DNA from: Sphingomicrobium sp. | GTDB lineage: Bacteria; Pseudomonadota; Alphaproteobacteria; Sphingomonadales; Sphingomonadaceae | Reading direction: 5' to 3' | Assembly: GCA_039929125.1 (NCBI GenBank) | Contig: JBDSRV010000073.1 | Location: forward strand, 16,639-80,638 | Length of the DNA stretch: 64,000 nucleotides | Part shown: positions 1-64,000 of the stretch, piece after piece | Layout: the number at the start of each line of letters is the position of its first letter | Position numbering within the stretch: position 1 is the stretch's first letter | Notes under the pieces: model-generated | The model's input: only the letters and a program-made list of their open reading frames with translations | Database searches by the model: none | Told to the model about the DNA's origin: nothing | Made by a program: the position numbers and the translations under genes

Positions 1-1
1 G

Positions 2-127
2 CCCGGCACCGGGCTCGGCCTCGCCATCGTCCGCGACGTCGCCGAAATTTACGGCGGTAAGGTCGCCCTGACCGAGAGCGAGGATCTTGGCGGGCTGATG
101 GTCACGCTGAGCCTGCCGGTCGCCTGA
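2..127 (+). CDS. 3' end of sensor histidine kinase (HATPase_c), partial
   Basis: Manual translation PGTGLGLAIVRDVAEIYGGKVALTESEDLGGLMVTLSLPVA*; G2 box GxGLGL. Confidence 0.85.
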   Translation, partial: PGTGLGLAIVRDVAEIYGGKVALTESEDLGGLMVTLSLPVA

Positions 128-204
128 CCGCCGGTCGAAAACCGCCTTGCCGATACGACTACCGCTCTTAAGGTCGCCGCCACATCTTCCAGGGAGAATC
201 ACCC

Positions 205-2283
205 GTGCGTAGCCATGCCCTCCTGCTCGCCGGCTCGTGCCTCGCCGCCTGCGCCACCACCCCGCCGGTTCAGCAGGCCGCGACCCCGACTCTGACCGTT
301 ACCCCGGTGACGGTCGCCGCCGCGCCGGTGCCGAAGTTCGCGCCGTGGGGCGTCGACCTCACCGCCGCCGATGCGACGGTCAAGCCGGGCGACGACTTCT
401 TTGAGTTCGTCAACGGCAGCTGGAACAAGCGCACCGACATCGCCCCCGACCGCAGCTTCGCCGGCATCGATTCGGTCCTCAACGACCAGATTGAGAAGGA
501 CGTCCGCTCGATCATCGAGGACCAGGCCGCCGATCCCGTGGCCAATGGCCTGCTCGGCCGCCAGATCGGCGATTTCTACGCCAGCTTCATGGACGAAGGC
601 GCCATCGAGGCCGCCGGCACCGTGCCGCTCGCGCCTTATCTGCAGCGCATTGCCGCGGCCAGCACCCGCTCCGATCTCGCCACCTTGTTCGGCACGCCCG
701 GGTACAACTCCCCGATCGGCATGTTTTTCTCGCCCAACCCCGACGATCCCAACCGCTATGCGGTATTCGCCACCCAGTCCGGGCTGGGCATGCCGGGGCG
801 CGATTATTATTTGCTGCCGGGCGCCAAGTATGACGGCTTCCGCAAGGCCTATCGCGACTATGTGATCAAGGTTCAGACGCTGGCCGGCATCCCCGACGCC
901 GCCGCCAAGGCCGACCGCATCATCGCGCTCGAGACCGCCATCGCCCGAGTCCACTGGACGCCCGAGCGCGCCCGCGACACCAAGGCCACCACCAACCCGA
1001 TGACGCTTGCCCAGCTGAAGGCGTATGCGCCGCAGCTCGACTGGACCCGCTTCCTCGCCGCCCAGGGGCTGACCAATCCGGGCACCATCATCGTCCAGGA
1101 AAAGAGCGCCATCGCCGACGAGGCCAGGCTGGTCGCCAGCCAGCCGATCGGCCTGTGGAAGGATTACCTCGCATATCATTTCGTCAGTGACGCCGCGCCA
1201 TACCTGCCGGCGGCGTTCGACCAGGCGCGGTTCGATTTCTTCTCGAAGACGCTGCGCGATGTACCGACCCAGCGGCCGCGGTGGAAACGCGGGGTCGACC
1301 TCGTCGACGGCGCGCTCGGCGAAGGCGTCGGGCGGATCTATGTCGAGCGCCATTATCCGGCCGAAAGCGACCGCCAGATGGGCGAGCTGATCACGGACAT
1401 CCGTGCATCGCTACACGACAAGATCGAGAACAACAGCTGGATGGATGCGGCGACCAAGAAGGAGGCACTGGTCAAGCTCGCCAGCTTCGACCCGCGCACC
1501 GGCCATCCGGCGAAATACATCGACTATTCGACGTTGGACGTGAAGCGCGGCGACCTGCTCGGCAATGTCATCCGCGCCGGGGAGTTCGAGCAGAAGCGCC
1601 AGTTGTCGCTGTTCCCCAACCCGGTCGACCGCGCCCAGTGGGGCATGCTGCCGCAGACCAACAACGCGTATTACGACCCGTCGACCAACCAGATCACCTT
1701 CCCGGCGGCGATCCTCCAGCCGCCGTATTTCGACCCCGCCGCCGATCCAGCCGCCAATTACGGATCGATTGGCGCGACCATCGGCCATGAAATCGGCCAC
1801 GGCTTCGACGACCAGGGCCGCCTCTACGACGCCACCGGGCGGCTGCGCGACTGGTGGACCCCCGCCAGCGCCAAGGCTTACGGCCTCCACACCACCGTGC
1901 TGGCGCGCCAATATGATGGCTATGAGCCCATCCCGGGCGTCCACATCAAGGGCGAGTTGACGCTGGGCGAGAATATCGGCGACCTTGGCGGGCTGGAGGT
2001 CGCCTACGCCGCGTACCGCCGCTTCATCGCCAAGCATGGCGAGCCGCCGGTCATCGGCGGGCTGAACGGCGACCAGCGCTTCTTCATTGCTTACGGCTAT
2101 TCGTGGCAGACCAAGCAGCGCGAGGGGGTCACCCGCGCCCAATTGCTGACCAACCCGCATTCACCGGCGAAATATCGCGTCAACGGCGTCGTCCGCAACA
2201 TGGCCGAATGGTATAAGGCGTTCAGCGTGCAGCCGGGCGACAAGCTGTACCTGCCGCCCGATCAGCGGGTCACGATCTGGTAA
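205..2283 (+). CDS. M13 family (neprilysin/PepO-like) zinc metallopeptidase, probable lipoprotein
   Basis: VNAYY-like TNNAYY, HEIGH zinc motif, GENIGDLGG; lipobox-like LAAC after hydrophobic N-terminus. Confidence 0.93.
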   Translation: MRSHALLLAGSCLAACATTPPVQQAATPTLTVTPVTVAAAPVPKFAPWGVDLTAADATVKPGDDFFEFVNGSWNKRTDIAPDRSFAGIDSVLNDQIEKDVRSIIEDQAADPVANGLLGRQIGDFYASFMDEGAIEAAGTVPLAPYLQRIAAASTRSDLATLFGTPGYNSPIGMFFSPNPDDPNRYAVFATQSGLGMPGRDYYLLPGAKYDGFRKAYRDYVIKVQTLAGIPDAAAKADRIIALETAIARVHWTPERARDTKATTNPMTLAQLKAYAPQLDWTRFLAAQGLTNPGTIIVQEKSAIADEARLVASQPIGLWKDYLAYHFVSDAAPYLPAAFDQARFDFFSKTLRDVPTQRPRWKRGVDLVDGALGEGVGRIYVERHYPAESDRQMGELITDIRASLHDKIENNSWMDAATKKEALVKLASFDPRTGHPAKYIDYSTLDVKRGDLLGNVIRAGEFEQKRQLSLFPNPVDRAQWGMLPQTNNAYYDPSTNQITFPAAILQPPYFDPAADPAANYGSIGATIGHEIGHGFDDQGRLYDATGRLRDWWTPASAKAYGLHTTVLARQYDGYEPIPGVHIKGELTLGENIGDLGGLEVAYAAYRRFIAKHGEPPVIGGLNGDQRFFIAYGYSWQTKQREGVTRAQLLTNPHSPAKYRVNGVVRNMAEWYKAFSVQPGDKLYLPPDQRVTIW

Positions 2284-4261
2284 GCTCGCCGACCAAGGCG
2301 ACGAGGCTGTCGCTGTCGAATGGCTTCTTGAGGATCGGCGTGTCGGGCGCGGCGAGCGCGATGGCGTCGCTGTCCGAATAGCCGGTGACGATCAGGAAGC
2401 GTACCCCGGCGCGGATGTCGCCGGCGCGGCGGATAATTTCGGCGCCGTCCATGCCCGGCATGGCGAAATCGACCAGCACCAGGTCGAACGCGCGCTGGCC
2501 GATCGCCGCCAGCGCGGTCGGCCCGTCGCTGACCGCGTCGACGATATGCCCCGCCTCCTCAAGCGGGCGGGCGATCGCCGAGCGCACCTCGGCGTCGTCA
2601 TCGACCACCAGCAGACGTAGCGGCGCCGCGGCCGCGCCGGCGTCGCTCGCAGCCCGGGCGGCGCGGCGCTCGGCCCCCCGGCAGCGGCGCAGGCTGAGCG
2701 CCACCGTGGTGCCCCTGCCGGGCGCGCTATCGATCGAAACCTTGCCGCCCGACTGCGCCGCCATGCCGAACACCTGGGCCAGGCCAAGGCCGGTGCCGCT
2801 GCCCTGCGGCTTGGTGGTGAAGAACGGCTCGAACGCCCGGCGGCGCGTATCCTCGTCCATCCCGCTGCCTTCGTCGCGGACCGCGATATGGATTGTGCCG
2901 GCGCCCGGATCGCCATCAGCGCTGACCTCGATGCGGATCAGGCCGCCCGGGGGCGACGCGTCGCGGGCGTTGAGAGTCAGGTTGAGCAAAGCCAGCTCAA
3001 GCTGATTATGATCGCCAAGCGCGCATAGTCCGTCGTCGTCCTGGAGCACTTCGAAGCGGTAGGAATCGCCGACCGACTGGTGGAACAGGCCGGACATTTC
3101 GTCGAGCATGCCGGCGATGTTGATCGGCTCGATCAGCAATTTCTGCCGGCGGGAGAAGGCCAGCAGTTGCGCCGTCAGCTTGCCCGCCCGCTCGGCCGAG
3201 CTCAGCGCCCCCGCCGCCAGGCGTTTGCCACGCGCATCGAGCGTCGGGTTCTTGCCGATGAAGTCGAGCGCGCCGACGATCGGGGTCAGCAGATTGTTGA
3301 AGTCGTGGGCGATGCCGCCGGTCAGCTGGCCGAGCGCCTCGAGCTTTTGCGCCTGCTGCATATGCTCGGTGATCCGCCGTCCCTGCGCGACCTGGCGCAG
3401 CGCGAACCAGATCAGCACCGCGGCGAGCAGCAGCGACAGCAACGCCGCCAGCCCGATCGACGTCAGGAACTGCTGCGCCTTGGTATCGATCGTCGCCGAC
3501 CCCAAGGCGACGTGCGCCGACAGGCCGCTGAACGGCGATCGGGTGAACGCCGTGTAATTTTCGAACCCTTCGAGCGTCACGCCGCGATAGATGCCATGCA
3601 TCGCGGTCGACGCGATTGCGGCGCGAACATATTTCGAACCCGGCGTTGCGAAGCGGGTTTCGGGATCGAGCGAGCGGGCGATGAAGCGGCCGTCGCGGCT
3701 GACCAGCGCGCTGACCTTGTACTGGCTCGTCGACAACGGCAGCAATGCGGTGAACGCCCGCGTGTCGATGATCAGCCTGACCGTCCAGTCGGTGCCGGCG
3801 GGCGAGGCGGCGCGCCGGTCGAGCAGCAGGCACGGGCAGTCCGGGCCGCGCACGAACCCGGCAAGGCGCGGCGTGTCGCCAGGCCTGCCGAGCGTGGGGT
3901 CGAGGATCGGGTAGCTGCCGCCCGAGCCGACCGAGACGAGTGTGCGGCCGGTCACCTGATCGACCAATTCAGCCCCGACCCATCCTTCAAGGCCGCGAAG
4001 CTCCTCTGCGCGGGCGCGGAACCCCGGCACATCACCGCGATGGATCGCGCCCGCGGTCGCCAGCGCGGTCAGCGCCGCCCAGTGGCGCTTCACTTCGCCA
4101 TCGGCGCCCAGCATGATCGATTCGCTCTTGGCCAGCGCCGCGGTTTCAGTCGCGCGCCGTTGCTCGCGCGCGCTGAACGCGCTTTGCAAGGCGAGGAACA
4201 GCAGCAGCGGAACAAGAGCCGCAGCGGCCACCAGCCAAGCCGATCGTCGCAGGCTCTCCAT
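2270..4261 (-). CDS. Hybrid sensor histidine kinase/response regulator
   Basis: Two TM segments around a sensor domain, HDFNNLL H-box, NLTLNARDA N-box, GTGLGL, C-terminal receiver (VVDDD, LVDFAMP, KKPF); start trimmed to ATG 4261. Confidence 0.92.
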   Translation of the reverse strand: MESLRRSAWLVAAAALVPLLLFLALQSAFSAREQRRATETAALAKSESIMLGADGEVKRHWAALTALATAGAIHRGDVPGFRARAEELRGLEGWVGAELVDQVTGRTLVSVGSGGSYPILDPTLGRPGDTPRLAGFVRGPDCPCLLLDRRAASPAGTDWTVRLIIDTRAFTALLPLSTSQYKVSALVSRDGRFIARSLDPETRFATPGSKYVRAAIASTAMHGIYRGVTLEGFENYTAFTRSPFSGLSAHVALGSATIDTKAQQFLTSIGLAALLSLLLAAVLIWFALRQVAQGRRITEHMQQAQKLEALGQLTGGIAHDFNNLLTPIVGALDFIGKNPTLDARGKRLAAGALSSAERAGKLTAQLLAFSRRQKLLIEPINIAGMLDEMSGLFHQSVGDSYRFEVLQDDDGLCALGDHNQLELALLNLTLNARDASPPGGLIRIEVSADGDPGAGTIHIAVRDEGSGMDEDTRRRAFEPFFTTKPQGSGTGLGLAQVFGMAAQSGGKVSIDSAPGRGTTVALSLRRCRGAERRAARAASDAGAAAAPLRLLVVDDDAEVRSAIARPLEEAGHIVDAVSDGPTALAAIGQRAFDLVLVDFAMPGMDGAEIIRRAGDIRAGVRFLIVTGYSDSDAIALAAPDTPILKKPFDSDSLVALVGELTRS

Positions 4262-4359
4262 CGCCCCTCTGTGGCAGCGCGCGGCGCACTCCACAAGCCG
4301 CCGCTCAAGCGCGCACAGCGATGCTTGCCCTCCCGGCCCGCCATGCCTAGTGCATTGGC

Positions 4360-5373
4360 GTGACCGCGACTGTTCATCCGCTCGGCGAGCATCGCGCGCC
4401 TTCGCTCGACCCGTTGGTCGCGCTCGTCGCCGCCGACATGAACGCGGTCAACGCCGTCATCCTCGACCGCATGCAGTCCAAGGTCGCGCTGATCCCCGAG
4501 CTCGCCGGCCACCTCATCGCCGGCGGCGGCAAGCGCTTGCGGCCGATGCTGACGCTGGCGAGCGCGGCGCTGCTCGGTTACCCCGGCACCCGCCACCACC
4601 GGCTCGCCGCCGCGGTCGAGTTCATCCACACCGCCACCCTGCTCCACGACGACGTCGTCGACCTCAGTGAAATGCGCCGCGGCAAGCGCACCGCCAACCT
4701 TATCTGGGGCAATCCGGCGAGCGTCCTGGTCGGCGATTTCCTGTTCAGCCGCGCGTTCGAACTGATGGTCGAGGACGGCAGCCTGAAGGTGCTCAAGATC
4801 CTGTCGGGCGCCAGCGCCGTGATCGCCGAGGGCGAGGTCGACCAATTGACCGCCCAGCGCCAGGTCGAGACCAGCGAGAAACATTACCTCCACATCATCG
4901 GCGCCAAGACCGCGGCGCTGTTCGCCGCCGCCTGCCGCATCGCGCCGGTAGTGGCGGAGGCCGGCGAGGAAGCCGAGGACGCGCTCGAGGCGTTCGGCCG
5001 CAACCTCGGCATCGCCTTCCAGTTGGTCGACGACGCGATCGATTATTCGTCGGACGAAGCGACCATGGGCAAGGGCCGCGGCGACGATTTCCGCGACGGC
5101 AAGATGACCTTGCCCGTGATCCTCGCCCACGCCCGCGGCTCGGAGGCCGAGCGCGCCTTCTGGGCCGCGGCGATGCAGGGCGAGCGCACCAGCGACGACG
5201 ACCTCGCTCACGCCACCCGCCTGATCCGCTCGACCGGGGCGCTGGCCGACACCATGGAACGCGCCCGCCATTACGGCCGGCGCGCGGTCGACGCCCTCGC
5301 CGCTTTCCCGGCCGGCCGCGCCCGTTCGGCGATGACCGAAGCGGTCGAATTCGCGGTCTCGAGAGCGTTTTGA
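4360..5373 (+). CDS. ispB: Long-chain polyprenyl diphosphate synthase
   Basis: GGKRLRP, LLHDDVVD and QLVDDAID aspartate-rich motifs. Confidence 0.9.
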   Translation: MTATVHPLGEHRAPSLDPLVALVAADMNAVNAVILDRMQSKVALIPELAGHLIAGGGKRLRPMLTLASAALLGYPGTRHHRLAAAVEFIHTATLLHDDVVDLSEMRRGKRTANLIWGNPASVLVGDFLFSRAFELMVEDGSLKVLKILSGASAVIAEGEVDQLTAQRQVETSEKHYLHIIGAKTAALFAAACRIAPVVAEAGEEAEDALEAFGRNLGIAFQLVDDAIDYSSDEATMGKGRGDDFRDGKMTLPVILAHARGSEAERAFWAAAMQGERTSDDDLAHATRLIRSTGALADTMERARHYGRRAVDALAAFPAGRARSAMTEAVEFAVSRAF

Positions 5374-5374
5374 T

Positions 5375-6385
5375 TTGAAGGACGACCTCGACTGGCTGCT
5401 GCCCAGCGCGCTGCTGACCTTCGGGCTCGGGTTCGTCGCGATGATCGGCATTTCGCCGCTCAAGGGAAGCCCGGACCTGTGGCTTCCGCTGTGGAGCTGG
5501 ACGGCCTTTGGCGGGGTTTTCCTGATCCTGTGGTCGGCGGTTTACCTCGTCGTCCTGGCGGTCAAGGGCGTGCGCTCGCCGGCGCGCGCGTTCGCCGACC
5601 GTGCCAGGCAATTGCGCGCGCGCTGGCCAGCGGTCGCCGCGGGCATCGCGCTGGCCGGGCTCGACCTCTATTTCTTCATGTGGCTCAAGCCGCAGTTGAA
5701 CGCGGTTGAGCCGTTCTGGGCGGACTCGCGGCTGGCGGGCCTCGGCAAATTCCTGTTCGGCCAGGATGCGTGGCGCTTCCTCACCTTCCTGCTCCACGAA
5801 TGGGTCGGCATTCTGTACACGCCGGTGTGGTTCATCGCGTTGGTGGCGACGCTTTATTACGTCCTGCTGAAATCACCGTCCGAGCGCCGCTCCCGGCTGA
5901 TGATCACCTACTTCCTGCTGTGGTCGCTGTTCGGGCCGCTCGGCCAATATCTGCTGCCGTCGGGCGGGCCGATCTTTTACGAACGCATCTATGGCAATCA
6001 CCGCTACGACGATTTGATGGTGCAGCTGCCGCGCGTCACCCGGCTCGCGTCCGATTATTTGTGGGACGCCTATCAGCGCAAGGTGCTGGTCTATGGCGCG
6101 GGCATTTCGGCCATGCCGTCGCTCCATGATGCGTCGGTGACGTGGGCGATCATCGCCTTCAACCGCGAGCATTGGGCCCTGCGCCTGGTCGTGTGGGTGT
6201 TCGCTTCGTTCGTCCTCCTGTCCTCGGTTGCGCTGGGCTGGCATTTCTCGGCCGATGGAATCGTCGCGGTGGTCGGAACCATCCTTTGCTACTGGCTGTC
6301 TGATCCGATCCGCAGGCTCGCCGCCCGACTAGCCGGCGTCAAGACTCGCCAGGCGACTGCAACATGGAAGGAAAGTGCGGCATGA
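5375..6385 (+). CDS. PAP2-superfamily membrane protein (Aur1/IPC-synthase-like subfamily)
   Basis: Multiple TM helices, PSGGP, AMPSLH and WHFSADG motifs; TTG start; stop overlaps gnd start. Confidence 0.75.
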   Translation: MKDDLDWLLPSALLTFGLGFVAMIGISPLKGSPDLWLPLWSWTAFGGVFLILWSAVYLVVLAVKGVRSPARAFADRARQLRARWPAVAAGIALAGLDLYFFMWLKPQLNAVEPFWADSRLAGLGKFLFGQDAWRFLTFLLHEWVGILYTPVWFIALVATLYYVLLKSPSERRSRLMITYFLLWSLFGPLGQYLLPSGGPIFYERIYGNHRYDDLMVQLPRVTRLASDYLWDAYQRKVLVYGAGISAMPSLHDASVTWAIIAFNREHWALRLVVWVFASFVLLSSVALGWHFSADGIVAVVGTILCYWLSDPIRRLAARLAGVKTRQATATWKESAA

Positions 6386-7365
6386 AGATCGGGATGATCG
6401 GGCTTGGCCGGATGGGCGCCAACATGGCGCGGCGGCTGATGCGCGGCGGGCACCATATCGTCGCCTATGACCGCGACGACGCGGCGGTCGCCGACGTCGT
6501 CAAGGACGGCGCCACCGGCGCGACGTCGCTCGCCGAAGTCGCGGCCAACCTCGATTCGCCGGGCGTGTGGTGGGTAATGCTCCCGGCCGGCGCCGTGACC
6601 GAGGGCGTGATCGGCGACATCGCCGCCATCGCCAAGTCCGGCGACATGATCGTTGATGGCGGCAACAGCTTCTGGAAGGACGACATCCGCCGCGCCAAGG
6701 CGCTCGCCGAAAAAGGCCTCCATTATCTCGACGTCGGCGTGTCGGGCGGGGTGTGGGGCCTCGATCGCGGATATTGCATGATGATCGGCGGTCCGCTGGA
6801 GGCGGTAGCTGCGCTCGACCCGGTGTTCATCACCCTGGCGCCCGGTCTCGGCAGCATCCCGCGCACCGTCAATCAGCGCGTCAAGGCGGGCGAGTGGCGC
6901 GCCGAAAACGGCTATGTCCACGCCGGTCCCGCCGGGTCGGGCCACTTCGTCAAGATGGTCCACAACGGCATCGAATATGGCATGATGCAAAGCTATGCCG
7001 AGGGCTTCGACGTGCTTCGCCAGCGCTCGCTCGACACCTTGCCCGAACACGAGCAATTCGATTTGAACCTGTCCGACGTCGCCGAAGTGTGGCGCCGCGG
7101 CAGCGTCATTTCGTCATGGCTGCTCGATCTCATCGCCTCGGCCCTGGCGCAGGACGACAAGCTCCAGCAATTCTCCGGCCGGGTCGCGGATTCGGGCGAA
7201 GGCCGCTGGACGATCGACGCGGCGATGGAAGAATCCGTGCCGGTCGACGTCCTCGCCGCTTCTTTGTTCGCGCGCTACCGCAGCCGCATCGAGGAAAGCT
7301 TCGCCGACCAATTGCTGTCGGCGATGCGCTACGGCTTCGGCGGCCACGTCGAGATGCCGCAATAG
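6382..7365 (+). CDS. gnd: 6-phosphogluconate dehydrogenase (decarboxylating, short form)
   Basis: IGLGRMG Rossmann motif, VDGGNS, GHFVKMVHNGIEYG, DSGEGRW. Confidence 0.93.
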   Translation: MKIGMIGLGRMGANMARRLMRGGHHIVAYDRDDAAVADVVKDGATGATSLAEVAANLDSPGVWWVMLPAGAVTEGVIGDIAAIAKSGDMIVDGGNSFWKDDIRRAKALAEKGLHYLDVGVSGGVWGLDRGYCMMIGGPLEAVAALDPVFITLAPGLGSIPRTVNQRVKAGEWRAENGYVHAGPAGSGHFVKMVHNGIEYGMMQSYAEGFDVLRQRSLDTLPEHEQFDLNLSDVAEVWRRGSVISSWLLDLIASALAQDDKLQQFSGRVADSGEGRWTIDAAMEESVPVDVLAASLFARYRSRIEESFADQLLSAMRYGFGGHVEMPQ

Positions 7366-7367
7366 GC

Positions 7368-7973
7368 CTAGTTCACGGGCACCATCAGGTGCGCGTAGGG
7401 CGTTCCGCCGAACATCACCGACGGCGCCTTGGTATCGGGCGCGTCGCCGCCTTTGAACTGGGCGTTCAGTGTCGGCGCGTTGAGCACCATGACGTGCGGC
7501 CCGGTGCGGATCCAATCCGTGCCCGCGGCCGGGGTCTTGGCCGCCGGGTCGGTGTTGCTGGCGTCGATCCCGCCGGCCAGCATATAGGCCAGGCCAACGC
7601 CTTCCGGCGGGGTCTTGCCGCTCATCCACGCCATCGCCCATTTGACGGCATTGCCGTCAAGACACATTGGGTCCGGGCCCGGGGTCGCGGGATTGTCGGG
7701 CATGCAGGTCCAGCCGTTGGTGCCCGCGCGCAAGGACTTCATCGTCCCGTCGGCCTGCGGCGCGACGATCGCGGCGGCGCTGGCGATCGAGGCCGGCCCG
7801 GCCGACATCGCACTGGCGACCGGGTCGCTTGGCGCGGCGGCAGGCGTCGCGGTTGCGGGCGCGGCGGCATTGGCCTCGGGCGCCGCGGCGGGCGCATCGG
7901 GTTTCTTTTCGCAGGCGGCAAGCGTGACGAGGCTTGCGGTCACCATCAGGATCATCGAACGACGCATAGTCAT
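7368..7973 (-). CDS. Hypothetical lipoprotein with Ala/Pro-rich linker
   Basis: RBS GGAGG, MTMRRSMILMVTASLVTLAAC lipobox; 3' part of the spurious 692-aa track ORF. Confidence 0.75.
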   Translation of the reverse strand: MTMRRSMILMVTASLVTLAACEKKPDAPAAAPEANAAAPATATPAAAPSDPVASAMSAGPASIASAAAIVAPQADGTMKSLRAGTNGWTCMPDNPATPGPDPMCLDGNAVKWAMAWMSGKTPPEGVGLAYMLAGGIDASNTDPAAKTPAAGTDWIRTGPHVMVLNAPTLNAQFKGGDAPDTKAPSVMFGGTPYAHLMVPVN

Positions 7974-8048
7974 AAAGCCCTCCATTCCCTGTCGAGACCC
8001 GGGATATAGCATGTTGCACATCAACTTTCCCGCGGATTTTAGCGGCCG

Positions 8049-10502
8049 GTGAGTCCCGGCGCGCCCTTGCCGATCGACGAGGTCTTGCCCGACTTGCTGG
8101 CCGCGCTGCGCACCGGCCCTCGGGCGCTGCTGGTGGCGCCGCCGGGCGCGGGCAAGACGACCCGGGTTGCCCCGGCCTTGCTCGCCGAGCCTTGGTGCGC
8201 AGGCCAAGTCCTGCTGCTCGTCCCCCGCCGTCTCGCCGCCCGCGCGGCGGCCGAGTTTATGGCGCGCGAGGCCGGCGAAGCGGCGGGCGCCACGATCGGC
8301 TACCAGACACGGCTCGACAGCAAGGTCGGCAAGGCGACGCGGGTCATCGCCATGACCCACGGCGTGTTCCTCGCCCGGCTTCAGGCCGACCCCGAACTGG
8401 CCGGCGTTTCGGCGGTGCTGTTCGACGAGGTCCATGAGCGCAGCCTCGACAACGACCTCGCGCTGGCCCTCGCGCTCGACGCCGCGGCCGAGCTTCGTCC
8501 CGACCTCAGGATCCTCGCCATGTCGGCGACCCTCGACGGGGAGCGGTTCGCGCGCCTGCTCGGCGATCCCCCGCGCATCGTCAGCGAAGGCAAGAGCTTC
8601 CCGCTGACCCTGGTCCAGGCCGGCCGCGACCCGGCGGCGCGGATCGAGCCGCAGATGGCCGCCGCCATCCGCCGCGCGCTCGGCGACCACGACGGCTCCT
8701 TGCTCGCCTTCCTCCCTGGAGTCGCCGAGATCGAGCGTACCGCCGAAGCGCTTGGCGCCCTGCCGCCGGGGGTGGTGTTGCACAAGCTTCACGGCGGCAT
8801 CGACCCCGCCGCCCAGCGCGCCGCGCTGGCCCCACCCGCGCCGGGAACGCGCAAGCTGGTGCTGGCGTCGTCGATCGCCGAGACCAGCCTGACCCTCGAC
8901 GACGTCCGCATCGTCGTCGATTCGGGCCTCGCCCGGCGTCCTCGCTACGAGCGCGGCGCCGGCCTCACCCGACTGGTCACCGAGCGCGCCAGCCGCGCCG
9001 CCGCCACCCAGCGCGCCGGTCGGGCCGCGCGCCAGGGGCCGGGCGTCGCCATCCGTTTGTGGGAGGAAGCCGCCAACGCCGCTTTGCTCGCCCACGACCC
9101 GCCCGAAATCCTCGACGCCGATCTGTCGAGCTTGGCGCTGACCTGCTTGCTGTGGGGCGAGGCCAACGCGGCGCGACTGCCTTTCCTCGATCCGCCGCCC
9201 GCCGCCGCGCTGGCCGAAGCGCGCGAGCGGCTGACCCGGCTCGGCGCGCTCGACGAGGATGGCCGCCTGACCGCCCACGGCCGCGCCATCGCCGCCATCC
9301 CGCTCGACCCGAGCCTCGCCCACATGCTGATCGAGGCAAAGGCTCGCGGCTTCGCCCGGTCCGCCGCCGACGCCGCCGTCCTCCTCACCGAGCGCGGGCT
9401 TGGCGGCAACGACCCCGACCTCGAGCTCCGTCACCGCCGCTGGCACAGCGAACGCGGCCCCCGCGCCGAAGGGGCCAGACGGATGGCCGCGCGCTGGGCA
9501 GGCTCATCGGCCCCTGACGTAAACATAAACCAGAGCCACCTCGATCTTGCCATCGCCCTCGCCTTCCCTGAACGCCTCTCCCGCCGCCGCGATTCATCGG
9601 GCGAGCAGTGGCAATCGGTTGGCGGTCGCGGCTTCCGCCTCGATCCCGCCAGCCCCCTCGCCCGCAGCGAATGGCTGGCGGTGGCCGAAGTCGCCGGCGC
9701 TGCGTCTGGCGCGCGCATCCTGTCCGCCGCGGCGATCACGCTGGGCGACATCGAAAGCCTGTTCGGCGACCGCATCGAGGCGTTCCGCGAGGTGCGCTTC
9801 GACCCCGCCAGCGGCGCGATGACCGCCACGCGCGGCCGCCGCCTCGGCGCCATCCGCCTGTCCTCCGCGCCCGACCCGAAACCCGACGCGGCGGCGATCG
9901 AGGCCGGGTTGATCGAGGCCGTCCGCCGCCACGGCCTCGCCGTCCTGCCATGGCCCGGCAGCGCCGCCGCGCTGCGCCAGCGCGCCGCCTTCGCCAGGGT
10001 TCATGACGATACGATCGAAGACCTATCGGATGCCGCGCTGATCGCCCGCCTCGACCAATGGCTCTCCCCGCTCGTCGCCGGCAAGCGCCGCCTCGACGCG
10101 ATCGACCCCGGCGCCCTCCGCCACGCGCTCGACGCTTTGCTCGGTTATGACGGGCAGCGCGCGGTCGATCGCCTCGCCCCGACCCACTTCACCTCGCCCG
10201 CCGGATCGGCCCACCCGATCGACTATGCCGCGCCCGGCGGCCCGGCCGTCGAAGTCCGCGCCCAGGCGCTATACGGCCTCAAGGCACATCCCATGGTCGG
10301 CGGCGGGCGGGTGCCGCTGACGCTGGCGATCACCTCGCCCGCCCACCGCCCGATCCAGACCACCAGGGATCTTCCCGCTTTCTGGGCCGGCAGCTGGCGC
10401 GACGTCGCCAAGGACATGCGCGGCCGCTACCCCAAGCATCCGTGGCCCGACGACCCCGCCGCCGCCCCGCCGACGCTGAGGACGAAGCGCGCCGGGCCTT
10501 GA
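8049..10502 (+). CDS. hrpB: ATP-dependent helicase HrpB
   Basis: PPGAGKTT, FDEVHER, MSAT, QRAGRAAR; C-terminal FWAGSWRDVAKDMRGRYPKHPWP. Confidence 0.95.
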   Translation: MSPGAPLPIDEVLPDLLAALRTGPRALLVAPPGAGKTTRVAPALLAEPWCAGQVLLLVPRRLAARAAAEFMAREAGEAAGATIGYQTRLDSKVGKATRVIAMTHGVFLARLQADPELAGVSAVLFDEVHERSLDNDLALALALDAAAELRPDLRILAMSATLDGERFARLLGDPPRIVSEGKSFPLTLVQAGRDPAARIEPQMAAAIRRALGDHDGSLLAFLPGVAEIERTAEALGALPPGVVLHKLHGGIDPAAQRAALAPPAPGTRKLVLASSIAETSLTLDDVRIVVDSGLARRPRYERGAGLTRLVTERASRAAATQRAGRAARQGPGVAIRLWEEAANAALLAHDPPEILDADLSSLALTCLLWGEANAARLPFLDPPPAAALAEARERLTRLGALDEDGRLTAHGRAIAAIPLDPSLAHMLIEAKARGFARSAADAAVLLTERGLGGNDPDLELRHRRWHSERGPRAEGARRMAARWAGSSAPDVNINQSHLDLAIALAFPERLSRRRDSSGEQWQSVGGRGFRLDPASPLARSEWLAVAEVAGAASGARILSAAAITLGDIESLFGDRIEAFREVRFDPASGAMTATRGRRLGAIRLSSAPDPKPDAAAIEAGLIEAVRRHGLAVLPWPGSAAALRQRAAFARVHDDTIEDLSDAALIARLDQWLSPLVAGKRRLDAIDPGALRHALDALLGYDGQRAVDRLAPTHFTSPAGSAHPIDYAAPGGPAVEVRAQALYGLKAHPMVGGGRVPLTLAITSPAHRPIQTTRDLPAFWAGSWRDVAKDMRGRYPKHPWPDDPAAAPPTLRTKRAGP

Positions 10503-10533
10503 TTTGGCGCCGCGCCTGCGCCATCGCCGCGCC

Positions 10534-10815
10534 ATGGCCATTGCCCGCATCGTCGAGGAACAGCGCAACACCACCCAGTCGGGCAAGGCCCGCCAGGGCC
10601 GCTGGCTGCTCGATTACGAGCGGACCGAGCCGCAGCGCCCCGATCCGCTGACCGGCTGGTCGGGGTCGGGCGATACCGACACCCAGATCCGGTTGAGCTT
10701 CGACAGCAAGGAGGAGGCCATGGCCTTCGCCGCGCGAAAAGGGCTGGAGGTTCACCTCGTCCCATCGGCCCCCGTGTCGCTGAAGCTGCAGGCCTACGCC
10801 GACAACTTCCGCTAG
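10534..10815 (+). CDS. ETC complex I subunit conserved-region protein (NDUFS4-like)
   Basis: TQSGKA, DPLTGWSGSGDT, LSFDSKEEA, YADNF signature. Confidence 0.85.
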   Translation: MAIARIVEEQRNTTQSGKARQGRWLLDYERTEPQRPDPLTGWSGSGDTDTQIRLSFDSKEEAMAFAARKGLEVHLVPSAPVSLKLQAYADNFR

Positions 10816-10820
10816 GCGGC

Positions 10821-11705
10821 TCAGCCCGTGCCGCGTTCTTCAATGAAATCGCGGATCATCGGCTGCAGGCTGGTATTGTAATTGGCCAGCACGTGGCGCG
10901 TCTCGGCGACGTCGAAATGGGTCAGCAGCCGCTCGCCGTTCCAGAAATGAAGCGCGAACGCCGGCGCGGTGCCAAGGATCAGCGCGCGCCCATCGGGCTT
11001 GGCCGGATCGATCGTGTCGAGATCGAGCGCCAGCCACGGCGCGGTCGATGCGCATACGACCAAAGTCTTGCCCGCGAAGCTGGTCGCGATCGGGCGGTGG
11101 ACGTGGCCCGACAGCATGCCGACGATCTGCGTCGCCGGCTCGATCACGGCGTGCAGCCGCTGGACCCATTGCTCGCATGACAAGGCGCTCATCCAGTCGA
11201 TCCCGGTGTCGACCGGCGGATGATGGAGGATGATGACGGTCGGATCGTCGGGCCGCTCGGCCAGCCTTTGCTCGAGCCAGCCGATGCGCTGCTCGCACAG
11301 CATCCCGCCGTGGCGCCCGGGATCAAGCGTGTCGAGGACGATGAAGCGCAGCCCGCCATGGTCGGTTTCATGCTGGATGAAGCCATTGGGGTCGGTCGGC
11401 ACCTCGGGCAGGACGGTGCTGAAATTGGCGCGGTCGTCGTGGTTGCCGACGGCCCAGATCAATTTGCCCGGCCAGCGCGCGACCAGCGCCCGCACATGGC
11501 GATAAGCGTCCAGATCCTCGCCATTCTCGACCAAGTCGCCGCTGACGATCAGCAGCTCGGGCCGCGGGCTCATCTTGACCAGCTCGTCGATCGCCATGTT
11601 GAGGCGCCGAACGTTCAATTCGGTCGGATTACCGGGATCAAAGCCGATATGGAGATCGGTGATCTGCGCCACCAGCAGGTCGCGCTGCGGAACAGCTTTC
11701 GGCAA
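10821..11705 (-). CDS. Icc/CpdA-like metallophosphoesterase (cyclic nucleotide phosphodiesterase family)
   Basis: DLH, SGDL, GNHD, HHPP, GHVH calcineurin-like motifs. Confidence 0.88.
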   Translation of the reverse strand: MPKAVPQRDLLVAQITDLHIGFDPGNPTELNVRRLNMAIDELVKMSPRPELLIVSGDLVENGEDLDAYRHVRALVARWPGKLIWAVGNHDDRANFSTVLPEVPTDPNGFIQHETDHGGLRFIVLDTLDPGRHGGMLCEQRIGWLEQRLAERPDDPTVIILHHPPVDTGIDWMSALSCEQWVQRLHAVIEPATQIVGMLSGHVHRPIATSFAGKTLVVCASTAPWLALDLDTIDPAKPDGRALILGTAPAFALHFWNGERLLTHFDVAETRHVLANYNTSLQPMIRDFIEERGTG

Positions 11706-11750
11706 TACCCTCTCCCCAGAGGCTCAATCGAATGGGACTGAGGCGCGCGC

Positions 11751-12959
11751 TTGTCAAAGGCTTTTGGGCGCCCGCTTGCGCCGCGCCGTGGTTGCGTCCA
11801 TTCTGGACTTGCCGAGCTAGGGGGAAGGCTGTCCCAGCCAGAAATTGCGATTGTCATCGGGACCCGTCCCGAAGCGATCAAGCTTGCGCCTGTCATTCAC
11901 GCCCTCGACCGTGCGGCTGCGCGGCCTGTCGTCATGCTGACCGGCCAGCACCCGGGGCTGGTGCTGACCGAGCATGGCCTTGGCGCCGTTCGCGCGACGC
12001 CGCTGCGCGAATCCGGGCTGCCCGACCCGCTTGAGCATGTCGATCGCGTGGCGCAGGCGCTGGCCCGCGCCTGGCGCATGCATTCGCCGGACCTGGTGCT
12101 GGTGCAGGGGGATACGTCGAGCGCGCTCGGCGGGGCGCGGGCGGCGGCCGCGCTTGGCCTGCCGCTCGGCCATGTCGAGGCCGGCCTGCGCACCCATGAC
12201 CCGGCCCAGCCGTGGCCCGAGGAAGGGTTCCGGGTCGAAATCGACGCCCTCGCCGATTTGCTGTTCGCGCCGACCGCAGTAAGCGCCGCCAACTTGCGGT
12301 CCGAGGGCTGCGGCGGGGACATCCACGTTACCGGCAACACCGCCATTGATGCGCTGCTCGCGGCGGGCGCGCTGGCCCCGCGTCCGCGCCGCCGCTTTGC
12401 CCGCCGTGCCGCGCCGCTCAAACTGGTGGTGACCTGCCACCGCCGCGAAAGCTGGGGCGCCGGTTTCACGCGGGTCGCCGAAGCGCTCATCGCGCTGGCA
12501 GCGGACGACACGGCGCAGGTGGATGCGCTGCTCCATCCCAATCCAGCAGTCAGCGAAGCGATCGCACTCCTGCTTGGCGGCATTCCCGGCATCCGCCTGC
12601 TGCCCGCGCTGTCGCACGCCGCGATGCTCGACGCGATGCGCGGCGCCGACCTGCTGTTGAGTGACAGCGGCGGGGTGCAGGAGGAAGCGCCGGCGCTCGG
12701 CATTCCGTTGCTTGTCCTGCGCGACAAGACCGAGCGGCCCGAGGCCATCGCTTGCGGCAACATGCGGCTGGTCGGGACGCGCACGGCGCGCATCGTCGCC
12801 GAGGTTCGGCGGCTGGCCAACGACCGGGTGGCGCTCGCCGCGATGGCCCGCCCGGCGCTGCCTTATGGTGACGGCCATGCGGCGCCGCGCATTGCCGCGC
12901 TCAGCCTCGACTGGCTGGCCGGGCGCGGTTCACTCGGGTTCCGGGTGTTGAGCGCCTGA
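11751..12959 (+). CDS. wecB: UDP-N-acetylglucosamine 2-epimerase (non-hydrolysing)
   Basis: GTRPEAIKLAP, QGDT, HVEAGLR, DSGGVQEE, TERPE, YGDG; true start uncertain. Confidence 0.9.
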   Translation: MSKAFGRPLAPRRGCVHSGLAELGGRLSQPEIAIVIGTRPEAIKLAPVIHALDRAAARPVVMLTGQHPGLVLTEHGLGAVRATPLRESGLPDPLEHVDRVAQALARAWRMHSPDLVLVQGDTSSALGGARAAAALGLPLGHVEAGLRTHDPAQPWPEEGFRVEIDALADLLFAPTAVSAANLRSEGCGGDIHVTGNTAIDALLAAGALAPRPRRRFARRAAPLKLVVTCHRRESWGAGFTRVAEALIALAADDTAQVDALLHPNPAVSEAIALLLGGIPGIRLLPALSHAAMLDAMRGADLLLSDSGGVQEEAPALGIPLLVLRDKTERPEAIACGNMRLVGTRTARIVAEVRRLANDRVALAAMARPALPYGDGHAAPRIAALSLDWLAGRGSLGFRVLSA

Positions 12960-12988
12960 TTGACTCATCCGCCCCCGCCAAGCATAGG
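12960..12988 (+). promoter_or_regulatory. Probable sigma70 promoter of tRNA-Glu
   Basis: TTGACT followed by a GCATAG -10-like element just upstream of the tRNA. Confidence 0.5.
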
Positions 12989-13006
12989 CCCGACGCGCTG
13001 CCGCAC

Positions 13007-13081
13007 GGCCCCTTCGTCTAGCGGTTAGGACGTCGCCCTCTCACGGCGAAAACACGAGTTCGATTCTCGTAGGGGTCACCA
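13007..13081 (+). tRNA. tRNA-Glu (anticodon CTC)
   Basis: Acceptor GGCCCCT/AGGGGTC, anticodon arm TCGCC-CTCTCAC-GGCGA, GTTCGATTC T-loop, encoded CCA. Confidence 0.96.
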
Positions 13082-13087
13082 GCCTGG

Positions 13088-13810
13088 CTATCCGCCGAGC
13101 GCGTCCACCAACTCCAGCGCATTGACCGTCGCCGCGGATGACGCGGTATTATCGAACATGCACCAGGCGTCGGTTCCCGCCGGCAGCGCACGAATAGCCT
13201 CGGCATAAGCCGCGATCGCGAGCGGTTCATAGGGTGACCGATAGATGCGCGGCGACCCATGCAGCCGCCGATAGGCAAGCTGCCTTGCCCCGCCTGGCCG
13301 CGCCGCCGCCGGGCACAGCGCCGGGTCGGCCGCGACCCGCGCGATCCGGCGCGCGGCCAGCCACTCGTCGACCGCCTCATCGAACCAGCTCGCGTGGCGC
13401 GGCTCGCAGGCCACCGCGGCGCGGCTGCCCGTGACCAGCCGATCGAGCAATGGGCCGGCGACCGCGGCGTCGAATGCCAGGCTTGGCGGCAGCTGGACGA
13501 GGACCACCGCCAGCTTCGACCCAAGACCCTCGGTCTCCGCGAGGAACGCATCGGCCAATGCCTCGCAGCCGAGCAGCCGCGCCTGGTGGGTGATCGTCTT
13601 GGGCAGCTTGGCGGCGAAGCGGAATTCGGCGGGCACCGCCTCGGCCCACGCCGCCCAGGTCGCCGACCGGTGGCTGCGGTGGAACGACGAGTTGATCTCG
13701 ACCCCGTTGAATCGCGTGGCATAGCGCGCCAGGTTCGACGCGCCCTCGCCAAAGTCGCCCCGCACCGCGGCCGGCAACGCCCAGCCAGCGGTCCCGATCG
13801 TCGCCTTCAC
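13088..13810 (-). CDS. DUF72 family protein
   Basis: IGTAGW, VEINSSFHR, FAAKLPKTITH, LVQLPPSL, CEPRH, RLHG, WCMFDN. Confidence 0.9.
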   Translation of the reverse strand: MKATIGTAGWALPAAVRGDFGEGASNLARYATRFNGVEINSSFHRSHRSATWAAWAEAVPAEFRFAAKLPKTITHQARLLGCEALADAFLAETEGLGSKLAVVLVQLPPSLAFDAAVAGPLLDRLVTGSRAAVACEPRHASWFDEAVDEWLAARRIARVAADPALCPAAARPGGARQLAYRRLHGSPRIYRSPYEPLAIAAYAEAIRALPAGTDAWCMFDNTASSAATVNALELVDALGG

Positions 13811-14544
13811 CCGCTACTCACGCCGGGCGCGGCGAAGCTCCCGATCCCGCCATCGGTGCCGCAGAGCCGGTCCCAGTGGCGGAAATAGAGACCGTAGTTG
13901 CAACGGTACTTGCGGTGATGGAGCTCGTGGTGGCTGGCGGTGATCAGCCAGCGCCCCGCCCGCCCGTCGACCAGCCAGCGCGGAAACAGCTCCCACCCCA
14001 TGTGATTGGTGACGCCCATCAGCGTCATGATGCCCAGCACCAGCCCCAGCACCGCGACATGGATCGGCACCACGAACACCAGCGCCGGAATCACCACCGC
14101 GCCCGACAGCGCCTCCCACGGCGAAAAACTCATCGCCGCCCAGGCGGTCGGCGGGCGGCTGGCGTGATGCACCGAATGCATCGCCTTGTACCACCACGGC
14201 CTGTGCATCAGCCGGTGCGTCCAATAGAACCAGGCGTCATGCAACAGCAGGTAGAGGAGCAACGAGGCGGGCAGCCACCACCAGGGATATGCGTCAACAT
14301 CGCCGTAGATCCGCGTCCAGCCGCGCTGCTGCCAGCCCCAGGCGACGACCCCCGCCGGCACGCCATAGATTGCCGCCGAGGCAAGGCTCCAGCCGATTTC
14401 GCGCCGCACTTGCTTCGACTGCCTCGCCAGCCGGCCCGGATAGCGCCGCGCGGTCAGCGCTGCGAAGAGGCCGCTCGACGCGACATAACGCAGCGCGACG
14501 ATCAGGCTCATGGCCAGCGCGGACAGAATGACGGCGGACATCAT
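13807..14544 (-). CDS. crtG: Carotenoid 2,2'-beta-hydroxylase (sterol desaturase superfamily)
   Basis: His boxes HDAWFYWTHRLMH, HSVHH, HHELHH, NYGLYF; N-terminal SLIVALRY resembles CrtG as recalled; divergent from crtY. Confidence 0.8.
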   Translation of the reverse strand: MMSAVILSALAMSLIVALRYVASSGLFAALTARRYPGRLARQSKQVRREIGWSLASAAIYGVPAGVVAWGWQQRGWTRIYGDVDAYPWWWLPASLLLYLLLHDAWFYWTHRLMHRPWWYKAMHSVHHASRPPTAWAAMSFSPWEALSGAVVIPALVFVVPIHVAVLGLVLGIMTLMGVTNHMGWELFPRWLVDGRAGRWLITASHHELHHRKYRCNYGLYFRHWDRLCGTDGGIGSFAAPGVSSG

Positions 14545-14590
14545 CGCGCCAGACTAGGCGCGCACCGCCGCTGCGGCTAGAGCGCGGGCG

Positions 14591-15718
14591 ATGCCAGCTA
14601 AGCGCCCCGACCTGATCATACTCGGCGGCGGGCTGGCCGGCGGACTGACCGCGCTGGCACTGCGGCGGGCGCGTCCCGACCTGGCGCTGATCATCGTCGA
14701 GCCGGGGGAGCGGATCGGCGGCAATCATTTGTGGAGCTATTTCGCCAGTGACATCCACGAGGCCGACCGGTGGCTGGTCGATCCGCTCGCGGCGCATCGC
14801 TGGCCCGGCTACCGCGTGCGCTTCCCGGCGCATGAGCGGCGCATCGCCGAACCCTATCGGACGATCGAGAGCGAGGCGCTCGACGCGGCGGTGCGGGCGA
14901 GCGGCACGACCGTCATCCGGGCTCGCGCGACGAATGCCACGCCGACCGAAGTCACGCTCGACGATGGCAAGGTTCTCGCCGCCGGCGCGGTACTCGACAC
15001 GCGCGGCCTGACCCAGGTACCCGCCGGGCTCAGCTGTAGTTGGCAGAAATTCGTCGGGCAGTTGCTCGACGTGCCCGCCGGTCACGGCCTTGCCAAGCCG
15101 CTGGTGATGGATGCCCGGGTCAACCAGGCGGACGGCTATCGCTTCGTCTACTGCCTGCCCTTTTCGCCGACGCGCGTTTTTGTCGAGGACACCTATTACG
15201 CGGACACGCCGGACCTCCACCAGGCCGAACTCACCGCGCGCATCGCCGCCTACGCCTCGGCACAAGGCTGGGCCGTGGCCGCCATCAGCCGCACCGAAAG
15301 CGGTGTCCTTCCGGTCGTCACCGGGGGCGACTTCGACCTCTTCTGGCCGGCCGCCGATATCCTTGCCCGCGGCGGGGTGCGCGCCGGGCTGTTCCATCCG
15401 CTGACCAGTTATTCGCTGCCCGACGCGGTGCGCTTCGCCGCCGCGTTCGCGGCCGATCCCGCGCTCGACACGCGGAGCTATGCCAAGGCGCACTGGCGGC
15501 GCGGCAGGTTCGACCGGCTGCTGGCGACAATGCTGATGGAGGCCGCCGACCCGCCGCAGCGCTACCGCGTGCTCGAGCGCTTCTACCGCCTCCCCGCCCC
15601 GCTCATCGCCCGCTTCTATGCCGGCCGCTCCACTTTTTTCGACCGCGCGCGCATCCTCGCCGGGCGCCCGCCCGTATCGCTGGCGCGGGCCGTCCGCGCC
15701 ATCAGGGGGACCAAGTGA
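14591..15718 (+). CDS. crtY: Lycopene beta-cyclase
   Basis: GGGLAG, NHLWSYF, VEDTYY, FHPLTSYSLPDAV. Confidence 0.93.
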   Translation: MPAKRPDLIILGGGLAGGLTALALRRARPDLALIIVEPGERIGGNHLWSYFASDIHEADRWLVDPLAAHRWPGYRVRFPAHERRIAEPYRTIESEALDAAVRASGTTVIRARATNATPTEVTLDDGKVLAAGAVLDTRGLTQVPAGLSCSWQKFVGQLLDVPAGHGLAKPLVMDARVNQADGYRFVYCLPFSPTRVFVEDTYYADTPDLHQAELTARIAAYASAQGWAVAAISRTESGVLPVVTGGDFDLFWPAADILARGGVRAGLFHPLTSYSLPDAVRFAAAFAADPALDTRSYAKAHWRRGRFDRLLATMLMEAADPPQRYRVLERFYRLPAPLIARFYAGRSTFFDRARILAGRPPVSLARAVRAIRGTK

Positions 15719-17181
15719 AGTCAGCCATCGTCATCGGCTCGGGGTTCGGCGGTTTGGCGCTCGCCATCCGCCTCCAGTCTGCCGGCGTGCAAACGACCAT
15801 CGTCGAGGCGCGCGACAAGCCTGGCGGCCGCGCTTACCATTGGCAACGCGACGGCCATACGTTCGACGCCGGGCCGACGGTCATCACCGATCCCGACTGC
15901 CTCAAGCGGTTGTGGGCGATCAGCGGGCACACCATGGCAGCCGACGTCGAGCTGGTCCCAGTGATGCCATTCTACGCGCTCGACTGGCCCGACGGGACGC
16001 GGTTTGATTATTCGAACGACGACGAACAATTGTTCGCGCAGATCGAGGCGCTCAACCCGGCCGACGTCGCCGGCTACAAGCGCTTCCTGGCTTACGCGGC
16101 GGGCGTCTATGAAGAAGGCTATGTCAAGCTGGGCGCCAAGGCGTTCGAAAGCCTGAGCGACATGCTCAAGGCGGCGCCCGCGCTGGCCCGCTACCAGGCG
16201 TGGCGGTCGGTCTATTCCGTGGTTTCAAGCTTTGTGAAGAACGAATATTTGCGGCAAGCACTCAGTTTTCACACGCTACTGGTCGGCGGGAACCCGATGA
16301 CCTGCTCGTCGATCTACGCGCTCATCCACAAGCTCGAGCGCGACGGCGGCGTGTGGTTCGCGATGGGCGGCACCAACAAGCTCATCGCCGGCATGGTCGC
16401 GCTGTTCGAGCGACTGGGCGGGACGCTGCGCCTCAACGATCCCGCCGTGGCGATCGAAACGCAAAACCACCGCGCCACCGCCGTCCGCACCGCTTCGGGC
16501 TGGCGCGGGACGGCTGACGCGGTCGCCAGCAACGGCGATATCGTCGCCAGCTATGGCTTGATCGAGGGCGACCGGCGCGGGCCCTCGCGGGTTCGGTCGC
16601 TCAAGCGCAAGCGCTACTCGCCGTCCTTGTTCGTGCTTCACTTCGGGCTGGAAGGGACGTGCCCGGACATTCCCCACCACATGATATTGTTCGGCCCGCG
16701 CTACCGCGAGCTGCTCGGCGACATTTATGACCGGGGCAAGCTCGCTACCGATCCCGCGCTCTATCTCCATCACCCGACCGCAACCGACCCGTCGATGGCG
16801 CCGCCGGGCTGCTCGACCTTTTACGCGCTGGCGCCGGTGCCGCACCTCGGCAAGGCCGATGTCGACTGGAACGAGGAAGGGGAACGCTATGCCAAGATCA
16901 TCCTCGACACGATCGAGGCTCGGCTGATCCCGGACATCAGGTCTCGAATCCGGACTCAATTCCATTATGCGCCGAGCGATTTCCAGTCGGACCTGTTCGC
17001 CCACCTTGGCAGCGCCTTCAGCCTGGAGCCGATCCTGACCCAGTCGGCGTGGCTGCGGCCGCACAACCGCGACGACGTCATCAAGAACCTCTACTTCGTA
17101 GGGGCCGGCACGCACCCCGGCGCCGGCATTCCGGGCGTGGTCGGTTCGGCCGAGGCGACCGCGGGCCTGATGCTGGCATGA
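15715..17181 (+). CDS. crtI: Phytoene desaturase
   Basis: GTG start overlapping crtY stop; IGSGFGG, FDAGPTVI, LYFVGAGTHPGAGIPGV. Confidence 0.95.
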   Translation: MKSAIVIGSGFGGLALAIRLQSAGVQTTIVEARDKPGGRAYHWQRDGHTFDAGPTVITDPDCLKRLWAISGHTMAADVELVPVMPFYALDWPDGTRFDYSNDDEQLFAQIEALNPADVAGYKRFLAYAAGVYEEGYVKLGAKAFESLSDMLKAAPALARYQAWRSVYSVVSSFVKNEYLRQALSFHTLLVGGNPMTCSSIYALIHKLERDGGVWFAMGGTNKLIAGMVALFERLGGTLRLNDPAVAIETQNHRATAVRTASGWRGTADAVASNGDIVASYGLIEGDRRGPSRVRSLKRKRYSPSLFVLHFGLEGTCPDIPHHMILFGPRYRELLGDIYDRGKLATDPALYLHHPTATDPSMAPPGCSTFYALAPVPHLGKADVDWNEEGERYAKIILDTIEARLIPDIRSRIRTQFHYAPSDFQSDLFAHLGSAFSLEPILTQSAWLRPHNRDDVIKNLYFVGAGTHPGAGIPGVVGSAEATAGLMLA

Positions 17182-18212
17182 CCGCCGACCGCCAGCGGCT
17201 GGTCGAGGAGGCGCAGCGAACCATCGCCGCGGGGTCGAAGAGCTTCCGCTTCGCCAGCCAGATCTTCGACCTCAAAACCCGCGAGCGCAGCTGGCTGCTC
17301 TACAGCTGGTGCCGGGCGTGCGACGACGTCACCGACGGCCAGACCCTGGGCCATGACGCGCAGGTCCCGGGCGACCCCGCCGCGCGGATCGCCTTCCTTA
17401 CCGGGATGACCGACGCCGCCTTGGCCGGGCGGACGACCGGCATCGCCCCGTTCGACGCCCTCGCCGCGGTCGCCGCCGAGACCGCTATCCCCGCCGATCT
17501 GCCGCACGATCATTTGGCCGGATTCGCCCGCGACGCCGCCGGGTGGAGCCCGGCCAACGCAGAGGAACTGCTGAGCTATTGCTACCAGGTGGCCGGCGCG
17601 GTGGGGGTGATGATGGCCCATGTGATGGGCGTCGACCCCGGCGTTTCCGACCCTTTGGCTGGCGACACGATGAACCGCGCATCCGACCTTGGGATCGCCT
17701 TCCAGCTCGCCAATATCGCGCGCGACATCGTCGACGATGCCCGGGTCGGGCGCTGCTACCTCCCCGCCGACTGGCTGGCGGCCGAAGGGCTGACCGGCGC
17801 CGACCTGACCGATCCGCGCCACCGCCCGGCGCTCTCCCGGGTCACGCGCCGTCTCGCCGATTTGGCCGATGCCTATCGCCGGTCGAGCAAGGTCGGCGCC
17901 GCCCGGCTGCCGTTCCGCAGCCGCTGGGCAGTGCTGTCGGCGGCCGGCATCTATGGCGAGGTCGCGACCCGCGCGGTGGCGCTCGGCCCGCGCGCCTGGG
18001 ACCGGCGCATCAGCATTTCAAAGGCGGAGAAATTCGCGCTGGTGATCGAAGCGTTCGGCGAGGCGCTGATGCCCGCCCCCAAACTCAGCCGCGAAGGGCT
18101 GTGGACTCGGGCGTTGCCGTCGGGTTCGGCGCCCGCAGCCGACCGGCCTCGCCGGTCGCCAAAGCGGCCTTCAGCCGATCGACCGGCGGCGACCACAGGA
18201 AGCCGAAGCTGA
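17178..18212 (+). CDS. crtB: Phytoene synthase
   Basis: GSKSF, WCRACDDVTD, YCYQVAGAVG, LGIAFQLANIARDIVDD; ATG overlaps crtI stop. Confidence 0.93.
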   Translation: MTADRQRLVEEAQRTIAAGSKSFRFASQIFDLKTRERSWLLYSWCRACDDVTDGQTLGHDAQVPGDPAARIAFLTGMTDAALAGRTTGIAPFDALAAVAAETAIPADLPHDHLAGFARDAAGWSPANAEELLSYCYQVAGAVGVMMAHVMGVDPGVSDPLAGDTMNRASDLGIAFQLANIARDIVDDARVGRCYLPADWLAAEGLTGADLTDPRHRPALSRVTRRLADLADAYRRSSKVGAARLPFRSRWAVLSAAGIYGEVATRAVALGPRAWDRRISISKAEKFALVIEAFGEALMPAPKLSREGLWTRALPSGSAPAADRPRRSPKRPSADRPAATTGSRS

Positions 18213-18618
18213 CCGTGCCCAAGCGGCTTTCAACCGCGTGGTGGAGCCGGTGGGCCTGGACGATCCGCTTGAAATAGGCCGAGCGCGGCACGACCCGGTG
18301 GGCGACGCGGCGGTGGACGATGACGTCGTGGAAGCCGACATAAATGGCGCCATAGGCGGCGATCCCGGCCCCGACCCAGGCCGCCCACGCCCCCCAGTCG
18401 CCCTGCACGCCCTGATAGAGCAGGAAGATCGACGGCAAGGCGAAGATCACGCCGTACAAATCGTTGAGTTCGAACCGCCCGGCGCGGGGGCGGTGGTGGC
18501 TCTTGTGGAGCGTCCAGCCGAGGCGGCCATGCATCACCCAGCGGTGCATGACGTAGGCGAAGCCTTCCATGAAGGCGACCGTCAGGACGAACAGGACGAG
18601 GCCGGAAATCAGGGACAT
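18085..18618 (-). CDS. crtZ: Beta-carotene 3-hydroxylase
   Basis: MEGFAYVMHRWVMHG, HKSHH, FELNDLY, HDVIVH, HRLHH, SFGFL. Confidence 0.93.
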   Translation of the reverse strand: MSLISGLVLFVLTVAFMEGFAYVMHRWVMHGRLGWTLHKSHHRPRAGRFELNDLYGVIFALPSIFLLYQGVQGDWGAWAAWVGAGIAAYGAIYVGFHDVIVHRRVAHRVVPRSAYFKRIVQAHRLHHAVESRLGTVSFGFLWSPPVDRLKAALATGEAGRLRAPNPTATPESTALRG

Positions 18619-18636
18619 ACAGCCCCTATACACCGA

Positions 18637-18930
18637 TCATTGCGGCTCGGACAGGAAACGCATCAGCTGCGCCAGGGTCGCTTCCATCTGGTCCTGCATC
18701 TGGGTGATCAGCTCATTTTCCCGCATGCCTTCATGGTCGAGCGGCTTCGAGTAGCTGTCCGAAAAGGCCTGGAGGTCTTCCTTGTCGAAGATGCCCTTGG
18801 CGACCAGCTTGGCGAGGATCACGAGCAGGCCGTTGGTGTTGGCGATGTTGCCCGCGACCAGCGCCTCGTCGACCATCGACAGATTGGCGTCTTCATCCTC
18901 GTCGTCGAGGTCGTCGATGATCTCGTCCAT
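18637..18930 (-). CDS. Small acidic hypothetical protein (97 aa)
   Basis: MDEIIDDLDDEDEDANLSMVDEALVAGNIANTNGLL...; host-like codon usage; start abuts upstream stop. Confidence 0.7.
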   Translation of the reverse strand: MDEIIDDLDDEDEDANLSMVDEALVAGNIANTNGLLVILAKLVAKGIFDKEDLQAFSDSYSKPLDHEGMRENELITQMQDQMEATLAQLMRFLSEPQ

Positions 18931-19445
18931 TAGCCCATAGTGCCGCTTTTGCGGGCCAGTGCAAGCGGCCCCAGCACCGCCCAGCGCGCCGCCTTTTGGG
19001 CGAAGGCGAACGTGTAGGCCGGGCTCGACGACGGCAGATCGACCAGCGCCAGGCCCGGCGCCTGCCCAAGCGCCGCCCGCCCGATCCTGGCCGCGGTCTG
19101 GCCGTTGAACGCGACCGCCGCGAGCCGCGGATGGCGGGCAGCGAAATCGGCCAGCGGGTTGGCGCGGGCGCCGCGGATCGCCCCGTCGAGGCTGCCCTCG
19201 CGATGTGCCTCCGCGACCACATCCCACAGCGCAATCCCGCGTGCCGCCAGCCGATCGAGCCGTGCGTCATAGTCAAGCGCGGCGAGCGGCTCGCCGATCG
19301 CGTCGCCGAGCAATCGCCAGAACTGGTTTTGCGGATGGGCATAATAACGTTGCGCGGCGAGCGACGCCTCGCCCGGCAGGCTGCCGAGCAGCAGCAACAC
19401 CGCATCTTGCGCGCCAACCGGCGCCATCGAGGACTTGCGTTCCAT
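18930..19445 (-). CDS. Uracil-DNA glycosylase superfamily protein (DNA-deoxyinosine glycosylase type)
   Basis: LLGSLPG, YYAHPQNQFW, LWDV, FNG, LPSSSPA. Confidence 0.88.
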   Translation of the reverse strand: MERKSSMAPVGAQDAVLLLLGSLPGEASLAAQRYYAHPQNQFWRLLGDAIGEPLAALDYDARLDRLAARGIALWDVVAEAHREGSLDGAIRGARANPLADFAARHPRLAAVAFNGQTAARIGRAALGQAPGLALVDLPSSSPAYTFAFAQKAARWAVLGPLALARKSGTMG

Positions 19446-19498
19446 CGCCCGCCATTAGCGCGACGGTTGCCCGACCGCATCCGCTTTGGCTAAGGCCG

Positions 19499-20674
19499 AT
19501 GGCCATGACGCCCGACGCGCTCCGCATTGCCCTGTTCTCGGGCAATTATAACTATGTCCGCGACGGTGCGAACCAGGCGCTCAACCGGCTGGTCGGTTTC
19601 CTGCTGCGGCAGGGCGCGCATGTCCGGGTCTATTCGCCGGTGGTCGAGCATCCGGCGTTTCCGGCGACCGGCGACTTGGTCGGCGTGCCGTCGCTGGCAA
19701 TCCCCGGGCGCGACGAATATCGCGTGCCGCTGGCGCTGACGCGGGAGGTGCGGCGCGACCTTGCCGCCTTCGCGCCGAACATCGTCCATATCGCCAGCCC
19801 CGACATCGTCGCCCATCGCGCGGTCAGCTGGGCGCGGGCGCGCGGCATCCCCGCGGTCGCATCGGTCCACACAAGGTTCGAGACCTATTTGCAATATTAC
19901 CACCTGCAGACGCTCGAGCCGGCGGTGCGCGCCATCCTGCGGCGGCTGTACCGGCGCTGCGACGCGATCGTCGCGCCGGCCGAATCGACCGCCGCGATCC
20001 TCCGCGCCCAGCGGATGAACCGCCACATCTCGATCTGGTCGCGCGGGGTCGACCGCGAGCAGTTCAACCCCGAGCGGCGCAGCGCCGAGTTCCGCCAAGC
20101 GCACGGCATCGGCGACGACGAGATGGCGGTCGCCTTCCTTGGCCGCCTGGTGCTCGAAAAGGGCCTGGACGTGTTCGCCGACGTGATCGACGCCGGCCGG
20201 GCGGCGGGGGTGCCGATGAAGGTGCTGGTGATCGGCGACGGCCCGGCGCGCGGCTGGTTCGCCGAGCGGATGCCGGGCGCGGCGTTCACCGGGCAGCTGA
20301 CCGGCGCCGAGCTGGCGACCGCTTTGGCCTCCGCCGACGTGTTCCTCAACCCATCGATCACCGAGGCGTTCGGCAACGTCACCCAAGAAGCGATGGCCTG
20401 CGCGCTGCCGGTCGTCGCCGCCGCCGCGACCGGCGCCAACAGCCTGGTCGTCGACGGGGTCAGCGGCATGCTGGTTCAGCCCGACGACCTTGACGGCTTC
20501 GCCGAGGCGCTGGCGACCTATCAGCGCGACCCGGAATTGCGCACGCGCCACGGCGCCGCCGGCCTCGCCTTCGCCAAAACCCGCGACTGGGACGAGATCA
20601 ACGGCGCCGTGATGCGCTTTTACCAGCAGGTCATCGCCCGGCGCGAACGGCTCCAGCGCAAGCTCGGGCGCTAG
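19499..20674 (+). CDS. GT4 family glycosyltransferase
   Basis: FSGNYNYVRDGA, SVHTRF, GRLVLEKG, EAFGNVTQEAMA. Confidence 0.9.
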   Translation: MAMTPDALRIALFSGNYNYVRDGANQALNRLVGFLLRQGAHVRVYSPVVEHPAFPATGDLVGVPSLAIPGRDEYRVPLALTREVRRDLAAFAPNIVHIASPDIVAHRAVSWARARGIPAVASVHTRFETYLQYYHLQTLEPAVRAILRRLYRRCDAIVAPAESTAAILRAQRMNRHISIWSRGVDREQFNPERRSAEFRQAHGIGDDEMAVAFLGRLVLEKGLDVFADVIDAGRAAGVPMKVLVIGDGPARGWFAERMPGAAFTGQLTGAELATALASADVFLNPSITEAFGNVTQEAMACALPVVAAAATGANSLVVDGVSGMLVQPDDLDGFAEALATYQRDPELRTRHGAAGLAFAKTRDWDEINGAVMRFYQQVIARRERLQRKLGR

Positions 20675-21306
20675 CTGCCGAGCCGCTCGATCCGCTGCGC
20701 CGCCTCATCGAGGATGGCGGTGACTTCATGGACCGCCTTCTCGCTCCAGCCGTCACCCCGGACTCGGTTGCGCATCGCCTCGCGCAGATTGTTCATCGCG
20801 CGATGGATCGGACGATAGCCGGTTTCGGTCTCGGCCGGCCGGGCCGCATCGAGCCGGGCAAGCAGGCTCGCCACCTCGTCCTCATGCTCGGCCAGGTGCG
20901 CGGTTCCGGCGTCGGTCGCAGCGTAAGCCTTGCGCGCGCCTTCGGACGCTTGCTCCTCGATCAGCCCCATGTCCTGGAGCAGGGTCAACGTCGGGTAGAT
21001 GACGCCCGGGCTGGGCGCATAGTCGCCGCCGGTCAGCTCCTCGATGGCGCGGATGAGGTCATAACCGTGGCGCGGTTCGTCGGCGATCAGCCTGAGCAGC
21101 ACCAAGCGAAGCTCGCCCGAGCCGAACATCCGCCGCCGTCCGCGTCCGCCGCCACCGCCGCCGCGCCCGCGCCCGCCGCGATGCCCGCCGAACGGGAAAT
21201 CGCCGGCGTCGCCGAAGCCCGGGCCGAAGCCCTGCCACCCGCGCCCTGCGTGAAAGCCGTCGCCCGAGCGGTCGCGCGGCCGGCAATGTGAAAAATGAAA
21301 TCGCAT
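20671..21306 (-). CDS. PadR family transcriptional regulator (YqjI-like) with Gly/Arg-rich N-terminal arm
   Basis: GELRLVLLRLI, HGYDLI, PSPGVIYPTL winged helix; RBS AGGA before ATG 21306. Confidence 0.88.
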   Translation of the reverse strand: MRFHFSHCRPRDRSGDGFHAGRGWQGFGPGFGDAGDFPFGGHRGGRGRGGGGGGRGRRRMFGSGELRLVLLRLIADEPRHGYDLIRAIEELTGGDYAPSPGVIYPTLTLLQDMGLIEEQASEGARKAYAATDAGTAHLAEHEDEVASLLARLDAARPAETETGYRPIHRAMNNLREAMRNRVRGDGWSEKAVHEVTAILDEAAQRIERLGS

Positions 21307-21326
21307 GGTGAATCCTTTATGTTTCA

Positions 21327-21351
21327 TAAGATAGCACTCGGATATATCTTA
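21327..21351. promoter_or_regulatory. Inverted repeat TAAGATA-N11-TATCTTA, probable PadR operator
   Basis: Exact 7-bp inverted repeat in the AT-rich padR/rarA divergent gap. Confidence 0.55.
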
Positions 21352-21405
21352 ACTAGTGCGTTTACAAGGGGGATACAGTTTCCCCGGCGGCGGTTAAGAC
21401 CAGGC

Positions 21406-22719
21406 ATGGCCGACTTATTCGCCCCCGAACCGTCGACGGAAGCCGAAGCGGCGGCCGGCTCGCCGCTCGCCGACCGCATCCGCCCGCGCTCGCTAAGCGA
21501 GGTCGTCGGACAGGAGCATCTGACCAGTGCCGACGGCGCGATCGGGCGGATGGTGGCGGCGGGAAAACTATCGTCGATGATCCTGTGGGGCCCGCCCGGC
21601 ACCGGCAAGACGAGCATCGCCCGGCTGCTCGCGGACGCGGTCGGGATGCGGTTTGTTGCGCTGTCGGCGGTGTTCTCGGGCGTCGCCGATTTGAAGAAGA
21701 TCTTCGCCGAGGCGCGTCAGATGGCCAAGGCCGGGCAGCGCACCTTGCTGTTCGTCGACGAAATTCACCGCTTCAACCGCTCGCAGCAGGACGGCTTCCT
21801 GCCCTATGTCGAGGACGGCACCATCACCCTGGTCGGGGCGACGACTGAGAACCCCAGCTTCGAATTGAACGCGGCGTTGCTGTCGCGCTGTCAGGTGCTG
21901 ATCCTCAACCGGCTCGACGCGCAGGCGCTGGGCCGGCTGATCGAGCGCGGCGAGGCTTTGGCGGGGCGGCCGATGCCGCTGACCCCCGACGCGCGCGACG
22001 CGCTCATCGCCAGCGCCGACGGCGACGGGCGGTTCGTCCTCAACCAGGCCGAAACTCTGCTCGATTTGAAACTTGACGCCGCGCTCGATCCGGCCGGGCT
22101 GGCGCAGCTGCTGCAGCGGCGGTTGGCGGTCTATGACAAGGACCGCGAGGGGCATTACAACCTCATCTCGGCGCTCCACAAATCGATCCGCGGGTCGGAC
22201 CCGCAGGCCGCTCTGTATTATCTCGCGAGGATGCTCACCGCGGGGGAGGAGCCGCTGTTCCTGCTGCGCCGGCTGGTCCGCGCCGCGGTCGAGGATGTCG
22301 GGCTCGCCGACCCCCAGGCGCTGGTCCAGTGCCTCGCCGCCAAGGACGCCTACGACTTCCTCGGCAGCCCCGAAGGCGAGCTGGGAATAGCCCAAGCCTG
22401 CCTCTACCTCGCCACCGCCCCCAAATCGAACGCCGTCTATGTCGCGCAGAAGGAGGCGTGGCGATCGGCCAAGGAGACCGGCTCGCTGATGCCGCCGATG
22501 AACATCGTCAACGCGCCGACCAAATTGATGAAGCAGATCGGCTACGGCCAGGGCTACGACCACGACGCCGAGGGCGGCTTTTCGGGCGCCAATTACTGGC
22601 CCGACGATCTGCCCCCGCAAACCTACTACCGCCCCACCGACCGCGGCTTCGAAGCCAAGGTCAGGGAACGGCTAAAGTGGTGGGAAGCGAGGCGCGCAGA
22701 TCGTGCGGGGCACGATTGA
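21406..22719 (+). CDS. rarA: Replication-associated recombination protein A (MgsA)
   Basis: PLADRIRP, GPPGTGKT, FVDEIHRFN, GATTENP, ISALHKSIRGSD. Confidence 0.95.
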   Translation: MADLFAPEPSTEAEAAAGSPLADRIRPRSLSEVVGQEHLTSADGAIGRMVAAGKLSSMILWGPPGTGKTSIARLLADAVGMRFVALSAVFSGVADLKKIFAEARQMAKAGQRTLLFVDEIHRFNRSQQDGFLPYVEDGTITLVGATTENPSFELNAALLSRCQVLILNRLDAQALGRLIERGEALAGRPMPLTPDARDALIASADGDGRFVLNQAETLLDLKLDAALDPAGLAQLLQRRLAVYDKDREGHYNLISALHKSIRGSDPQAALYYLARMLTAGEEPLFLLRRLVRAAVEDVGLADPQALVQCLAAKDAYDFLGSPEGELGIAQACLYLATAPKSNAVYVAQKEAWRSAKETGSLMPPMNIVNAPTKLMKQIGYGQGYDHDAEGGFSGANYWPDDLPPQTYYRPTDRGFEAKVRERLKWWEARRADRAGHD

Positions 22720-22802
22720 GCATCTTGCTCGGCGCAAGGAACGGCGGGGGGACGAGTGAGCGCATCGCGCGGTGCCGAGCGCAAAAACACTTTTAACGAC
22801 CA

Positions 22803-22836
22803 TTGATTCATTACCGTGAGTGTGTATGATGCGCAC
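22803..22836 (+). promoter_or_regulatory. hicAB promoter (TTGATT-N16-TATGAT) overlapped by imperfect palindrome GTGTGTATGATGCGCAC
   Basis: Motifs read directly; the -10 lies 7 nt before the hicA ATG. Confidence 0.55.
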
Positions 22837-22837
22837 G

Positions 22838-23017
22838 ATGAAGAGTGCGGATCTCATCCGGGAGGTGCAGTCCGCTGGATGGCTGCTCGATCGGGTTCGC
22901 GGTTCGCATCATGTGTTCAAGCATCCCGATCGCCCTGGCCACGTGGTCGTACCGCACCCGAAGAAGGATCTCGGCCCCGGATTGATCGCCGCCATCCGCA
23001 GGCAAGCGACGCGATAG
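22838..23017 (+). CDS. hicA: HicA mRNA interferase toxin
   Basis: GWLLDRVRGSHHVFKHP, VPHPKKDL; 59 aa. Confidence 0.92.
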   Translation: MKSADLIREVQSAGWLLDRVRGSHHVFKHPDRPGHVVVPHPKKDLGPGLIAAIRRQATR

Positions 23018-23026
23018 GAAACCGAC

Positions 23027-23431
23027 ATGCGCTACCCAATTGCAATTGAGTCTGGCACGGAAACGACTGCCTTTGGTGTGGTTGTTCCCGATTTGCCCGG
23101 ATGTTTTTCCGCTGGCGACAGTCTTGATGAAGCGCTCGCTGGCGCCGAGGAGGCCGCCGCCGCCTGGGTCGATGCCGCGCTCGACGCGGGCGACGCGATC
23201 CCTGCACCATCGAGCCTCGACGCGCTCCGGCAGAACCCGGATTTTTCCGGTTGGACGTTCGGCGTCATCACCCTCGACCCTGCATCGCTCGACGACACTA
23301 CCGAGCGAGTCAACATCACCCTCCCCCGCCGAGTGCTCAAGCGCCTTGACGCCTTGGCCCGGGCCGCCGGAGAAAGTCGCTCAGGCTATATCGCGCACCT
23401 CACCCTGGAAGAACCTCGCCGGGCGGCTTAG
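23027..23431 (+). CDS. hicB: HicB antitoxin with C-terminal ribbon-helix-helix
   Basis: YPIAIE, VPDLPGCFSAGDS, RVNITLP, ESRSGYI. Confidence 0.92.
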   Translation: MRYPIAIESGTETTAFGVVVPDLPGCFSAGDSLDEALAGAEEAAAAWVDAALDAGDAIPAPSSLDALRQNPDFSGWTFGVITLDPASLDDTTERVNITLPRRVLKRLDALARAAGESRSGYIAHLTLEEPRRAA

Positions 23432-23449
23432 GCCCTGCCCGCTGGTTGG

Positions 23450-23477
23450 GTTAATGCCTCACGCGTGCGGCATTAAC
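23450..23477. repeat. Near-perfect 28-bp palindrome downstream of hicB
   Basis: GTTAATGCC-T-CACGCGTG-C-GGCATTAAC; one mismatched pair. Confidence 0.8.
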
Positions 23478-23619
23478 GAAGAGGCGAATCACCATGATCC
23501 CTCGGGTCGATGACACGGCCTCCTAAATGAATCGCCCTTTGGCGCGAGATGATTTTGGGCGGTTGAGGGCGGCGCAATAAGGGGTAGAGTGGCGCTACCA
23601 TTTCAAAAGGGACGCCTTT

Positions 23620-24921
23620 ATGTACCAGACCCAGCCCCCCGCCCAATATTGGCAAGCCCAGCTCGTCGAGTGGGGGCCGCGCGTGCTGTTCGCCGTCCTC
23701 ATCCTCGTCGCCACCCACTTCGTCGCCAAGGCGGTGCAGTGGGCGGTGTCGCGGCTGATCGACAAGATGCCGATCCTCAAACGCCACCCCGACGTCGGCG
23801 GCGACAGCGTCGGCAAGGAATTGGGCCGCCTCGCTTACTGGCTGGTGTGGCTGGTCGGGCTGATCGCGGCGCTCCAGCCGCTCGGCCTGTCGGGCGTGCT
23901 GACTCCGGTCACCAGCATGACCAACGAGGTGTTTGCGTTCCTGCCGCGCCTGCTCGGCGCCGGGCTGTTCTTCTTCGCCGGGCTGATCCTGGCGCGGATC
24001 GTCCGCCACATCATCGAGGCGGCGCTGGGCGCGCTCAACCTCGAGAAATTACTCGGCCGAGCGGGCCTCAGCGTCGGCGATGCCCCGCTCAGCGTCGACA
24101 GCGCCGGCACCGCCGCGCCGGGGACCGTGCCCGCGCGCAACTCGATCGCCCGCGCGGTCGGGGTCACGGTGTCGGCGGTGATCATCATCTTCGCCTCGAT
24201 CGGCGCGTTGCAGATCCTCCAGATCTCGGCCATCTCCGACCCGGCGACATCGATGCTCAACACCATCGCCACCGCCATCCCCAACGTGCTGGCGGCGCTG
24301 ATCATCCTCGCCATCGCCTTCTTCATCGGGCGCTGGGTCAAGACGCTGATCGAAACCGTCCTGCCAAGCCTCAACTTCGACAATAGCGTGCGCGCGCTCG
24401 GCATCATGCCGGCGGGGACGACCCCGTCGCGGGTGGTCGGGTCGATCGCCTTCACCGCGGTGCTGATCGTCGGGCTGATGGAGGCGGCGCGCAAGATCGG
24501 CGGCGATTCGAGCGCGGCCCTGCTGTTCCAGATCACCGAGCTTGGCGGCAAGGTGATCTTCGGCACGGTGATCATCGTCGTCGGGCTGTTCCTGGCGCGG
24601 ATCCTCGCCGGGCTGGTCGGCTCCTCGACCGGCGAGGCGGGCTATGCCCAGACGGTCGTCAAATATGCCATCATCGCCTTGTTCACCGCGATCGGGCTGA
24701 CCTTCATGGGGCTGGCCGACCAGATCGTGATGATGGCGTTCGGGCTGATCCTCGGCTCGGCCGCGATCGCCACGGCCCTGGCGTTCGGGCTCGGCGGGCG
24801 CGACGCCGCCGCGCGGATGCTCGAGGATTGGCAGCGCGGCAACGGCAGCATGGCGCCGCCGCCGCCGCCGCGGCTGAAGAAAGCCAACCCCGCCGACGAC
24901 AACCAGCCGCCCTTGGTCTGA
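23620..24921 (+). CDS. Multi-TM protein with repeated conserved TM-helix modules (CmpX/mechanosensitive-channel-associated family)
   Basis: Repeats of type FLPRLLGAGL / AIPNVLAALIIL; C-terminal ALAFGLGGRDAA. Confidence 0.75.
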   Translation: MYQTQPPAQYWQAQLVEWGPRVLFAVLILVATHFVAKAVQWAVSRLIDKMPILKRHPDVGGDSVGKELGRLAYWLVWLVGLIAALQPLGLSGVLTPVTSMTNEVFAFLPRLLGAGLFFFAGLILARIVRHIIEAALGALNLEKLLGRAGLSVGDAPLSVDSAGTAAPGTVPARNSIARAVGVTVSAVIIIFASIGALQILQISAISDPATSMLNTIATAIPNVLAALIILAIAFFIGRWVKTLIETVLPSLNFDNSVRALGIMPAGTTPSRVVGSIAFTAVLIVGLMEAARKIGGDSSAALLFQITELGGKVIFGTVIIVVGLFLARILAGLVGSSTGEAGYAQTVVKYAIIALFTAIGLTFMGLADQIVMMAFGLILGSAAIATALAFGLGGRDAAARMLEDWQRGNGSMAPPPPPRLKKANPADDNQPPLV

Positions 24922-24923
24922 CC

Positions 24924-25274
24924 ATGCGACTGGGGTCGTGGGACGACGTGGCCGCGTTCGCCCTGACGCTGCCGGGAACCGAGATGTCGACTTACTACGG
25001 CGGCCCGGCGATCAAGGTCGCGGCCAATGGCCGTCCGCTCGTCTCGCCGTCGCGCGAGCCGGACTCGTTCGTCCTGCATATCGACGGCGATACCAAGGCG
25101 ATGCTGATCGAGACCGACCCCGCGACCTTCTGGCAAACGCCGCATTATGACGGTTGGCCCGGCCTGCTGGTGCGCTACGGCAGCGCCGATCCCGAGCGGG
25201 TCGAAGCCATGATCGAGCGCGGTCGCACCCAGGCTGCCGCCAAACGCCCCGCCGCCCCGCGCAAGAAAAAATGA
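24924..25274 (+). CDS. MmcQ/YjbR family protein
   Basis: ALTLPG, YYGGPAIKV, FWQTPHYDGWPGLLVR. Confidence 0.78.
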   Translation: MRLGSWDDVAAFALTLPGTEMSTYYGGPAIKVAANGRPLVSPSREPDSFVLHIDGDTKAMLIETDPATFWQTPHYDGWPGLLVRYGSADPERVEAMIERGRTQAAAKRPAAPRKKK

Positions 25275-26122
25275 CGCCGCACTTTGCCGGAACCGTCGCC
25301 ATCGACTGGTCAGGCGCCAAGGGCACAAGGCACAAGGGGATTGCGGTTGCCGAGGCGCGTGGCGGGGAGGCGCCGCGGCTGGTGCGGGCCGGCCACGTCT
25401 GGTCGCGCAGCGAGGTGCTCGACTGGCTGATCGAGCGCGCCGCCGCCGAACCGACCCTGTTCGGGTTCGACTTCAGCTTCGCGCCGCCGTTCATCGAGCG
25501 CGGTGCCTATTTGCCAGGTGAAACCGGCGTGCCCGACCATGCCCGCGCCTTCTGGGCCTATGTCGACGCCCGCGCGCCCGACGAGGACCTTGGCGCGGCG
25601 AGCTTCCTTGAGACCGTCCACCGCAAGCATTTCTATTTCGGCATCGCCGACGGGGCGAAGGCCGACTTCGTCCATTTCCGCACCTGCGACGCGGCGTTGA
25701 ACGCCCAGGGCGGGCGCAAGACCGCATCGGCCTATAACGCGATCGGCGCAGCGCAGGTCGCCAAGGCGAGCTTCGCCGGGATGCGCCTGCTCCACCGGAT
25801 CGACGGCCGGGTCGCGATCTGGCCGATGGACCCGCTCCCCGCGCACGGCAGCGCGGTGGTCGAAATCTACACCCGCATTGCGATCCGCAACGCCGGCCTG
25901 CCCGGCAAGAAGATCCGCACCGCCGAAGAGCTCGATCTCGCCCTCGCCGCGCTGGGCAGCAAGCCGGCCCGGCTGGCCCACGTCCCGAGCGACCACCAGA
26001 CCGACGCGCTGATCACCGCCGCCGCCATGCGCGCCCACCTGACGCACCCCGCCGCCTTCGCGCCCGCCGACCTGTCGCCCGAGATTGCCCGCACCGAAGG
26101 CTGGACGTTCGGCATCGTCTGA
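25271..26122 (+). CDS. Hypothetical protein, predicted RNase H-like nuclease fold (DUF429-like)
   Basis: VAIDWSG, GFDFSF, VEIYT, HQTDA acidic motifs; ATGA overlap with upstream gene. Confidence 0.55.
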   Translation: MTPHFAGTVAIDWSGAKGTRHKGIAVAEARGGEAPRLVRAGHVWSRSEVLDWLIERAAAEPTLFGFDFSFAPPFIERGAYLPGETGVPDHARAFWAYVDARAPDEDLGAASFLETVHRKHFYFGIADGAKADFVHFRTCDAALNAQGGRKTASAYNAIGAAQVAKASFAGMRLLHRIDGRVAIWPMDPLPAHGSAVVEIYTRIAIRNAGLPGKKIRTAEELDLALAALGSKPARLAHVPSDHQTDALITAAAMRAHLTHPAAFAPADLSPEIARTEGWTFGIV

Positions 26123-26157
26123 CCCATGCTCGCCGCTCCGCCAGCGGGGAGACGAAC

Positions 26158-26862
26158 ATGGCCTTGTCCCACGTCCATCCCGAGCGCCATCTGGTGGCGC
26201 GGATCGGCTGGCTTCGCGCCGCGGTGCTCGGTGCCAACGACGGAATCGTCTCGACCGCCAGCCTGATCGTCGGGGTCGCCGCCGCCGCTTCGTCGCGCGG
26301 GGAGATATTGCTCGCCGGAGTCGCCGGGCTGGTGGCGGGCGCGATGTCGATGGCGGCCGGCGAATATGTCTCGGTCAGCTCGCAGGCCGACACCGAGCGC
26401 GCCGACCTTGCCCGCGAAACCGCCGAGCTGGCCGCCGACCCGGCGTTCGAACAGCGCGAGCTGGCCGCGATTTATGCCGCGCGCGGGCTCGACCAGGCGA
26501 CCGCGGAAACGGTCGCGGCGCAGCTCATGGCCGGGGACGCGCTCGGCGCCCATGCCCGCGACGAGCTGTCGATCACCCACGTCTCCACCGCCCGCCCGGT
26601 GCAGGCGGCGCTGACGTCGGCGGCGACCTTTACCACCGGCGCGGCGCTGCCGCTGGCGGCGGCGTGGCTGTCTCCGCCCGGCCAGGCGATGATCGTCGCG
26701 GTATCGGTGGCGTCGTTGCTGTTCCTCGCCGTGCTTGGCGCGGTCGGCGCCCAGGCGGGCGGCGCGCCGGTCGGCCGCGCCACGCTGCGGGTGGCGTTCT
26801 GGGGGGCGCTGGCGATGGCGGCGACGGCGGCCATCGGGCGGCTCGCGGGCGCGGCGGTGTGA
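26158..26862 (+). CDS. VIT1/CCC1 family Fe/Mn transporter
   Basis: LRAAVLGANDGIVST, GAMSMAAGEYVSVSSQ, HARDEL. Confidence 0.92.
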   Translation: MALSHVHPERHLVARIGWLRAAVLGANDGIVSTASLIVGVAAAASSRGEILLAGVAGLVAGAMSMAAGEYVSVSSQADTERADLARETAELAADPAFEQRELAAIYAARGLDQATAETVAAQLMAGDALGAHARDELSITHVSTARPVQAALTSAATFTTGAALPLAAAWLSPPGQAMIVAVSVASLLFLAVLGAVGAQAGGAPVGRATLRVAFWGALAMAATAAIGRLAGAAV

Positions 26863-26911
26863 CAGGTCTGGACGGGCCGCACCTGCTGGCGATAGAGGGC
26901 GTGCGCGGATG

Positions 26912-26984
26912 GCCGGTTTAGCTCAGTTGGTAGAGCAGCGGTTTTGTAAACCGAAGGTCGCGGGTTCGACTCCTGCAACCGGCA
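26912..26984 (+). tRNA. tRNA-Thr (anticodon TGT), CCA not encoded
   Basis: GCCGGTT/AACCGGC acceptor, AGCTCAGTTGGTAGAGC D-arm, TTTGTAA loop, GGTTCGACTCC T-arm; followed by CCG. Confidence 0.95.
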
Positions 26985-26999
26985 CCGCAGCGCCCAGCC

Positions 27000-27194
27000 T
27001 TATCCCCGATGGCCGCGCTTTTCCTCGGACATTTGCTGCCCGCGCGCCTTCATCGACTGCTGGAGCAACCGGTCGGAGGTTTCGGCGGCAGCTTCGGGGC
27101 TGAGCTTGACGTCGACCGAGTCGGGTCCAGTGACCGTGACATGTCCGTCTTCGGCGCCGACGTCGCTCGGCTCATCATAAATCTTGTCATCCAT
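27000..27194 (-). CDS. Small acidic hypothetical protein (64 aa)
   Basis: MDDKIYDEPSDVGAEDGHVTVTGPDSVDVKLSPEAAAETSDRLL...; host-like codons. Confidence 0.7.
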   Translation of the reverse strand: MDDKIYDEPSDVGAEDGHVTVTGPDSVDVKLSPEAAAETSDRLLQQSMKARGQQMSEEKRGHRG

Positions 27195-27293
27195 GAAGCA
27201 TGGAAAACCCTTCGCCGGATATTGGTTCCGCACCGCCCTCCGGCCCAAGCATCAATATTCTGAATAAAAACGAAAACTATTTTCATTCGCGCC

Positions 27294-27318
27294 GGAACCA
27301 ACCGCGTAGCCCGCCGTT
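27294..27318 (+). promoter_or_regulatory. EcfG/RpoE2/SigT-type general stress promoter
   Basis: Exact GGAAC-N16-CGTT, intergenic, with an AT-rich tract upstream. Confidence 0.7.
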
Positions 27319-27323
27319 ATGTC

Positions 27324-27391
27324 AGCGTGGTTCACTTCTTCGGAAGCGAACCATGGAACCCCGGCAACTTCGGTTGCCGGGGTTTACTTTT
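27324..27391 (+). ncRNA. Candidate ~65-nt small RNA with two C(UUCG)G hairpins
   Basis: Downstream of the promoter motif; hairpin 27327-27354, perfect 12-bp hairpin 27357-27384, then TACTTTT; no credible ORF. Confidence 0.6.
27357..27391 (+). terminator. Intrinsic terminator
   Basis: AACCCCGGCAAC-TTCG-GTTGCCGGGGTT followed by TACTTTT. Confidence 0.75.
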
Positions 27392-28295
27392 ATCGCCACG
27401 GCGCCGCGTCCGAGCGCTCGACCTGGATGGTCGAATGGCTGATCTCGAACAATTGGTGGACATAGGCATTGGCCTGACGGATGACGCGGTCGCCGTCGGC
27501 GCCGGCGTCGACCACCAGGTGCACCGTGAGCGCGGTCTCGGTCGTGCTCAATGACCAGATGTGCAGGTGATGGACGTCGCAGACGCCGCCGAGCGTCTTC
27601 AGCGCTTTCTCGACCAGTGACGGATCGACCCCCTTGGGCACGCCGGCCAAAGTCATCGACGTCGCTTCGGCCAGCAACCCCCAGCAGCTCCACAGGATCA
27701 CCCCCGCGACCGCCAGGCTGGCGACCGGGTCGATCCAGTCTTTGCCGGTGACAATGATCAAATAGCCGGCGACCACCACCGCCGCCGATACCGCCGCGTC
27801 GCCGACCATGTGGAGGAAGGCGCCGCGGATGTTGAGGTCGCTCGACCGCCCGCGCGCGAACAGCCAGGCGGTCACCGCATTGACGAGGATACCAATGCCG
27901 GCGACGACCATGATGGTCGATCCGTTCGACGGGGTCGGTTCGGCCAGCCGGCGGATCGCCTCGGCGATGATCGCGCCGGTCGCGGCGAACAGCAGCAGCC
28001 CGTTGAACAAGGCCGCCAGGATCGAGCTTTTCTTGAGTCCGTAAGAGAAGCGCGGGCTGGGGCGCCGCTTGACCAGCACCGCCCCGGTCCACGCCGCCGC
28101 CAGCCCGAGCACGTCCGACAGATTATGCCCGGCGTCGGCCAGCAGCGCCATCGAGTGGGCGGCCAGGCCATAGCCCGCCTCGACCGCGACGAACCCGCTG
28201 TTGAGCAGGATGCCGACCAGAAATGCTTTGCCGAAATCCGCCGGCGCATGGGCATGGGCGTGGGCGTGGCCCGAATGGTCGTCCGCAACTGACAT
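27390..28295 (-). CDS. Cation diffusion facilitator (CzcD/ZitB-like) metal exporter
   Basis: His-rich N-terminus HSGHAHAHAH, LADAGHNLSD, AFLHMVGD, HHLHIWSL, HSTIQVE. Confidence 0.92.
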   Translation of the reverse strand: MSVADDHSGHAHAHAHAPADFGKAFLVGILLNSGFVAVEAGYGLAAHSMALLADAGHNLSDVLGLAAAWTGAVLVKRRPSPRFSYGLKKSSILAALFNGLLLFAATGAIIAEAIRRLAEPTPSNGSTIMVVAGIGILVNAVTAWLFARGRSSDLNIRGAFLHMVGDAAVSAAVVVAGYLIIVTGKDWIDPVASLAVAGVILWSCWGLLAEATSMTLAGVPKGVDPSLVEKALKTLGGVCDVHHLHIWSLSTTETALTVHLVVDAGADGDRVIRQANAYVHQLFEISHSTIQVERSDAAPWR

Positions 28296-28386
28296 CGCGA
28301 CCAGGCATAGCCGCGAAGCGCCGCCCGTCCATCCTCTGTTTTGGGCGGTTCGTCGAACAGCGGGGGACCGGGCGGTGACTAGGGCT

Positions 28387-28401
28387 TGTGATATTATATC
28401 G
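28387..28401. promoter_or_regulatory. Probable Zur/Fur-family box
   Basis: TGTGATATTATATCG with palindromic core GATAT-T-ATATC, 32 nt before a ZnuD-like gene. Confidence 0.55.
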
Positions 28402-28433
28402 TCTGATTAAGGGGCGTCGGGAACGGAGAATCC

Positions 28434-30512
28434 ATGCGCCTCACTTCCCTTTGCCTGGCAGGCCTGGTCCTGCCTGTGTCCGCCGTGTCCGCGCAGGCCG
28501 CGCCGGCGCCGCCCGCTGAGCCGGCTGCCCAAAGCCCGCCCGCCGACGACGCCGGCACGATCGTTGTCACCGCGCGCCACCGCAACGACGACATCCTGGG
28601 CGATGTCGCGGTGCTTGGGGGACAGGAGCTCGCGTCGCAGGTTCGCTCGACAATTGGTGAGACGCTGGCCAAGCAGCCAGGAGTCACCGCGTCGGGCTCC
28701 GGCCCCAACGTGTCGAAGCCGGTGCTGCGCGGCCTGTCGGGCGACCGCATCCGCATCCTCGTCGACGGCATCGGCAGCCTCGATGTCTCGTCCTCGTCGA
28801 GCGACCATGCGGTGGCGATCAACCCGCTTACCGCCGACAGCATCGAAGTGCTCCACGGCCCGGCCGCATTGCTGTTCGGATCGTCGGCCATCGGTGGCAT
28901 CGTCAATGTCGTCGATTCGCGCATCCCGCGGGTGATCCCGGATTCGCCGCTGAGCGCTTCCGGCACGCTTGGCTACGCCACCGCCGCGCACGAGAAGTTA
29001 GCGAATGGTGAGGTCAATCTGCCGCTGGGCGGCGGCTTTGTCGCCCACGCCGACGCCGGCTGGACCAGCAATGACGACTTGATGACGGGCGGATACATCC
29101 TGTCCGCGCCACTGTGGCAGGAGGCGGCGGCGAGCGGCGATCCCGCCATCCGCGCCCTCGCCGCTCTCAAGGGCCGTCTGCCCAACAGCGACGGCCGCAC
29201 TTTTGAAGGCGCGGGCGCCCTCGCATATATCGACGGGGGGTTCAACGTCGGCCTTTCGGTCACCCGCCACACCGCATTCTACGGGGTACCGGTGCGCTTT
29301 TCGCTGGACCCGTCGATCGAAGCCGAACGAACGCATATCGATGTCGCTCAAACCCGTTATGATGCGCGGGCTGAAATTCCGTTCGAAGGGCTGTTCAGCG
29401 CATTGAAGCTGCGCGGCGGGTACAGCGATTATCAGCACCAGGAGATTGCTGCTGACGGCGCCGTCGGCAGCACCGTCATTTCCAAGGGCGGCGAGGCCCG
29501 CGCCGATCTTCTTCAGCGCGATCGCAGCGGCTGGGGCGGGATCAGCGGCGTCCAACTGCTCGACGTCCGCCAGCGGATCGACGGGGACGAGCAATTCCTG
29601 CCCCCGAGCCGGGCGATCGACTTGGGGCTGTTCACTGTCCAGCACATCGATTTGGGCCCGTTACGCCTCGCGGCTGGCGCAAGAGTCGAGAGTGCGCGCC
29701 ACAGCGCCGATGCCAGTGAAGTCGTCGGCAACCCCGCTTTGTCACGGCATTTCACCACCGTCTCGCTATCGGCCGGTGTCAATTACTCGCTGACTTCGCA
29801 ATGGAAGGTCGGCCTCAACGTCGCCCATTCGCAACGCGCGCCGTCGGTCGAAGAGCTTTACGCGAACGGCCCGCACGGCGGCAACGCGAGCTTCGAGCTT
29901 GGCGACCCCAACCTCACGCTCGAACGGAGCCTTGGCGTCGAGGCGACGATCAGCCATCAAGCGCGCGCGATTGATTTGAACGGCACGCTTTACGCCAGCC
30001 ATTACGGCAACTTCCTCTACCAGGTGCCAACGGGCGAAGTACGGAACAATCTGCCGGTCTACGCCTTTCGCCAGGGCCGGGCCGATTACCTTGGGTTCGA
30101 ACTGTCGGCCCAGGTCCCCATGGGCACGCTCGGCGGCATCTCGTGGGGCTTGGAAGGGAGCGCCGACGCGACCCGCGCGACGATCCGGAACTTCGGCCCA
30201 GCGCCGCTGATCCCGCCGCTGCGCCTCAATGGCGGCATCACCGCCGAGCGCGGGCCGGTGTCGGGGCGGGTCGAGGTTGAGCATGACTTCGGTCACAGCC
30301 GCATTGCCCCGTTAGAAACCGTCACCCCCGGCTTCACCCTGGTCAACGCCTCGGCCGACTGGAAGCCGCTCGCCGAGCGGCCCGAGCTGACCCTGACGCT
30401 GGCGCTCAACAACATCTTCGATGCCGAGGCGCGGCGCTCGACCAGCCTGCTCAAGGACTATGCCCCGCTCGCCGGCCGTGACCTCAGGCTGACCGCCCGC
30501 TTCGCTTATTGA
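28434..30512 (+). CDS. TonB-dependent receptor, ZnuD-like
   Basis: Signal peptide, TIVVTA TonB box, IGETLAKQPGV, SSSSSDHAV plug motif, GPAALLFG, terminal F-A-Y. Confidence 0.88.
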   Translation: MRLTSLCLAGLVLPVSAVSAQAAPAPPAEPAAQSPPADDAGTIVVTARHRNDDILGDVAVLGGQELASQVRSTIGETLAKQPGVTASGSGPNVSKPVLRGLSGDRIRILVDGIGSLDVSSSSSDHAVAINPLTADSIEVLHGPAALLFGSSAIGGIVNVVDSRIPRVIPDSPLSASGTLGYATAAHEKLANGEVNLPLGGGFVAHADAGWTSNDDLMTGGYILSAPLWQEAAASGDPAIRALAALKGRLPNSDGRTFEGAGALAYIDGGFNVGLSVTRHTAFYGVPVRFSLDPSIEAERTHIDVAQTRYDARAEIPFEGLFSALKLRGGYSDYQHQEIAADGAVGSTVISKGGEARADLLQRDRSGWGGISGVQLLDVRQRIDGDEQFLPPSRAIDLGLFTVQHIDLGPLRLAAGARVESARHSADASEVVGNPALSRHFTTVSLSAGVNYSLTSQWKVGLNVAHSQRAPSVEELYANGPHGGNASFELGDPNLTLERSLGVEATISHQARAIDLNGTLYASHYGNFLYQVPTGEVRNNLPVYAFRQGRADYLGFELSAQVPMGTLGGISWGLEGSADATRATIRNFGPAPLIPPLRLNGGITAERGPVSGRVEVEHDFGHSRIAPLETVTPGFTLVNASADWKPLAERPELTLTLALNNIFDAEARRSTSLLKDYAPLAGRDLRLTARFAY

Positions 30513-30516
30513 GCGC

Positions 30517-30552
30517 AAAAAAAGGCGGCCCGGCTGGACTGACCGGGCCGCC
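30517..30552 (-). terminator. Intrinsic terminator of the psp operon
   Basis: GGCGGCCCGG-N9-CCGGGCCGCC stem with an A7 run on + (T7 on -). Confidence 0.85.
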
Positions 30553-30587
30553 GCGGCGGGACAGGCTGGGGAGGTCCCGGCGGTGGG

Positions 30588-30821
30588 TTAGAGGTCGATG
30601 CCGGCGGCGATCGCCTCAAGCTTGCGGACGCGTTCCTTCAAGTCGGCGAGTTCGATGCGCCCGCCGGCCGGGCTGAACTTGATCTCGCCCGAATGGCTCG
30701 CCAGCTCCAGCCGTTTGTAATCGAGCCATTCGCGCCAGCCCTTGAGCGCGGCCCACGAGGCGGCGGCGATGGCGACAATCACGGTGCTGCCAATCAGCGC
30801 GGTGGTGATCGGGTCGATCAT
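30588..30821 (-). CDS. Small single-TM protein of the psp operon
   Basis: TM helix then LKGWREWL and ELADLKERVRKLEAIA coiled coil; overlaps pspC stop. Confidence 0.75.
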   Translation of the reverse strand: MIDPITTALIGSTVIVAIAAASWAALKGWREWLDYKRLELASHSGEIKFSPAGGRIELADLKERVRKLEAIAAGIDL

Positions 30822-31207
30822 TGCTTTTCCCCCCGCAATGCCTCGATTTCGCGCGCCAGGTCATCGTTCTGGGTGTGGAGGTGATGGTCGATGGCCATCA
30901 ACCGCCGGCCGTTGACGTCGAGGTTATTGCGCAGATCGTGGACCGAGGTGCGGGTGCGGCGGTCGATGTCCTCCATCCGCTCCAGGTCGCTCGGGCGGCC
31001 GTTGCGGCGGATCGCGTCGCGCCGCGCCATGTGCAGGTACAGCCCGGCGGCGATGTAGCCGATGACCGCCAGTTTCCAGCTGATCAGGATGGCGACGGCG
31101 ACGAAACCGATGCGGATGAACGTCGGGTCGATGTTGAACACTTCGCCAAGGGTCGAGGTGACCCCGGCCAGCTTCTTGTCCCGGCGGTTGAGCGAATATC
31201 GCGTCAT
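30818..31207 (-). CDS. pspC: PspC domain protein
   Basis: DKKLAGV...IDPTFIR PspC N-terminus, TM, C-terminal LAREIEALR. Confidence 0.85.
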   Translation of the reverse strand: MTRYSLNRRDKKLAGVTSTLGEVFNIDPTFIRIGFVAVAILISWKLAVIGYIAAGLYLHMARRDAIRRNGRPSDLERMEDIDRRTRTSVHDLRNNLDVNGRRLMAIDHHLHTQNDDLAREIEALRGEKQ

Positions 31208-31223
31208 ATCCCTGTTCCCCTTC

Positions 31224-32012
31224 TTAGTCTTGGCGCGCTGCGAGCGCGGCTTTCATGGCGCCGAGTTCGGCATCGACCGCTTCGGCGGTGCGCAGCTCGG
31301 CGAATTCTTCCTCGAGGCTCTTCGGCGCGGCCAGGCCGAGCGCGTCGGCATGGCCCTCGGCGAGGTCGGCGCGGCGCTCGAGAATCTCGAACCGCGCGAA
31401 CGCTTCCTCGGTGCGGTGGCCGTGGACCAGCTCGCTCGCCTTGGCGCGGCTGATCGCGCTTTCCATCCTCAGTGCGATCGACTGCTGGCGGGCGCGGGCC
31501 TCGGCCAGCTTGGTCTGGAGCCGCTGGATATCGGCCTCGTAACCGCGCAGCACGGCCTCGATCTGCGCCATTTCGGCGTGCAGCCCTTCGGCCAGTTCGA
31601 CGATCTTCTGTTTCTCGCCAAGCGCGGCACGGGCCAGGTCCTCGCGGCCCTTTTCCAGCGCCAGCCCAGCTTTCTCGGCCCAGCCATGCTGCATGTCGTC
31701 GAGCCGGTTGCAGGCGCGGCGCATTTCCTTGATGTCGGCGATCGAGCGGGCGGCGGTGGCGCGCACTTCGACCAACGTCTCTTCCATCTCGACGATGATC
31801 ATCCGGATCATCCGCACCGGGTCTTCCGAGCGGTCGAGCAGATCGGTCATGTTGGCGGCGATGATGTCGCGGGTGCGGGTGAAGATCGGGCCGGACAGCA
31901 GCCCGGCGAGCGGGGCGAAGCGGACCGACGGCGTATCGGCCTCGACCGCTTCGTCGCTCGCCCGGGGCATGCGGACGGGGGCCCGCGCCACGATCGGTTC
32001 AAGCTCAAGCAT
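31224..32012 (-). CDS. pspA: Phage shock protein A (PspA/IM30) with N-terminal extension
   Basis: IFTRTRDIIAAN, EDPVRMIRMIIVEMEE, EDLARAAL, FEILERR, SLEEEFAEL. Confidence 0.9.
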   Translation of the reverse strand: MLELEPIVARAPVRMPRASDEAVEADTPSVRFAPLAGLLSGPIFTRTRDIIAANMTDLLDRSEDPVRMIRMIIVEMEETLVEVRATAARSIADIKEMRRACNRLDDMQHGWAEKAGLALEKGREDLARAALGEKQKIVELAEGLHAEMAQIEAVLRGYEADIQRLQTKLAEARARQQSIALRMESAISRAKASELVHGHRTEEAFARFEILERRADLAEGHADALGLAAPKSLEEEFAELRTAEAVDAELGAMKAALAARQD

Positions 32013-32145
32013 AGGTCACGATTTCCGTCTGCACGGGGGCCGCCGAGACCTGGCTCGGGGCGATGGCCGCACCGACCGCGATCGAGCTCATCAGCAGCGA
32101 CACGAAGGCCGCGAGCAGATGGTTCTGGAACGACTGACCAAACAT
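32005..32145 (-). CDS. Unannotated 46-aa hydrophobic protein at the head of the psp operon
   Basis: MFGQSFQNHLLAAFVSLLMSSIAVGAAIAPSQVSAAPVQTEIVTYA*; RBS GGGAG; stop overlaps the pspA start by 8 nt. Confidence 0.65.
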   Translation of the reverse strand: MFGQSFQNHLLAAFVSLLMSSIAVGAAIAPSQVSAAPVQTEIVTYA

Positions 32146-32202
32146 TCTCATTCTCCCTTTTCGAACCGGCCAACCTGGCAGCGCGGTTCATGTCCCCTTC
32201 AT

Positions 32203-32219
32203 TTCACGGCCCGTGCCAA
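32203..32219 (-). promoter_or_regulatory. Possible sigma54 promoter of the psp operon
   Basis: TTGGCAC-N5-GTGAA: good -24, degenerate -12. Confidence 0.45.
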
Positions 32220-32267
32220 TTGAAGTTTTCGGGGAAAAACCGGGGAAGTTGCAGCGGAAGCACGACG

Positions 32268-32288
32268 AGGTGGCGGGATTTCCCACCT
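32268..32288. promoter_or_regulatory. Inverted repeat AGGTGG-N9-CCACCT, possible enhancer (UAS) site
   Basis: Palindrome about 50 bp upstream of the -24 element. Confidence 0.4.
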
Positions 32289-32404
32289 TGAGTTGGGACG
32301 CAGCGCCAACTGCTGCGCCAGATGCCGGGCCGGATGCTGGAGCGGAACCGCGCGGCGCTTCGCGCTTTCTTCCCCCACACGAATTTCGGTTGAGAGGATG
32401 GCGT

Positions 32405-32623
32405 ATGTTGGGACGGATTTTGGGTGCGATCGCCGGCGAGAAACTGGCCGGCCGCAACAACGGCGCCAAGGGTGCGCTGATCGGCGCGGCGATCCCGATG
32501 ATCGCGCGGCGCGGGCTTGGCCCGATCAGCCTGTTGCTGGGTGCCGGCTGGCTGGCGAAGAAGCTCTACGACCGGCGTTCGGGCGCGGCGCCTCAGGCCC
32601 CGTCGGTGTCGCCGCTGTCCTGA
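32405..32623 (+). CDS. Small Gly-rich membrane-associated hypothetical protein (72 aa)
   Basis: MLGRILGAIAGEKLAGRNNGAKGALIGA...; RBS GAGGA. Confidence 0.65.
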   Translation: MLGRILGAIAGEKLAGRNNGAKGALIGAAIPMIARRGLGPISLLLGAGWLAKKLYDRRSGAAPQAPSVSPLS

Positions 32624-32904
32624 TCGGCCACGGCGCCATCCGGGAGTCCCTTCAGGTAAGGTTCGACCTTGCCCTTGAGCTTGACCGTCATCGGCTGCCC
32701 GTTGCGGTCGAGGCTGCGGCCGGCGGCGACGCGGATCCAGCCTTCGGACATCGAATATTCCTCGACGTTGACCTTTTTGGCGCCGTTGAACTTGATACCG
32801 ATGCCCTGCGCCAGCAGCTCTTCGTCGAAGAACGGGCTGCGCGGGTCGAGCGACAGGCGGTCGGGGAGCGGCTTGGCGGCGGGGGCTTTGGCTTTGTCGG
32901 GCAT
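32593..32904 (-). CDS. DUF3297 family protein
   Basis: LPDRLSLDPRSPFF, IGIKFNG, VEEYSMSEGWIRV, KLKGKVEPY. Confidence 0.82.
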   Translation of the reverse strand: MPDKAKAPAAKPLPDRLSLDPRSPFFDEELLAQGIGIKFNGAKKVNVEEYSMSEGWIRVAAGRSLDRNGQPMTVKLKGKVEPYLKGLPDGAVADQDSGDTDGA

Positions 32905-32983
32905 GGCCGTGCCCCTAGCCTTGCTCACGCCCACGCGTCAAACAGTTGCCGCTGGGCGCGCCCCGCACTAAGCGCGTGAGCCA

Positions 32984-34270
32984 ATGAGCGAGACACCTTC
33001 CCCCCGCCGCAACCGGCCGGCGCTGGCGCTGCATGTGCCCGAGCCGACCTACCGTCCCGGCGACACGCCCGATTTCTCCGCCATCCGCGTCCCCGCCGCG
33101 GGCGAGGCGCCGCGGCCAGACGTCGCCGCGCCAGCGGTCGACACGCATCTGCTGACGACGCATCTGGTGCGGGTGCTCGACGATGCCGGCAAGGCAGTCG
33201 GCCCGTGGGATCCCAAGCTCGACCCCGACACGTTGCGCAAGATGTACAAGGACATGAAGACCGTCCGCGTGTTCGACGACCGGATGTACCGCGCCCAGCG
33301 CCAGGGCAAGACCAGCTTCTACATGAAATGCACCGGCGAGGAGGCGATCGCCGTCGCCGCCACCACCGCGCTCGACGCCGAGGACATGCACTTCCCGACC
33401 TATCGCCAGCAGGGCCTGTTGGTCGCCCGCGGCTATCCGCTCAAAGACATGATGTGCCAGATCTATTCGAACCGCGGCGACAAGCTCAAAGGCCGTCAGC
33501 TGCCGATCATGTATTCGGACAAGAAGCACGGCTTCTTCTCCATCTCGGGCAACCTCGGCACGCAATATCCGCAGGCCGTCGGCTGGGCGATGGCGAGCGC
33601 GATCAAGGGCGACAGCCGCATCGCCATGGGCTGGATCGGCGAGGGCGCGACCGCCGAGGGCGACTTCCATTCGGCGCTGACCTTCGCCGCGGTCTACCAG
33701 GCGCCGGTCATCCTCGCGGTGGTCAACAACCAGTGGGCGATCAGCAGCTTCTCCGGCATTGCCGGGGCCGAGCAGGCGACCTTCGCCAGCCGCGCCGTCG
33801 GCTATGGCATCGCCGGCATGCGGGTCGACGGCAATGACGCGCTGGCGGTGGTTGCCGCGGTGCGCTGGGCGGCCGACCGCGCCCGCTCTAACAAGGGCCC
33901 GACGCTGATCGAATTCTTCACCTACCGCGCGGAGGGCCATTCGACCTCCGACGACCCGACCGGCTACCGCCCCGCCGGCGAAGCGCAGGAGTGGCCGCTG
34001 GGCGACCCGATCGCGCGGCTGAAGGCGCACCTCGTCGCGCTTGGCGAATGGGACGACGAGCGCGACGCCGGCCAGGACAAGGACATCGACGCCACCGTCC
34101 GCGCCGCGCAGAAGGAGGCCGAGAAACTCGGCATCCTGCCGCAACAGGGGTTCGAGGACATCGGCTCGATGTTCGAGGACGTCTATGCCGACACCCCGTG
34201 GCACCTCGCCGAGCAGCGCGAGGAAGCCTTCGCCGAGGCCCGCGACTTCCTGGGGCGCGACCCGAAATGA
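32984..34270 (+). CDS. bkdA1: Branched-chain 2-oxoacid dehydrogenase E1 alpha
   Basis: LHVPEP, RQGKTSFY, GEGATAEGDF...NNQWAIS TPP motif, HSTSDDP. Confidence 0.93.
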   Translation: MSETPSPRRNRPALALHVPEPTYRPGDTPDFSAIRVPAAGEAPRPDVAAPAVDTHLLTTHLVRVLDDAGKAVGPWDPKLDPDTLRKMYKDMKTVRVFDDRMYRAQRQGKTSFYMKCTGEEAIAVAATTALDAEDMHFPTYRQQGLLVARGYPLKDMMCQIYSNRGDKLKGRQLPIMYSDKKHGFFSISGNLGTQYPQAVGWAMASAIKGDSRIAMGWIGEGATAEGDFHSALTFAAVYQAPVILAVVNNQWAISSFSGIAGAEQATFASRAVGYGIAGMRVDGNDALAVVAAVRWAADRARSNKGPTLIEFFTYRAEGHSTSDDPTGYRPAGEAQEWPLGDPIARLKAHLVALGEWDDERDAGQDKDIDATVRAAQKEAEKLGILPQQGFEDIGSMFEDVYADTPWHLAEQREEAFAEARDFLGRDPK

Positions 34271-35280
34271 CGGTGCGCAACATGATCCAGGCGATCAACG
34301 ACGCCCACCGCGTGATGATGGAGCGCGACCCCGACGTCGTCGTCTATGGCGAGGATGTCGGTTTCTTCGGCGGCGTGTTTCGCGCCACCGAGGGGCTGCA
34401 GAAGCAGTTCGGGAAAACGCGCGCCTTCGACGCCCCGATCTCCGAAGGCGGCATCGTCGGCACCGCGGTCGGCATGGCGGCGTATGGCCTGAAGCCCGTG
34501 ATCGAGATCCAGTTCGCCGATTACATCTACCCGGGCTACGACCAGATTGTCTCCGAAGTCGCCAAGATCCGCTACCGCACTGCCGGCGAGTGGACGATGC
34601 CGATGGTCATCCGCTCGCCCTATGGCGGCGGCATTTTCGGCGGGCAGACGCACAGCCAGTCGCCCGAGGCTTTATTCACCCATGTCGCGGGGCTGAAGAC
34701 CGTCATCCCGTCCAATCCCTATGACGCCAAGGGCCTGCTGATCGCCGCCATCGAGGACCCCGACCCGGTCGTGTTCTTCGAGCCCAAGCGCATCTACAAC
34801 GGCCCGTTCGACGGCCACCACGACCGCCCCGTCACCCCGTGGGCCAAGCGCGCCGAGGCCGAAGTGCCCGATGGCCATTACGCCGTCCCGCTGGGCAAGG
34901 CGGCGATCGTCCGCCCGGGCGAGGCGCTGACCGTGCTGGCCTATGGCACGATGGTCCACGTCGCCCGCGCCGCGGTCGAGGAAAACGGCATCGACGCCGA
35001 GGTCATCGACCTGCGCACGTTGCTGCCGCTCGACATCGAGACGATCGAGGAGAGCGTCAAGAAGACCGGCCGCTGCCTGGTCGTCCAGGAAGCCACCCGC
35101 ACCTGCGGCTATGGCGCCGAGCTGGTGGCGCTGGTGCAGGAGCGCTGCTTCTATCATCTGGAAGCGCCGGTGATCCGCGTGGCCGGCCCCGACACGCCTT
35201 ACCCGCACGCCTATGAGTGGATTTATTTCCCCGGGCCGATCCGGTTGAAGAACGCGCTCAAGAAGGTCATGGAGTCGTAA
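34267..35280 (+). CDS. bkdA2: Branched-chain 2-oxoacid dehydrogenase E1 beta
   Basis: GEDVGFFGGVFR, EIQFADY, GGQTHSQSPE, FFEPKRIY. Confidence 0.93.
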   Translation: MTVRNMIQAINDAHRVMMERDPDVVVYGEDVGFFGGVFRATEGLQKQFGKTRAFDAPISEGGIVGTAVGMAAYGLKPVIEIQFADYIYPGYDQIVSEVAKIRYRTAGEWTMPMVIRSPYGGGIFGGQTHSQSPEALFTHVAGLKTVIPSNPYDAKGLLIAAIEDPDPVVFFEPKRIYNGPFDGHHDRPVTPWAKRAEAEVPDGHYAVPLGKAAIVRPGEALTVLAYGTMVHVARAAVEENGIDAEVIDLRTLLPLDIETIEESVKKTGRCLVVQEATRTCGYGAELVALVQERCFYHLEAPVIRVAGPDTPYPHAYEWIYFPGPIRLKNALKKVMES

Positions 35281-36602
35281 TGGGGACTTACCAGTTCAAG
35301 CTGCCCGACATCGGCGAAGGCATCGCCGAGGCGGAGATCGTCACCTGGCACGTCAAGGTCGGGGACGTCATCGCCGAGGACCAGCAGCTGGCCGACATGA
35401 TGACCGACAAGGCCACCGTCGAAATGGAATCGCCGGTCGCGGGCAAGGTCACCAAGCTGGCCGGCGAGGTCGGCGACCAGATCGCGATCGGCAGCGTGCT
35501 GGTCGAGATCGAGACCGACGGCGAGGCAGCGGCGGTGGACAGCAAGGCCGAGCAGCCGCTGGCCGATGGCGCGGTCAAGGCGACCGAGGCGATGGCGGAA
35601 GAACTGCCGGTGACGGCGACGGAGAACCCCCTCCCGCCAGAGCGGGAGGGGAAGAGCGCGAAGCGCGAAGGGGAGGGCAAGTCTACGGTCTCGAATCCGA
35701 CAGGGACAAGCCCTCCCCTGGCCCCTCCCGCTCCGGCGGAAGGGGGACAGAAAACCCTCGCCTCCCCCGCCGTGCGCCAGCGCGCCCGCGACCTCGGCAT
35801 CGACCTTGCGTCGGTCAAGACCGCCGGCGACCGCATCCGCCACGCCGACCTCGACGCTTTTCTGCTCTACAATGGCGGGACGGTCAGCCACGGCGCCGCG
35901 CCGCGCCGCGCCGACGAGACCATCAAGGTCGTCGGCCTGCGCCGCAAGATCGCCGAGAACATGGCTGAGGCCAAGCGCCGCATCCCGCATTTCACGCTGG
36001 TCGAGGAGTTCGACGTTACCGAGCTCGAGGACACGCGGGCGATGATGAACGCCGACCGCGGCGACAATCCCAAGCTGACCCTGCTGCCGTTCCTTATCGC
36101 CGCGATGGGGAAGGCGCTCAATGACTGGCCGATGCTCAACGCGACCTTCGACGACGACAATATGCAGCTCACGCGCCACGGCGCGATGCACCTCGGCATG
36201 GCGACCCAGACCCCCGGCGGGCTGATGGTCCCGGTCATCCGCGACGCCCAGTCGAAGTCGGTGTGGCAATTGGCCAAGGAGGTCGCGCGGCTCGCCGAGG
36301 CCGCCAAGTCGGGCAAGGCGTCACGCGAAGAACTCAGCGGATCGACCATCACCTTGTCGAGCCTCGGGCCGATGGGCGGCGTCACCTCGACCCCGGTCAT
36401 CAACCGCCCCGAAGTCGCGATCATCGCGGTCAACAAGGTGCGCGAAATGCCGGTCATCGTCGACGGCGAGCTGGAAGCGCGCAAGCTGATGAACCTCAGC
36501 CTCAGCTGCGACCACCGCGTCGTCGACGGCTGGGACGCGGCCAATTTTCTCCAGACGATGAAAAGCTACATCGAGCACCCGCTGCGGTTGCTGAGCGCCT
36601 GA
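35280..36602 (+). CDS. bkdB: Dihydrolipoamide acyltransferase E2
   Basis: MTDKATVE lipoyl motif, ASPAVR peripheral-subunit domain, DHRVVDG. Confidence 0.93.
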   Translation: MGTYQFKLPDIGEGIAEAEIVTWHVKVGDVIAEDQQLADMMTDKATVEMESPVAGKVTKLAGEVGDQIAIGSVLVEIETDGEAAAVDSKAEQPLADGAVKATEAMAEELPVTATENPLPPEREGKSAKREGEGKSTVSNPTGTSPPLAPPAPAEGGQKTLASPAVRQRARDLGIDLASVKTAGDRIRHADLDAFLLYNGGTVSHGAAPRRADETIKVVGLRRKIAENMAEAKRRIPHFTLVEEFDVTELEDTRAMMNADRGDNPKLTLLPFLIAAMGKALNDWPMLNATFDDDNMQLTRHGAMHLGMATQTPGGLMVPVIRDAQSKSVWQLAKEVARLAEAAKSGKASREELSGSTITLSSLGPMGGVTSTPVINRPEVAIIAVNKVREMPVIVDGELEARKLMNLSLSCDHRVVDGWDAANFLQTMKSYIEHPLRLLSA

Positions 36603-36604
36603 AC

Positions 36605-37618
36605 GTGCGGTGGTGGCTGCTGACGCTGACGGCGTTGGCCGCCCGGGCGGAAGCTGCGCCGGTGCTGAGCGGATCGGCGGGCGACGCGCGTTGCGCCGAA
36701 GCGCTGGACCTCGGCCGGGCCGCGTTCAACGCCACCGGCGACACCTTGCTCTGGCCGATAGCCAAGCCGGCCAACCCCGACATCCGCATCGCCATCGCGC
36801 AGAACGGCCTCGACATCAGCGCCGGCCACGGGGTCGATGCCGATCCCGCCCTGTTCGACACCGTGTCGCGCGAGCCGACCAAGATCGTCTTCGTCCAGCG
36901 CCGGGCCACGGGCGGCGGCCGAATGATCCTCGTCGAGACCGGCTATGGCTGGCGTGGTGATTTCTATGAAGTGCTGCTCGCGGAACCGGCCGAGACGGCT
37001 GAGCAGGCGATCACCCGTTTGAGGCAATCGCCGGGGACGTCGGCGATCGACGCTGGCCTGACCCCGCCACTGATCTTTCACAGTCGGCGCGCCAATGCGA
37101 TGTGGCTGATCGATCGCGGCCAGCGCTTCGAGCCATTGCACGAATGGACGGTCATGGTGCCGACCGGCGGCAAGCTTGCGCGCCTTTGCCAAATCCGGTT
37201 CGGCACGTCCGACGGGCTCGCCTTGTTGCCGCGCCCGGTGCGTCGGCTCGCCGCCTTGCTCGACGAAGCGCTCGGCCCCGGCGCGGACGAAGGCACCCTT
37301 CAGCAAACCGCGCGGCGCCGGATCATGGTCGCCCAAGGCTGGGCCAACGCCGCCAGCCGGCCGTGGGCGGTGACCGGCAATCCCTACGCGCAAAGCGTGG
37401 CGACGATCGACCAGGGGCTGGCCTCATGGTCGCGGCACAATATCAAGCGAACGCAGGTGGTGACATCGATCCACGCCCTGCGGCGTCCGGCGGAACGTGC
37501 CCTCGGCGATTATCTCGCGAGGCGCTTCTCTGGGCGGGCGGGCGCGCCGCGGAGCGACGCCCATGCGATCATCGAGCGCATGAGCCGGAGCTACTTCGCC
37601 TTCCCGGGCGGCGGCTGA
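36605..37618 (+). CDS. Exported hypothetical protein
   Basis: GTG start, signal-like WWLLTLTALAARAEA; no family recognised. Confidence 0.6.
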   Translation: MRWWLLTLTALAARAEAAPVLSGSAGDARCAEALDLGRAAFNATGDTLLWPIAKPANPDIRIAIAQNGLDISAGHGVDADPALFDTVSREPTKIVFVQRRATGGGRMILVETGYGWRGDFYEVLLAEPAETAEQAITRLRQSPGTSAIDAGLTPPLIFHSRRANAMWLIDRGQRFEPLHEWTVMVPTGGKLARLCQIRFGTSDGLALLPRPVRRLAALLDEALGPGADEGTLQQTARRRIMVAQGWANAASRPWAVTGNPYAQSVATIDQGLASWSRHNIKRTQVVTSIHALRRPAERALGDYLARRFSGRAGAPRSDAHAIIERMSRSYFAFPGGG

Positions 37619-37621
37619 TCC

Positions 37622-37864
37622 CTAACCCTTCCCGATCTCGCGCCAGCTTCTCTCGCTGACCTCGACATCATACTTCTTCGCCGCCGCCTTGATCCGCGTC
37701 CACGCCGCGTCGCGCTCGGCGTCGCTGACGTCCTTGACCTGGTTGAAGCGGGCGATGGCGTTGCGGACGTGGGCCGCATTCTCGAGCGGCTCCTTGCGCT
37801 CGTCGGGAAAGGCGAAGGCGCCCGTGTCGAGGTGGTTGCGGGCGTCGGTCGACAATTTGGTCAT
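37622..37864 (-). CDS. DUF6582-like small protein
   Basis: FAFPDERKEPL...AHVRNAIARFNQV; RBS GGAGG. Confidence 0.75.
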   Translation of the reverse strand: MTKLSTDARNHLDTGAFAFPDERKEPLENAAHVRNAIARFNQVKDVSDAERDAAWTRIKAAAKKYDVEVSERSWREIGKG

Positions 37865-37893
37865 GGCAGCCTCCTTCAAGGTTACCCGCCGAC

Positions 37894-37918
37894 AACGCTC
37901 CAGGCGACCGGCCGCTCC
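37894..37918 (-). promoter_or_regulatory. EcfG-type promoter of the DUF6582-like gene
   Basis: GGAGC-N16-CGTT (one mismatch to consensus). Confidence 0.5.
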
Positions 37919-38395
37919 CTAGCGCGGTGGCCCGCCGGGCTGGACCAGGCAGGTGGCGTTCGAGGCATGGAGGTCGGGGTTCGGCGGCGGGCCGGGGTCG
38001 TCCTGCTTCGGCCCGAGCGCGGCGGGGTCGCCCATCCCGCCGACCTTGACCGCATGAAGGTCGGGGCTCGGCGGTGGCCCGGGGTCGTCCTGCTTGGGGC
38101 CGAGCGCGGCGGGATCGCCAATCCCGCCGACCTTGACCGCATGGAGGTCGGGGCTCGGCAGTGGGCCGGCGTCGTCCTGCTTGGGGCCGAGCGCGGTCGG
38201 GTTGTCGGTGCCGGGGCGGTCTGGCCCGCCGATCGCCGGCAGCGGCGCGATGCCGCCCTGGACGATGATGTGGGTCGACGGCACGACATGCCCGGCCGAG
38301 TCGCAGTGGGCACGGAGCCGCGGGCCATGGAACGTTGGCGGCGGCGAGGCCGCGATCAGCGCCACCGCGCCCAGGGTGATTGCCAGATGCCGCAT
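37919..38395 (-). CDS. Exported Pro/Gly/Asp-rich repeat protein (158 aa)
   Basis: Signal-like MRHLAITLGAVALIAA; ALGPKQDD repeated three times. Confidence 0.7.
   Translation of the reverse strand: MRHLAITLGAVALIAASPPPTFHGPRLRAHCDSAGHVVPSTHIIVQGGIAPLPAIGGPDRPGTDNPTALGPKQDDAGPLPSPDLHAVKVGGIGDPAALGPKQDDPGPPPSPDLHAVKVGGMGDPAALGPKQDDPGPPPNPDLHASNATCLVQPGGPPR
37965..38200. repeat. 87-bp tandem repeat, about 2.7 copies
   Basis: GCATG(G/A)AGGTCGGGG recurs at 37965, 38052 and 38139. Confidence 0.92.
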
Positions 38396-38532
38396 TGCCG
38401 CTCTCCCTTTAGTCGCCGTCAGCATATGCCTGCCGCGGCGATTGGGCGAATCGGCCCGGCGGCGGCTTGGCGTCCGGTACGGGCGGGAGCGACCCGCCCG
38501 GACGCCGCTCGGCAGTCCGCGGGCGCCGGACC

Positions 38533-39075
38533 CTATGCCGCCAGCCGTTCGACCTCGCCCAGACCGTTGACGATTCCCGCCTCGCGCTGTTCGGGGCCGA
38601 TGGCGATGCCGTCGGCGTGGACGAAGGTGGGGATGATGCCGAGGAAGCCGAGCACGCCCGTCAGATAGGTTTCGACATGCTCCATCGCCCCGCCCGCTTC
38701 ATAGAAACCGCCGCGCGAGATGGCGACGATGACGCGCTTGGCGCCGGCCAGCCCTTCGGGGCCCGCGGCGGTGTAGCGAAACGTCTTGCCGGCGATGGCG
38801 ATGCGGTCGATCCACGCCTTCAACTGGCTCGGCACCCCGAAATTATACATTGGCGCCCCGATCACGACGGTGTCGGCGGCAAGGAATTCGTCGAGCACGT
38901 CAGCGTCGGCGAACGCGGCCAAAGTGATGTGGTCGAGCGGCGCGGCAGCGAGGTCGCGGGTAGTGACCGTCGCGCCCGGCTGCTCGGCGACCAACTGGTC
39001 GAGGATGGCAGAGGTGAGCTGGCGGCTGACGCTGGCGTCGCCGGTGATGCTGCTGTCGATCTTGAGGATGGTCAT
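38533..39075 (-). CDS. azoR: FMN-dependent NADH-azoreductase
   Basis: ILKIDSS, SVSRQL, PMYNFGVPSQLKAWID, SRGG. Confidence 0.92.
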   Translation of the reverse strand: MTILKIDSSITGDASVSRQLTSAILDQLVAEQPGATVTTRDLAAAPLDHITLAAFADADVLDEFLAADTVVIGAPMYNFGVPSQLKAWIDRIAIAGKTFRYTAAGPEGLAGAKRVIVAISRGGFYEAGGAMEHVETYLTGVLGFLGIIPTFVHADGIAIGPEQREAGIVNGLGEVERLAA

Positions 39076-39126
39076 CATCTGGTCCTTGGTATTGATTTGT
39101 TACCGGGACACTTTAAATAACCCCGT

Positions 39127-39564
39127 ATGGACACGCATCAAGACGGCATATTTTTGTCACCAAGGCACAGCAATGTGACCGCCCCCCAACCGCCCGCCCA
39201 GGGTGACCTGCAGCATGCCGGGTGCCGCAATGTGGCGCCGGTGCTCAACCGCGTCGGCGACAAATGGAGCATGCTGATCGTGATGATCCTGAGCGATGGA
39301 TCGAAGCGCTTTTCGGAATTGAAGCGCGCCATCGACGGCATTTCGCAGCGCATGCTGACGCTGACCCTGCGCGGGCTCGAGCGCGACGGGCTGGTGACGC
39401 GGACGGTCACGCCGACCATCCCGCCGCGGGTGGATTATGAGCTGACCGAGCTCGGCATTTCGCTGCGCCAGCCGGTCAAGGCGCTCGGCGAGTGGGCGAT
39501 CGAGCATATCGGCTGCATCCGCGCCGCCCAGGAACGTTTCGACTCGGCGAAAGACGCGCTCTAG
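39127..39564 (+). CDS. HxlR/DUF24 family transcriptional regulator with N-terminal Cys
   Basis: GCRNV...[32 protein letters not shown]; start may be GTG 39175; divergent from azoR. Confidence 0.88.
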
Positions 39565-40391
39565 ACCCCCATGATCCGGTGGACGGTTGCATGCCACCAC
39601 GGCTTGTCCCACGCCGCCTGAACCAGGATCGCGAACGGCAAGTTGAGCGCCAGAAACCACCAATATGCGCGGTGCACGCGGTGATTGCGGATGACGTCCC
39701 ACACGAACATCGGCGCAACCGCCAGCAGCGGATATAAGGTCGCCGATATCGAACTCGCCGGGAAGGTCGTCGGCAGCCAGGTGATCCGGTCGAACGCCGC
39801 CGGAAGCGCCATCGCGGGCCCGAGGATCATCATCCGTTTATGGAACCCGGCGTCGCGTCCGCGCGTCATCAGCCCAAGGATAACGAATAGCGGAAACAGC
39901 AGCCCGATCCGGATTTGCAACAGCATGATGTTGTCGAGCCTCAGGCTCAAGTCCTGCATCGCTGGCCGTGCCGCCAAAGGAGCATGCTGCGCCCCGTCCC
40001 AGACCGACAGATAGATGGTCGGAATGAGGATGAAGCCGACGATTACCAGCAGCGGAATGAATACCATCGCCACCGGGCCGACCCGGCGGTGAAGCGCCAG
40101 CTTGCCGGTCGCCGTCAACCACGTTTGCACCAGCAGCAGCAACAGATACGACCCCATCAGCACCGCATGGACATGCAGGATGATCGGGAATGGCGGGCGC
40201 TGGCCAGCGTTGACCATTGCGATCTTCATCGCCGAATCGGGGATGAATCCGGCCAAGGTGATGACGATGAACAAGACCGCGGTGAAGACGTAGATCCAAC
40301 GGTCGATCAGCCCGGCGCGCGGAGTCCCGGATAAGACGTCGATGTCGCGATCGGCCTCCACTGGTGTGTGCATGATTGTGGCCATGGCCAT
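39561..40391 (-). CDS. Hypothetical integral membrane protein
   Basis: About six TM helices; LHVHA, LHRRVG and FHKRMM His motifs. Confidence 0.7.
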
Positions 40392-40457
40392 CCCCCCTCA
40401 GGTCAAGCAGCGACCAGGGCCATAGCAGTGATTGACCGGCGGTGAAACGAGCCTCGC

Positions 40458-40724
40458 TCAGTTTCCCGCCCGCTCCTTGGCTTTCTCGGCGATCGTCAGG
40501 TCGCGCAGCAGGGCGTCGACGCTGGCCGTCAGTTCGGGCAGGAAATCGACCTGGTGGCGGGCGCCACGATAGCTTTCGACCATCAGCAAGGCGTCGATCA
40601 GGATCGGCACGACCAGGCCCTCGGGATCGTCGAGCTCGGCCAGCCCGCGCAGCTTGGCCAGCGCCTTGGCCCGCGCCGCGACGGGGTTGGCCAATGCCGC
40701 CGTCCGTCCGATCATCCACGCCAT
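40458..40724 (-). CDS. Hypothetical protein (88 aa)
   Basis: Host-like codon usage from ATG 40724; GGAG upstream. Confidence 0.45.
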   Translation of the reverse strand: MAWMIGRTAALANPVAARAKALAKLRGLAELDDPEGLVVPILIDALLMVESYRGARHQVDFLPELTASVDALLRDLTIAEKAKERAGN

Positions 40725-40870
40725 GACTTCATCACTCCACCCAAAGCCGGGAGAATAGAGCAGCGCCGCCGCGAAGGAAGTTCCGGCGAGCGCGTAGAAG
40801 GTTCGGCTCGGCGTTACCGGCGATGAATGCACCGATTTGCGTCGCCGCGAACAGGCGCTAGGGCAAGGCC

Positions 40871-43222
40871 ATGCCAAAGCCTGTTTCGCCCGATCTCGAC
40901 GCCCTGCGCACCCTCGACGACAAGCTCCGCTTCCTGTCGAGCTGGACGATCCACCACGCCAACCACGTCCGCGACTCCAGCGACGGGCTCAAGGTCGGCG
41001 GGCACCAGGCGAGCTGCGCGTCGATGACCGCGATCATGGCCGCGCTCTACTTCCGCGCGCTCGGCCCCAACGACCGGGTGGCGGTCAAACCGCACGCCGG
41101 ACCGGTGCTCCACGCCATCCATTATCTGCTCGGCAGCCAGAGCCTCGAGCAGCTCCAGAATTTCCGCGGCTTCGGCGGCATGCAAAGCTACCCGAGCCGG
41201 ACCAAGGACAAGATCCCGGTCGACTTCTCGACCGGATCGGTGGGCTTGGGCGTGGCGATCACCGCCTTCGCCAGCCTCGTCCAGGACTACCTCACCGCCC
41301 ACGGCCTGATGGACGAAGCCGACCGCGGGCGGTTCGTCGCGCTGATCGGCGATGCCGAATTGGACGAGGGCAATATCTACGAATGCCTGATCGAGGCCTA
41401 CAAGCACAACATCCGCAATTGCTGGTGGATCGTCGATTATAATCGCCAGAGCCTCGACGCGACCTCGGCCGACCGCATGTTCGAACGGTTCGACGAGATT
41501 TTCGCAAGCTGCGGCTGGCGCACGGTCGAGCTACGCTACGGCAAAAGGCTGAGCGCCGCGCTCGACAAATATCCCGCCGTCCGTACCTGGCTCAACCAGC
41601 TGCCCAACGCCGATTCCGCCGCGCTGCTTTATCAGGGCGGCACGGCATGGCGGGCGCGGCTGACGGCCGACCTCGGCAAGGCGGCCGCTCCGTTCCTCAA
41701 GGGCCTCGACGATGCCGCGCTAGGCACCCTGATGAGCGACCTCGGCGGGCATTGCATGGCAACGCTCGTCGAGGCGTTCGACGCCGCCCAGGACGACGTG
41801 CCGACGCTGTTCGTGGCGTGGACGGTCAAGGGCTTCGGGCTGCCGTTCGCCGGCCACAAGGACAATCATTCGGGCCTGATGAACCCGACCCAGGCGCACG
41901 CCATGCGCGACGCCATGGGCATTGCCGAGGGCGACGAATGGACGCCGCTCGCCGGGATCGGCGCCAACGCCCGCGCCGGGGTCGCGGCGCTGCTCGATCG
42001 CTCGCGCATCGCCCGCACCAAGCGCGACCGCAGCTTCGGCGCGATTGGCATCCCCGACATCCCCGCCCCAAGCGGTGACGAGCAGGCCACCCAGGCCGCG
42101 TTCGGGCGCATCCTGCTCGACCTCAGCCGCGCCGGCGGCGACCTCGCGAACCGCATCGTCACCACCTCGCCCGACGTCACCGTGTCGACCAACCTCGGCG
42201 CCTGGGTCAACCAGCGCGGACTCTACAAACGCCGCGCCATGGCCGACGCTTTCGCGCTCGCAAAGATTCCCTCTGCGCAAAAGTGGGCGGCGACAAATAA
42301 GGGCCAGCACATCGAGCTCGGCATTGCGGAATCCAATCTTTTCCTGATGTTGGCCGCGCTCGGGCTGGCCGGCGATCTGTTCGGCCAGCGGCTGGTGCCG
42401 ATCGGCACGCTCTACGATCCGTTCATCGCGCGCGGCCTCGATAGCCTCAATTACGCTTGCTACCAGGACGCCCGCTTCCTCCTCGTCGCCACCCCGTCGG
42501 GCATCACGCTGGGGCCGGAAGGCGGCGCCCACCAGTCGATCAACCCGCCGCTGATCGCGCTCGGCCAGCCCGGCCTGCGCCACTACGAACCGGCCTTCGC
42601 CGACGAGCTGGCGGCGATGATCGCCGAAGCCTTCCGGCTGATCGACGACCCCGCCGGCGAATCGACGTACCTGCGCCTTTCGACTCGCGCCATCGCCCAG
42701 GTCGAGCGTACGGGCGATGAGTGGAAAGCGGGCGCGATCGCCGGCGGCTATTGGCTGCGCGAGCCCGGGCCGAATGCCGAAGCGGCGATCGTCGCGATGG
42801 GCGCCATCATGCCAGAGGCGCTGGCGTCGTTGGAGGCACTTTCCACCGACCTTCCGGGCATCGGCCTGCTCGCGGTCACCTCCCCCGACCTGCTCCACCG
42901 CGGCTGGATGGCGGCGCAGGCCGGGCGCTGGGCGGGGTCGGCGCAAAGCCTGTCCGGGGGGCAGGCGAGCGCCGACCGCCGGCCGAGCCACGTCGAAACC
43001 CTGCTGTCCGTCCTCGCCCCCGGCGCCGGCCTCGTCACCCTGTGCGACGCCGCCCCCACCTCGCTGTCGTGGCTCGGCGGCGTGCTTGGCCACCGCGTCG
43101 CGCCGCTCGGCGTCGACCGGTTCGGACAGACCGGCAGCCTTGGCGACCTCTACGCTGCCTACCGGCTGGACGGCGCCGCGGTGACCGAGGCGATCGCCGA
43201 GCTGCTGCTCACCGCTTCTTAA
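40871..43222 (+). CDS. TPP-dependent transketolase-like / homodimeric pyruvate dehydrogenase E1 (AceE-like)
   Basis: KVGGHQAS, TGSVGLG, GDAELDEG...NRQSLD TPP motif, EGGAHQS. Confidence 0.82.
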   Translation: MPKPVSPDLDALRTLDDKLRFLSSWTIHHANHVRDSSDGLKVGGHQASCASMTAIMAALYFRALGPNDRVAVKPHAGPVLHAIHYLLGSQSLEQLQNFRGFGGMQSYPSRTKDKIPVDFSTGSVGLGVAITAFASLVQDYLTAHGLMDEADRGRFVALIGDAELDEGNIYECLIEAYKHNIRNCWWIVDYNRQSLDATSADRMFERFDEIFASCGWRTVELRYGKRLSAALDKYPAVRTWLNQLPNADSAALLYQGGTAWRARLTADLGKAAAPFLKGLDDAALGTLMSDLGGHCMATLVEAFDAAQDDVPTLFVAWTVKGFGLPFAGHKDNHSGLMNPTQAHAMRDAMGIAEGDEWTPLAGIGANARAGVAALLDRSRIARTKRDRSFGAIGIPDIPAPSGDEQATQAAFGRILLDLSRAGGDLANRIVTTSPDVTVSTNLGAWVNQRGLYKRRAMADAFALAKIPSAQKWAATNKGQHIELGIAESNLFLMLAALGLAGDLFGQRLVPIGTLYDPFIARGLDSLNYACYQDARFLLVATPSGITLGPEGGAHQSINPPLIALGQPGLRHYEPAFADELAAMIAEAFRLIDDPAGESTYLRLSTRAIAQVERTGDEWKAGAIAGGYWLREPGPNAEAAIVAMGAIMPEALASLEALSTDLPGIGLLAVTSPDLLHRGWMAAQAGRWAGSAQSLSGGQASADRRPSHVETLLSVLAPGAGLVTLCDAAPTSLSWLGGVLGHRVAPLGVDRFGQTGSLGDLYAAYRLDGAAVTEAIAELLLTAS

Positions 43223-43246
43223 CGAACCCCGCTATATCGACGGGCC

Positions 43247-43507
43247 ATGGGCCGCCCGATCAACGAACTCGACCATCGTCTTGCCGCCGAGCTCGACCAT
43301 GCCCGCGACATGCTGATGTTGATGGGCGACGATCTGTCGACCGACTTCGCGGTCGTCTCGCGCCACGGCGTGTCGTTGCAGGCGGTCGACATCGTCGGCC
43401 AGATGCTCGGCCACATCGCCAGCGTCATCCGCGCCGATGACCGCGCCGCCGCGGTCGGCCGCATCGGCATGTGCGAGCTAAAGACGAAACTGTCCCGCGC
43501 CGCTTGA
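43247..43507 (+). CDS. Hypothetical helical protein (86 aa)
   Basis: Clean ORF with host codon usage; no family recognised. Confidence 0.65.
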   Translation: MGRPINELDHRLAAELDHARDMLMLMGDDLSTDFAVVSRHGVSLQAVDIVGQMLGHIASVIRADDRAAAVGRIGMCELKTKLSRAA

Positions 43508-43538
43508 GACAATCCGCGCCCTCGCCTAGAGCAAGGCC

Positions 43539-43991
43539 ATGGCAGGACGCTATTTCGACGAGTGGCAGGTCGGCGACACCGTCGCCCATGCCGTCACCCG
43601 CACCGTCACCGAGACCGACAATGTCTTGATTTCGGCGCTGACCCACAACCCGCAGCCGCTCCACCTCGACCATGAAGCCGCCGCCGCGTCGGAGTTTGGG
43701 CGCCCGCTGGTCAACTCCATCTACACCTTCGGGCTGATGATCGGCGTGTCGGTCGCCGACACCACGCTCGGCACCCTGGTCGCCAATCTCGGCTACAACG
43801 ACCTCAATTTCCCGGCCCCGGTGTTCATCGGCGACACGCTGCGCTCCGAGACCGAGTGCACCGCGGTGCGCGAGTCGAGGTCGCGTCCCAACTCCGGGAT
43901 CGTCACCTGGCTTCACCAAAGCTTCAACCAGCGCGGCGAACTGGTGTGCCGCTGCACCCGCTCGGCGCTGCTGCTCAAGTCGCCGGCATGA
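43539..43991 (+). CDS. MaoC family dehydratase
   Basis: [28 protein letters not shown] hot-dog hydratase motif. Confidence 0.9.
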
Positions 43992-44821
43992 CCCCGCCGA
44001 GCCCGCGCAGCTGGCTGTTCGTCCCCGCCGACAGCGACAAGAAGATCGCCAAGGCCATCGCCAGCGACGCCGACGCCTTGATCTTCGACCTTGAGGACAG
44101 CGTCGCGCTCGACCGCAAGCAGCACGCCCGTGACCTCCTCAAGACGCTCAAGCGCAGCGACGGCCCGCGCTGGTGGGTGCGGATCAACCCGCTGCGCACC
44201 GAGCATCACAAGAAGGACCTCGAGATCTTCGCCTCGGCCGATTTCGAGGGCGTCGTGCTGCCCAAGGCGGAAGGCGGCGCCGACGTCGCCGAGCTTGCCC
44301 ACCGCACCGGCCATATGCCGATCCACGCCATCGTCACCGAAACCGCGGCCAGCCTGTTCGGCCTCCTCAGCTACCGCGACGCCAAGTCGCCGCTGGCGGC
44401 GATGAGTTGGGGCGCCGAAGACCTCTCCGCCGCGCTCGGCGCCGCGTCCAAATATGAGGCCGATGGCGAGCTTGCCTTCACCTATCGCCTGGCCCGCTCC
44501 TTGTGCCTTGCCGGCGCGGTTGCCGCCGGGGTCCAGCCGGTCGACGGCGTATTCGCCGATTTCCGCGACGAACATGGGCTGATGATCGAAGCCCAGGCCG
44601 CGGCGCGCGAGGGCTTCACCGGCAAGCTCGCCATCCACCCCGCCCAGGTCGGCCCGATCAACGCCGCCTTCACCCCGACGCCCGAGGACGTCGCCCACGC
44701 TTTGGCGATCGTCGCCGCCTTTGCCGCCGATCCCTCGGCTGGCGTGTTGTCTGTCGGCGGCCGCATGGTCGACCGTCCCCATTTGATCCAGGCCCAGGGG
44801 GTCCTCTCCCGCATCCGATAG
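43988..44821 (+). CDS. CitE/HpcH family CoA-ester lyase
   Basis: [40 protein letters not shown]; ATGA overlap with MaoC. Confidence 0.9.
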
Positions 44822-44833
44822 GAGTCTTCGACT

Positions 44834-45883
44834 ATGCCGACCGCAGCCAAGGGATGGGGCACCGACGCCGCCGACCAGCCATTGAAGCCGATGGAGTTCG
44901 AGCGCCGCGACCTGCGCCCCGACGACGTGGCGATCAAGATCAGCCACGCCGGCATTTGCCACTCCGACCTCCACACCTGCCGCAACGATTGGGGCGGGAC
45001 TCGCTATCCGGTCATTCCGGGCCACGAGATCGTCGGCACCGTCACCGAAATCGGCAATGAAGTGACCCGCCACCGGGTCGGCGACACCGTCGCGGTCGGC
45101 TGCATGGTCGACAGCTGCATGGAGTGCGACCAGTGCCTGGAAGGGTGGGAAGTGTTCTGCCGCCAGGGCTGCATCCAGACCTACAACAGCCCCGATCGCC
45201 ACGACAAGACGATCAGCAAGGGCGGCTACACAGACCATATCGTGGTGCGCGACCACTTCGTCCTCAAGGTGCCCGAGGGCATGGACGTGGCCCGCGTCGC
45301 GCCGTTGCTGTGCGCCGGAATCACAACGTACTCGCCGCTGCGCCAATATAAGGTCGGCCCGCAGACCAAGATGGCGGTGATCGGGCTGGGCGGCCTCGGC
45401 CACATGGGCGTCAAGCTCGGCGCCGCTTTGGGCGCGCACGTGACGATGATCACCACCACCCCGGAAAAGGCCAAGGACGCGCGCGAGCTTGGCGCCCACG
45501 ATGTCATCGTCTCGACCGACGCGGCGGCGATGAAGGCCGCGGCGACCCGCTTCGACTTCATTCTCAACACCGTGCCCGTCAGCCACGAAATCGACCCTTA
45601 CCTCAACCTGCTCGGGCGGTCGGGGCGGATGGTGATCGTCGGCGCGCTGACGCCGATGCCCGGCTTCACTGGCTTCAACATCATCTGGTGGAACCGGGCG
45701 GTCGGCGGGTCGGCCATCGGCGGCATCCCCGAGACCCAGGAAATGCTCGATTTCTGCGCCGCCAAGGACATTTACCCCGACTGCGAGATGATCGCCATGA
45801 ACGAGGTCAACACCGCTTATGAGCGCCTGCTCAAGAACGACGTCCGCTATCGCTTCGTGATCGACATGGCGCGCGGCCTATGA
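44834..45883 (+). CDS. Zn-dependent NAD(P)H alcohol dehydrogenase (cinnamyl alcohol dehydrogenase family)
   Basis: GICHSD, GHEIVG, CxxCxxC...C structural Zn site, GLGGLG. Confidence 0.92.
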
Positions 45884-47811
45884 GCGCCAGCGTCCACCCC
45901 GTCCCGCCCGGCTATGACGCCCGCATCGGCCCGGCCGAACTGGCCGAATTGCGCGCGCGGTTCGCCGACGATCCGGACGGCTTCTGGCTCGACCAGGCGA
46001 AGCGGCTCGACTGGGTGAAACCGCCGAGCGAGGCCGGCGACTGGAGCTTTGCGGCCGATGATTTCCACGTCCGCTGGTATGCCGACGGGACATTGAACCT
46101 CGCCGCCAACTGCCTCGACCGCCACCTCGCGGCGCGCGGCGACAAGGTCGCGTTGATCTTCGAAGGGGACGAACCCGGCGAGGGTCGCACCCTCACCTAT
46201 CGCCAGCTCCACGACCTGACCGGCCGCTTCGCCAACCTCCTCAAACGCGAGGGCGTGGCGCGCGGTGACCGGGTGATGCTGTACCTGCCGATGATCCCCG
46301 AAGCGGCGGCTGCAATGCTTGCCTGCGCGCGCATCGGCGCGGTCCATTCGGTGGTGTTCGGCGGCTTCTCGCCCGAAAGCCTGGCGGGACGGATCGAGGA
46401 TTGCGGCGCGCGCATCGTCATCACCGCCGACGAGGGGCTGCGCGGCGGCAAGCGCATCCCGTTGAAGGCCAATGTCGATGCCGCCTGCGCCATGGCCGGC
46501 GGCGCGGTCGAGCGGGTCATCGTCATCACCCGCACCGGCGCCGACATCGCCTGGCACCCGCAGCGCGACCTGCGCTGGGACGACGAGCGCGATAGCCTGT
46601 CGCCCGACTGCCCGGCCGAACCCATGGCCGCCGAGGATCCGTTGTTCATCCTCTACACCTCGGGGTCGACCGGAAAACCCAAGGGGGTGGTCCATACCGT
46701 CGGCGGCTACGCCGTCTGGGCAGCGACGACGTTCGACTGGATCTTCGGCGCGACAGACGACGACATCTTCTGGTGCACCGCCGACATCGGCTGGATCACC
46801 GGCCACAGCTACACCGTCTACGGCCCGCTGATGAACGGCGCGACCAGCGTGATGTTCGACGGCATCCCCAACTACCCCGACGCGGGCCGCTTCTGGGAGA
46901 CGTGCGACCGGATGGGCGTGACCATTTTCTACACCGCGCCGACCGCCATCCGCGCGCTGATGCGCGACGGCGACGCGCCGGTGAAGGCCCACAGCCGCGC
47001 CTCGATCCGCTTGCTCGGCACGGTCGGCGAGCCGATCAACCCCGAGGCGTGGGAATGGTATTGGCGCGTCGTCGGCGATGAGCGCTGCCCGGTCATCGAC
47101 ACCTGGTGGCAGACCGAAACCGGCGGCATCCTGATGTCGCCCTTCCCCGGCGCGACGCCGATGAAGCCGGGCTCGGCGACCCACCCATTGCCCGGCATCG
47201 AGCCATTGCTGGTCGACGCCGAAGGCCGCGAGCTCGATGGCGCGGCGAGCGGCAATCTGTGCCTGCGCTCGTCCTGGCCGGGGCAGATGCGCGCCGTGTG
47301 GGGCGACGACGATCGCTTCTTCAAGACCTATTTCACGGCCTACCCCGGCCTCTATTTCACCGGCGACGGCTGCCGCCGCGACGCCGATGATTATTACTGG
47401 ATCACCGGCCGCGTCGACGATGTCATCAACGTCTCCGGCCACCGCGTCGGCACCGCCGAGGTTGAAAGCGCCTTGGTTGCCCATCCGCGCGTCGCCGAGG
47501 CGGCGGTGGTCGCGGTGCCGCACGAGCTGAAGGGCCAGGGCATCTACGCCTTCGTCACCCTGAACGCCGGCGACGAAGGCGACGCCGCGCTCAAAGGCGA
47601 GCTCAACCAGGAGGTGCGCAAGCATATCGGCGCGCTCGCCACGCCCGAGGCGATCCAGTTCGCGCCGTCGCTGCCCAAGACCCGCTCGGGCAAGATCATG
47701 CGCCGCATCCTGCGCAAGGTCGCCGAGGGCGTGACCGAAGGGCTGGGCGACATTTCCACCCTCGCCGACCCGTCGGTGGTCGAGGCGTTGGTCAAGGGTC
47801 GCGGCGCTTAA
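45880..47811 (+). CDS. acs: Acetate--CoA ligase
   Basis: [45 protein letters not shown]. Confidence 0.95.
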
Positions 47812-47845
47812 GGGACACAAAGCGGGCGCCTGCCGTTACATCGTC

Positions 47846-48340
47846 ATGCGAACCCTTGCCCTTTCCACCGTCATGCTGGCCGTCACCGCCTGCGGCTCCG
47901 CCGAACCGGCCCCCGGCGCGCCGCTTGACCCGCTCGCCTTCTTCTCCGGCAAGAGCCATGGCGAGGCGACCTTGAGCCAAGTCTTCACCGCCGACCGTCA
48001 CGTCAGCGTCGACAGCGTCGGCTACCCGCAGCGCGACGGGACGCTCATCCTGACCCAGTCGGTCGCCGTCCAGGGCAAGCCGCCCAAGGCGCGCGAATGG
48101 CTGCTGCGGCGCGACCGTCCGGGCCATTATTCGGGGACGCTGACCGAAGCCACCGGCCCGGTCGAGGCCGACCAGGTCGCCGACGCGGTGCGCATCCGCT
48201 ACAAGATGAAGGGCGGCCTCAAGGTCGAACAATGGCTCGCCCCGCTGCCCGGCGGCAAGGCGATCGACAACCAGCTCAAGGTGACCAAGCTCGGCGTCAA
48301 GGTGGCCTTCCTCCACGAGGTCATCCGCAAGCTGGACTGA
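47846..48340 (+). CDS. DUF3833-like lipoprotein
   Basis: Lipobox VTAC, LDPLAFFSG, beta-rich sequence. Confidence 0.65.
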   Translation: MRTLALSTVMLAVTACGSAEPAPGAPLDPLAFFSGKSHGEATLSQVFTADRHVSVDSVGYPQRDGTLILTQSVAVQGKPPKAREWLLRRDRPGHYSGTLTEATGPVEADQVADAVRIRYKMKGGLKVEQWLAPLPGGKAIDNQLKVTKLGVKVAFLHEVIRKLD

Positions 48341-48386
48341 CGCGCCGGCGCTGCTACCTTCCCCCACAAAAGTTCGGGGGAGTGCA

Positions 48387-50024
48387 ATGTCTCAGACCAA
48401 GCCCTGGTCGATGGTCCGTGTCGTCACCGCCTCGTCGGCCGGCACCGCGTTCGAATGGTACGACTTCTTCATCTTCGGATCGCTGACCCCGGTCATCGCC
48501 AAAGTGTTCCTGGCGGGCCTCGACCCGAACGCGGCGTTGGTCGCCGCGCTGGCTTTGTTCGCGGTCGGGTTCGCGTTCCGGCCACTGGGCGCGATCATCT
48601 TTGGCGCGATGGGCGACCGCATCGGCCGCAAGGCGACCTTCCTCATCACCGTCAGCCTGATGGGCGGCGCGACCTTCCTCATCGGCCTGCTGCCGACCTA
48701 CGCCCAGGCCGGGATCCTGGCCCCGATCCTGCTGATATTCCTGCGCATCTGCCAGGGCACCGCGCTCGGCGGCGAATATGGCGGCGCGGCGATCTACGTC
48801 GCCGAGCACGCCCCCGACAACCGCCGCGGCACCATGACCGGATGGATCCAGTCGACCGCGTCGTTGGGGCTGCTTGCCGCCTTGCTGATCATCTTCGCCA
48901 CCCGCACCTGGCTTGGCGAGGAAGCCTTCGGCGCCTGGGGCTGGCGCATCCCGTTCCTCGCCTCGGCGGTGTTGCTGGCGATCTCGGTCTACATGCGCGC
49001 CAAGCTCGCCGAGAGCCCCCACTTCGCCCAATTGCGCGAGGAGGGCGCGACCAGCAAGGCGCCGCTGCGCGAGGCGTTCGCCGAGCGCGACAACCTCAAG
49101 CGCGTCCTCACCGCCTTCTTCGCGATCATGTGCGCGCAAGGGGCGGTGTGGTATTTCACCTTCTTCTATCTGCAGGTGTTCCTCGAAAAGTCGCTCGGGC
49201 TGCCCGGCGCGACCAAGGACCTGCTGCTGATCGTCATGACCCTGGTCAGCGCGCCGCTCTACGTCTTCTTCGGCTGGCTTAGCGACCGCGTCGGCAGGAA
49301 GCCGGTGATGCTCGGCGGGATGCTGCTCGCGCTCGCGCTTTACTTCCCCGGCTCGCACTGGATTGCCGAGGCCGCCAACCCGGCGCTGGTCGCCGCGAGC
49401 CAAGCCACCCCGGTCGCGGTCGAGACCGACTCCGCGACCTGCACCAGCCAGTTCGACCCGACCGGCACCGTCAAGTTCACCAGCGCCTGCGACATCGCCA
49501 AGGGCAATCTGGTGATCAAGGGCATCAGCTACACCACCCGCGCCAGCGCGGACGGCACGACGCGCGTCGTCGCCGGCGCGCAGACCGTCCAAGTGGTCGG
49601 CGGCGAGGGCCTGTCAGGCGCGGACCTGAAGGCGCTCAAGGCCAAGACCGGCGAGGCGATCGGCGCCGAGCTTCAGGCCGCGGGCTATCCCAAGGGCGCC
49701 GACCCCAACAAGGCCAAGATGCCGATGCTGATCGCGGTGCTGCTGGCGTTCGTCGTCGCCGCGACCGCGCTCTACGGCCCGCAGGCGGCGGCGCTGGTCG
49801 AGATGTTCCCGACCCGCATCCGCTACACGGCCTTGTCGCTGCCCTATCACCTGGGCACCGGCTGGGTCGGCGGGTTCCTGCCCGTCACCAGCTTCGCGAT
49901 CGTCGCGCTGACGGGGAATATCTACGCCGGCCTGTGGTACGCGGTGGCGTTTACGGCGATCTCGGTGGTGGTGACGGTGGTGTTGCTGAAGGAGACGCGG
50001 GGGCGGCCGTTGGATACGATTTGA
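48387..50024 (+). CDS. MFS transporter (metabolite:H+ symporter family)
   Basis: GTAFEWYDF, FRPLGA, GDRIGRK, GGEYGGA, WGWRIPFL. Confidence 0.93.
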   Translation: MSQTKPWSMVRVVTASSAGTAFEWYDFFIFGSLTPVIAKVFLAGLDPNAALVAALALFAVGFAFRPLGAIIFGAMGDRIGRKATFLITVSLMGGATFLIGLLPTYAQAGILAPILLIFLRICQGTALGGEYGGAAIYVAEHAPDNRRGTMTGWIQSTASLGLLAALLIIFATRTWLGEEAFGAWGWRIPFLASAVLLAISVYMRAKLAESPHFAQLREEGATSKAPLREAFAERDNLKRVLTAFFAIMCAQGAVWYFTFFYLQVFLEKSLGLPGATKDLLLIVMTLVSAPLYVFFGWLSDRVGRKPVMLGGMLLALALYFPGSHWIAEAANPALVAASQATPVAVETDSATCTSQFDPTGTVKFTSACDIAKGNLVIKGISYTTRASADGTTRVVAGAQTVQVVGGEGLSGADLKALKAKTGEAIGAELQAAGYPKGADPNKAKMPMLIAVLLAFVVAATALYGPQAAALVEMFPTRIRYTALSLPYHLGTGWVGGFLPVTSFAIVALTGNIYAGLWYAVAFTAISVVVTVVLLKETRGRPLDTI

Positions 50025-50037
50025 GCATCCTAGCGCG

Positions 50038-50092
50038 AATGTCCGCTTTAGACCCTTAGCGGCCAGTCCACATCCGACCCAAAGCGGGCATT
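50038..50092. repeat. Left palindromic repeat element (two subunits)
   Basis: AATGTCCGCTTT...AAAGCGGGCATT terminal inverted repeat (11/12); first subunit matches the right element at 23/26. Confidence 0.85.
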
Positions 50093-50126
50093 AGCCGATT
50101 GCTATTGAACGATAGATTCCGCATTA

Positions 50127-50152
50127 GGAAAGCCTCAGGAGCACCCGCCGTT
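50127..50152 (+). promoter_or_regulatory. Possible EcfG-type promoter of the receiver pair
   Basis: GGAAA-N17-CGTT, 28 nt before ATG 50181. Confidence 0.35.
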
Positions 50153-50180
50153 GGTCGGTTCAAGTCAGGGGACGCTTTCA

Positions 50181-50582
50181 ATGAAGCCATGTTCGTCCCT
50201 GCCTGGCAAAAACCCATCCCGCGCATGCATACTGGTTGCTGAGGACGAGCTGCTCCTCCGGATGATGATCAGCGACGAACTTCGCGACGCTGGCTATGAC
50301 GTGATCGAGGCATTCAGCGCTGATGAAGCAGCGGCCATATTGCGATCCGGCGCTCAGGTTGACTTGGTCCTTAGCGATGTTCGTATGCCCGGCTCGCTTG
50401 ACGGCTTGGGCCTTCTTACGATCGTAAAAGGAATGTCCCCCGACCTTCCGGTAATTATTATGTCAGCACATCTCCAGCCAAGCCTCGCTGCGTCGGACGG
50501 CGCAGCACAATTCTTAGCTAAGCCCTTCACGATGAGCCGAGTTGTGGAGGCCGTTGGAACCGAGTTATCGAAGATATCATGA
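50181..50582 (+). CDS. Single-domain response regulator
   Basis: LVAEDE, LSDVRMPG, IMSA, LAKPF; all canonical residues present. Confidence 0.88.
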   Translation: MKPCSSLPGKNPSRACILVAEDELLLRMMISDELRDAGYDVIEAFSADEAAAILRSGAQVDLVLSDVRMPGSLDGLGLLTIVKGMSPDLPVIIMSAHLQPSLAASDGAAQFLAKPFTMSRVVEAVGTELSKIS

Positions 50583-50986
50583 CGGCTGAAATTGCTAGCG
50601 GCAAAGTTGCTTCATCGATCTTAATTGTCGATGGCGACATTATCTCGCGGCATGTCATTGCAGATTACCTAAGGCACTGCGGATACAGCGTCGTGGAGGC
50701 TGCCAACGCAGAGGAAGCCTATGCTGGTTTGCAGGAGCCGACCCTCTCGATCGATGTCATCGTATGCGACGTAGCCGGGCTGGGTCCCAAGACCAGCTTC
50801 GAACTGGCAACCTGGGTACGAGCCAATCGTCCTGAGCTGGAGGTTAAGCTCGCCGGTGGCGTTGAGATGGCTGCTCAAACCGCAGCAGACCTTTGCGAGA
50901 ACGGACCCCGTCTAGCGCGGCCGTATGAACCCGAAGCTGTTATTGATTACATCAAACGATTGCGAGCGAGCCGCGACCGCAGCTGA
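50579..50986 (+). CDS. Atypical single-domain response regulator
   Basis: LIVDGD, VIVCD; LAGG replaces the S/T site and ARPY replaces the KP motif. Confidence 0.78.
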   Translation: MTAEIASGKVASSILIVDGDIISRHVIADYLRHCGYSVVEAANAEEAYAGLQEPTLSIDVIVCDVAGLGPKTSFELATWVRANRPELEVKLAGGVEMAAQTAADLCENGPRLARPYEPEAVIDYIKRLRASRDRS

Positions 50987-51200
50987 CCGGTCACTCCTTA
51001 CGGACCTCTTGTGACCCGCAATACCGTTCACCTCCGGCGATTGAAGAAGCGCTTCGAAAGGCTGCCCGCGATTGCAGCCCAGAGGTGTCATGACCGTTTC
51101 CAGGTTTTCGTTGCTCGTTCCGTTGCCGCGGAAGCACTGGACTCTGGACGGACACGAGGCCAATCTGCGCTTAAGTGATTGACGCAAAAGGATTCGTAGC

Positions 51201-51419
51201 ATGCATAGGTTCCAGCTCAAGTGCCAGGAGTGTGGCAACTCCGACTTCACCCTCCCCCAAGACGGAGCTGAAAGCATGCGGATCATTTGCAATAAATGCG
51301 GGACGTTTTTTGCGACGCTCGGTGAGCTCAGGACTGAAATGTCGGGGCAAGCTGCTGTGACCCGTCAGAGCGACATCGATAGCGCGGCCTGGATGAAGCG
51401 AGCGAGGTCTGGAGAGTAA
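51201..51419 (+). CDS. Small CxxC...CxxC putative zinc-binding protein (72 aa)
   Basis: CQEC and CNKC; AGGA upstream. Confidence 0.6.
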   Translation: MHRFQLKCQECGNSDFTLPQDGAESMRIICNKCGTFFATLGELRTEMSGQAAVTRQSDIDSAAWMKRARSGE

Positions 51420-51597
51420 TCAGGCGCTCCGATATTCCCTCTATCAGAGGGATTCCGCACCTTTCGTATAAACTGCGCACTCGTCAGTCCTTATGCGCCT
51501 ACTCCCCGAAGCCGGCCGTCCGCGGCTGCTAAGTGTTTGTTTCTACTTGCTATTGCGCCGCCACCCTCTACCCCTGTTGCGACAACGGGGAAGCAAA

Positions 51598-51807
51598 ATG
51601 ACATTACAGGAAAGCGTTTGGGCATTTCTTATCCAACGCGCCCCGAGACCTATTTGTGACCTTTGTATCTCTGACTACCTGGCAATAAGTCGCCTTCAGG
51701 TCGTTACAGCCGTCAGGTTCGCACAAAGCCGAGGGGCCGACCGCTTTACCGGACGCTGTTCGGGTTGCTGCACTCACCGGAAGGTGTCGGTGTTGTTTCA
51801 GGGCTGA
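51598..51807 (+). CDS. Small CxxC...CxxC putative zinc-binding protein (69 aa)
   Basis: ICDLC and RCSGCC; GGGGAAG upstream of ATG 51598. Confidence 0.55.
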   Translation: MTLQESVWAFLIQRAPRPICDLCISDYLAISRLQVVTAVRFAQSRGADRFTGRCSGCCTHRKVSVLFQG

Positions 51808-51842
51808 CGAGATTTTGCCGCAGCTCGCCCCGCATCGCGTGC

Positions 51843-51874
51843 GACTGTCCGCTTTCCACCCTTAGCGGACACTC
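51843..51874. repeat. Right palindromic repeat element
   Basis: GACTGTCCGCT-N10-AGCGGACACTC. Confidence 0.85.
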
Positions 51875-51995
51875 CCTTCCCCCCATGATCGTCCCCCCGT
51901 TCGTCGGTTGGCGGCGCCTGGGAGTCGATTGGTCGAACCCCGCTGGCCCCGCCCGTTCCAATCGCCAACAGGGCCCGCAAAGGGGTTCATTGTCG

Positions 51996-54080
51996 ATGTC
52001 GACTGCGCGTTTTCACCGCCTGGCGCTGCTCGCCGGGATTGCCTGGCTGATGCCGTTGCCGGCTGTCGCCCAGACGGCGCCCGCCGCTGCGCGGGCGCCC
52101 AAGGCGGCGACGGCCGCCCGCAAAATCTTCACGCCGGCCGATTTCGCCCGCTTCTCGCCGACCACGGCGTTCGACATGCTGGCCAACGTCCCCGGCTTCA
52201 CCATCCAGTCCGCCGACCAGGAGCGCGGGCTTGGCCAGGCGTCGGAGAATGTGCTGATCAACGGGCAGCGCGTCGCCAACAAGTCGGGCGGCGCGATCGA
52301 CCAGTTGCGCAAAGTGGCCGCCGCCAACGTCGAGCGGATCGAGATCGCCGACGCCGCGGGCCTCGGCATCGCCGGCCTGTCGGGCGAAGTCGCCAACGTC
52401 ATCGTCCAGGCCGGCGCCAAGGGCAGCGGCCAGTTCGAATGGCGGCCCCAGTTCCGCATCCATTACGCCCACCCCAACTGGTTCAAGGGATCCGCCAGTT
52501 ATTCCGACAAGGTCGGCCCGGTCGATTACACGATTGGCATCGACAATGGCTCCAACCGCGGCGCCTTTGGTGGCCCGGTCTCGATCTTCGACCCGCTTGG
52601 CACCCGCTTTGAAGTCCGCAACCAGATTTCCACCAGCGATTTCGACCAGCCCAAGATGACCGCCCGGTTCAAGCTCGACGCGCCGGGATCGTCGGTCGCC
52701 AACCTGACGCTCGGCTACGGCCCTTATTGGTACAGCGGCAACACGCTCGAGCGCCGCGTGCGCACCGACGGCGACGATCGGACGCGCCTGACCCGGCAGA
52801 TCCAGAACGGCTATATGGTCGATTTCAACGGCGACTATGAATTCGCCCTCGGGCCGGGCCGGCTGAAGCTGATCGGCCTGCGCCATTTCGAGCATGAGCC
52901 GACCGTCACGACCCAGACCACCACGTTCGACAGCGGCGCCGACGCCCAGGGTATCCGCTTCACCCGCGACGCCCGCATCGGCGAGACCATCGGCCGCGCC
53001 GAATATGGCTTCAGGAGCGGCAAGAACGACTGGCAGCTGACGCTTGAGCGGGCCGACAACAAGCTTGCCCAGCGCGGTCGCCTGTTCGCGCTGTCGCCGT
53101 CGGGCACGTTTAACGAAATGCCGTTCCCCGAAGGCAGCGGCACGGTCGCCGAGACCCGCTACGAAGCCACCGGCACGCTCAGCCGCGCTTTGTCGTCGAA
53201 GCTCGACCTGCAATTGGTCGTGGGGGCCGAGGTGTCGAAGCTCGACCGCGTCGACGGCGACTTGCCGCCGCGCAAATTCTTCCGTCCCAAGGGCAGCCTG
53301 ACGCTCGGCTGGCGCCCGGCCAAGGGGTGGGACGCCAGCTTCAAGCTGCGCCGCCGGGTCGGGCAGATCAGTTTCTACGACTTCCTCGCCCAGCCCAATC
53401 TGCAGCAGGACCGCGAGAATAGCGGCAACCCCGACCTCGTCCCGCCGCAGAGCTGGGAGGCCGAGCTTGAGGCCGGCCGCGACCTTGGCGCGTGGGGCAA
53501 GACCCGGCTGAAGGTCTACGGCCACCGCATCGACGACATCATCGACATCATCCCCATCGGCGACGATGGCGAAGCGGTCGGCAACCTGCCCCGCGCGACC
53601 CGTTTTGGCCTGGTCTCGACCAGCACCATCCAGTTCGACCCGATCGGCTGGCGCGGGGCCAAGCTCGACCTCACCGTCGAAGCGTTGCAGACCAGCGTCC
53701 GCGATCCGCTGACCGGCCGCAAGCGCTCGATCAGCGACACGCAGGACCGCTCGGTCCAGCTATCGCTGCGCGACGACATTCCGCACAGCAAGATCGCCTG
53801 GGGCGCCGAGGTCAACTACAGCCACAACGGCAAAAGCTATTTCCTCAGCGAGATCGGGCGCGGTTGGGAAGGCCCGGTGTTTGCCAACCTCTACGTCGAG
53901 CACAAGGACGTATTCGGGTTCGACGTGACCTTGATCGCCGCCAATTTGCTCAACGCCCGCCACCATTTCAACCGCACGGTTTACGACGGCCGCCGGGAGC
54001 GCGACCCGGTGCGGTTCAGGCAGACGAGCGACGGGCTGATCGGGCCGATCTTCGCGGTCAAGGTCAAGGGCAGCTTCTAA
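51996..54080 (+). CDS. TonB-dependent receptor
   Basis: Signal peptide from ATG 51996, AFDMLANVPGF plug, GNPDLVP, NLLN, terminal GSF. Confidence 0.88.
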   Translation: MSTARFHRLALLAGIAWLMPLPAVAQTAPAAARAPKAATAARKIFTPADFARFSPTTAFDMLANVPGFTIQSADQERGLGQASENVLINGQRVANKSGGAIDQLRKVAAANVERIEIADAAGLGIAGLSGEVANVIVQAGAKGSGQFEWRPQFRIHYAHPNWFKGSASYSDKVGPVDYTIGIDNGSNRGAFGGPVSIFDPLGTRFEVRNQISTSDFDQPKMTARFKLDAPGSSVANLTLGYGPYWYSGNTLERRVRTDGDDRTRLTRQIQNGYMVDFNGDYEFALGPGRLKLIGLRHFEHEPTVTTQTTTFDSGADAQGIRFTRDARIGETIGRAEYGFRSGKNDWQLTLERADNKLAQRGRLFALSPSGTFNEMPFPEGSGTVAETRYEATGTLSRALSSKLDLQLVVGAEVSKLDRVDGDLPPRKFFRPKGSLTLGWRPAKGWDASFKLRRRVGQISFYDFLAQPNLQQDRENSGNPDLVPPQSWEAELEAGRDLGAWGKTRLKVYGHRIDDIIDIIPIGDDGEAVGNLPRATRFGLVSTSTIQFDPIGWRGAKLDLTVEALQTSVRDPLTGRKRSISDTQDRSVQLSLRDDIPHSKIAWGAEVNYSHNGKSYFLSEIGRGWEGPVFANLYVEHKDVFGFDVTLIAANLLNARHHFNRTVYDGRRERDPVRFRQTSDGLIGPIFAVKVKGSF

Positions 54081-54094
54081 GCCGCCCCGGCCGC

Positions 54095-54796
54095 TCACGC
54101 CCGCCAGTGGATGTCGATCGGCTGGTCGCACTCGGCCAGCAGGCGGCCGATCGGCAGCTTGCTGCTCTGGCCGTCCGCGATCGCCTGTTCGATGGCCTCG
54201 CGCTTCTTCTGCCCGGTGATGGCGATCAGGATCGTCCGCGCCGACAGGATCGCGGCCCGGGTCAGCGTCACGCGCGCCACCGGCGCATTGGCCGGCAGCG
54301 GGTCGGGCATGACGCCGACCGCGCGGCGGGCCTTGGGCGCGTTCATCGCATCCTCAAGGTCGGGCCCGGGGAACAGCGACGCGGTATGCCCGTCCTCGCC
54401 CATGCCGAGCCAGACGAGGTCGGGCGGCCACGGCAGGTCCTGCAGCCGGGCGTCCGCGCCATTGCCCGCCAGCCGGTAATCGGGAATGTCCGCGGCGATC
54501 GGGAAGATCCGCGCACCGGTCTTGATGAAATGGCTGGCGATCAGGCGTATGTTACTGAGTTCGCTATCCATTTTGACCAGCCGGTCGTCGGTCGGGATGA
54601 TCGTCACGCGCTTCCAGTCGAGCTTCATTTGCGCGAGCTTGGCGAAGATCGGCCCCGGCGTTTCGCCGCCCGGCAGCGCGATCAGCGCGGCGCCGCGCGC
54701 CTCGATCGCGCTGTCGACGATGAAGCCGACATCGCCCGCCACCGCGTCCGCCATCTCCTCGGCGCTGTCATAATCCCAAAATTCCGCTTCAATCAT
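54095..54796 (-). CDS. pgl: 6-phosphogluconolactonase
   Basis: LPGGETP, PTDDR, LGMGEDGHTASLFP. Confidence 0.93.
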   Translation of the reverse strand: MIEAEFWDYDSAEEMADAVAGDVGFIVDSAIEARGAALIALPGGETPGPIFAKLAQMKLDWKRVTIIPTDDRLVKMDSELSNIRLIASHFIKTGARIFPIAADIPDYRLAGNGADARLQDLPWPPDLVWLGMGEDGHTASLFPGPDLEDAMNAPKARRAVGVMPDPLPANAPVARVTLTRAAILSARTILIAITGQKKREAIEQAIADGQSSKLPIGRLLAECDQPIDIHWRA

Positions 54797-56246
54797 GCCA
54801 TTCCACTCCGTTGCGCCGGGTCAGCTCCGCGGCCGCCGCGGGCCCCCAGCTGCCGGCGGGATAAGGCAGCGGCGCCGCGCCGGTCTTGGCCCAGGCGGCG
54901 CGCACCCCGTCGATCCATTGCCATTGCGCCTCGACCTCGTCGCGCCGGACGAACAACGTCGGATCGCCCTCGATCAGGTCGAGCAGCAAGCGCTCATAGG
55001 CGATCCGCCGCCGATGATCGGCAAAGGCGTTGGCCAGCCCGATGTCGAGCGGCACTTCACGCAGCCGAATGCCGTCGCGATCGAGGCCGGGCGTCTTGGC
55101 CATCACCCGGAACTCGATATTCTCGTCCGGCTGGATCGAGATGATGAGCTTGTTCGGCGCGGTCTTGGCCCCGCGCTTGGCGAACATCGAATGCGGCACG
55201 CATTTGAACTGGATGTAGATCTCGGTCTGCCGCTCAGGCAGCCGTTTGCCGGTGCGCAGGTAGAAGGGCACGCCGGCCCAGCGCCAATTGTCGACCTCGG
55301 CCTTCAACGCCACGAACGTCTCGGTCGCCGACGGCTGGCCAAGCTCGGTGACGTAGGCGGGGACCTCGCCCTCCTCGGTCTTGCCGGCAGCATATTGCCC
55401 GGCGACATAATGGGTCGGGATCGCCTTGGCGGTCATCGGCTTCAACGATCGCAGCACCTTGACCTTCTCGTCGCGGATTTCGGTAGCGTCGAAGTCGGCC
55501 GGCGGCTCCATCGCCACCAGCGCGAGCAGTTGCAGCATGTGGTTCTGGACCATGTCGCGCAGCGCCCCGGCGCCGTCGTAGTAACCGGTGCGGCCTTCTA
55601 GCCCGACGGTCTCCGCCACGCTGATCTGGACATGGTCGATGTGCGACGCATTCCACAGCGGCTCGAACATCGAATTGGCGAAGCGCAAGGCGAGCAAATT
55701 CTGGACGGTTTCCTTGCCGAGATAATGGTCGATGCGGAACGTCCGCTCCTCGGGAAAGGCGGCGGCGACGGCGTCGTTAATCTCCCGGCTTGAGGCGAGG
55801 TCGCTGCCAAGGGGCTTTTCGAGCGCGAGGCGGACCTTGTCGCCGGTCAGGCCGGCCGACGTCAGCCCGGCGATGGTCGGTTCGAACAGCGATGGCGCGG
55901 TCGACAGGAAGATGGCGACGCCCTTCGCCGGGTTGATCTTGTCGGCCAATTTGGAAAAGCCCGCCGGCTGGGTCGCGTCGAGCGTGACGTAGCTCATCCG
56001 CTCGACGAACGCGGCGGCGACCTTCGCATCGAAGAAGTCGGCGGGGACGTGCTCGCCGAGCGCCTCGAGCGCGCTGGCGCGGTAGCCGGCGTCGTCGAAT
56101 TCGCTGCGCGCCGTCGCGACGATCTTGAGACCGTCAGGCAGCAGCCCGTCGGCGTGGAGCCCGTAGAGCGACGGCAGCAGCATGCGGTGGGCAAGGTCGC
56201 CGGTCGCGCCGAACAACAAAAGGGTCGAGACTTTTTCGCGGATCAT
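54789..56246 (-). CDS. zwf: Glucose-6-phosphate 1-dehydrogenase
   Basis: FGATGDLA, RIDHYLGKETVQN, MVQNH, GVPFYLRTGK, YERL. Confidence 0.96.
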   Translation of the reverse strand: MIREKVSTLLLFGATGDLAHRMLLPSLYGLHADGLLPDGLKIVATARSEFDDAGYRASALEALGEHVPADFFDAKVAAAFVERMSYVTLDATQPAGFSKLADKINPAKGVAIFLSTAPSLFEPTIAGLTSAGLTGDKVRLALEKPLGSDLASSREINDAVAAAFPEERTFRIDHYLGKETVQNLLALRFANSMFEPLWNASHIDHVQISVAETVGLEGRTGYYDGAGALRDMVQNHMLQLLALVAMEPPADFDATEIRDEKVKVLRSLKPMTAKAIPTHYVAGQYAAGKTEEGEVPAYVTELGQPSATETFVALKAEVDNWRWAGVPFYLRTGKRLPERQTEIYIQFKCVPHSMFAKRGAKTAPNKLIISIQPDENIEFRVMAKTPGLDRDGIRLREVPLDIGLANAFADHRRRIAYERLLLDLIEGDPTLFVRRDEVEAQWQWIDGVRAAWAKTGAAPLPYPAGSWGPAAAAELTRRNGVEWHD

Positions 56247-56312
56247 GGGCGCCCTCCTAGCGTGATGAAGCGCGCCGCGCGATGGCCCTGTGCGCCCAAT
56301 TTTCGGCACGGC

Positions 56313-57059
56313 TCAGCGCTCAAACTGCCCGACGTCGCTCTGGACGTAGCCGAACCAGGCGGCGATCGGCTTGCCGCTGGCGTCGGTCGCCGGGCGGAAG
56401 GCGGCGCGTTGCAGGACCAGCGAGCAGGTCCACTGATCGGTCATCGAATCGCCGAACGAGCGCATCACGTCGCACTGGCTGATCCGCCCGTCGGGCTGGA
56501 CTCGGACGCGCACGAAGACGCGCCCGCCGCGCGGCCAATTATGCTGGATCGCGGGCGGATAGTCGCGGTTGGTGATGCCGCGGATCAGCCTGACGCCGGT
56601 TCCACCGCTTCCTCCACCCCCGCTGCCGTTGCCCGAGCCGCCGCTGCCGGTGCCCGTCCCCGCGCCGCCCGCCCCGGTGCCGGGCCCGACGACGTTCGAC
56701 GCGCCCTGGGTCGGCTTCGTGCCGGTGTTGGGGGTCGGCGAGGTGACGATCTTGGGCGGAGTCGGCACGATCCCCCGCGGCTTGGGCCGCATCACCGGGG
56801 TCGCCTTGCTTTCCAGATTCTTGGCCGAAGCGGCGCCCTCCTCCTTCTTCGGCTTCGCCTTCTGCTCCTTGACGACCTCCACCACTGGCGGCGGCGGCGG
56901 GGGCACGGTGATGTCGAAGATCTGAAGGTTGGATTGTGGCGGCGTCAGGTGGAGATTGCCGCTCAGGTTGAGCAAGGCAAGGCCGAGCCCGACGTGGATC
57001 AGGATCACGACAAGGATGGTCGCGGCGCGGTCGCGCGGGCGGATGGCGGGGCGGTACAT
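56313..57059 (-). CDS. tonB: TonB-family energy transducer
   Basis: N-terminal TM with His, Pro/Lys-rich then Gly-rich linker, C-terminal DYP...GRVFVRVRV...FRPA domain. Confidence 0.85.
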   Translation of the reverse strand: MYRPAIRPRDRAATILVVILIHVGLGLALLNLSGNLHLTPPQSNLQIFDITVPPPPPPVVEVVKEQKAKPKKEEGAASAKNLESKATPVMRPKPRGIVPTPPKIVTSPTPNTGTKPTQGASNVVGPGTGAGGAGTGTGSGGSGNGSGGGGSGGTGVRLIRGITNRDYPPAIQHNWPRGGRVFVRVRVQPDGRISQCDVMRSFGDSMTDQWTCSLVLQRAAFRPATDASGKPIAAWFGYVQSDVGQFER

Positions 57060-57069
57060 CGGCCAAGTG

Positions 57070-57096
57070 AACGCTGTTTGGCGTCCCGAAGTTTCC
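57070..57096 (-). promoter_or_regulatory. Possible EcfG-type promoter of tonB
   Basis: GGAAAC-N17-CGTT ending 10 nt before the ATG. Confidence 0.35.
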
Positions 57097-57267
57097 TCGC
57101 CGGAACGAGTTTGACCGGCGAGGATGCCGAGTCGTTTCGGGCAGCACGTCCGCGCACCCCTTGCCATCATCAGGAAATGCGGGGGAAAAGTGGTTAATTT
57201 CGTGTTTAATTTGACTTATATTAAAAATATAGCGAATTTAACGGGCTTCATAGGTGGGGAATTCGAC

Positions 57268-58827
57268 ATGGAAGCTACAGCCTCGAATCAGCGTCGTTAT
57301 CTTGCGTCCGCGGCAATCGTGCTTGCCGTTGCAGCCGGAGCGTACACTATCGGCCGCGTCTATCCGCCGCTCGGGCCGTCCGCAGGGACGATTGCCCCGG
57401 CCGACCGCTACGTCGAGGCGCAGATCGGTGCCGATGATGTCAACCTTGGCGACACGTCGATCCCGCAGCTGATGCAGACCGACGCGTTCGAAGTCATTTC
57501 GAAGAACCCTGATTTCCGCAACATGGCCAATGACCCGGGCTTCTCCGCGCTGTTGGCCAACGGACCGGCGATGGCCGCCATTGCCGCCAACCCCGGTGCA
57601 TTCAGCGCCATCTCAAGGGATCCCAAGGCGTTCGCCGAAATGGCCAGCGTCGCGGCGCTCGCCAAGGCGCGAATGGTCGACATGCAGGCCCAGACCGGGG
57701 CCATGGCATCGGTTATCGCGACCCACGCACAGACCTTCTCCTACATGGCCGACAAGCATCCGCAGGCACTCGCTTCGATGATGGCCAATGCGGCGCAGCT
57801 CGGGGTGATCGCCAAGGATCCCAAAGCCCTCGACACGGGTGCGCTGGCCAGTGCCATCTCCCGCGGCCCGGGCGGCCCACAGGCTGCGCAGCAGCTGATG
57901 GCCGACGCCAACGCTATGCAGCGGCTCAAGGCCGATACCGGGATGCTGGCGTCAATGGCCGACCATGCCGCCGCGTTTAAAGGGATTGCAGGCAATGCTC
58001 AGCTGATGGCCGCGGCTGTCAAGCAAGGTGAAGCAATGAGCCGCATCGGCGTCAGCGGTCAGGCCATGGGCGACCTTGCGTCGCTGATGTCGACCCATGC
58101 CGCCGCACTGAATGCGCTTGGGACCGAGCCCAAGGCGCTGGCCTCAATCGCCCAGCACGCCGCTTTCTACAAAGCGATGACTGAGCACGCCGCGGCGAGC
58201 CAGGCGTTGCTGGCCACCGGCATGGCTGTGAAATGGGCGCGCGATCCGGGCGCCTTCGCCACGAATGCGGCGAACATCCCGCAAATGGCCGCGCATGCCG
58301 CCGACCTCAAGGCGATGGCCGCCGACGCGAGGCTGCAAGCGGCGATGCGATCCGACACCGGCGCCCTCGCGTCGATGGCGGCCAGTGCCCAGTCGCTTCA
58401 AGCGATCGCCAGCAACGCGGCGCTGTTCAATACCGGGATGAGCCAGCGGGCCCTGGCTTCGATTGCGGCCAATTCGTCGATGCGCGTGGTCGGCGCTCGG
58501 CCGATGGACCTGGCAATGGCGGCCCGCGCGGCGATGTCGCTCAACGCCATCTCCAGCGCTGCCAGTCTCGCCGCGAATAGCCAGATCAGCGCCGCTGCGG
58601 CGTCGAAGATCGCGGTCAATTCGCAGGCCTTCGCGCAAATGGCGAATTCGCCCGGCGCGTTCGCCAAGCTTGCGAGCAACGGCTCTGCCATGGCCTCGCT
58701 CGCCGCGAATACCGGGATGATGGCCCGTCTGGCCTCGATCAACGGCGCGATGGCGATGATGAGCAACCCGGCGCTGGCACAGGCGATGCAGCAGATGGCC
58801 GTCACCGGGATACGTTCGCGCGAGTAG
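57268..58827 (+). CDS. Ala/Met-rich decapeptide-repeat protein with N-terminal membrane/signal segment (519 aa)
   Basis: RRYLASAAIVLAVAAGAY segment; ~10-residue periodic repeats; no family recognised. Confidence 0.85.
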   Translation: MEATASNQRRYLASAAIVLAVAAGAYTIGRVYPPLGPSAGTIAPADRYVEAQIGADDVNLGDTSIPQLMQTDAFEVISKNPDFRNMANDPGFSALLANGPAMAAIAANPGAFSAISRDPKAFAEMASVAALAKARMVDMQAQTGAMASVIATHAQTFSYMADKHPQALASMMANAAQLGVIAKDPKALDTGALASAISRGPGGPQAAQQLMADANAMQRLKADTGMLASMADHAAAFKGIAGNAQLMAAAVKQGEAMSRIGVSGQAMGDLASLMSTHAAALNALGTEPKALASIAQHAAFYKAMTEHAAASQALLATGMAVKWARDPGAFATNAANIPQMAAHAADLKAMAADARLQAAMRSDTGALASMAASAQSLQAIASNAALFNTGMSQRALASIAANSSMRVVGARPMDLAMAARAAMSLNAISSAASLAANSQISAAAASKIAVNSQAFAQMANSPGAFAKLASNGSAMASLAANTGMMARLASINGAMAMMSNPALAQAMQQMAVTGIRSRE

Positions 58828-58836
58828 TCGGTAATG

Positions 58837-58858
58837 GGGGCCGCGTCCGCGCGGCCCC
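58837..58858 (+). terminator. Intra-operon hairpin (weak terminator or RNA stabiliser)
   Basis: GGGGCCGCG-TCCG-CGCGGCCCC perfect 9-bp stem followed only by TTAAG. Confidence 0.55.
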
Positions 58859-58875
58859 TTAAGCTTGGGGGGCTG

Positions 58876-61800
58876 ATGAGGAAACCAGTTGTTCGCGGCC
58901 ACGCCGCGACGGCCTGTGCGTTGGGACTCCTGCTTGGCGGCACGTCCAGCCTTGCCTGTGCGCAGACCCAGCCTGCACCGCCGCCGCCCAACCCTTCGAC
59001 CACGATCAGCGAACCGACGCCGGCCCCGGACGAGACGCCGCCCGCGACCACGCCAAATTCCGAGCGCAAGCTGCCCGAACACGTCCCGCAGGACGCGTCG
59101 GGGATCGACCTGTCGACGCTCGAGACCAACGATTTCAAATTGCTCTATTTCGACCCGGTGCAGACCTATCTGACGCCCTATGTCGCCCGGGCGCTGACCA
59201 ATTCGCTGCGGTTTCACGAGGAAAAATTCCATTGGAAGCAGTGGGATCGCTCGACCATCCTGCTCAAGGACTTCGGCGACTATGGCAACGCCGGCGCGCG
59301 CTCGTCGCCCAACAACGCCGTGCTGCTCGACGTCGCGCCGCTCAGCCAGACAATGGAGACGTTCAGCCCGGGCGAACGTTTCTTCACGCTGTCGAACCAC
59401 GAGCTGGCACACGTCGCGACGATGGACGTGTGGAACAACACCGACGCCTTCTGGCGCAGGCTGTTCGCCGGCAAGGTGCAGCCGATCCAGGAACATCCCG
59501 AATCGATCCTCTACAACTTCCTCGTCACCCCGCGGGTCAACGCCCCGCGCTGGCAGCTGGAGGGCACGGCCGTGTTCTTCGAGACGTGGATGGCCGGCGG
59601 GCTCGGACGCGCCCAGGGCGGCTATGACGAGATGGTGTTCCGGGCGATGGTCCGCGACCACGCCAAATTCTACTCGCCGCTGGGCCTCGAATCCGAAGGC
59701 ACGGCGATCGACTTCCAGGTCGGCGTCAACGACTATCTCTATGGCACCCGGTTCGTGTCGTACCTGGCGCTCAAATATGGCCCGGACAAGGTCCTCCAGT
59801 GGCTCCGCCGCGACGAGGATAGTGCCGGCTATTACGCCAGCCAGTTCCACCGCGTGTTCGGGCAGAAGCTCGACCGCAGCTGGGCCGACTGGATCGGCTT
59901 CGAGCACGAGTTCCAGGCGAAGAACCTCGCCGCTTTGAGCCAATATCCGCTGACCGAGGTCCAGCACCTCACCCCACGTGGCCTCGGCTCAGTGTCGCGA
60001 ACCTATTACGACGCCAAGACCAACAGCCTGGTCGGCGCCTTCAAATATCCCGGCGTGATCGCTTATGTCGGCACGCTGTCGCTGGCCGACGGCAAGCTCC
60101 ATCACCTTGCCGACCTCAAGGGTTCGATGCTCTACCGGGTCACCAGCATCGCCTTCGATCCCGACGCGCGCACTGCTTATTACACCGAGGACAACCACGC
60201 CTTCCGCGACCTCGTTGCCCTGAACATCGACACCGGCAAGAAACGCCGCCTGCTGACCGATGCGCGCATCGGCGACCTGGTCATCAACCCGCGCGACAAG
60301 TCGATCTGGGGCATCCGCCACCAGAACGGCTATGCCACCATCGTCCGTATCCCGGCGCCCTATGCCGGGTTCAACCAGATCAATACGTTCGACTATGGCC
60401 AGATCCCGTTCGACCTCGACATTTCGGCCGACGGGTCGATGGTCTCCGCGTCGTTCGGCGAGGTTGACGGCAAGCAATCGGTCCGGGTGTGGCGCGCCGA
60501 TCAGTTCGAGCAAGGCGGCGGGCCCAACGAAATCGCCCGCCTCGACATGCCGCCGTCGACTCCGGAGGGGTTCGTCTTCGCGCCCGACGGCAAGTCGCTG
60601 GTCGGCACCAGCTACTACACCGGCGTGTCCAACGTCTTCCGCTTCGATATCGCCAGCGGGAAATATGAAGCGCTGACCAATGCCTCGACCGGCTTTTTCC
60701 ACCCGATGGTGTGCCCCGACGGCAGCCTGTTCGTCCAGGAATTCACCGGCGAGGGGCTGACGCCGTCGATCATCAAGCCGCAGGTGCGCGAGGATCTAGG
60801 CACCGTCAGCTTCCTCGGCACGCAGGTCATCCACGCCCATCCGGAACTCAAGAGCTGGGGGGTGGGATCGCCGGCCAAGATCGACCTTGAGCCGCTGATC
60901 ACCGCGCGCAGCCACTACAAACCCGGCAAGGAGATGAAGCTGGCCGCCGCCTTCCCGATCGTCGAAGGCTATCTCGGCCGCCCGACGTTCGGCTATTATT
61001 TCCACTTCGAAGACCCGCTGCAATTCCGCCAGCTGAGCGGGTCGTTCAGCGCGTCCCCGTTTGGCCACGGCCGTCTCAGCGACCGGCTCCACGCCGACGT
61101 CGAGTATAAGACGCTCGACTGGAAATTCCGCTATTGGCACAACGACGCCGACATTTACGACCTCGCCGGGCCGATCAAGCGCAGCCGCAAGGGCGACGCG
61201 GTCATCGCCAGCTACAACAAGACCAAGATTTACGATCCCCCGCGCCAGCTCGACGTGTTCGGCAGCGTCGCCGGCTATTTCGGCCTCGAGCAGCTGCCCG
61301 CGGCGCAAAACATCCTCAGCCCGAAGAATATCTTCTCTTCCGAGTTCGGCACCCGTTATACCAACACCGTCAAGTCGCTCGGCGGCGTCGACCATGAGAA
61401 GGGGTTTGCCGCGCGGCTTATCGGCGGGCTCGACTGGGCAGATCGCCATGCCTTCCCGCACCTTTCGGGCGGGGTCGATTATGGCATCCCGCTGCCGATC
61501 GCCAACAGTTCGGCGTGGATTTACGCGCACGGCGGCATCGTCGGCGGCGACCGCAGCAGCCCGCTCGGCGCCTTCTACTTCGGGTCGTTCCGCAACAACT
61601 ATGTCGATAACCGGCCGGAGAAACGCTACCGCGAGCTCGAAAGCTTCCCCGGTTTCGACATCGACCAGATCGTCTCGCGCAAGTTCGCCAAGGTCACCGG
61701 CGAAATCAATTTGCCGCCACTGCGCTTCGCCGAAATTGGCACGCCGGCCTTTTACCTGAGCTATGCGCGCCCGGCCTTGTTCGCCGGGACGATGCTGACC

Positions 61801-61974
61801 CAGTCGCCCGGCCGGCGCAATTACCGCCTGTCCAATATCGGCGCGCAGGTCGACCTGGCGTTCACCGTGGCGCTGCGTCTGCCGATGATCTTCTCATTCG
61901 GGATTGCCAAAGGCTTTGGCGACAAGGATATCGATGGCAACACCGAATTCCTCACGTCGCTCAAAATCATGTAG
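58876..61974 (+). CDS. Outer-membrane protein: zincin-like peptidase + TolB/PD40-like beta-propeller + C-terminal beta-barrel
   Basis: Signal peptide, HELAH plus WQLEGTA, repeated SADG/APDG/CPDG blades, alternating-pattern C-terminal strands. Confidence 0.75.
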   Translation: MRKPVVRGHAATACALGLLLGGTSSLACAQTQPAPPPPNPSTTISEPTPAPDETPPATTPNSERKLPEHVPQDASGIDLSTLETNDFKLLYFDPVQTYLTPYVARALTNSLRFHEEKFHWKQWDRSTILLKDFGDYGNAGARSSPNNAVLLDVAPLSQTMETFSPGERFFTLSNHELAHVATMDVWNNTDAFWRRLFAGKVQPIQEHPESILYNFLVTPRVNAPRWQLEGTAVFFETWMAGGLGRAQGGYDEMVFRAMVRDHAKFYSPLGLESEGTAIDFQVGVNDYLYGTRFVSYLALKYGPDKVLQWLRRDEDSAGYYASQFHRVFGQKLDRSWADWIGFEHEFQAKNLAALSQYPLTEVQHLTPRGLGSVSRTYYDAKTNSLVGAFKYPGVIAYVGTLSLADGKLHHLADLKGSMLYRVTSIAFDPDARTAYYTEDNHAFRDLVALNIDTGKKRRLLTDARIGDLVINPRDKSIWGIRHQNGYATIVRIPAPYAGFNQINTFDYGQIPFDLDISADGSMVSASFGEVDGKQSVRVWRADQFEQGGGPNEIARLDMPPSTPEGFVFAPDGKSLVGTSYYTGVSNVFRFDIASGKYEALTNASTGFFHPMVCPDGSLFVQEFTGEGLTPSIIKPQVREDLGTVSFLGTQVIHAHPELKSWGVGSPAKIDLEPLITARSHYKPGKEMKLAAAFPIVEGYLGRPTFGYYFHFEDPLQFRQLSGSFSASPFGHGRLSDRLHADVEYKTLDWKFRYWHNDADIYDLAGPIKRSRKGDAVIASYNKTKIYDPPRQLDVFGSVAGYFGLEQLPAAQNILSPKNIFSSEFGTRYTNTVKSLGGVDHEKGFAARLIGGLDWADRHAFPHLSGGVDYGIPLPIANSSAWIYAHGGIVGGDRSSPLGAFYFGSFRNNYVDNRPEKRYRELESFPGFDIDQIVSRKFAKVTGEINLPPLRFAEIGTPAFYLSYARPALFAGTMLTQSPGRRNYRLSNIGAQVDLAFTVALRLPMIFSFGIAKGFGDKDIDGNTEFLTSLKIM

Positions 61975-61983
61975 GCAGACGCT

Positions 61984-63024
61984 ATGGCAGTGGCTGAAAT
62001 CCTGAACTGGTCGATCGCGCTCGTCCCGGTGCTGGCAATGGTCGCGTTGTTCGTGTGGCTCGACATCTTCAAGCTGATGAGCCTGAGCGAGCTGCTCGTC
62101 CTGCTGCTCGCGGGTGGCGTCGTCGCCATCATCGCCTACCCCATCAGCGGCCAGCTGATCGACGTCCTGCCGCTCGGCTTTTCCTATTACAGCCGGTTCA
62201 TTGCGCCGTGGATCGAGGAGTCGCTCAAGGCGCTGGCGGTGATCAGCCTCTTCTACTTCAACCGCATCGGCTACAAGCTCGACGCGGTGATCTCCGGCTT
62301 CGCTATCGGCGCCGGCTTCTCGGTGGTCGAAAATATCCTCTATCTGATGCGCTTTCCCGACCTCGCGCCGACGGTGTGGATGGTGCGTGGCCTTGGCACG
62401 GCGTTGATGCACGGCGCGACCTGCGCGACGCTCGCCGCCATCGCCCACGAGCTTGCCGAGCGCGAGAATCGCGAAGCGGCGTCGGACTTCAACTTCAACC
62501 CCTTGTGGGTCGTCCCCGGGCTGATCGTCGCGGCCGCGATCCACACCTTGTTCAACCAGTTCCCCGACCAGCCGATGACCGCCATGCTCGGCGCCCTGGT
62601 CGGCACGCCGTTGCTGTTGATGGGGATCTTCCAGTTCGGGTCGACCGAGGCACGCGGCTGGTTGCTTGAGGAAAGCGCCGACCACCGCGCCGCGCTTGAC
62701 GCGCTCGAAGCCGGGCGCTTCCCCGATACAGCCAGCGGGCGCCGTATCGCGGCGCTGGCCGACCGCGTCGGCGGTGCCCAGGCCGAGCGCATCCGCGACT
62801 ATCTGACCACCGCCATGCGGCTGACCGTCGCCGCGGAGGAGAAACTGCTCGGCAAGCCGGTGCCGCCCAAGGACGAGCTTGAGGCCGCCTTCACCCACCT
62901 CGAGCAGTCGCGCGAGGCGATCGGTCGCACGGGTTTCTCGGCGCTCGAGCCGCTGCTGCCCTTCAGCCGCAACGATTTGTGGGAAGTGAAGGAGCTGCGC
63001 GAGGACTTGCGCAAGGACGGTTAG
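61984..63024 (+). CDS. prsW: PrsW family intramembrane metalloprotease
   Basis: APWIEESLK, GAGFSVVEN, LMHG, IHTLFN motifs; multiple TM helices. Confidence 0.85.
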   Translation: MAVAEILNWSIALVPVLAMVALFVWLDIFKLMSLSELLVLLLAGGVVAIIAYPISGQLIDVLPLGFSYYSRFIAPWIEESLKALAVISLFYFNRIGYKLDAVISGFAIGAGFSVVENILYLMRFPDLAPTVWMVRGLGTALMHGATCATLAAIAHELAERENREAASDFNFNPLWVVPGLIVAAAIHTLFNQFPDQPMTAMLGALVGTPLLLMGIFQFGSTEARGWLLEESADHRAALDALEAGRFPDTASGRRIAALADRVGGAQAERIRDYLTTAMRLTVAAEEKLLGKPVPPKDELEAAFTHLEQSREAIGRTGFSALEPLLPFSRNDLWEVKELREDLRKDG

Positions 63025-63070
63025 CCGCGCATTTGAGCCGCCAACGACCCGTCACGGAAAGGCAAGCGCG

Positions 63071-64000
63071 ATGAGCATCGCCGCGGACAACCCCTTGGGC
63101 CTGGATGGCTTCGAATTCTGCGAATTCACGTCGCCCGATCCCGCCGCGCTCGAAGCGCAGTTCCGGGCGCTGGGTTTCGTGCCCTCGCATCGCCACCCGG
63201 CCAAGGACGTGCTGCGCTTCGTCCAGGGCCGCATCAACCTGTTGCTCAACCGCGAGACATCGGGCCAGGCGGCCGAGTTCCGCGCCGCGCACGGTCCTTC
63301 GGCGAGCGGCATGGCGTTCCGCGTCGCCGATGCCCGCGCCGCCTTCGACCATGCCGTCACGGAAGGCGCCAGGCCGGTCGACGCGGCCCGCGGCACCCTC
63401 GGCGAGGGTAGCTTCGTCATCGAGGGGATCGGCGGTTCGAACCTCTATCTGGTCGACCGTCACGGCGACCATGGCGGACTCTACGACGACTGGATCGAGA
63501 TCGAAGGCTGGCGCGAGGAGTCGGCCGCCAACGCCGTCGGCCTCGACCTGCTCGACCACCTCACCCACAATGTCCGGCGCGGCGAGATGCGTACCTGGTC
63601 AAGCTTCTATGGCCGCTTGTTCGGCTTCGAAGAGCAGAAATATTTCGACATCAAGGGGCAGGCGACCGGCCTGTTCAGCCAGGCGATGATCGCCCCCGAC
63701 AAGGCCATTCGCATCCCCCTCAACGAGAGCCAGGACGACCACAGCCAGATCGAGGAATATTTGCGCGAATATCAGGGCGAAGGCATTCAACACCTTGCCC
63801 TGACCACCCCCGACATCTTCGGCACGGTCGAGAAATTGCGCGCCCGCGGGGTCAAGCTGCAGGACACGATCGAGACCTATTACGAGCTGGTCGACAAGCG
63901 CGTTCCCGGCCACGGCGAGGATTTGGAGCGGCTGCGCAAGAACCGCATCCTGATCGACGGCAACGTCGGCGACGAAGGCATTTTGCTGCAGATTTTCACC
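63071..64000 (+). CDS. hppD: 4-hydroxyphenylpyruvate dioxygenase (partial; runs off the window)
   Basis: NPLGLDGFEFCEF, LDHLTHNV, RIPLNE, GEGIQHLAL, LLQIFT. Confidence 0.95.
   Translation, partial: MSIAADNPLGLDGFEFCEFTSPDPAALEAQFRALGFVPSHRHPAKDVLRFVQGRINLLLNRETSGQAAEFRAAHGPSASGMAFRVADARAAFDHAVTEGARPVDAARGTLGEGSFVIEGIGGSNLYLVDRHGDHGGLYDDWIEIEGWREESAANAVGLDLLDHLTHNVRRGEMRTWSSFYGRLFGFEEQKYFDIKGQATGLFSQAMIAPDKAIRIPLNESQDDHSQIEEYLREYQGEGIQHLALTTPDIFGTVEKLRARGVKLQDTIETYYELVDKRVPGHGEDLERLRKNRILIDGNVGDEGILLQIFT

Follow-up and report, generated by a model that had tools for sequence, protein, structure and literature searches.

We describe here what is very probably a real and previously undescribed non-coding RNA gene, about 70 bases long, of the soil genus Sphingomicrobium. 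It lies on the plus strand of a 64,000-nucleotide stretch of DNA (the window), and the explanation that we regard as likely is a free-standing small RNA (sRNA) gene, from 27324 to about 27393, preceded by an A/T-rich block resembling an UP element and by an EcfG-type promoter, whose product would play a trans-acting role in the stress response. The sequence traits by which a free-standing sRNA gene is recognised were found, i.e. a promoter of its own, an intrinsic terminator, a covarying structure, the lack of a conserved frame and independence of the neighbouring genes. The first-pass annotation had proposed such a gene from an exact GGAAC-N16-CGTT motif on the plus strand, two UUCG hairpins and a U-tail, all of which lie where it had placed them. 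That this is an independent plus-strand gene is now borne out by covariation, by the strand bias of G.U pairs and by a convergent neighbour that varies among loci. We found no literature on sRNAs of Sphingomicrobium.

In the model that we propose, the EcfG-type promoter GGAAC-N16-CGTT would drive the sRNA and transcription would end at hairpin 2. Transcription of the window copy and its dependence on EcfG are both predictions from sequence. The features of the locus are the following.

27254..27289, plus strand: A/T-rich UP-like element, 5' of the -35 element (read from the sequence)
27294..27298, plus strand: -35 element GGAAC (unchanged in 40/40 EcfG-type homologues over a variable spacer)
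27315..27318, plus strand: -10 element CGTT, 16 nt past the -35 element (sequence and homologue geometry)
27324..27393, plus strand: predicted sRNA transcript of about 70 nt (putative start at A27324, putative end in the U-rich tail)
27327..27354, plus strand: hairpin 1 (fold and compensatory changes)
27352..27359, plus strand: invariant junction CAUGGAAC joining the helices (alignment of 104 distinct copies)
27356..27385, plus strand: hairpin 2, intrinsic terminator with a 13-bp stem and a UUCG loop (fold and terminator scan)
27386..27393, plus strand: U-rich 3' tail ACUUUUAU, overlapping the stop codon of the convergent gene
27390..28295, minus strand: convergent cation-efflux (CDF) gene (ORF; Pfam Cation_efflux 4.8e-37, ZT_dimer 1.6e-13)
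27000..27229, minus strand: divergent 64-aa acidic small ORF (27000-27194) and an imperfect GGAAC-N15-GGTT (27206-27229), from the sequence

Hairpin 1 has an outer stem GUGGUUC/GAACCAU, a 1x1 internal loop (A opposite C), an inner stem CUUC/GAAG and a UUCG loop. The stem of hairpin 2 comprises 12 Watson-Crick pairs and a closing G.U, also under a UUCG loop. As modelled, the two helices are joined by one nucleotide and the RNA ends at hairpin 2. The CDF gene is the only sizeable ORF 3' of the tail. It is convergent, and its stop codon TAA (27390-27392) falls inside the tail, so that the two genes overlap by 4 nt, namely this codon and one further base (27390-27393). The host genome, a 1.98-Mb assembly of the genus Sphingomicrobium that is 90.6% complete, carries the sRNA in one copy, on contig C73.

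Some other elements of the neighbourhood deserve mention. A gene for a VIT1-family iron/manganese transporter (26158-26862, plus strand) and a tRNA (26912-26984, plus strand; anticodon UGU, read by eye) lie just upstream of the sRNA. Together with the CDF gene, the VIT1-family gene forms a metal-transport neighbourhood that surrounds the sRNA here and is not seen around it in other genomes. The 64-aa ORF is acidic and hydrophilic, a Pfam search assigned it to no family, and its imperfect GGAAC-N15-GGTT is very close to its start codon. Both the ORF and its GGAAC are kept in the locus of the closest relative. It possibly encodes a leaderless stress-induced small protein.

The two-hairpin RNA and its homologues

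Both strands of the element fold well, the plus strand at -42.7 kcal/mol (z = -8.3) and the minus strand at -38.6 kcal/mol (z = -7.7), and the terminator scan called hairpin 2 on the plus strand only. The structure was analysed on 113 covariance-model matches, of which 104 are distinct. Covariation among homologues, suggested earlier as a check on the proposal, was indeed found: among the 104 distinct copies 99.2% of the pair cells form standard pairs and compensatory changes occur at 12 of the 20 pairs. The pairing score was equalled by none of 500 shuffles, and it collapsed in controls with slid partners. The alignment of the family has 237 G.U cells against 5 A.C cells. Hence the plus strand is the RNA, since only this strand can form the structure. 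Family-wide, the 10 nt past the hairpin hold 4.5 U on the plus strand compared with 3.0 on the minus strand.

The constraints are unevenly spread along the molecule. Five of the seven pairs of the hairpin 1 outer stem show compensatory changes, one position going through five pair types; its closing G.U is invariant, and the hairpin differs widely in length and inner sequence from one homologue to the next. Compensatory changes in hairpin 2 (7 of 13 pairs) are in the upper stem, whose variants include GGCAAC, GCCAAC, GGUAAC, GGAAAC, GGAGAC, GGUUAC and others, and CCCG/CGGG does not vary. Across the 104 distinct copies CAUGG at the junction is invariant, the next bases are nearly so, and the G.U pairs flanking the junction never become G-C. 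Not every member of the family has the UUCG cap, since two divergent ones from the same genus (loci L061 and L067) carry in hairpin 2 the loop GUCAAA on a CCGG-extended stem instead.

Homologues are 66, 72, 74, 76 or 78 nt long. These lengths differ by non-multiples of three, which is incompatible with a conserved frame, and we thus rejected coding potential. A mobile element was also rejected, given the single copy in the host genome and the lack of visible terminal repeats.

A BLAST search against relatives placed the second hairpin, once per genome and in differing gene contexts, in 16 of 36 genomes of the genus. The covariance model, built on 17 copies, matches the window at 27324-27397 with 81.4 bits, and the ends that had been predicted at about 27324 and 27390 agree with ours. 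Of 121 Sphingomicrobium genomes searched with the model, 84 have the two-hairpin RNA, usually in 1-4 copies that are often in tandem, in some genomes about 170 nt apart. Among 300 genomes sampled across the order, real matches were confined to this genus; four marginal matches outside it (E about 5e-4) are ordinary terminators behind co-oriented genes. A scan for the exact pattern in 185,579 species genomes returned 89 stretches, and the matches listed (80 of the 89) all come from Sphingomicrobium, Sphingomonas or an unclassified alphaproteobacterial or proteobacterial metagenome-assembled genome. The family is thus very probably restricted to the genus Sphingomicrobium in the GTDB sense, as far as sequence searches can tell. 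Cultured carriers include S. sediminicola DSM 18106, S. hankyongi SE220, S. caseinilyticus NSE70-1, URHD0057 and ASV193. The RNA matches no catalogued family either: Rfam models run at permissive thresholds over 26800-27900 recovered the neighbouring tRNA and sub-threshold noise, the best being Spot_42 with 22 bits for a gathering score of 80, so that no known family comes near its threshold for the sRNA.

The gene 3' of the RNA is convergent in 70 of the 75 callable loci and co-oriented in the other 5. The stop codon of the convergent gene lies 0-30 nt from the 3' end of the RNA. This gene encodes in most cases a PLP-dependent enzyme, in some a CDF transporter, and to the left one finds an exonuclease III-like gene, a hydantoinase/oxoprolinase or, in the window, the 64-aa acidic ORF. 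This convergence, together with the changing neighbours, indicates that the RNA is neither a leader belonging to a downstream gene nor a terminator that serves one particular gene alone. The earlier view that it is more than the terminator of the CDF gene is therefore upheld, since the convergent neighbour differs between loci. Hairpin 2 probably ends the convergent mRNA too, serving both transcripts.

Promoter classes and the EcfG system of the host

The motif GGAAC-N16-CGTT occurs once in the 64-kb window where 0.7 occurrences are expected, and at least one occurrence was found in 53 of 100 shuffles. Taken alone it is at chance level in the window, and its significance comes from conservation. 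With the upstream regions anchored at the GUG with which hairpin 1 begins, the elements keep a constant spacing: -35, N16, -10, N8, GUG. The EcfG-type class counts 40 distinct copies including the window, with GGAAC in 40/40 over a variable spacer and a -10 element, always 8 nt before GUG, that reads CGTT in 34, TGTT in 3 and GGTT in 3. These copies share an A/T-rich block (consensus aaatatttt) at -52..-44 from the start of the hairpin. Because homologues conserve an A 6 nt past the -10 element, A27324 is the predicted start site. The window copy has the elements that define promoters of the EcfG regulon (-35 GGAAC and -10 (C/G)GTT, 16-17 nt apart). A footprint of fixed geometry in about 40 homologues supports the proposal of an EcfG-type promoter, and with the promoter motif kept in so many copies the hairpins are not conserved solely as the 3' end of the CDF mRNA.

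The host has the corresponding machinery. One NepR is encoded in the genome, on contig C71 (Pfam, 45.7 bits), next to an ECF sigma gene and a PhyR-sized ORF. The genome holds seven sigma-70-family genes, about five of them ECF-sized (about four besides EcfG). Perfect GGAAC-N16/17-CGTT motifs number 27 in the genome for about 15 expected under an order-2 model, and 25 of the 27 have a plausible gene start 8-154 nt downstream. Among them are sites on either side of the stress locus, one before a CBS-domain gene, of a kind typical of EcfG regulons, and one before a Host_attach gene. The Host_attach family belongs to the published EcfG regulon of Sphingomonas melonis (PMC6599016). We thus infer, with good support from these sequences, that the promoter of the sRNA belongs to EcfG.

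Two of the 27 sites have no real gene behind them, the window sRNA and C71:4841-4866. The latter is a perfect GGAAC-N17-CGTT placed directly after nepR and a gene with a kinase-sized ORF (C71, 4841-4995), and it precedes an RNA candidate of about 120 nt (dG -55.6 kcal/mol, z = -6.2) with two hairpins bearing the C-rich loops CCUUUUGCCCCCCCGCUC and AACCCUCCCCCCCCCC. An Rfam search with this RNA gave no match. It is a candidate GsrN-like sRNA and would fit the description by Tien et al. (PMC5869019). The window RNA appears, from its sequence, to be the second EcfG-type sRNA of the genome, and to be unrelated to the one on C71.

The promoters of the family are not all alike. A second class of 54 distinct copies, which takes in most of the remainder, has TATT or TATG as -10 element, with GGAAC at -35 in only 26. 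Given so many copies with TATT or other -10 elements, some of them without GGAAC, control by EcfG is not family-wide. The second class sits behind three repeats resembling DnaA boxes. A DnaA box with at most one mismatch to TTATCCACA is found in 40 of 53 second-class regions, at a fixed position and in one orientation, against a background of 1.2% per window, and GANTC occurs 3.1 times per 130 nt in these regions against 0.28 in the background. One perfect DnaA box precedes 10 of 39 EcfG-type copies, the window copy not among them; the latter also shows no enrichment in GANTC. Several genomes have a second-class or otherwise non-EcfG-type copy followed about 170 nt further on by an EcfG-type copy. 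At loci such as L070 (1700-1815), L133, L108 and L140 three phased DnaA-box-like repeats, gagtcgCACAgg, TTTATCCACC and gattcgcCCACAg, and about three GANTC sites come before TATT-type copies. Both classes occur in cultured strains: the copy at L070, with its DnaA-box repeats, is that of Sphingomonas sediminicola DSM 18106, and an EcfG-type copy is found in Sphingomonas caseinilyticus NSE70-1 (L088). These repeats and sites lie in the divergent region shared with the exonuclease III-like gene.

In alphaproteobacteria, cell-cycle control is marked by DnaA-box repeats and by sites of GANTC methylation, and the motifs suggest that second-class copies may be controlled by DnaA and by CcrM/GcrA. One might then speculate that the family has two inputs, an EcfG stress promoter in some copies and a DnaA-box-like/CcrM (GANTC) promoter in others, and that the RNA is a shape-specific ligand of a protein rather than a seed for pairing. 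We consider this combined reading improbable.

Competing explanations and mode of action

Could there be no sRNA at all, the hairpins being a terminator, possibly bidirectional, of the convergent gene and the promoter motif a coincidence? In its favour, the motif is at chance level in a single window, the hairpin lies right against a convergent stop codon in nearly all loci and the minus strand folds well too. But the element follows different genes, the excess of G.U over A.C (237 to 5) favours the plus strand, promoter elements are kept at a fixed distance on that strand and tandem copies stand about 170 nt apart; moreover, hairpin 1 would have no purpose in a terminator. This makes the explanation very improbable. 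Even less credit is due, in our opinion, to a leader or attenuator acting in cis on a downstream gene, or to an antisense RNA or type I antitoxin directed against a neighbour. The architecture of promoter plus terminator and the small ORF adjoining in the window could be read this way, but no more than 5 of 75 loci have a co-oriented gene downstream, the RNA shares just 4 nt with the CDF gene and the small ORF is hydrophilic, acidic and absent from most loci. A real sRNA outside the general stress response, with a promoter read by another ECF sigma factor or, through the A/T-rich block, by the housekeeping sigma factor, is a less remote alternative that we judge quite unlikely. ECF promoters of several groups have AAC and CGT cores in common, so that GGAAC/CGTT-like motifs are not the property of one group; of the seven genes of the sigma-70 family in the genome, about five are of ECF size; and sibling copies with a TATT -10 element and no GGAAC evidently use something else. 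Against it, the exact motif stands before the ecfG operon, on the nepR side of the stress locus and before the CBS and Host_attach genes, and GGAAC/CGTT is invariant in 34-40 copies over a variable spacer.

Within the preferred explanation, a stress-response sRNA gene, the question is how the RNA acts. It would act in trans and form a post-transcriptional branch of the stress response. By the partition function, only the tail, the 4-nt loops, two nucleotides at the 5' end and two internal-loop positions of one nucleotide each are unpaired, i.e. apart from the tail no unpaired stretch exceeds 4 nt. For hairpin 1 the constraint is on shape and not on sequence or length; for the junction and the lower stem of hairpin 2 it is on sequence. 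Such a pattern fits either a seed at the junction or a site recognised by a protein. Exact complementarity to the sRNA in the genome extends to at most 13 nt, which is at chance level, and no long stretch was found. Duplex folding of the whole RNA against 2,165 start regions was computed without opening costs and is as such uninformative as a target test. UUCCAUG at start codons was found in 10 of 2,165 genes, about the chance expectation; the start codons preceded by UUCC include those of genes that, from their N-terminal sequences, we take by eye to be clpP-, ndk- and sucB-like. Hfq is present in the genome, where a single frame on contig C16 (7899-8321) codes for a tandem of two Hfq domains (98.5 and 73.7 bits).

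In a first view, the RNA pairs with its targets. The junction CAUGGAA(CCCC), which has an invariant weak G.U pair on either side, would be the only element both constrained in sequence and potentially openable; the weak G.U and A-U helix ends may breathe and, with the help of Hfq, expose a short seed. We prefer, tentatively and at somewhat less than even chances, this reading of the junction as a contact surface for short Hfq-assisted pairing. Somewhat unlikely, though still in contention, is a protein-binding RNA, as the first-pass annotation had suggested, a stacked two-helix rod with UUCG caps whose invariant junction and lower stem bind a protein that is thereby sequestered or guided. Almost nothing in the molecule is single-stranded, hairpin 1 keeps its shape but is free in sequence and length, no change is seen in the junction CAUGGA, in the G.U pairs beside it or in CCCG/CGGG although neighbouring pairs flip freely, and complementarity to targets was searched for in the genome and not found. 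Yet no candidate partner is known, neither a CsrA domain nor a ProQ/FinO domain (PF04352) having a match in this 90.6% complete genome. The RNA has a single GGA-type motif, the AUGGA of the junction, and hence shows neither the multiple loop GGA motifs nor the CsrA protein by which CsrA/RsmA-sequestering RNAs are recognised. Besides, most sRNAs with a promoter and a terminator act by pairing, and Hfq is present. Pairing is thus ranked above protein binding on prior grounds only.

Relation to known small RNAs and significance

To our knowledge, only one EcfG-dependent sRNA, GsrN, has been studied. Tien et al. (2018, PMC5869019) described it in Caulobacter crescentus, along with GsrN-like sRNAs defined by position, and did not find a gsrN-like gene in their sphingomonad outgroup. 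The window RNA resembles GsrN as an orphan sRNA placed behind a consensus sigma-EcfG promoter, ended by an intrinsic terminator and carried by an alphaproteobacterium with PhyR-NepR-EcfG, and both are presumed to be a post-transcriptional arm of the general stress response. But it has neither sequence nor Rfam similarity to GsrN, it is about 70 nt long whereas GsrN has about 100 nt, and it lacks an exposed C-rich loop, both loops being UUCG and its CCCC run being inside the stem of hairpin 2. The position of GsrN, which is usual and not universal, also differs, the stress locus being on C71 and the window sRNA on C73, and in the host genome this position is occupied by the separate RNA with C-rich loops. 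Membership in the GsrN family therefore fails on homology, C-rich loop and position, as read from the sequences. The analogy with GsrN drawn by the first-pass annotation holds in its logic but not in homology, a separate GsrN-like RNA being found beside the stress locus.

Other systems offer partial parallels. FinP is a two-stem-loop RNA antisense to traJ that needs FinO. Like the FinP-type RNAs bound by FinO/ProQ, the window RNA consists of two stable stem-loops with a very short linker between them and a short tail at the 3' end; unlike FinP, it is not antisense to a conserved gene, and no ProQ/FinO domain was found in the genome. MicA, RybB and MicL are enterobacterial sRNAs of the envelope stress response, dependent on sigma-E and Hfq, with single-stranded 5' seeds. 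The logic would be the same for the window RNA, a short terminator-ended sRNA that would supply the repressing arm of an ECF sigma factor that can only activate, but the window RNA has no accessible seed. Homologous and often tandem copies under different promoters recall AbcR1/AbcR2, GlmY/GlmZ and the Caulobacter cell-cycle sRNA CcnA (PMC8959179), to which the window RNA has no homology, and the cell-cycle control of its second class is read from motifs only. SuhB of Sphingopyxis was considered and set aside as unrelated, being controlled by a LysR-type regulator with a regulon largely independent of EcfG. The paper on the EcfG transcriptome of Sphingomonas melonis does not mention non-coding RNAs (PMC6599016).

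A sphingomonad genome thus appears to hold two unrelated EcfG-type sRNA genes, one GsrN-like and one compact and nearly fully paired. For an RNA missing from Rfam the covariation is unusually clean, and the family could consequently enter RNA catalogues directly. Its general reach is limited by its restriction to a single genus of soil bacteria, most of them uncultured. The most interesting thread is the existence of two promoter classes. If the two-input reading were true, the general stress response would be coupled to replication or to cell-cycle control, and the RNA would represent a new class of protein-binding sRNA in Alphaproteobacteria. This hint of a link between stress and the cell cycle can be tested in culturable strains.

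Follow-up and report, generated by a model that had tools for sequence, protein, structure and literature searches.

A possible integron-like gene capture system built on a 34-nt palindromic site in Sphingomicrobium and related bacteria

Integrons are the textbook route by which bacteria stockpile and shuffle single genes, and their attC sites measure 55–140 bp and carry extrahelical bases in the folded strand. In recombination systems such as Cre/loxP and FLP/FRT, the asymmetry of the spacer sets the direction of the reaction, so that direct sites lead to excision or integration and inverted sites to inversion, and the pdif sites around an Xer module lie in inverted XerC/XerD order. We know of no Cre/loxP, FLP/FRT or FimB/FimE system that captures arrays of host genes. 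Clusters of attC sites without an integrase are known as CALINs, and Alphaproteobacteria were reported to be devoid of integrons, In0 elements and CALINs, an absence that Cury et al. (2016; PMC4889954) described as "extremely puzzling". Here, we describe a small block of AT-richer DNA between two palindromes in an alphaproteobacterial genome and compare it with these systems.

The block lies at positions 50038–51874 of the analyzed window, a stretch of 64,000 nucleotides from Sphingomicrobium sp. (contig JBDSRV010000073.1 of assembly GCA_039929125.1). Its left joint, R1 (50031..50066, + strand), is a copy of a 34-nt palindromic site which begins 15 nt past the stop codon of an MFS transporter gene and has its core at 50040–50065 (TGTCCGCTTTAGACCCTTAGCGGCCA) with the unusual centre AGACCC, while the right joint (51840..51874, + strand; core at 51846–51871, TGTCCGCTTTCCACCCTTAGCGGACA) is a palindromic copy with the centre CCACCC. 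A preceding sequence-only reading had taken the two cores for direct repeats identical at 23 of 26 positions, each of them palindromic. This was confirmed by alignment on the same strand, by shuffled windows as a control for chance, which gave no match to the repeat pair, and by folding, in which each window copy formed a hairpin (DNA z-scores of −4.4 to −9). A 55-bp two-subunit element with its own terminal inverted repeat, claimed for the left end, turned out to consist of R1 and a degenerate second copy in tandem, R2 (50066..50101, + strand; GTCCACATCCGACCCAAAGCGGGCATTAG; nhmmer E = 8e-4), which lies directly 3′ of R1. The outer arms of R1 and R2 match each other (TGTCCGCTTT...AAAGCGGGCA), and the two copies form a joint hairpin; direct doublets of this kind, 26–49 nt apart, are common across the repeat family. 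No GTTRRRY or RYYYAAC box was found in a motif scan of the three window copies, which agrees with the earlier statement that the repeats are devoid of a GTTRRRY core, and no recombinase gene is present in or beside the block, as expected from its earlier description as a cassette without an integrase.

The GC content is 0.562 at 50102–51839 compared to 0.680 and 0.673 in the flanks (56% vs. 68% overall), and the proposed confinement of a codon usage shift to the repeat-bounded block was reproduced with GC3 values of 0.56–0.68 in the four enclosed ORFs vs. 0.94 and 0.89 in the flanking genes. The gene with the higher value is that of the MFS transporter on the left (48387..50024, + strand; Pfam Sugar_tr/MFS_1), a conserved flank whose orthologues are 66–81% identical across the genus, with 92% nucleotide identity to the copy of G349, the closest relative; the other codes for a TonB-dependent receptor on the right (51996..54080, + strand; Pfam Plug domain). 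The first cassette gene, RR1 (50151..50582, + strand; GC3 0.59), is predicted to code for a single-domain response regulator, which consists of the receiver alone (Pfam Response_reg, 1.2e-19). The start of the second gene, RR2 (50579..50986, + strand), overlaps the stop of RR1; its product appears to be a divergent receiver-domain protein, which scores 29.3 bits with Pfam Response_reg, slightly below the cut-off, and has 656 homologues, many of them 70–81% identical. Two further genes are predicted from the ORF list, one for a 72-aa zinc-ribbon-like protein with a CxxC...CxxC pattern (51201..51419, + strand; GC3 0.68) and weak Pfam zinc-ribbon matches under the cut-off, the other for a 69-aa Cys-rich protein (51598..51807, + strand; GC3 0.56) without a Pfam match. 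Searching 300 family genomes with the block DNA gave one weak match only, to a response-regulator pair. The RR1-RR2 pair is also flanked by two direct repeats at L244/L245, where its surroundings differ from those in the window. L244 is from another Sphingomicrobium MAG, and in the alignment with L244 the right-hand repeat falls on 51064..51095 (+ strand). At this position we noted, by alignment inspection only, a candidate decayed site copy with ~19 of 30 positions matching the consensus and 2 indels, which gave no match in the repeat profile search. If this copy is real, the block would represent two fused cassettes.

Comparison of related genomes shows that cassettes are swapped at the repeats. 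In G349, with flanks 90–92% identical to those of the window, the MFS gene is followed by a repeat, a different cassette of 0.35 kb, half a repeat and the TonB receptor gene. Homology with the window runs through R1 to 50065 and resumes at 51893, and of the right joint, G349 keeps the left arm plus the centre at the same place. Similar swaps at the same locus were found in two other comparisons (G000 C56 vs. L111; L114 vs. L129). Genome G371 contains a fresh cassette duplicate, i.e., two 100%-identical copies of ~1.0 kb on different contigs, and their identity starts within the centre of one repeat and stops exactly at the border between centre and arm of the next one; L117 and L155 share a cassette which likewise begins at a repeat centre. 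Because BLAST matches run through the similar repeats and their ends are unfit for placing breakpoints, the perfect duplicate was inspected instead. The breakpoints at the centre come from this one duplicate and three or four noisier comparisons, and short-homology recombination between repeats could produce similar edges.

An empty site with a single repeat, predicted for the junction of the MFS and receptor genes, was not found among the relatives compared: in four more distant members of the genus, the MFS gene abuts the next conserved gene, with neither a repeat nor the TonB receptor gene at the junction. The lack of such a site and of repeats in the distant relatives counts against a cassette inserted at a resident site, as it provides no account of how the first site arrived. 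The sequence-only reading had further held that relatives lacking the cassette but keeping both or neither repeat would speak against its interpretation. The distant relatives have neither repeat, the receptor gene being absent as well, and G349 has both, around a different insert.

The site belongs to a repeat family with the consensus AATGTCCGCTTT-CSACCC-AWWGCGGACATT, which consists of two inverted arms of ~12–14 bp around an asymmetric 6-bp centre and, as derived from 275 copies, ends in AATG...CATT. The repeat unit of 30–34 nt folds into a fully paired stem of 11–14 bp, and the doublets of ~60 nt correspond to two units. Because the 6-bp centre is conserved like the arms (1.9–2.0 bits), except for one G/C position split 137:136, the pattern fits protein recognition and spacer matching rather than a plain hairpin. 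The Sphingomicrobium genome of the window (1.98 Mb) contains ~20–22 copies, many of them singletons, and other genomes contain up to ~120. At least one copy is present in 102 of 301 family genomes, and the exact 28-mer was found at over 120 loci, spread over Sphingomonadales, Caulobacterales, some Xanthomonadales and Betaproteobacteria MAGs. By our own reading of the sequence, translation of the repeat gives rise to spurious ORFs of the 'SAFDPKRT' type. No relevant description of the repeat sequence or of such arrays was found in the literature, and neither was one of a gene-capture system of this kind.

Scanning the genome and its relatives, as proposed in the sequence-only reading, showed that the copies bound diverse AT-richer accessory genes (cassette GC 0.59 vs. 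0.646) and form co-oriented arrays. Adjacent copies point in the same direction in 285 of 299 cases (95%, p = 8e-67), while 14 are inverted. The array units have a median length of 543 bp and are filled by ORFs, whose start codons follow a repeat at a distance of ~26–31 nt and whose stop codons precede the next one by 10 nt. One isolate, Caulobacter sp. 17J80-11, carries ~40 copies in 25 kb. The cassette content is diverse, with 148 ORFs and 60 Pfam families, each of which is represented in one or two ORFs. All gene calls in the arrays derive from a crude GC-by-codon-position rule; by these calls, 105 ORFs have the same orientation as the repeat vs. 60 with the opposite one (36%).

The candidate enzymes for these sites form a clade of tyrosine recombinases of ~200 aa (clade A), which consist of the catalytic domain only (PF00589 at 2.2e-18) and have the catalytic domain of XerD as their nearest solved relative in the PDB (E = 3e-6). 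The R..K..HxxR..H..Y motifs were recognized by inspection as RGCD, the K in RKTGRP, HSMRRT, LLGH and VRYL. Across the genomes compared, the clade A gene has a fixed position between mirrored arrays, being flanked by + copies on one side and by − copies on the opposite one, at at least 12 of 12 loci (chance ~1e-16), and both full clade A copies of Sphingomonas daechungensis are placed in this way. In strain JCM 17887 of this species, clade A genes lie at 1,743,248–1,743,814 and 1,872,966–1,873,532. Clade A occurs only in repeat-bearing genomes of the 301-genome sample (Fisher p = 2.5e-4), and G371, the genome with the duplicated cassette, has one such recombinase. It is absent from 17 of the 20 repeat-richest genomes in this family sample, as well as from the Caulobacter isolate with its long array, the genome of the window and G349. 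The association of recombinase and repeat emerged only after the tree had split clade A from clade B. The whole short-integrase family was rejected as the cognate enzyme, as it showed no enrichment (7 of 20 repeat-rich genomes vs. 92 of 301 overall). The only short recombinase of the window's genome, encoded on contig C6, was dropped as a candidate because it belongs to clade B, which has no association with the repeat in the tree and whose integrase genes are flanked by hairpins of their own instead of the 34-nt repeat. The short-integrase family is also common in the plasmid collection, where it is annotated only as 'tyrosine-type recombinase/integrase', and this collection contains no clade A member and almost no repeats.

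From these purely computational comparisons, we consider it moderately probable that positions 50066–51845 represent one cassette, possibly two fused ones, inserted by conservative site-specific recombination at the flanking palindromes, which would be the hybrid joints left by the insertion. The site would act as a lox- or dif-type core with the arms AATGTCCGCTTT / AWWGCGGACATT and strand exchange in the CSACCC centre. A circular cassette with one site would recombine with a resident site and thereby become flanked by two direct copies, and insertions of this kind over and over would build up co-oriented arrays. A clade A tyrosine recombinase acting in trans is the likely enzyme; we infer its action on the sites, the circular intermediate and the chemistry of the reaction from the arrangement of sites and genes. 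The earlier interpretation of the palindromes as recombination-type joints of a mobile cassette, with the enzyme provided in trans, gains support from the swaps, the arrays, the breakpoints of the duplicate, the recurrence of the RR1-RR2 cassette between repeats elsewhere and the recombinase position. Because the assembly is devoid of a clade A recombinase, the cassette in the window is probably a stranded orphan relic, similar to attC clusters without an integrase. Its joints differ in the centre (AGACCC or CGACCC vs. CCACCC), and such unlike centres would hinder re-excision. Our judgement is evenly balanced on the more general proposal that Sphingomonadales, Caulobacterales and part of the Xanthomonadales possess an integron equivalent of their own. 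In this proposed system, a minimal tyrosine recombinase of ~200 aa, encoded between two sites in inverted orientation, would take up circular cassettes at a lox-like site of 34 bp and release them again, with mirrored arrays growing on both sides and orphan cassettes being seeded around the chromosome.

An alternative which we regard as unlikely, yet as the strongest competitor, is a selfish REP- or MITE-like palindrome, i.e., a 34-nt element which multiplies alone, survives in tolerant AT-richer accessory DNA, marks island borders merely as a result of this survival and takes its orientation from replication-tied insertion. The dispersed and often single copies in the genome of the window, the frequent direct tandem doublets, the general proximity of repeats to low-GC DNA and the lack of a dedicated recombinase in most repeat-bearing genomes agree with it, as does a tendency of the repeat orientation to follow the GC skew, observed at 10 of 13 loci in the window's genome (p = 0.046) and 27 of 46 public loci (p = 0.15). 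However, this weak trend with a bias of ~60% cannot yield a local co-orientation of 95%, and the repeat orientation switches about nine times in the single-contig genome of S. daechungensis, so replication direction was rejected as the rule for orientation. The enzyme expected for such elements, a Y1/RAYT transposase (PF01797), is absent from the genome of the window and from seven of eight repeat-rich genomes, and in the one genome in which it is present, it does not lie near the repeats. An HUH-type enzyme, offered in the sequence-only reading as an alternative to a recombinase, was rejected on these grounds together with a RAYT. Moreover, the copies are direct and do not form the inverted pairs typical of REPINs, close relatives vary the genes between kept repeats and not the repeats between kept genes, and in the duplicate of G371 a whole gene was moved with half-sites at both ends.

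We consider it improbable that the repeats are passive joints without an enzyme of their own, with the blocks being exchanged by homologous recombination via the flanking genes or via the repeats as portable homology. The contents between the MFS gene and the next gene differ entirely over the genus, including edd-glk-eda, other receptors and glycosyltransferases, which is typical of flexible islets replaced via flank homology, and the BLAST homology between loci spans whole repeats. On the other hand, a length of ~30 nt is at or under the usual minimum for RecA-dependent exchange, and passive joints would leave unexplained the 95% co-orientation, the near-invariant asymmetric centre with centre breakpoints in a 100%-identical duplicate and the fixed place of clade A between mirrored arrays. 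An element acting at the RNA level, with the hairpin as 3′-end stabilizer, processing site or terminator of the upstream gene and co-oriented as neighboring genes are, would suit the stable hairpin, its position ~10 nt past stop codons and the modest excess of ORFs oriented like the repeat, but is highly improbable given that repeats stay co-oriented in arrays of mixed gene orientation with more than a third of the cassette ORFs opposing them, that there is no T-run after the stem, that the loop is conserved like the stem with little compensatory change, and that neither the cassette swaps nor the link to the recombinase would be explained.

If site-specific capture of cassettes is the correct explanation, abundant soil and water Alphaproteobacteria would possess a separate cassette system, based on a dedicated site and a minimal recombinase, which would provide a concrete and testable answer to the missing alphaproteobacterial integrons. 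It would also bring to light a large stock of small accessory genes invisible to current integron finders and account for many short AT-richer islets in such high-GC genomes. The compact recombinase and its 34-bp site might serve as a genetic tool, and the repeat could be used in genome annotation as a simple marker for exchangeable DNA.

The arrays resemble those of integrons and CALINs in that co-oriented imperfect palindromes part compact, mostly single-gene and unrelated units of largely unknown function, that GNAT acetyltransferases and immunity proteins occur among the cassettes, and that close relatives differ in cassette content. Co-oriented sites with compact, unrelated cassettes were found in many genomes, with one unit, possibly two, in the window. 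As in integrons, a tyrosine recombinase is located at the array, and as with CALINs, many of the arrays lie in genomes without the recombinase. However, no IntI (TIGR02249) was detected in 16 genomes including that of the window and the repeat-richest ones, the best score being 87 bits, which is at the level of Xer proteins, vs. a cut-off of 265. A classical integron was rejected because IntI and the attC boxes are both absent. The candidate enzyme of ~200 aa lacks an N-terminal domain and the IntI-specific insert, and the site of 34 bp pairs almost perfectly without containing R''/R' boxes (RYYYAAC/GTTRRRY). In contrast to integrons, where the breakpoint is at one end of the site and a single array extends from the integrase, the breakpoint is central here and the recombinase is flanked by two mirrored arrays; both arrays and single cassettes are dispersed around the chromosome, and the hosts are mainly Alphaproteobacteria. 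The analogy to attC cassettes, drawn from the start together with a distinction from integrons, is upheld in both parts by the co-oriented arrays and by the absence of IntI and attC boxes.

REP/RAYT systems (REPINs) share with the repeats the form of short extragenic palindromes in tens to ~100 copies per genome and an enzyme gene bracketed by two inverted copies. They differ in that the bracketed enzyme here is a tyrosine recombinase (PF00589) and not an HUH/Y1 protein, that the doublets are direct instead of inverted, and that the genes bounded by the repeats are exchangeable; the repeats showed no head of the GTAG type. Xer modules, such as the pdif modules of Acinetobacter plasmids and IMEX, are similar in consisting of gene modules bounded by sites of the type arm-6 bp-arm in varied contexts, and their sites are recognized by a tyrosine recombinase, as proposed here. 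Here, however, the sites are direct, the arrays are chromosomal with many units, and a dedicated short clade of recombinases is linked to them instead of the housekeeping XerCD; on inspection, no resemblance of the arms to those of dif/XerD was evident. The architecture of two 13–14 bp arms around an asymmetric spacer, adding up to ~34 bp, is shared with Cre/loxP and FLP/FRT, and the size of the candidate enzyme with FimB/FimE (~200 aa), but there is no sequence relationship to Cre-, FLP- or FimB-type systems beyond the common tyrosine-recombinase fold. We read this combination of features as an integron-like capture system made of different parts.

The repeat-bounded block of the window lies between an MFS transporter gene (48387-50024) and a TonB-dependent receptor gene (51996-54080), on contig C73 of a host genome of 1.98 Mb (73 contigs, about 91% complete, 67.5% GC). 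The two 26-mers proposed by the sequence-only reading as its boundaries (50040-50065 and 51846-51871) lie on the same strand and are identical at 23 of 26 positions, and shuffled sequence gave no chance counterpart. The left repeat begins 15 nt past the MFS stop codon and is directly followed by a second, degenerate copy (50066-50101), while the right copy (51840-51874) is located 125 nt upstream of the receptor gene. The shift towards A/T was indeed confined to the DNA between the repeats, as seen from GC contents of 0.562 inside vs. 0.68 and 0.67 outside and from GC3 values of 0.56-0.68 inside vs. 0.89-0.94 outside. The block contains four ORFs, namely two overlapping genes for receiver-only response regulators (RR1, 50151-50582; RR2, 50579-50986), a zinc-ribbon-like ORF of 72 aa (51201-51419) and a Cys-rich ORF of 69 aa (51598-51807). 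As claimed from the sequence, neither the ORF list nor Pfam revealed a recombinase gene within the block or next to it. Aligning the cassette with its counterpart in another MAG pointed to a possible decayed repeat at about 51064-51095; if this is real, the block may conceivably represent two fused cassettes.

The same junction is present in the closest relative (G349, labelled Sphingomonas sp. OTE_38_metabat_150), whose flanks are 90-92% identical to the window. Homology extends out of the MFS gene across the left repeat, up to position 50065, and resumes at 51893; between these flanks, G349 carries a full repeat and then 0.35 kb of unrelated DNA containing one small lipoprotein-like ORF, and on the right side a partial repeat (left arm plus centre) is fused to the upstream region of the receptor gene. 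Both genomes thus have one layout in common (MFS, repeat, cassette, repeat, receptor) but not the cassette itself, as expected for the proposed cassette exchange at the repeats. The centres of the left (xGACCC) and right joints (CCACCC) are common to both. Two further comparisons (contig C56 of the host genome with locus L111, and L114 with L129) likewise revealed conserved flanks and outermost repeats around cassettes differing in number and identity. These comparisons, as well as the breakpoints and the recurrence of the RR1-RR2 pair described below, indicate that the repeats bound exchangeable units, and the two repeats of the window very probably delimit one. In more distant members of the genus, the MFS gene adjoins the gene at 54095-54796 or is separated from it by unlike genes, and no repeat is present. 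The predicted empty site with a single repeat did not turn up among the genus relatives compared at this junction. The distant relatives also lack the receptor gene there, which itself belongs to the variable stretch. Across the genus, the interval corresponding to window positions 50025-54094 (loci L037-L046) differs in content: four genomes have no gene in it (17-70 nt), and others contain edd-glk-eda, an outer-membrane protein gene, a glycosyltransferase gene next to an L,D-transpeptidase-like one, or a sulfotransferase-like gene together with another TonB receptor.

A profile built from the clearest repeat copies of the host genome itself detected about 20-22 copies there, most of them with at least one 500-bp flank of GC ≤0.60, a value found in just 2.8% of the 500-bp windows of this genome. 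Three further direct pairs each enclose a short low-GC segment, which contains one 103-aa ORF at C36:3916/4282 and is 0.8 kb long without a convincing ORF at C37:8878/9679; the third pair is C2:33013/33418. The low-GC segment without an ORF (C37:8878-9722), located between an mnmA-like and an FKBP-like gene, could be an ORF-less cassette or encode a non-coding RNA. Searching one genome per species for exact matches to ATGTCCGCTTTCSACCCWWWGCGGACAT yielded at least 120 loci, which were thus picked by identity to one repeat copy. Many of the genomes in the analysis are MAGs. The matches listed come from Sphingomonas, Sphingomicrobium, Allosphingosinicella, Croceibacterium, Caulobacter, Brevundimonas, Lysobacter, Noviluteimonas, Dyella and Stenotrophomonas, and also include several Beta- and other proteobacterial MAGs. 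Of 301 evenly sampled family genomes, 102 contained at least one copy and 20 at least five.

The consensus of 275 strong copies reads gcnAATGTCCGCTTT-C[G/C]ACCC-A[T/A][T/A]GCGGACATTaG, and the six central bases are conserved like the arms save for one position (137 G vs. 136 C), a conservation of the core that is partly built in by anchoring the sample on the search pattern. The G/C split affects the second base of the centre (loci L051-L170), and the centre is followed 3' by AAA, able to pair with TTT of the left arm, or by ATT, which does not pair with it; sites might fall into compatibility classes by these variants. At 10 of 13 repeat loci of the host genome, the C-rich strand is the one with TCCGCTTTCSACCC, so that orientation tends to follow GC skew, and the public loci lean only weakly the same way (27/46).

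In the public loci, the repeats are arranged in arrays, in which 285 of 299 adjacent repeat pairs are co-oriented (120 loci) and the segments between them have a median length of 543 bp (interquartile range 387-1007). By approximate gene calls based on a heuristic rule of GC by codon position, one ORF nearly fills each segment, starting about 26-31 nt past one repeat and stopping about 10 nt short of the next, and 105 ORFs run with and 60 against the repeat, often mixed within single arrays. The Pfam matches of 148 cassette ORFs fall into 60 families with one or two occurrences each, including GNAT acetyltransferases, an Imm53 immunity protein, ArsC, HIT, cupins and DUFs. The GC content of cassette DNA is 0.590 vs. 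0.646 for DNA whose nearest repeat is over 1.5 kb away. In the isolate Caulobacter sp. 17J80-11, about 40 copies lie within 25 kb in two mutually facing blocks.

A few cases allowed us to map breakpoints. In genome G371, a cassette of about 1.0 kb is present in two 100% identical copies on different contigs; identity begins within the 6-bp centre of one repeat and ends exactly at the border of centre and arm of the next, and the outer arms differ. Loci L117 and L155 share a cassette and an unusual right-arm variant next to unlike left arms. Hundreds of homologues of the RR1-RR2 pair occur in varied contexts; a second Sphingomicrobium MAG has the pair in low-GC DNA between a cold-shock gene and the ubiA/cox cluster, flanked by two direct copies of the 34-bp repeat. 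With 656 homologues of RR2, the pair (50151-50986; loci L242-L247) is widespread in Sphingomonadales and occupies at least three distinct genomic neighbourhoods.

As to the enzyme, no Y1/RAYT transposase was found in the host genome or in seven of eight repeat-rich genomes, and no integron integrase in the 16 genomes searched. Clustering all ORFs of the 120 loci yielded a sole recurrent enzyme, a protein of about 200 aa consisting only of a tyrosine-recombinase catalytic domain. The family as a whole did not track the repeats and was rejected as the cognate enzyme; its tree separates two groups by a long, well-supported branch. Of these, clade B (28 sequences) lacks nearby repeats in 25 cases, whereas a clear repeat flanks six of the seven clade-A sequences, the remaining one (L178 in G055) showing the same layout with only weaker, diverged copies. 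At all clade-A loci examined (at least 12), plus copies lie on one side and minus copies on the other, whatever the direction of the gene, an arrangement with a chance of about 1e-16 given that 14 of 299 adjacent pairs are inverted. These loci occur in S. daechungensis (two full genes, located exactly at two of the switches from plus to minus orientation, and one fragment), G297, G055, G370, G346, Sphingosinicella, Lysobacter and G371, the genome with the fresh duplicate. Counting one intermediate sequence, clade A is present in 3 of 20 repeat-rich vs. 0 of 281 other genomes of the 301-genome sample (p=2.5e-4), and it is missing from most array-bearing genomes, e.g. the host genome, G349 and the Caulobacter isolate. 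In G297 (C1:1661000-1680999) and G055 (C57:118000-137999), the clade-A gene and the mirrored arrays around it are part of larger islands which also bear genes for a P4-type integrase or an AlpA-like excisionase, so that arrays may travel on integrative elements.

The only short tyrosine recombinase of the host genome (C6:17120-17704, minus strand) belongs to clade B, the group without a link to the repeats. It lies in a 19-kb low-GC island (C6:1-19300, GC 0.55-0.63) whose genes include NnrS-, NsrR- and nitric-oxide-reductase-like ones and which also contains several repeat copies. Clade-B genes (L181-L207) occur in about 30% of the family genomes and often on alphaproteobacterial and enterobacterial plasmids, plasmid records annotating the short-recombinase family only generically. 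In these genes, a conserved hairpin covers the ribosome-binding site and a terminator-like hairpin follows the stop codon, and several copies are pseudogenes.

The simplest account is a site-specific cassette system, in which the 34-bp element would be the core recombination site, its two arms enclosing a 6-bp crossover region. A circle with one site would integrate at a resident site and become flanked by two direct hybrid sites, and repeated integration would create co-oriented arrays. The catalyst would be the clade-A recombinase, itself enclosed by two inverted sites; genomes without it would retain inert arrays and single cassettes, and the window feature would be an orphan cassette. We infer all catalytic steps from sequence and consider the model as stated moderately probable. 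Passive homologous exchange fits less well, as it leaves the orientation, the conserved centre and the position of the recombinase unexplained. A self-propagating REP/MITE also fits less well, since a Y1/RAYT transposase is missing from the host genome and from seven of eight repeat-rich genomes and the repeats are direct; simple REP/MITE behaviour, named beforehand as a refuting outcome, is further contradicted by the change of genes between fixed repeats in the relatives compared. The copies do fold into stable hairpins, yet a function as an RNA hairpin is at odds with the mixed gene orientation.

We found no paper with the repeat sequence or a description of such arrays. Among 243 alphaproteobacterial genomes, Cury et al. 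2016 (PMC4889954) detected neither integrons nor In0 or CALIN elements, an absence that they termed extremely puzzling. Compared to known systems, REP/RAYT elements resemble the repeat system only in having an enzyme gene bracketed by inverted repeats, and pdif modules only in the arm-6-arm geometry. Integrons work similarly, yet the repeat system cannot be classed as one: it lacks IntI (16 genomes searched) and attC boxes (three window copies), in agreement with the suggested integron-like route distinct from classical integrons, and differs in site size and breakpoint position. By class, it is a gene-cassette capture platform, a known kind of system in a new form.

What the first reader, a model, noticed from the sequence alone, without database searches (positions are those of the whole stretch)
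57268..63024. Candidate undescribed three-gene envelope system: repeat protein + peptidase/propeller/barrel OM protein + PrsW protease
Seen: three co-oriented genes with gaps of 48 and 9 nt behind an AT-rich control region. They encode (i) a membrane-anchored or exported Ala/Met repeat protein, (ii) a ~1030-aa protein with HELAH/EG zinc motifs, propeller-like blades and C-terminal barrel-like strands, and (iii) a PrsW-type protease with intact EE, FxxxEN, H and HxxxN motifs. Known: Bacillus PrsW performs site-1 cleavage of the membrane anti-sigma RsiW, and Omp85-like barrels can translocate or assemble proteins. Inference: no ECF sigma or anti-sigma is encoded next to it, so the likely PrsW substrate is gene 1. 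That suggests a pathway where the inner-membrane protease releases the repeat protein and the OM protein processes, exports or anchors it. I recognise no named system with this composition.
Basis: partly seen in the sequence, partly recalled or inferred. Interest (0 to 1): 0.88.

Follow-up and report, generated by a model that had tools for sequence, protein, structure and literature searches.

The report
Sigma-less PrsW / outer-membrane peptidase envelope cassette
Three real, tightly linked genes (a membrane-anchored repeat protein, an outer-membrane zinc peptidase with a propeller and barrel, and a PrsW membrane protease) form a widespread but unstudied envelope proteolysis module; this genome carries a version without the stress sigma factor that sits beside it in other bacteria.

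Summary
G1 (57268-58827) is a single-pass protein with a 10-residue Ala/Met helical repeat. G2 (58876-61974) has a signal peptide, an HExxH...E peptidase domain, a TolB-like propeller and a 16-strand barrel (AlphaFold2 pLDDT 88). G3 (61984-63024) is a PrsW protease with every catalytic motif intact.

The three genes behave as one unit. In 80 Alpha- and Gammaproteobacterial loci, PrsW follows G2 in 72 of 74 informative cases and a G1-type head precedes it in 62 of 62. Within the genus, G2 and PrsW occur in exactly the same 17 of 25 genomes.

In 19 gammaproteobacterial loci an ECF sigma/anti-sigma pair sits directly upstream. In two lineages the anti-sigma domain is fused in frame to G1. In one distant clade PrsW and G2 form a single ORF.

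The module is therefore most likely a trans-envelope regulated-proteolysis device with G1 as the PrsW substrate. This genome has no cognate anti-sigma, so its output is unknown.

G2's architecture was catalogued in 2014 as the "WD40-like Omp85" subfamily, which remains uncharacterised. I found no paper describing the cassette. The mechanism is inferred, not shown.

The parts
57190..57267 (+). AT-rich upstream region with a TTGACT -35-like box (57211-57216) and a Shine-Dalgarno sequence AGGTGGGG (57252-57259)
   Evidence: GC is 27.9% over 57190-57250, against 67.3% for the window. An ATTGAC(T) box at the same place occurs upstream of G1 in most alphaproteobacterial loci, often followed by GGTTAA. 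The consensus promoter scan did not call it.
57268..58827 (+). G1: 519-aa type-II single-pass membrane protein with a periplasmic Ala/Met helical-repeat rod
   Evidence: AlphaFold2 gives pLDDT 72.6 and a solenoid of about 45 short helices. No PDB fold analogue reaches E < 0.1. No Pfam or NCBIfam family matches.
57298..57354 (+). G1 transmembrane anchor (residues 11-29), preceded by RR
   Evidence: Hydropathy scan. It is modelled as a helix spanning residues 5-28.
57355..57552 (+). G1 conserved juxtamembrane head (residues 30-95), including G40-T-I-A-P44 (57385-57399), R47-Y48 and LMQTDAF
   Evidence: G29, P33, G40, T41, R47, Q52, D57, V58, L60, L68-Q70 and D72-F74 are invariant in alignment A2. 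This is the only part of G1 that tblastn finds in gammaproteobacterial loci. The motif occurs once in the whole genome.
57490..58812 (+). G1 repeat rod: about 44 units of a 10-residue helix-turn repeat. Relatives have [ND][PA]QAFxA[LM]AR; Gammaproteobacteria have SDAFRQALA.
58876..61974 (+). G2: 1032-aa outer-membrane protein with peptidase, propeller and barrel domains
   Evidence: The family has at least 5300 clusters at 90% identity and 2503 representatives at 50% identity.
58876..59106 (+). G2 signal peptide (MRKPVVRGHAATACALGLLLGGTSSLACA|Q) followed by a Pro-rich disordered linker
   Evidence: Sequence. pLDDT is below 50 for residues 21-75. Relatives align only from about residue 70 onward.
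59107..59940 (+). G2 zinc-peptidase domain (residues 78-355), with HELAH at 59398-59412 and E229 at 59560-59562
   Evidence: Motif conservation. Peptidase_MA_2 (PF13485) matches relatives below threshold, best E = 1.7e-5.
59953..60795 (+). G2 TolB-like beta-propeller (residues 360-640, about 6 blades)
   Evidence: Foldseek matches TolB at E = 3e-9. A profile search against PDB sequences finds TolB and Atu1656. PD40 repeats are found in 13 of 29 relatives.
60904..61971 (+). G2 C-terminal 16-strand beta-barrel with a long loop between strands 11 and 12 (FYFGSFRNNYVD...RYRE...FPG)
   Evidence: Weak, co-linear Omp85_2 matches occur in relatives. hhalign against BamA/TamA barrels aligns only the L6 region, P = 0.044.
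61984..63024 (+). G3: 346-aa PrsW-family intramembrane protease (core residues 1-220) with a conserved helical C-terminal domain (221-346) that is inferred to be cytoplasmic
   Evidence: It is the only PrsW in the genome. In the P0146 fusion the C-domain is followed by an internal signal peptide, which places the C-domain in the cytoplasm.

Best explanation
The three genes are the core of a widespread, experimentally uncharacterised trans-envelope proteolysis module. This genome carries it in a form without a sigma factor.

Proposed working:
- G1 is anchored in the inner membrane with its N-terminus inside. Its 10-residue-repeat helical rod extends into the periplasm.
- G2 sits in the outer membrane through its 16-strand barrel. 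Its TolB-like propeller and HExxH...E zinc peptidase face the periplasm, where they bind and trim G1's rod.
- PrsW (G3) then cuts G1 near the conserved juxtamembrane GT(I/V)AP-RY head.

In gammaproteobacterial relatives the same trio is wired to an ECF sigma factor. There, either a separate anti-sigma with a similar juxtamembrane motif or G1 itself carrying an anti-sigma domain would be destroyed, releasing the sigma factor. In this sphingomonad G1 has only a 10-residue cytoplasmic tail and no cognate anti-sigma exists. The output here is therefore turnover or shedding of G1, or an unknown signal through PrsW's conserved cytoplasmic domain, and not sigma activation.

Shown: gene content, domain architecture, intact catalytic motifs, strict co-occurrence, the linkage to sigma/anti-sigma genes and the gene fusions.

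Inferred: the topology of G2's N-terminal domains, which protease cuts what, the order of cuts, the stimulus and the output.
For: Module status:
- The order G1-G2-G3 is conserved in 10 of 10 loci from the genus and across 80 Alpha- and Gammaproteobacterial loci.
- PrsW lies next to G2 in 72 of 74 informative loci, and a G1 head lies upstream in 62 of 62.
- Within the genus, G2 and PF13367 are present in the same 17 genomes and absent from the same 8, three of which are at least 96% complete.
- The genome has a single PrsW.
- The same arrangement holds where G2 identity falls to 33-35%, in low-GC metagenome contigs L101 and L103.

Fusions:
- P0146 is one 1365-aa ORF, seen in two samples. It consists of a PrsW core, its C-domain, an internal signal peptide and a G2-type protein.
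- In L067, L066 and L082 an anti-sigma N-domain is in frame with the G1 TM segment and head, directly after the ECF sigma gene. There are no stops. The reading frame survives a 26-codon indel at 46% identity between L067 and L082.

Link to ECF sigma:
- 19 gammaproteobacterial loci carry an ECF sigma plus an anti-sigma, with overlapping stop and start codons running into G1 (for example L084). Many also carry GAF-SpoIIE, HATPase_c_2 and STAS genes.
- The anti-sigma and G1 share a juxtamembrane GT[IVM][AV]P motif.

Catalytic competence:
- The PrsW motifs are invariant in 61 of 61 homologues.
- HExxH...E is at least 90% conserved in G2 relatives.

Precedents:
- PrsW is the site-1 protease for the anti-sigma RsiW (quoted).
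- PlpD, an Omp85 protein with an enzyme N-domain, keeps that domain in the periplasm.
Against: - There is no experimental evidence for any member of the family.
- The own genome has no homologue of the gammaproteobacterial anti-sigma, STAS or PP2C genes. None of its four ECF sigma loci looks cognate. The signalling reading therefore cannot apply here as it stands.
- The shared GT[IVM][AV]P motif is short. The Steroidobacteraceae anti-sigmas lack it.
- The anti-sigma::G1 fusion was found in only two lineages, and in 1 of 81 genomes of one family.
- Several distant G2-like proteins (27-37% identity) have no PrsW next to them.
- The periplasmic location of G2's peptidase and propeller rests on analogy, not on a test.
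- The genome is a MAG, 90.6% complete, so a missing partner gene cannot be fully excluded.
Confidence: 0.45

Rival explanations
1. Periplasmic protein quality control without signalling. G2 would be an outer-membrane-tethered, propeller-gated oligopeptidase (tricorn/F3-like logic) that degrades misfolded envelope proteins. G1 would be its adaptor, inhibitor or substrate-holding rod. PrsW would only adjust G1 levels or clear membrane stubs. The sigma factor in Gammaproteobacteria would merely switch the operon on under stress.
For: - The sigma-less trio is maintained, and gained or lost, as a unit in Alphaproteobacteria.
- A conserved sigma-70-like TTGACT box lies upstream of G1.
- Relatives give faint Tricorn_2nd hits. 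Heinz & Lithgow's best peptidase template for this architecture is tricorn-interacting factor F3.
- G1 gives weak STI1/HOP DP-domain-like matches, E = 0.03. STI1-type domains are Met-rich binders of hydrophobic clients (own knowledge).
Against: - This reading does not explain why an anti-sigma domain is fused to G1.
- It does not explain why the anti-sigma shares G1's juxtamembrane motif.
- The STI1 match is far below threshold.
Confidence: 0.2
2. PrsW would release G1 from the inner membrane, and G2's Omp85-like barrel would translocate it to, or anchor it at, the cell surface, as in two-partner secretion.
For: - The 16-strand barrel is Omp85-like.
- Genes for an Omp85-type transporter and its cargo are typically adjacent, as in TpsA/TpsB (own knowledge).
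- PrsW domains have been proposed to release exported cargo in polymorphic toxin systems.
Against: - There is no POTRA domain in G2 and no TPS domain in G1.
- The canonical L6 VRGF/Y motif is absent.
- G1 is a signal-anchor protein, and its most conserved part is the membrane-proximal head, not a secretion domain.
- The PlpD precedent argues against translocation by such barrels.
- The conserved zinc site in G2 is unnecessary for a pure translocator.
Confidence: 0.1
3. A TAM-like outer-membrane biogenesis or lipid-handling machine. G1 would be a periplasm-spanning hydrophobic bridge (like TamB) docking onto an Omp85-family partner (like TamA). PrsW would serve as an assembly or turnover factor.
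For: - An inner-membrane-anchored partner is encoded next to an Omp85-like barrel, as with tamA-tamB (text).
- G1 is rich in Ala, Met, Phe and Leu.
Against: - G1 is an alpha-solenoid, not a beta-taco groove.
- There is no POTRA domain for docking.
- The genome already has BamA and TamA.
- The cassette is dispensable in 8 of 25 genomes of the genus.
- Linkage to an ECF sigma and the presence of two proteases point to proteolysis.
Confidence: 0.08
4. The three genes are neighbours by chance and have unrelated functions.
For: None beyond the lack of experimental data.
Against: - Co-occurrence is 72 of 74 and 62 of 62 across two classes.
- Phyletic match within the genus is perfect.
- Two kinds of gene fusion exist.
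- Intergenic gaps are short or overlapping.
Confidence: 0.02

Closest known systems
Bacillus subtilis sigma-W / RsiW / PrsW / RasP regulated intramembrane proteolysis
   Same: - G3 is a PrsW-family protease with all four motifs.
- In gammaproteobacterial relatives the operon begins with an ECF sigma and a single-pass anti-sigma.
- A type-II single-pass protein with a conserved extracytoplasmic juxtamembrane segment is the natural substrate.
- A second, extracytoplasmic peptidase activity that trims the site-1 product is known for RsiW (own knowledge, Heinrich et al. 2009; not checked here).
   Different: - This window and genome have no sigma or anti-sigma partner.
- An outer-membrane Omp85-like zinc peptidase and a long repeat rod are obligatory partners here. 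The Bacillus system has neither.
- G3 carries an extra conserved cytoplasmic domain of about 125 aa.
'WD40-like' Omp85 subfamily (Heinz & Lithgow 2014, PMC4104836)
   Same: The three-part architecture matches. Their Table S3 lists, for each member, a BamA/TamA barrel template, a TolB propeller template and an M1-type aminopeptidase template. The subfamily was still called uncharacterised in 2024.
   Different: - Their members were collected through PF01103. G2 does not match PF01103 or PF19143 at E <= 1, so it is at best a divergent branch.
- That paper discusses a BamA-BamB-like role. It does not mention the PrsW or repeat-protein neighbours.
PlpD, the patatin-like Omp85 protein (Hanson et al. 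2024, PMC11116518)
   Same: An enzyme domain is attached N-terminally to a 16-strand Omp85-type barrel. In PlpD the enzyme domain was shown to stay in the periplasm, and that is the topology assumed here for G2.
   Different: PlpD has a POTRA domain, is a lipase, forms homodimers, and has no PrsW or repeat-protein partner.
Cell-surface signalling, FecA-FecR-FecI type (own knowledge)
   Same: It is a trans-envelope route in which an outer-membrane protein passes information to a single-pass inner-membrane anti-sigma. That anti-sigma is then proteolysed to free an ECF sigma.
   Different: The outer-membrane partner there is a TonB-dependent transducer, not an Omp85-like peptidase. Site-1 cleavage is not by PrsW. 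There is no repeat rod.
PrsW-dependent release of fused cargo in polymorphic toxin systems (Zhang et al. 2012, PMC3482391)
   Same: A PrsW domain lies N-terminal to an exported domain in a single polypeptide. The 1365-aa PrsW::G2 ORF P0146 has that polarity.
   Different: - The cargo here is an outer-membrane peptidase, not a toxin.
- The fusion contains an ordinary internal signal peptide that signal peptidase could cut.
- In the window the two proteins are separate genes.

Membership tests
PrsW family (PF13367) | Profile match above the curated cut-off | tested here: met
   73.2 bits against a cut-off of 23.5, E = 2.6e-20. The six-frame genome search gives 74.6 bits.
PrsW family (PF13367) | Four catalytic motifs: EExxK, FxxxE, H and HxxxN | tested here: met
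   E78, E79, K82, F112, E116, H143, H187 and N191 are invariant in 61 of 61 homologues.
PrsW family (PF13367) | Site-1 cleavage of a membrane anti-sigma factor | not testable with these tools
   This window and genome have no anti-sigma partner. Relatives have one.
Omp85 superfamily | [quoted passage not shown] | tested here: met
   The AlphaFold2 model has 16 long strands over residues 688-1031, with pLDDT mostly above 90.
Omp85 superfamily | Sequence match to PF01103 or PF19143 | tested here: inconclusive
   - The window protein gives no hit at E <= 1.
- Relatives hit Omp85_2 below threshold (E = 0.001-0.003), co-linear with the profile.
- hhalign against 30 BamA/TamA barrels gives P = 0.044 over the L6 region only.
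- An earlier 95% probability was a self-hit artefact.
- UniRef names a 72%-identical relative "Bacterial surface antigen (D15)".
Omp85 superfamily | [quoted passage not shown] | tested here: not met
   No POTRA domain appears in Pfam results or in the model. The propeller runs directly into the barrel.
Omp85 superfamily | L6 loop with a (V/I)RG(F/Y) motif between strands 11 and 12 | tested here: inconclusive
   A long loop is present at the right place (residues 890-935). It carries the conserved sequence FYFGGFGNNYVD...RYRE..FPG, not VRGF/Y.
'WD40-like' Omp85 subfamily | M1-like peptidase, TolB-like propeller and barrel in one chain | tested here: met
   compared with Table S3 of PMC4104836. 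Direct sequence relatedness to the listed UniProt members was not tested.
Gluzincin / Peptidase_MA clan | HExxH plus a downstream Glu as the third zinc ligand | tested here: met
   HELAH lies at 175-179 and E229 in RWQLEG, each at least 90% conserved. PF13485 matches only relatives and only below threshold. The fold of this domain was not searched on its own.
ECF sigma / anti-sigma regulated-proteolysis cassette | ECF sigma and a membrane anti-sigma encoded with the proteases | tested here: not met
   - Both are absent from the window.
- The genome has no homologue of the relatives' anti-sigma and no second copy of the G1 head motif.
- Both are present in 19 gammaproteobacterial loci.
Two-partner secretion (type Vb) and type Vd | POTRA-bearing TpsB-type barrel plus a TPS domain on the cargo | tested here: not met
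   G2 has no POTRA domain. G1 has no TPS domain or any Pfam domain.
TamA/TamB translocation and assembly module | POTRA-bearing TamA and a DUF490 beta-taco TamB | tested here: not met
   G1 is all-alpha. A canonical TamA is encoded elsewhere in the genome.

The most novel reading that the evidence does not exclude
The trio would be a self-contained trans-envelope "fuse" in which the Omp85-type barrel is neither an insertase nor a translocase. The barrel would instead be the outer-membrane end of a sensing device. G1's length-variable repeat rod would bridge the periplasm and be consumed by the barrel-tethered peptidase when the outer membrane or the periplasmic spacing is disturbed, which would license PrsW to cut.

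The sigma-less sphingomonad form would then show that the core has an output of its own, for example through PrsW's conserved cytoplasmic domain or through the released rod. ECF sigma control would be an add-on in other lineages.
Probability: 0.25. Interest if true: 0.85.

Novelty: new variant of a known kind. Interest (0 to 1): 0.7.

Why it matters
- Non-canonical Omp85 proteins (metalloprotease, WD40-like and patatin-like) are a recognised open question in outer-membrane biology.
- PrsW has no established role in Proteobacteria.
- This cassette links the two and gives each a testable partner. Its fusions to an anti-sigma domain and to PrsW point to a specific substrate, G1.
- If the model holds, it would be a new way of passing envelope information across both membranes. 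The family is large: at least 583 species genomes in one scan.
- The sigma-less version in this window is the minimal form. Isolates such as Sphingomonas edaphi DAC4, Sphingomonas chungangi and Croceicoccus ponticola GM-16 carry the same form, so ordinary genetics is possible.

Tried and rejected
1. Whole-model Foldseek of G2 returned only propeller matches. The peptidase and barrel domains could not be searched on their own.
2. hhalign of the G2 barrel against single BamA or TamA sequences gave nothing.
3. hhalign against a 31-sequence alignment gave 95-98% probability. That was an artefact: locus L097 contributed G2's own barrel to the alignment. Without it, P = 0.044. I report the corrected value.
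4. Profile and sequence searches against PDB found only TolB-type propellers for G2 and nothing for G1.
5. Foldseek of the G1 model gave no hit at E < 0.1. The top row, the umbrella-toxin UmbC ALF-repeat protein at E = 0.12, is not significant.
6. PADLOC gave no defence-system match.
7. A search of the own genome for the gammaproteobacterial anti-sigma, STAS and PP2C genes found none. The best ECF sigma (32% identity) sits beside unrelated genes.
9. A search for more anti-sigma::G1 fusions in the family of L067's genome found only that genome among 81.
11. The GC-rich hairpin between G1 and G2 is not better than shuffled sequence, z = -1.6.
12. Literature searches for PrsW with Omp85, propeller or ECF context found no description of the cassette.

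Full report
**1. What is there**

The window is high-GC (67%) DNA from a Sphingomicrobium/Sphingomonas-like MAG of 1.98 Mb, 90.6% complete. Three co-oriented + strand ORFs lie at 57268-58827 (G1, 519 aa), 58876-61974 (G2, 1032 aa) and 61984-63024 (G3, 346 aa). The gaps between them are 48 nt and 9 nt. They follow a 60-nt stretch of 28% GC.

G1 starts with MEATASNQRRY. It has one hydrophobic segment (residues 11-29) and is 28% Ala and 7.5% Met. Identity autocorrelation peaks at lags 10 and 20. The DNA itself is not tandemly repeated.

G2 has a good signal peptide, a Pro-rich linker, HELAH at residues 175-179 and a conserved E229. AlphaFold2 with a 29-sequence alignment gives pLDDT 88.3 and pTM 0.85. 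The model shows an alpha/beta domain (78-355), a propeller of about six blades (360-635) and 16 long strands (688-1031), with a long loop between strands 11 and 12. Its best PDB matches are TolB, E = 3e-9.

G3 matches PF13367 (PrsW) at E = 2.6e-20. Its EExxK, FxxxE, H and HxxxN residues are invariant in 61 homologues.

**2. The three genes are one unit**

G2's family is large: at least 5300 clusters at 90% identity, all unnamed or "hypothetical", and 2503 representatives at 50% identity. A scan of one genome per species found it in at least 583 species. The best 80 loci are Alphaproteobacteria (Sphingomonadaceae, Caulobacteraceae/Terricaulis, Hyphomonadaceae, Micropepsaceae/Rhizomicrobium, Parvularculaceae) and Gammaproteobacteria (Steroidobacteraceae, Woeseiaceae, Lysobacterales, Rhodanobacteraceae, Wenzhouxiangellaceae).

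- Among loci with enough flanking DNA, a PrsW gene lies next to G2 in 72 of 74, and a G1-type head lies upstream in 62 of 62.
- In Steroidobacteraceae, where G3 first seemed to be missing, a divergent 568-aa PrsW lies on the opposite strand.
- No fourth gene is conserved across all loci.
- Within the genus, G2 is present in 17 of 25 genomes and PF13367 in exactly the same 17. The 8 genomes lacking one lack both, including three that are 96-100% complete.
- G3 is the only PrsW in this genome.

**3. Distant relatives and a PrsW::G2 fusion**

I looked up contigs for 50%-cluster representatives.
- At 43% identity (L099), G2 is followed by PrsW.
- At 33% (L101, 41% GC) and 35% (L103, 31% GC), a single-pass protein with a G1-like head (TM, then SGNIGKA.. 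or VGSIGGAERAERYR) precedes G2, and PrsW follows it.
- In P0146 (34% identity, seen in two samples) a single 1365-aa ORF contains the PrsW core, its C-terminal domain, an internal signal peptide (..KKAWWNILPLFLLFFLSATPSKA|QK..) and the G2 body. It is preceded by a G1-like gene. This places PrsW's C-domain in the cytoplasm and is a Rosetta-stone link between G3 and G2.
- Four other distant G2-like proteins (27-37% identity) have no PrsW next to them. The association therefore characterises a large clade, not every protein with this architecture.
- I did not establish the phyla of these metagenome contigs.

**4. Link to ECF sigma factors**

In 19 gammaproteobacterial loci an ECF sigma gene and a gene for a single-pass anti-sigma-like protein accompany the cassette. 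I call that protein c7; it has an N-terminal anti-sigma-type helical domain, one TM segment and a periplasmic domain of about 140 aa. In most of these loci the pair lies immediately upstream of G1. In L084 the stop and start codons overlap along sigma / c7 / G1, and G2 and G3 follow closely. In Steroidobacteraceae the pair lies just downstream. Many of these loci also carry GAF-SpoIIE (PP2C), HATPase_c_2 (RsbW-like) and STAS genes.

Two further observations tie G1 itself to this signalling.
- c7 carries LVGTMAP about 16 residues after its TM segment. G1 carries AGT(I/V)AP-x-RY about 10 residues after its own. G40 and T41 are invariant and P44 nearly so.
- In L067 (Lysobacterales), L066 (Arenimonas, cut by the contig end) and L082, c7's own TM and periplasmic domain are absent. 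The anti-sigma N-domain there is in the same reading frame as G1's TM segment and head, with no stop. L067 and L082 are 46% identical over this ORF, and the frame survives a 26-codon indel. In those bacteria G1 appears to be the anti-sigma factor. The fusion is rare: only 1 of 81 genomes in L067's family carries it.

**5. This genome lacks the sigma part**

- No homologue of c7, the STAS protein or the PP2C phosphatase is found in the genome.
- The four ECF sigma genes include a PhyR-linked EcfG type and others next to unrelated genes.
- The G1 head motif occurs only once in the genome.
- G1's cytoplasmic tail is 10 residues long and so cannot hold a sigma factor.
- Upstream of G1, most alphaproteobacterial loci share an ATTGAC(T) box, often followed by GGTTAA. 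This looks like a sigma-70-type -35 element with a possible operator, not an ECF promoter. It is a consensus-level observation only.

**6. G1 structure**

Relatives show a far more regular repeat than the window's copy: about 40 units of [ND][PA]QAFxA[LM]AR in Alphaproteobacteria and SDAFRQALA in Gammaproteobacteria. AlphaFold2 (pLDDT 72.6) models about 45 short helices, one per repeat, with a few longer ones. The TM segment and head are modelled with low confidence. No PDB fold analogue reaches E < 0.1. In distant clades the head is conserved while the rod is replaced by non-repetitive helical sequence. The head is therefore the constant functional element and the rod is a variable one.

**7. 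Comparison with what is known**

- PrsW is the site-1 protease of the B. subtilis anti-sigma RsiW (quoted).
- Heinz & Lithgow (2014) defined a "WD40-like" Omp85 subfamily. Their Table S3 lists a BamA/TamA barrel, a TolB propeller and an M1-aminopeptidase template for each member, which is the same architecture as G2.
- Hanson et al. (2024) still list that subfamily as uncharacterised. They also show that PlpD's enzyme domain is periplasmic.
- Membership of G2 in Omp85 proper remains inconclusive. It has 16 strands and an L6-like loop. It has no POTRA domain, no PF01103 hit and no VRGF/Y motif. Omp85_2 matches are found only below threshold in relatives, and hhalign gives P = 0.044. A 95% hhalign probability obtained earlier was a self-hit and is withdrawn.
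- Full-text searches found no paper describing the PrsW / Omp85-peptidase / repeat-protein cassette or its ECF context.
- Notes from this scan (AI notes, used as leads only) describe the same cassette in at least 14 other genomes, mostly behind sigma/anti-sigma pairs. I reached the same reading from my own data before seeing them.

**8. Mechanism**

The best-supported reading (confidence 0.45) is a trans-envelope regulated-proteolysis module with G1 as the common substrate. G2's periplasmic propeller and peptidase would engage and trim the rod, and PrsW would cut near the conserved head. Where G1 or its neighbour carries an anti-sigma domain, this would free an ECF sigma factor. In this genome the transcriptional output is missing, so the trio acts autonomously.

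- Shown: architecture, intact active sites, co-occurrence, fusions and sigma linkage.
- Inferred: G2 topology, which protease cuts what, the order of cuts, the stimulus and the output.
- Rivals: quality-control protease without signalling (0.20), export or anchoring of G1 (0.10), a TAM-like machine (0.08) and chance neighbours (0.02).

**9. Verdict**

The finding is real and the cassette is strongly conserved. Its parts belong to known families, but I found no description of the combination. I rate it a new variant of a known kind (regulated envelope proteolysis), with interest 0.70. The window's particular value is that it holds the minimal, sigma-less form, which cultured sphingomonads share.

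Noticed in passing
window 56313-57170 (-): A 285-aa protein with a TonB_C domain (E = 4.4e-8) is transcribed divergently from the same AT-rich region as G1. zwf (54789-56309) and pgl (54095-54796) lie behind it, and an HPPD-type dioxygenase starts 46 nt after G3 (63071 onward). None of these is conserved next to the cassette in other families.
   Followed up: partly
window 58836-58859: A perfect 10-bp GC hairpin (GGGGCCGCGU..GCGCGGCCCC) lies between the G1 stop and the G2 start, with no T-run after it. Its folding energy is not better than shuffled sequence, z = -1.6. It could still lower G2 and G3 expression relative to G1.
   Followed up: partly
upstream of G1 in L012-L019, L027 and others; window 57193-57216: A conserved ATTGACT box is followed by GGTTAA(T/C), palindromic GGTTAACC in L027, inside the presumed promoter spacer. 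It may be an operator for an unknown regulator. In the window and in L028, GGTTAAT lies upstream of the TTGACT box instead.
   Followed up: no
L054, L058, L072, L073 (Steroidobacteraceae): A variant cassette: the PrsW is 568 aa with a long N-terminal extension and lies on the opposite strand. The ECF sigma and anti-sigma pair lies downstream of it, and the anti-sigmas lack the GTMAP motif.
   Followed up: partly
L103:1912-4941: A low-GC (31%) contig carries two paralogous G1-like genes (315 aa each) with a lipocalin-like lipoprotein gene between them, upstream of G2 and PrsW. rpoD and dnaG lie just upstream.
   Followed up: no
P0155, P0166 (G2 relatives of about 1210-1226 aa): These have an N-terminal extension of about 280 aa before the peptidase domain, with a weak AMIN-domain match (E = 0.002). 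It is not a PrsW domain.
   Followed up: no
G3 residues 221-346 (window 62644-63021): A helical cytoplasmic C-terminal domain (LLE.I.SG.F....G.Y.....F.P) is conserved from sphingomonads to low-GC clades. It has no Pfam family. The only match is a weak one to ATP synthase subunit B, probably a coiled-coil effect.
   Followed up: partly
window 50038-51874, 27294-27391, 32005-32145: Other first-stage notes exist for this window: a cassette bounded by palindromic repeats, an sRNA candidate and a small ORF before pspA. I did not examine them.
   Followed up: no
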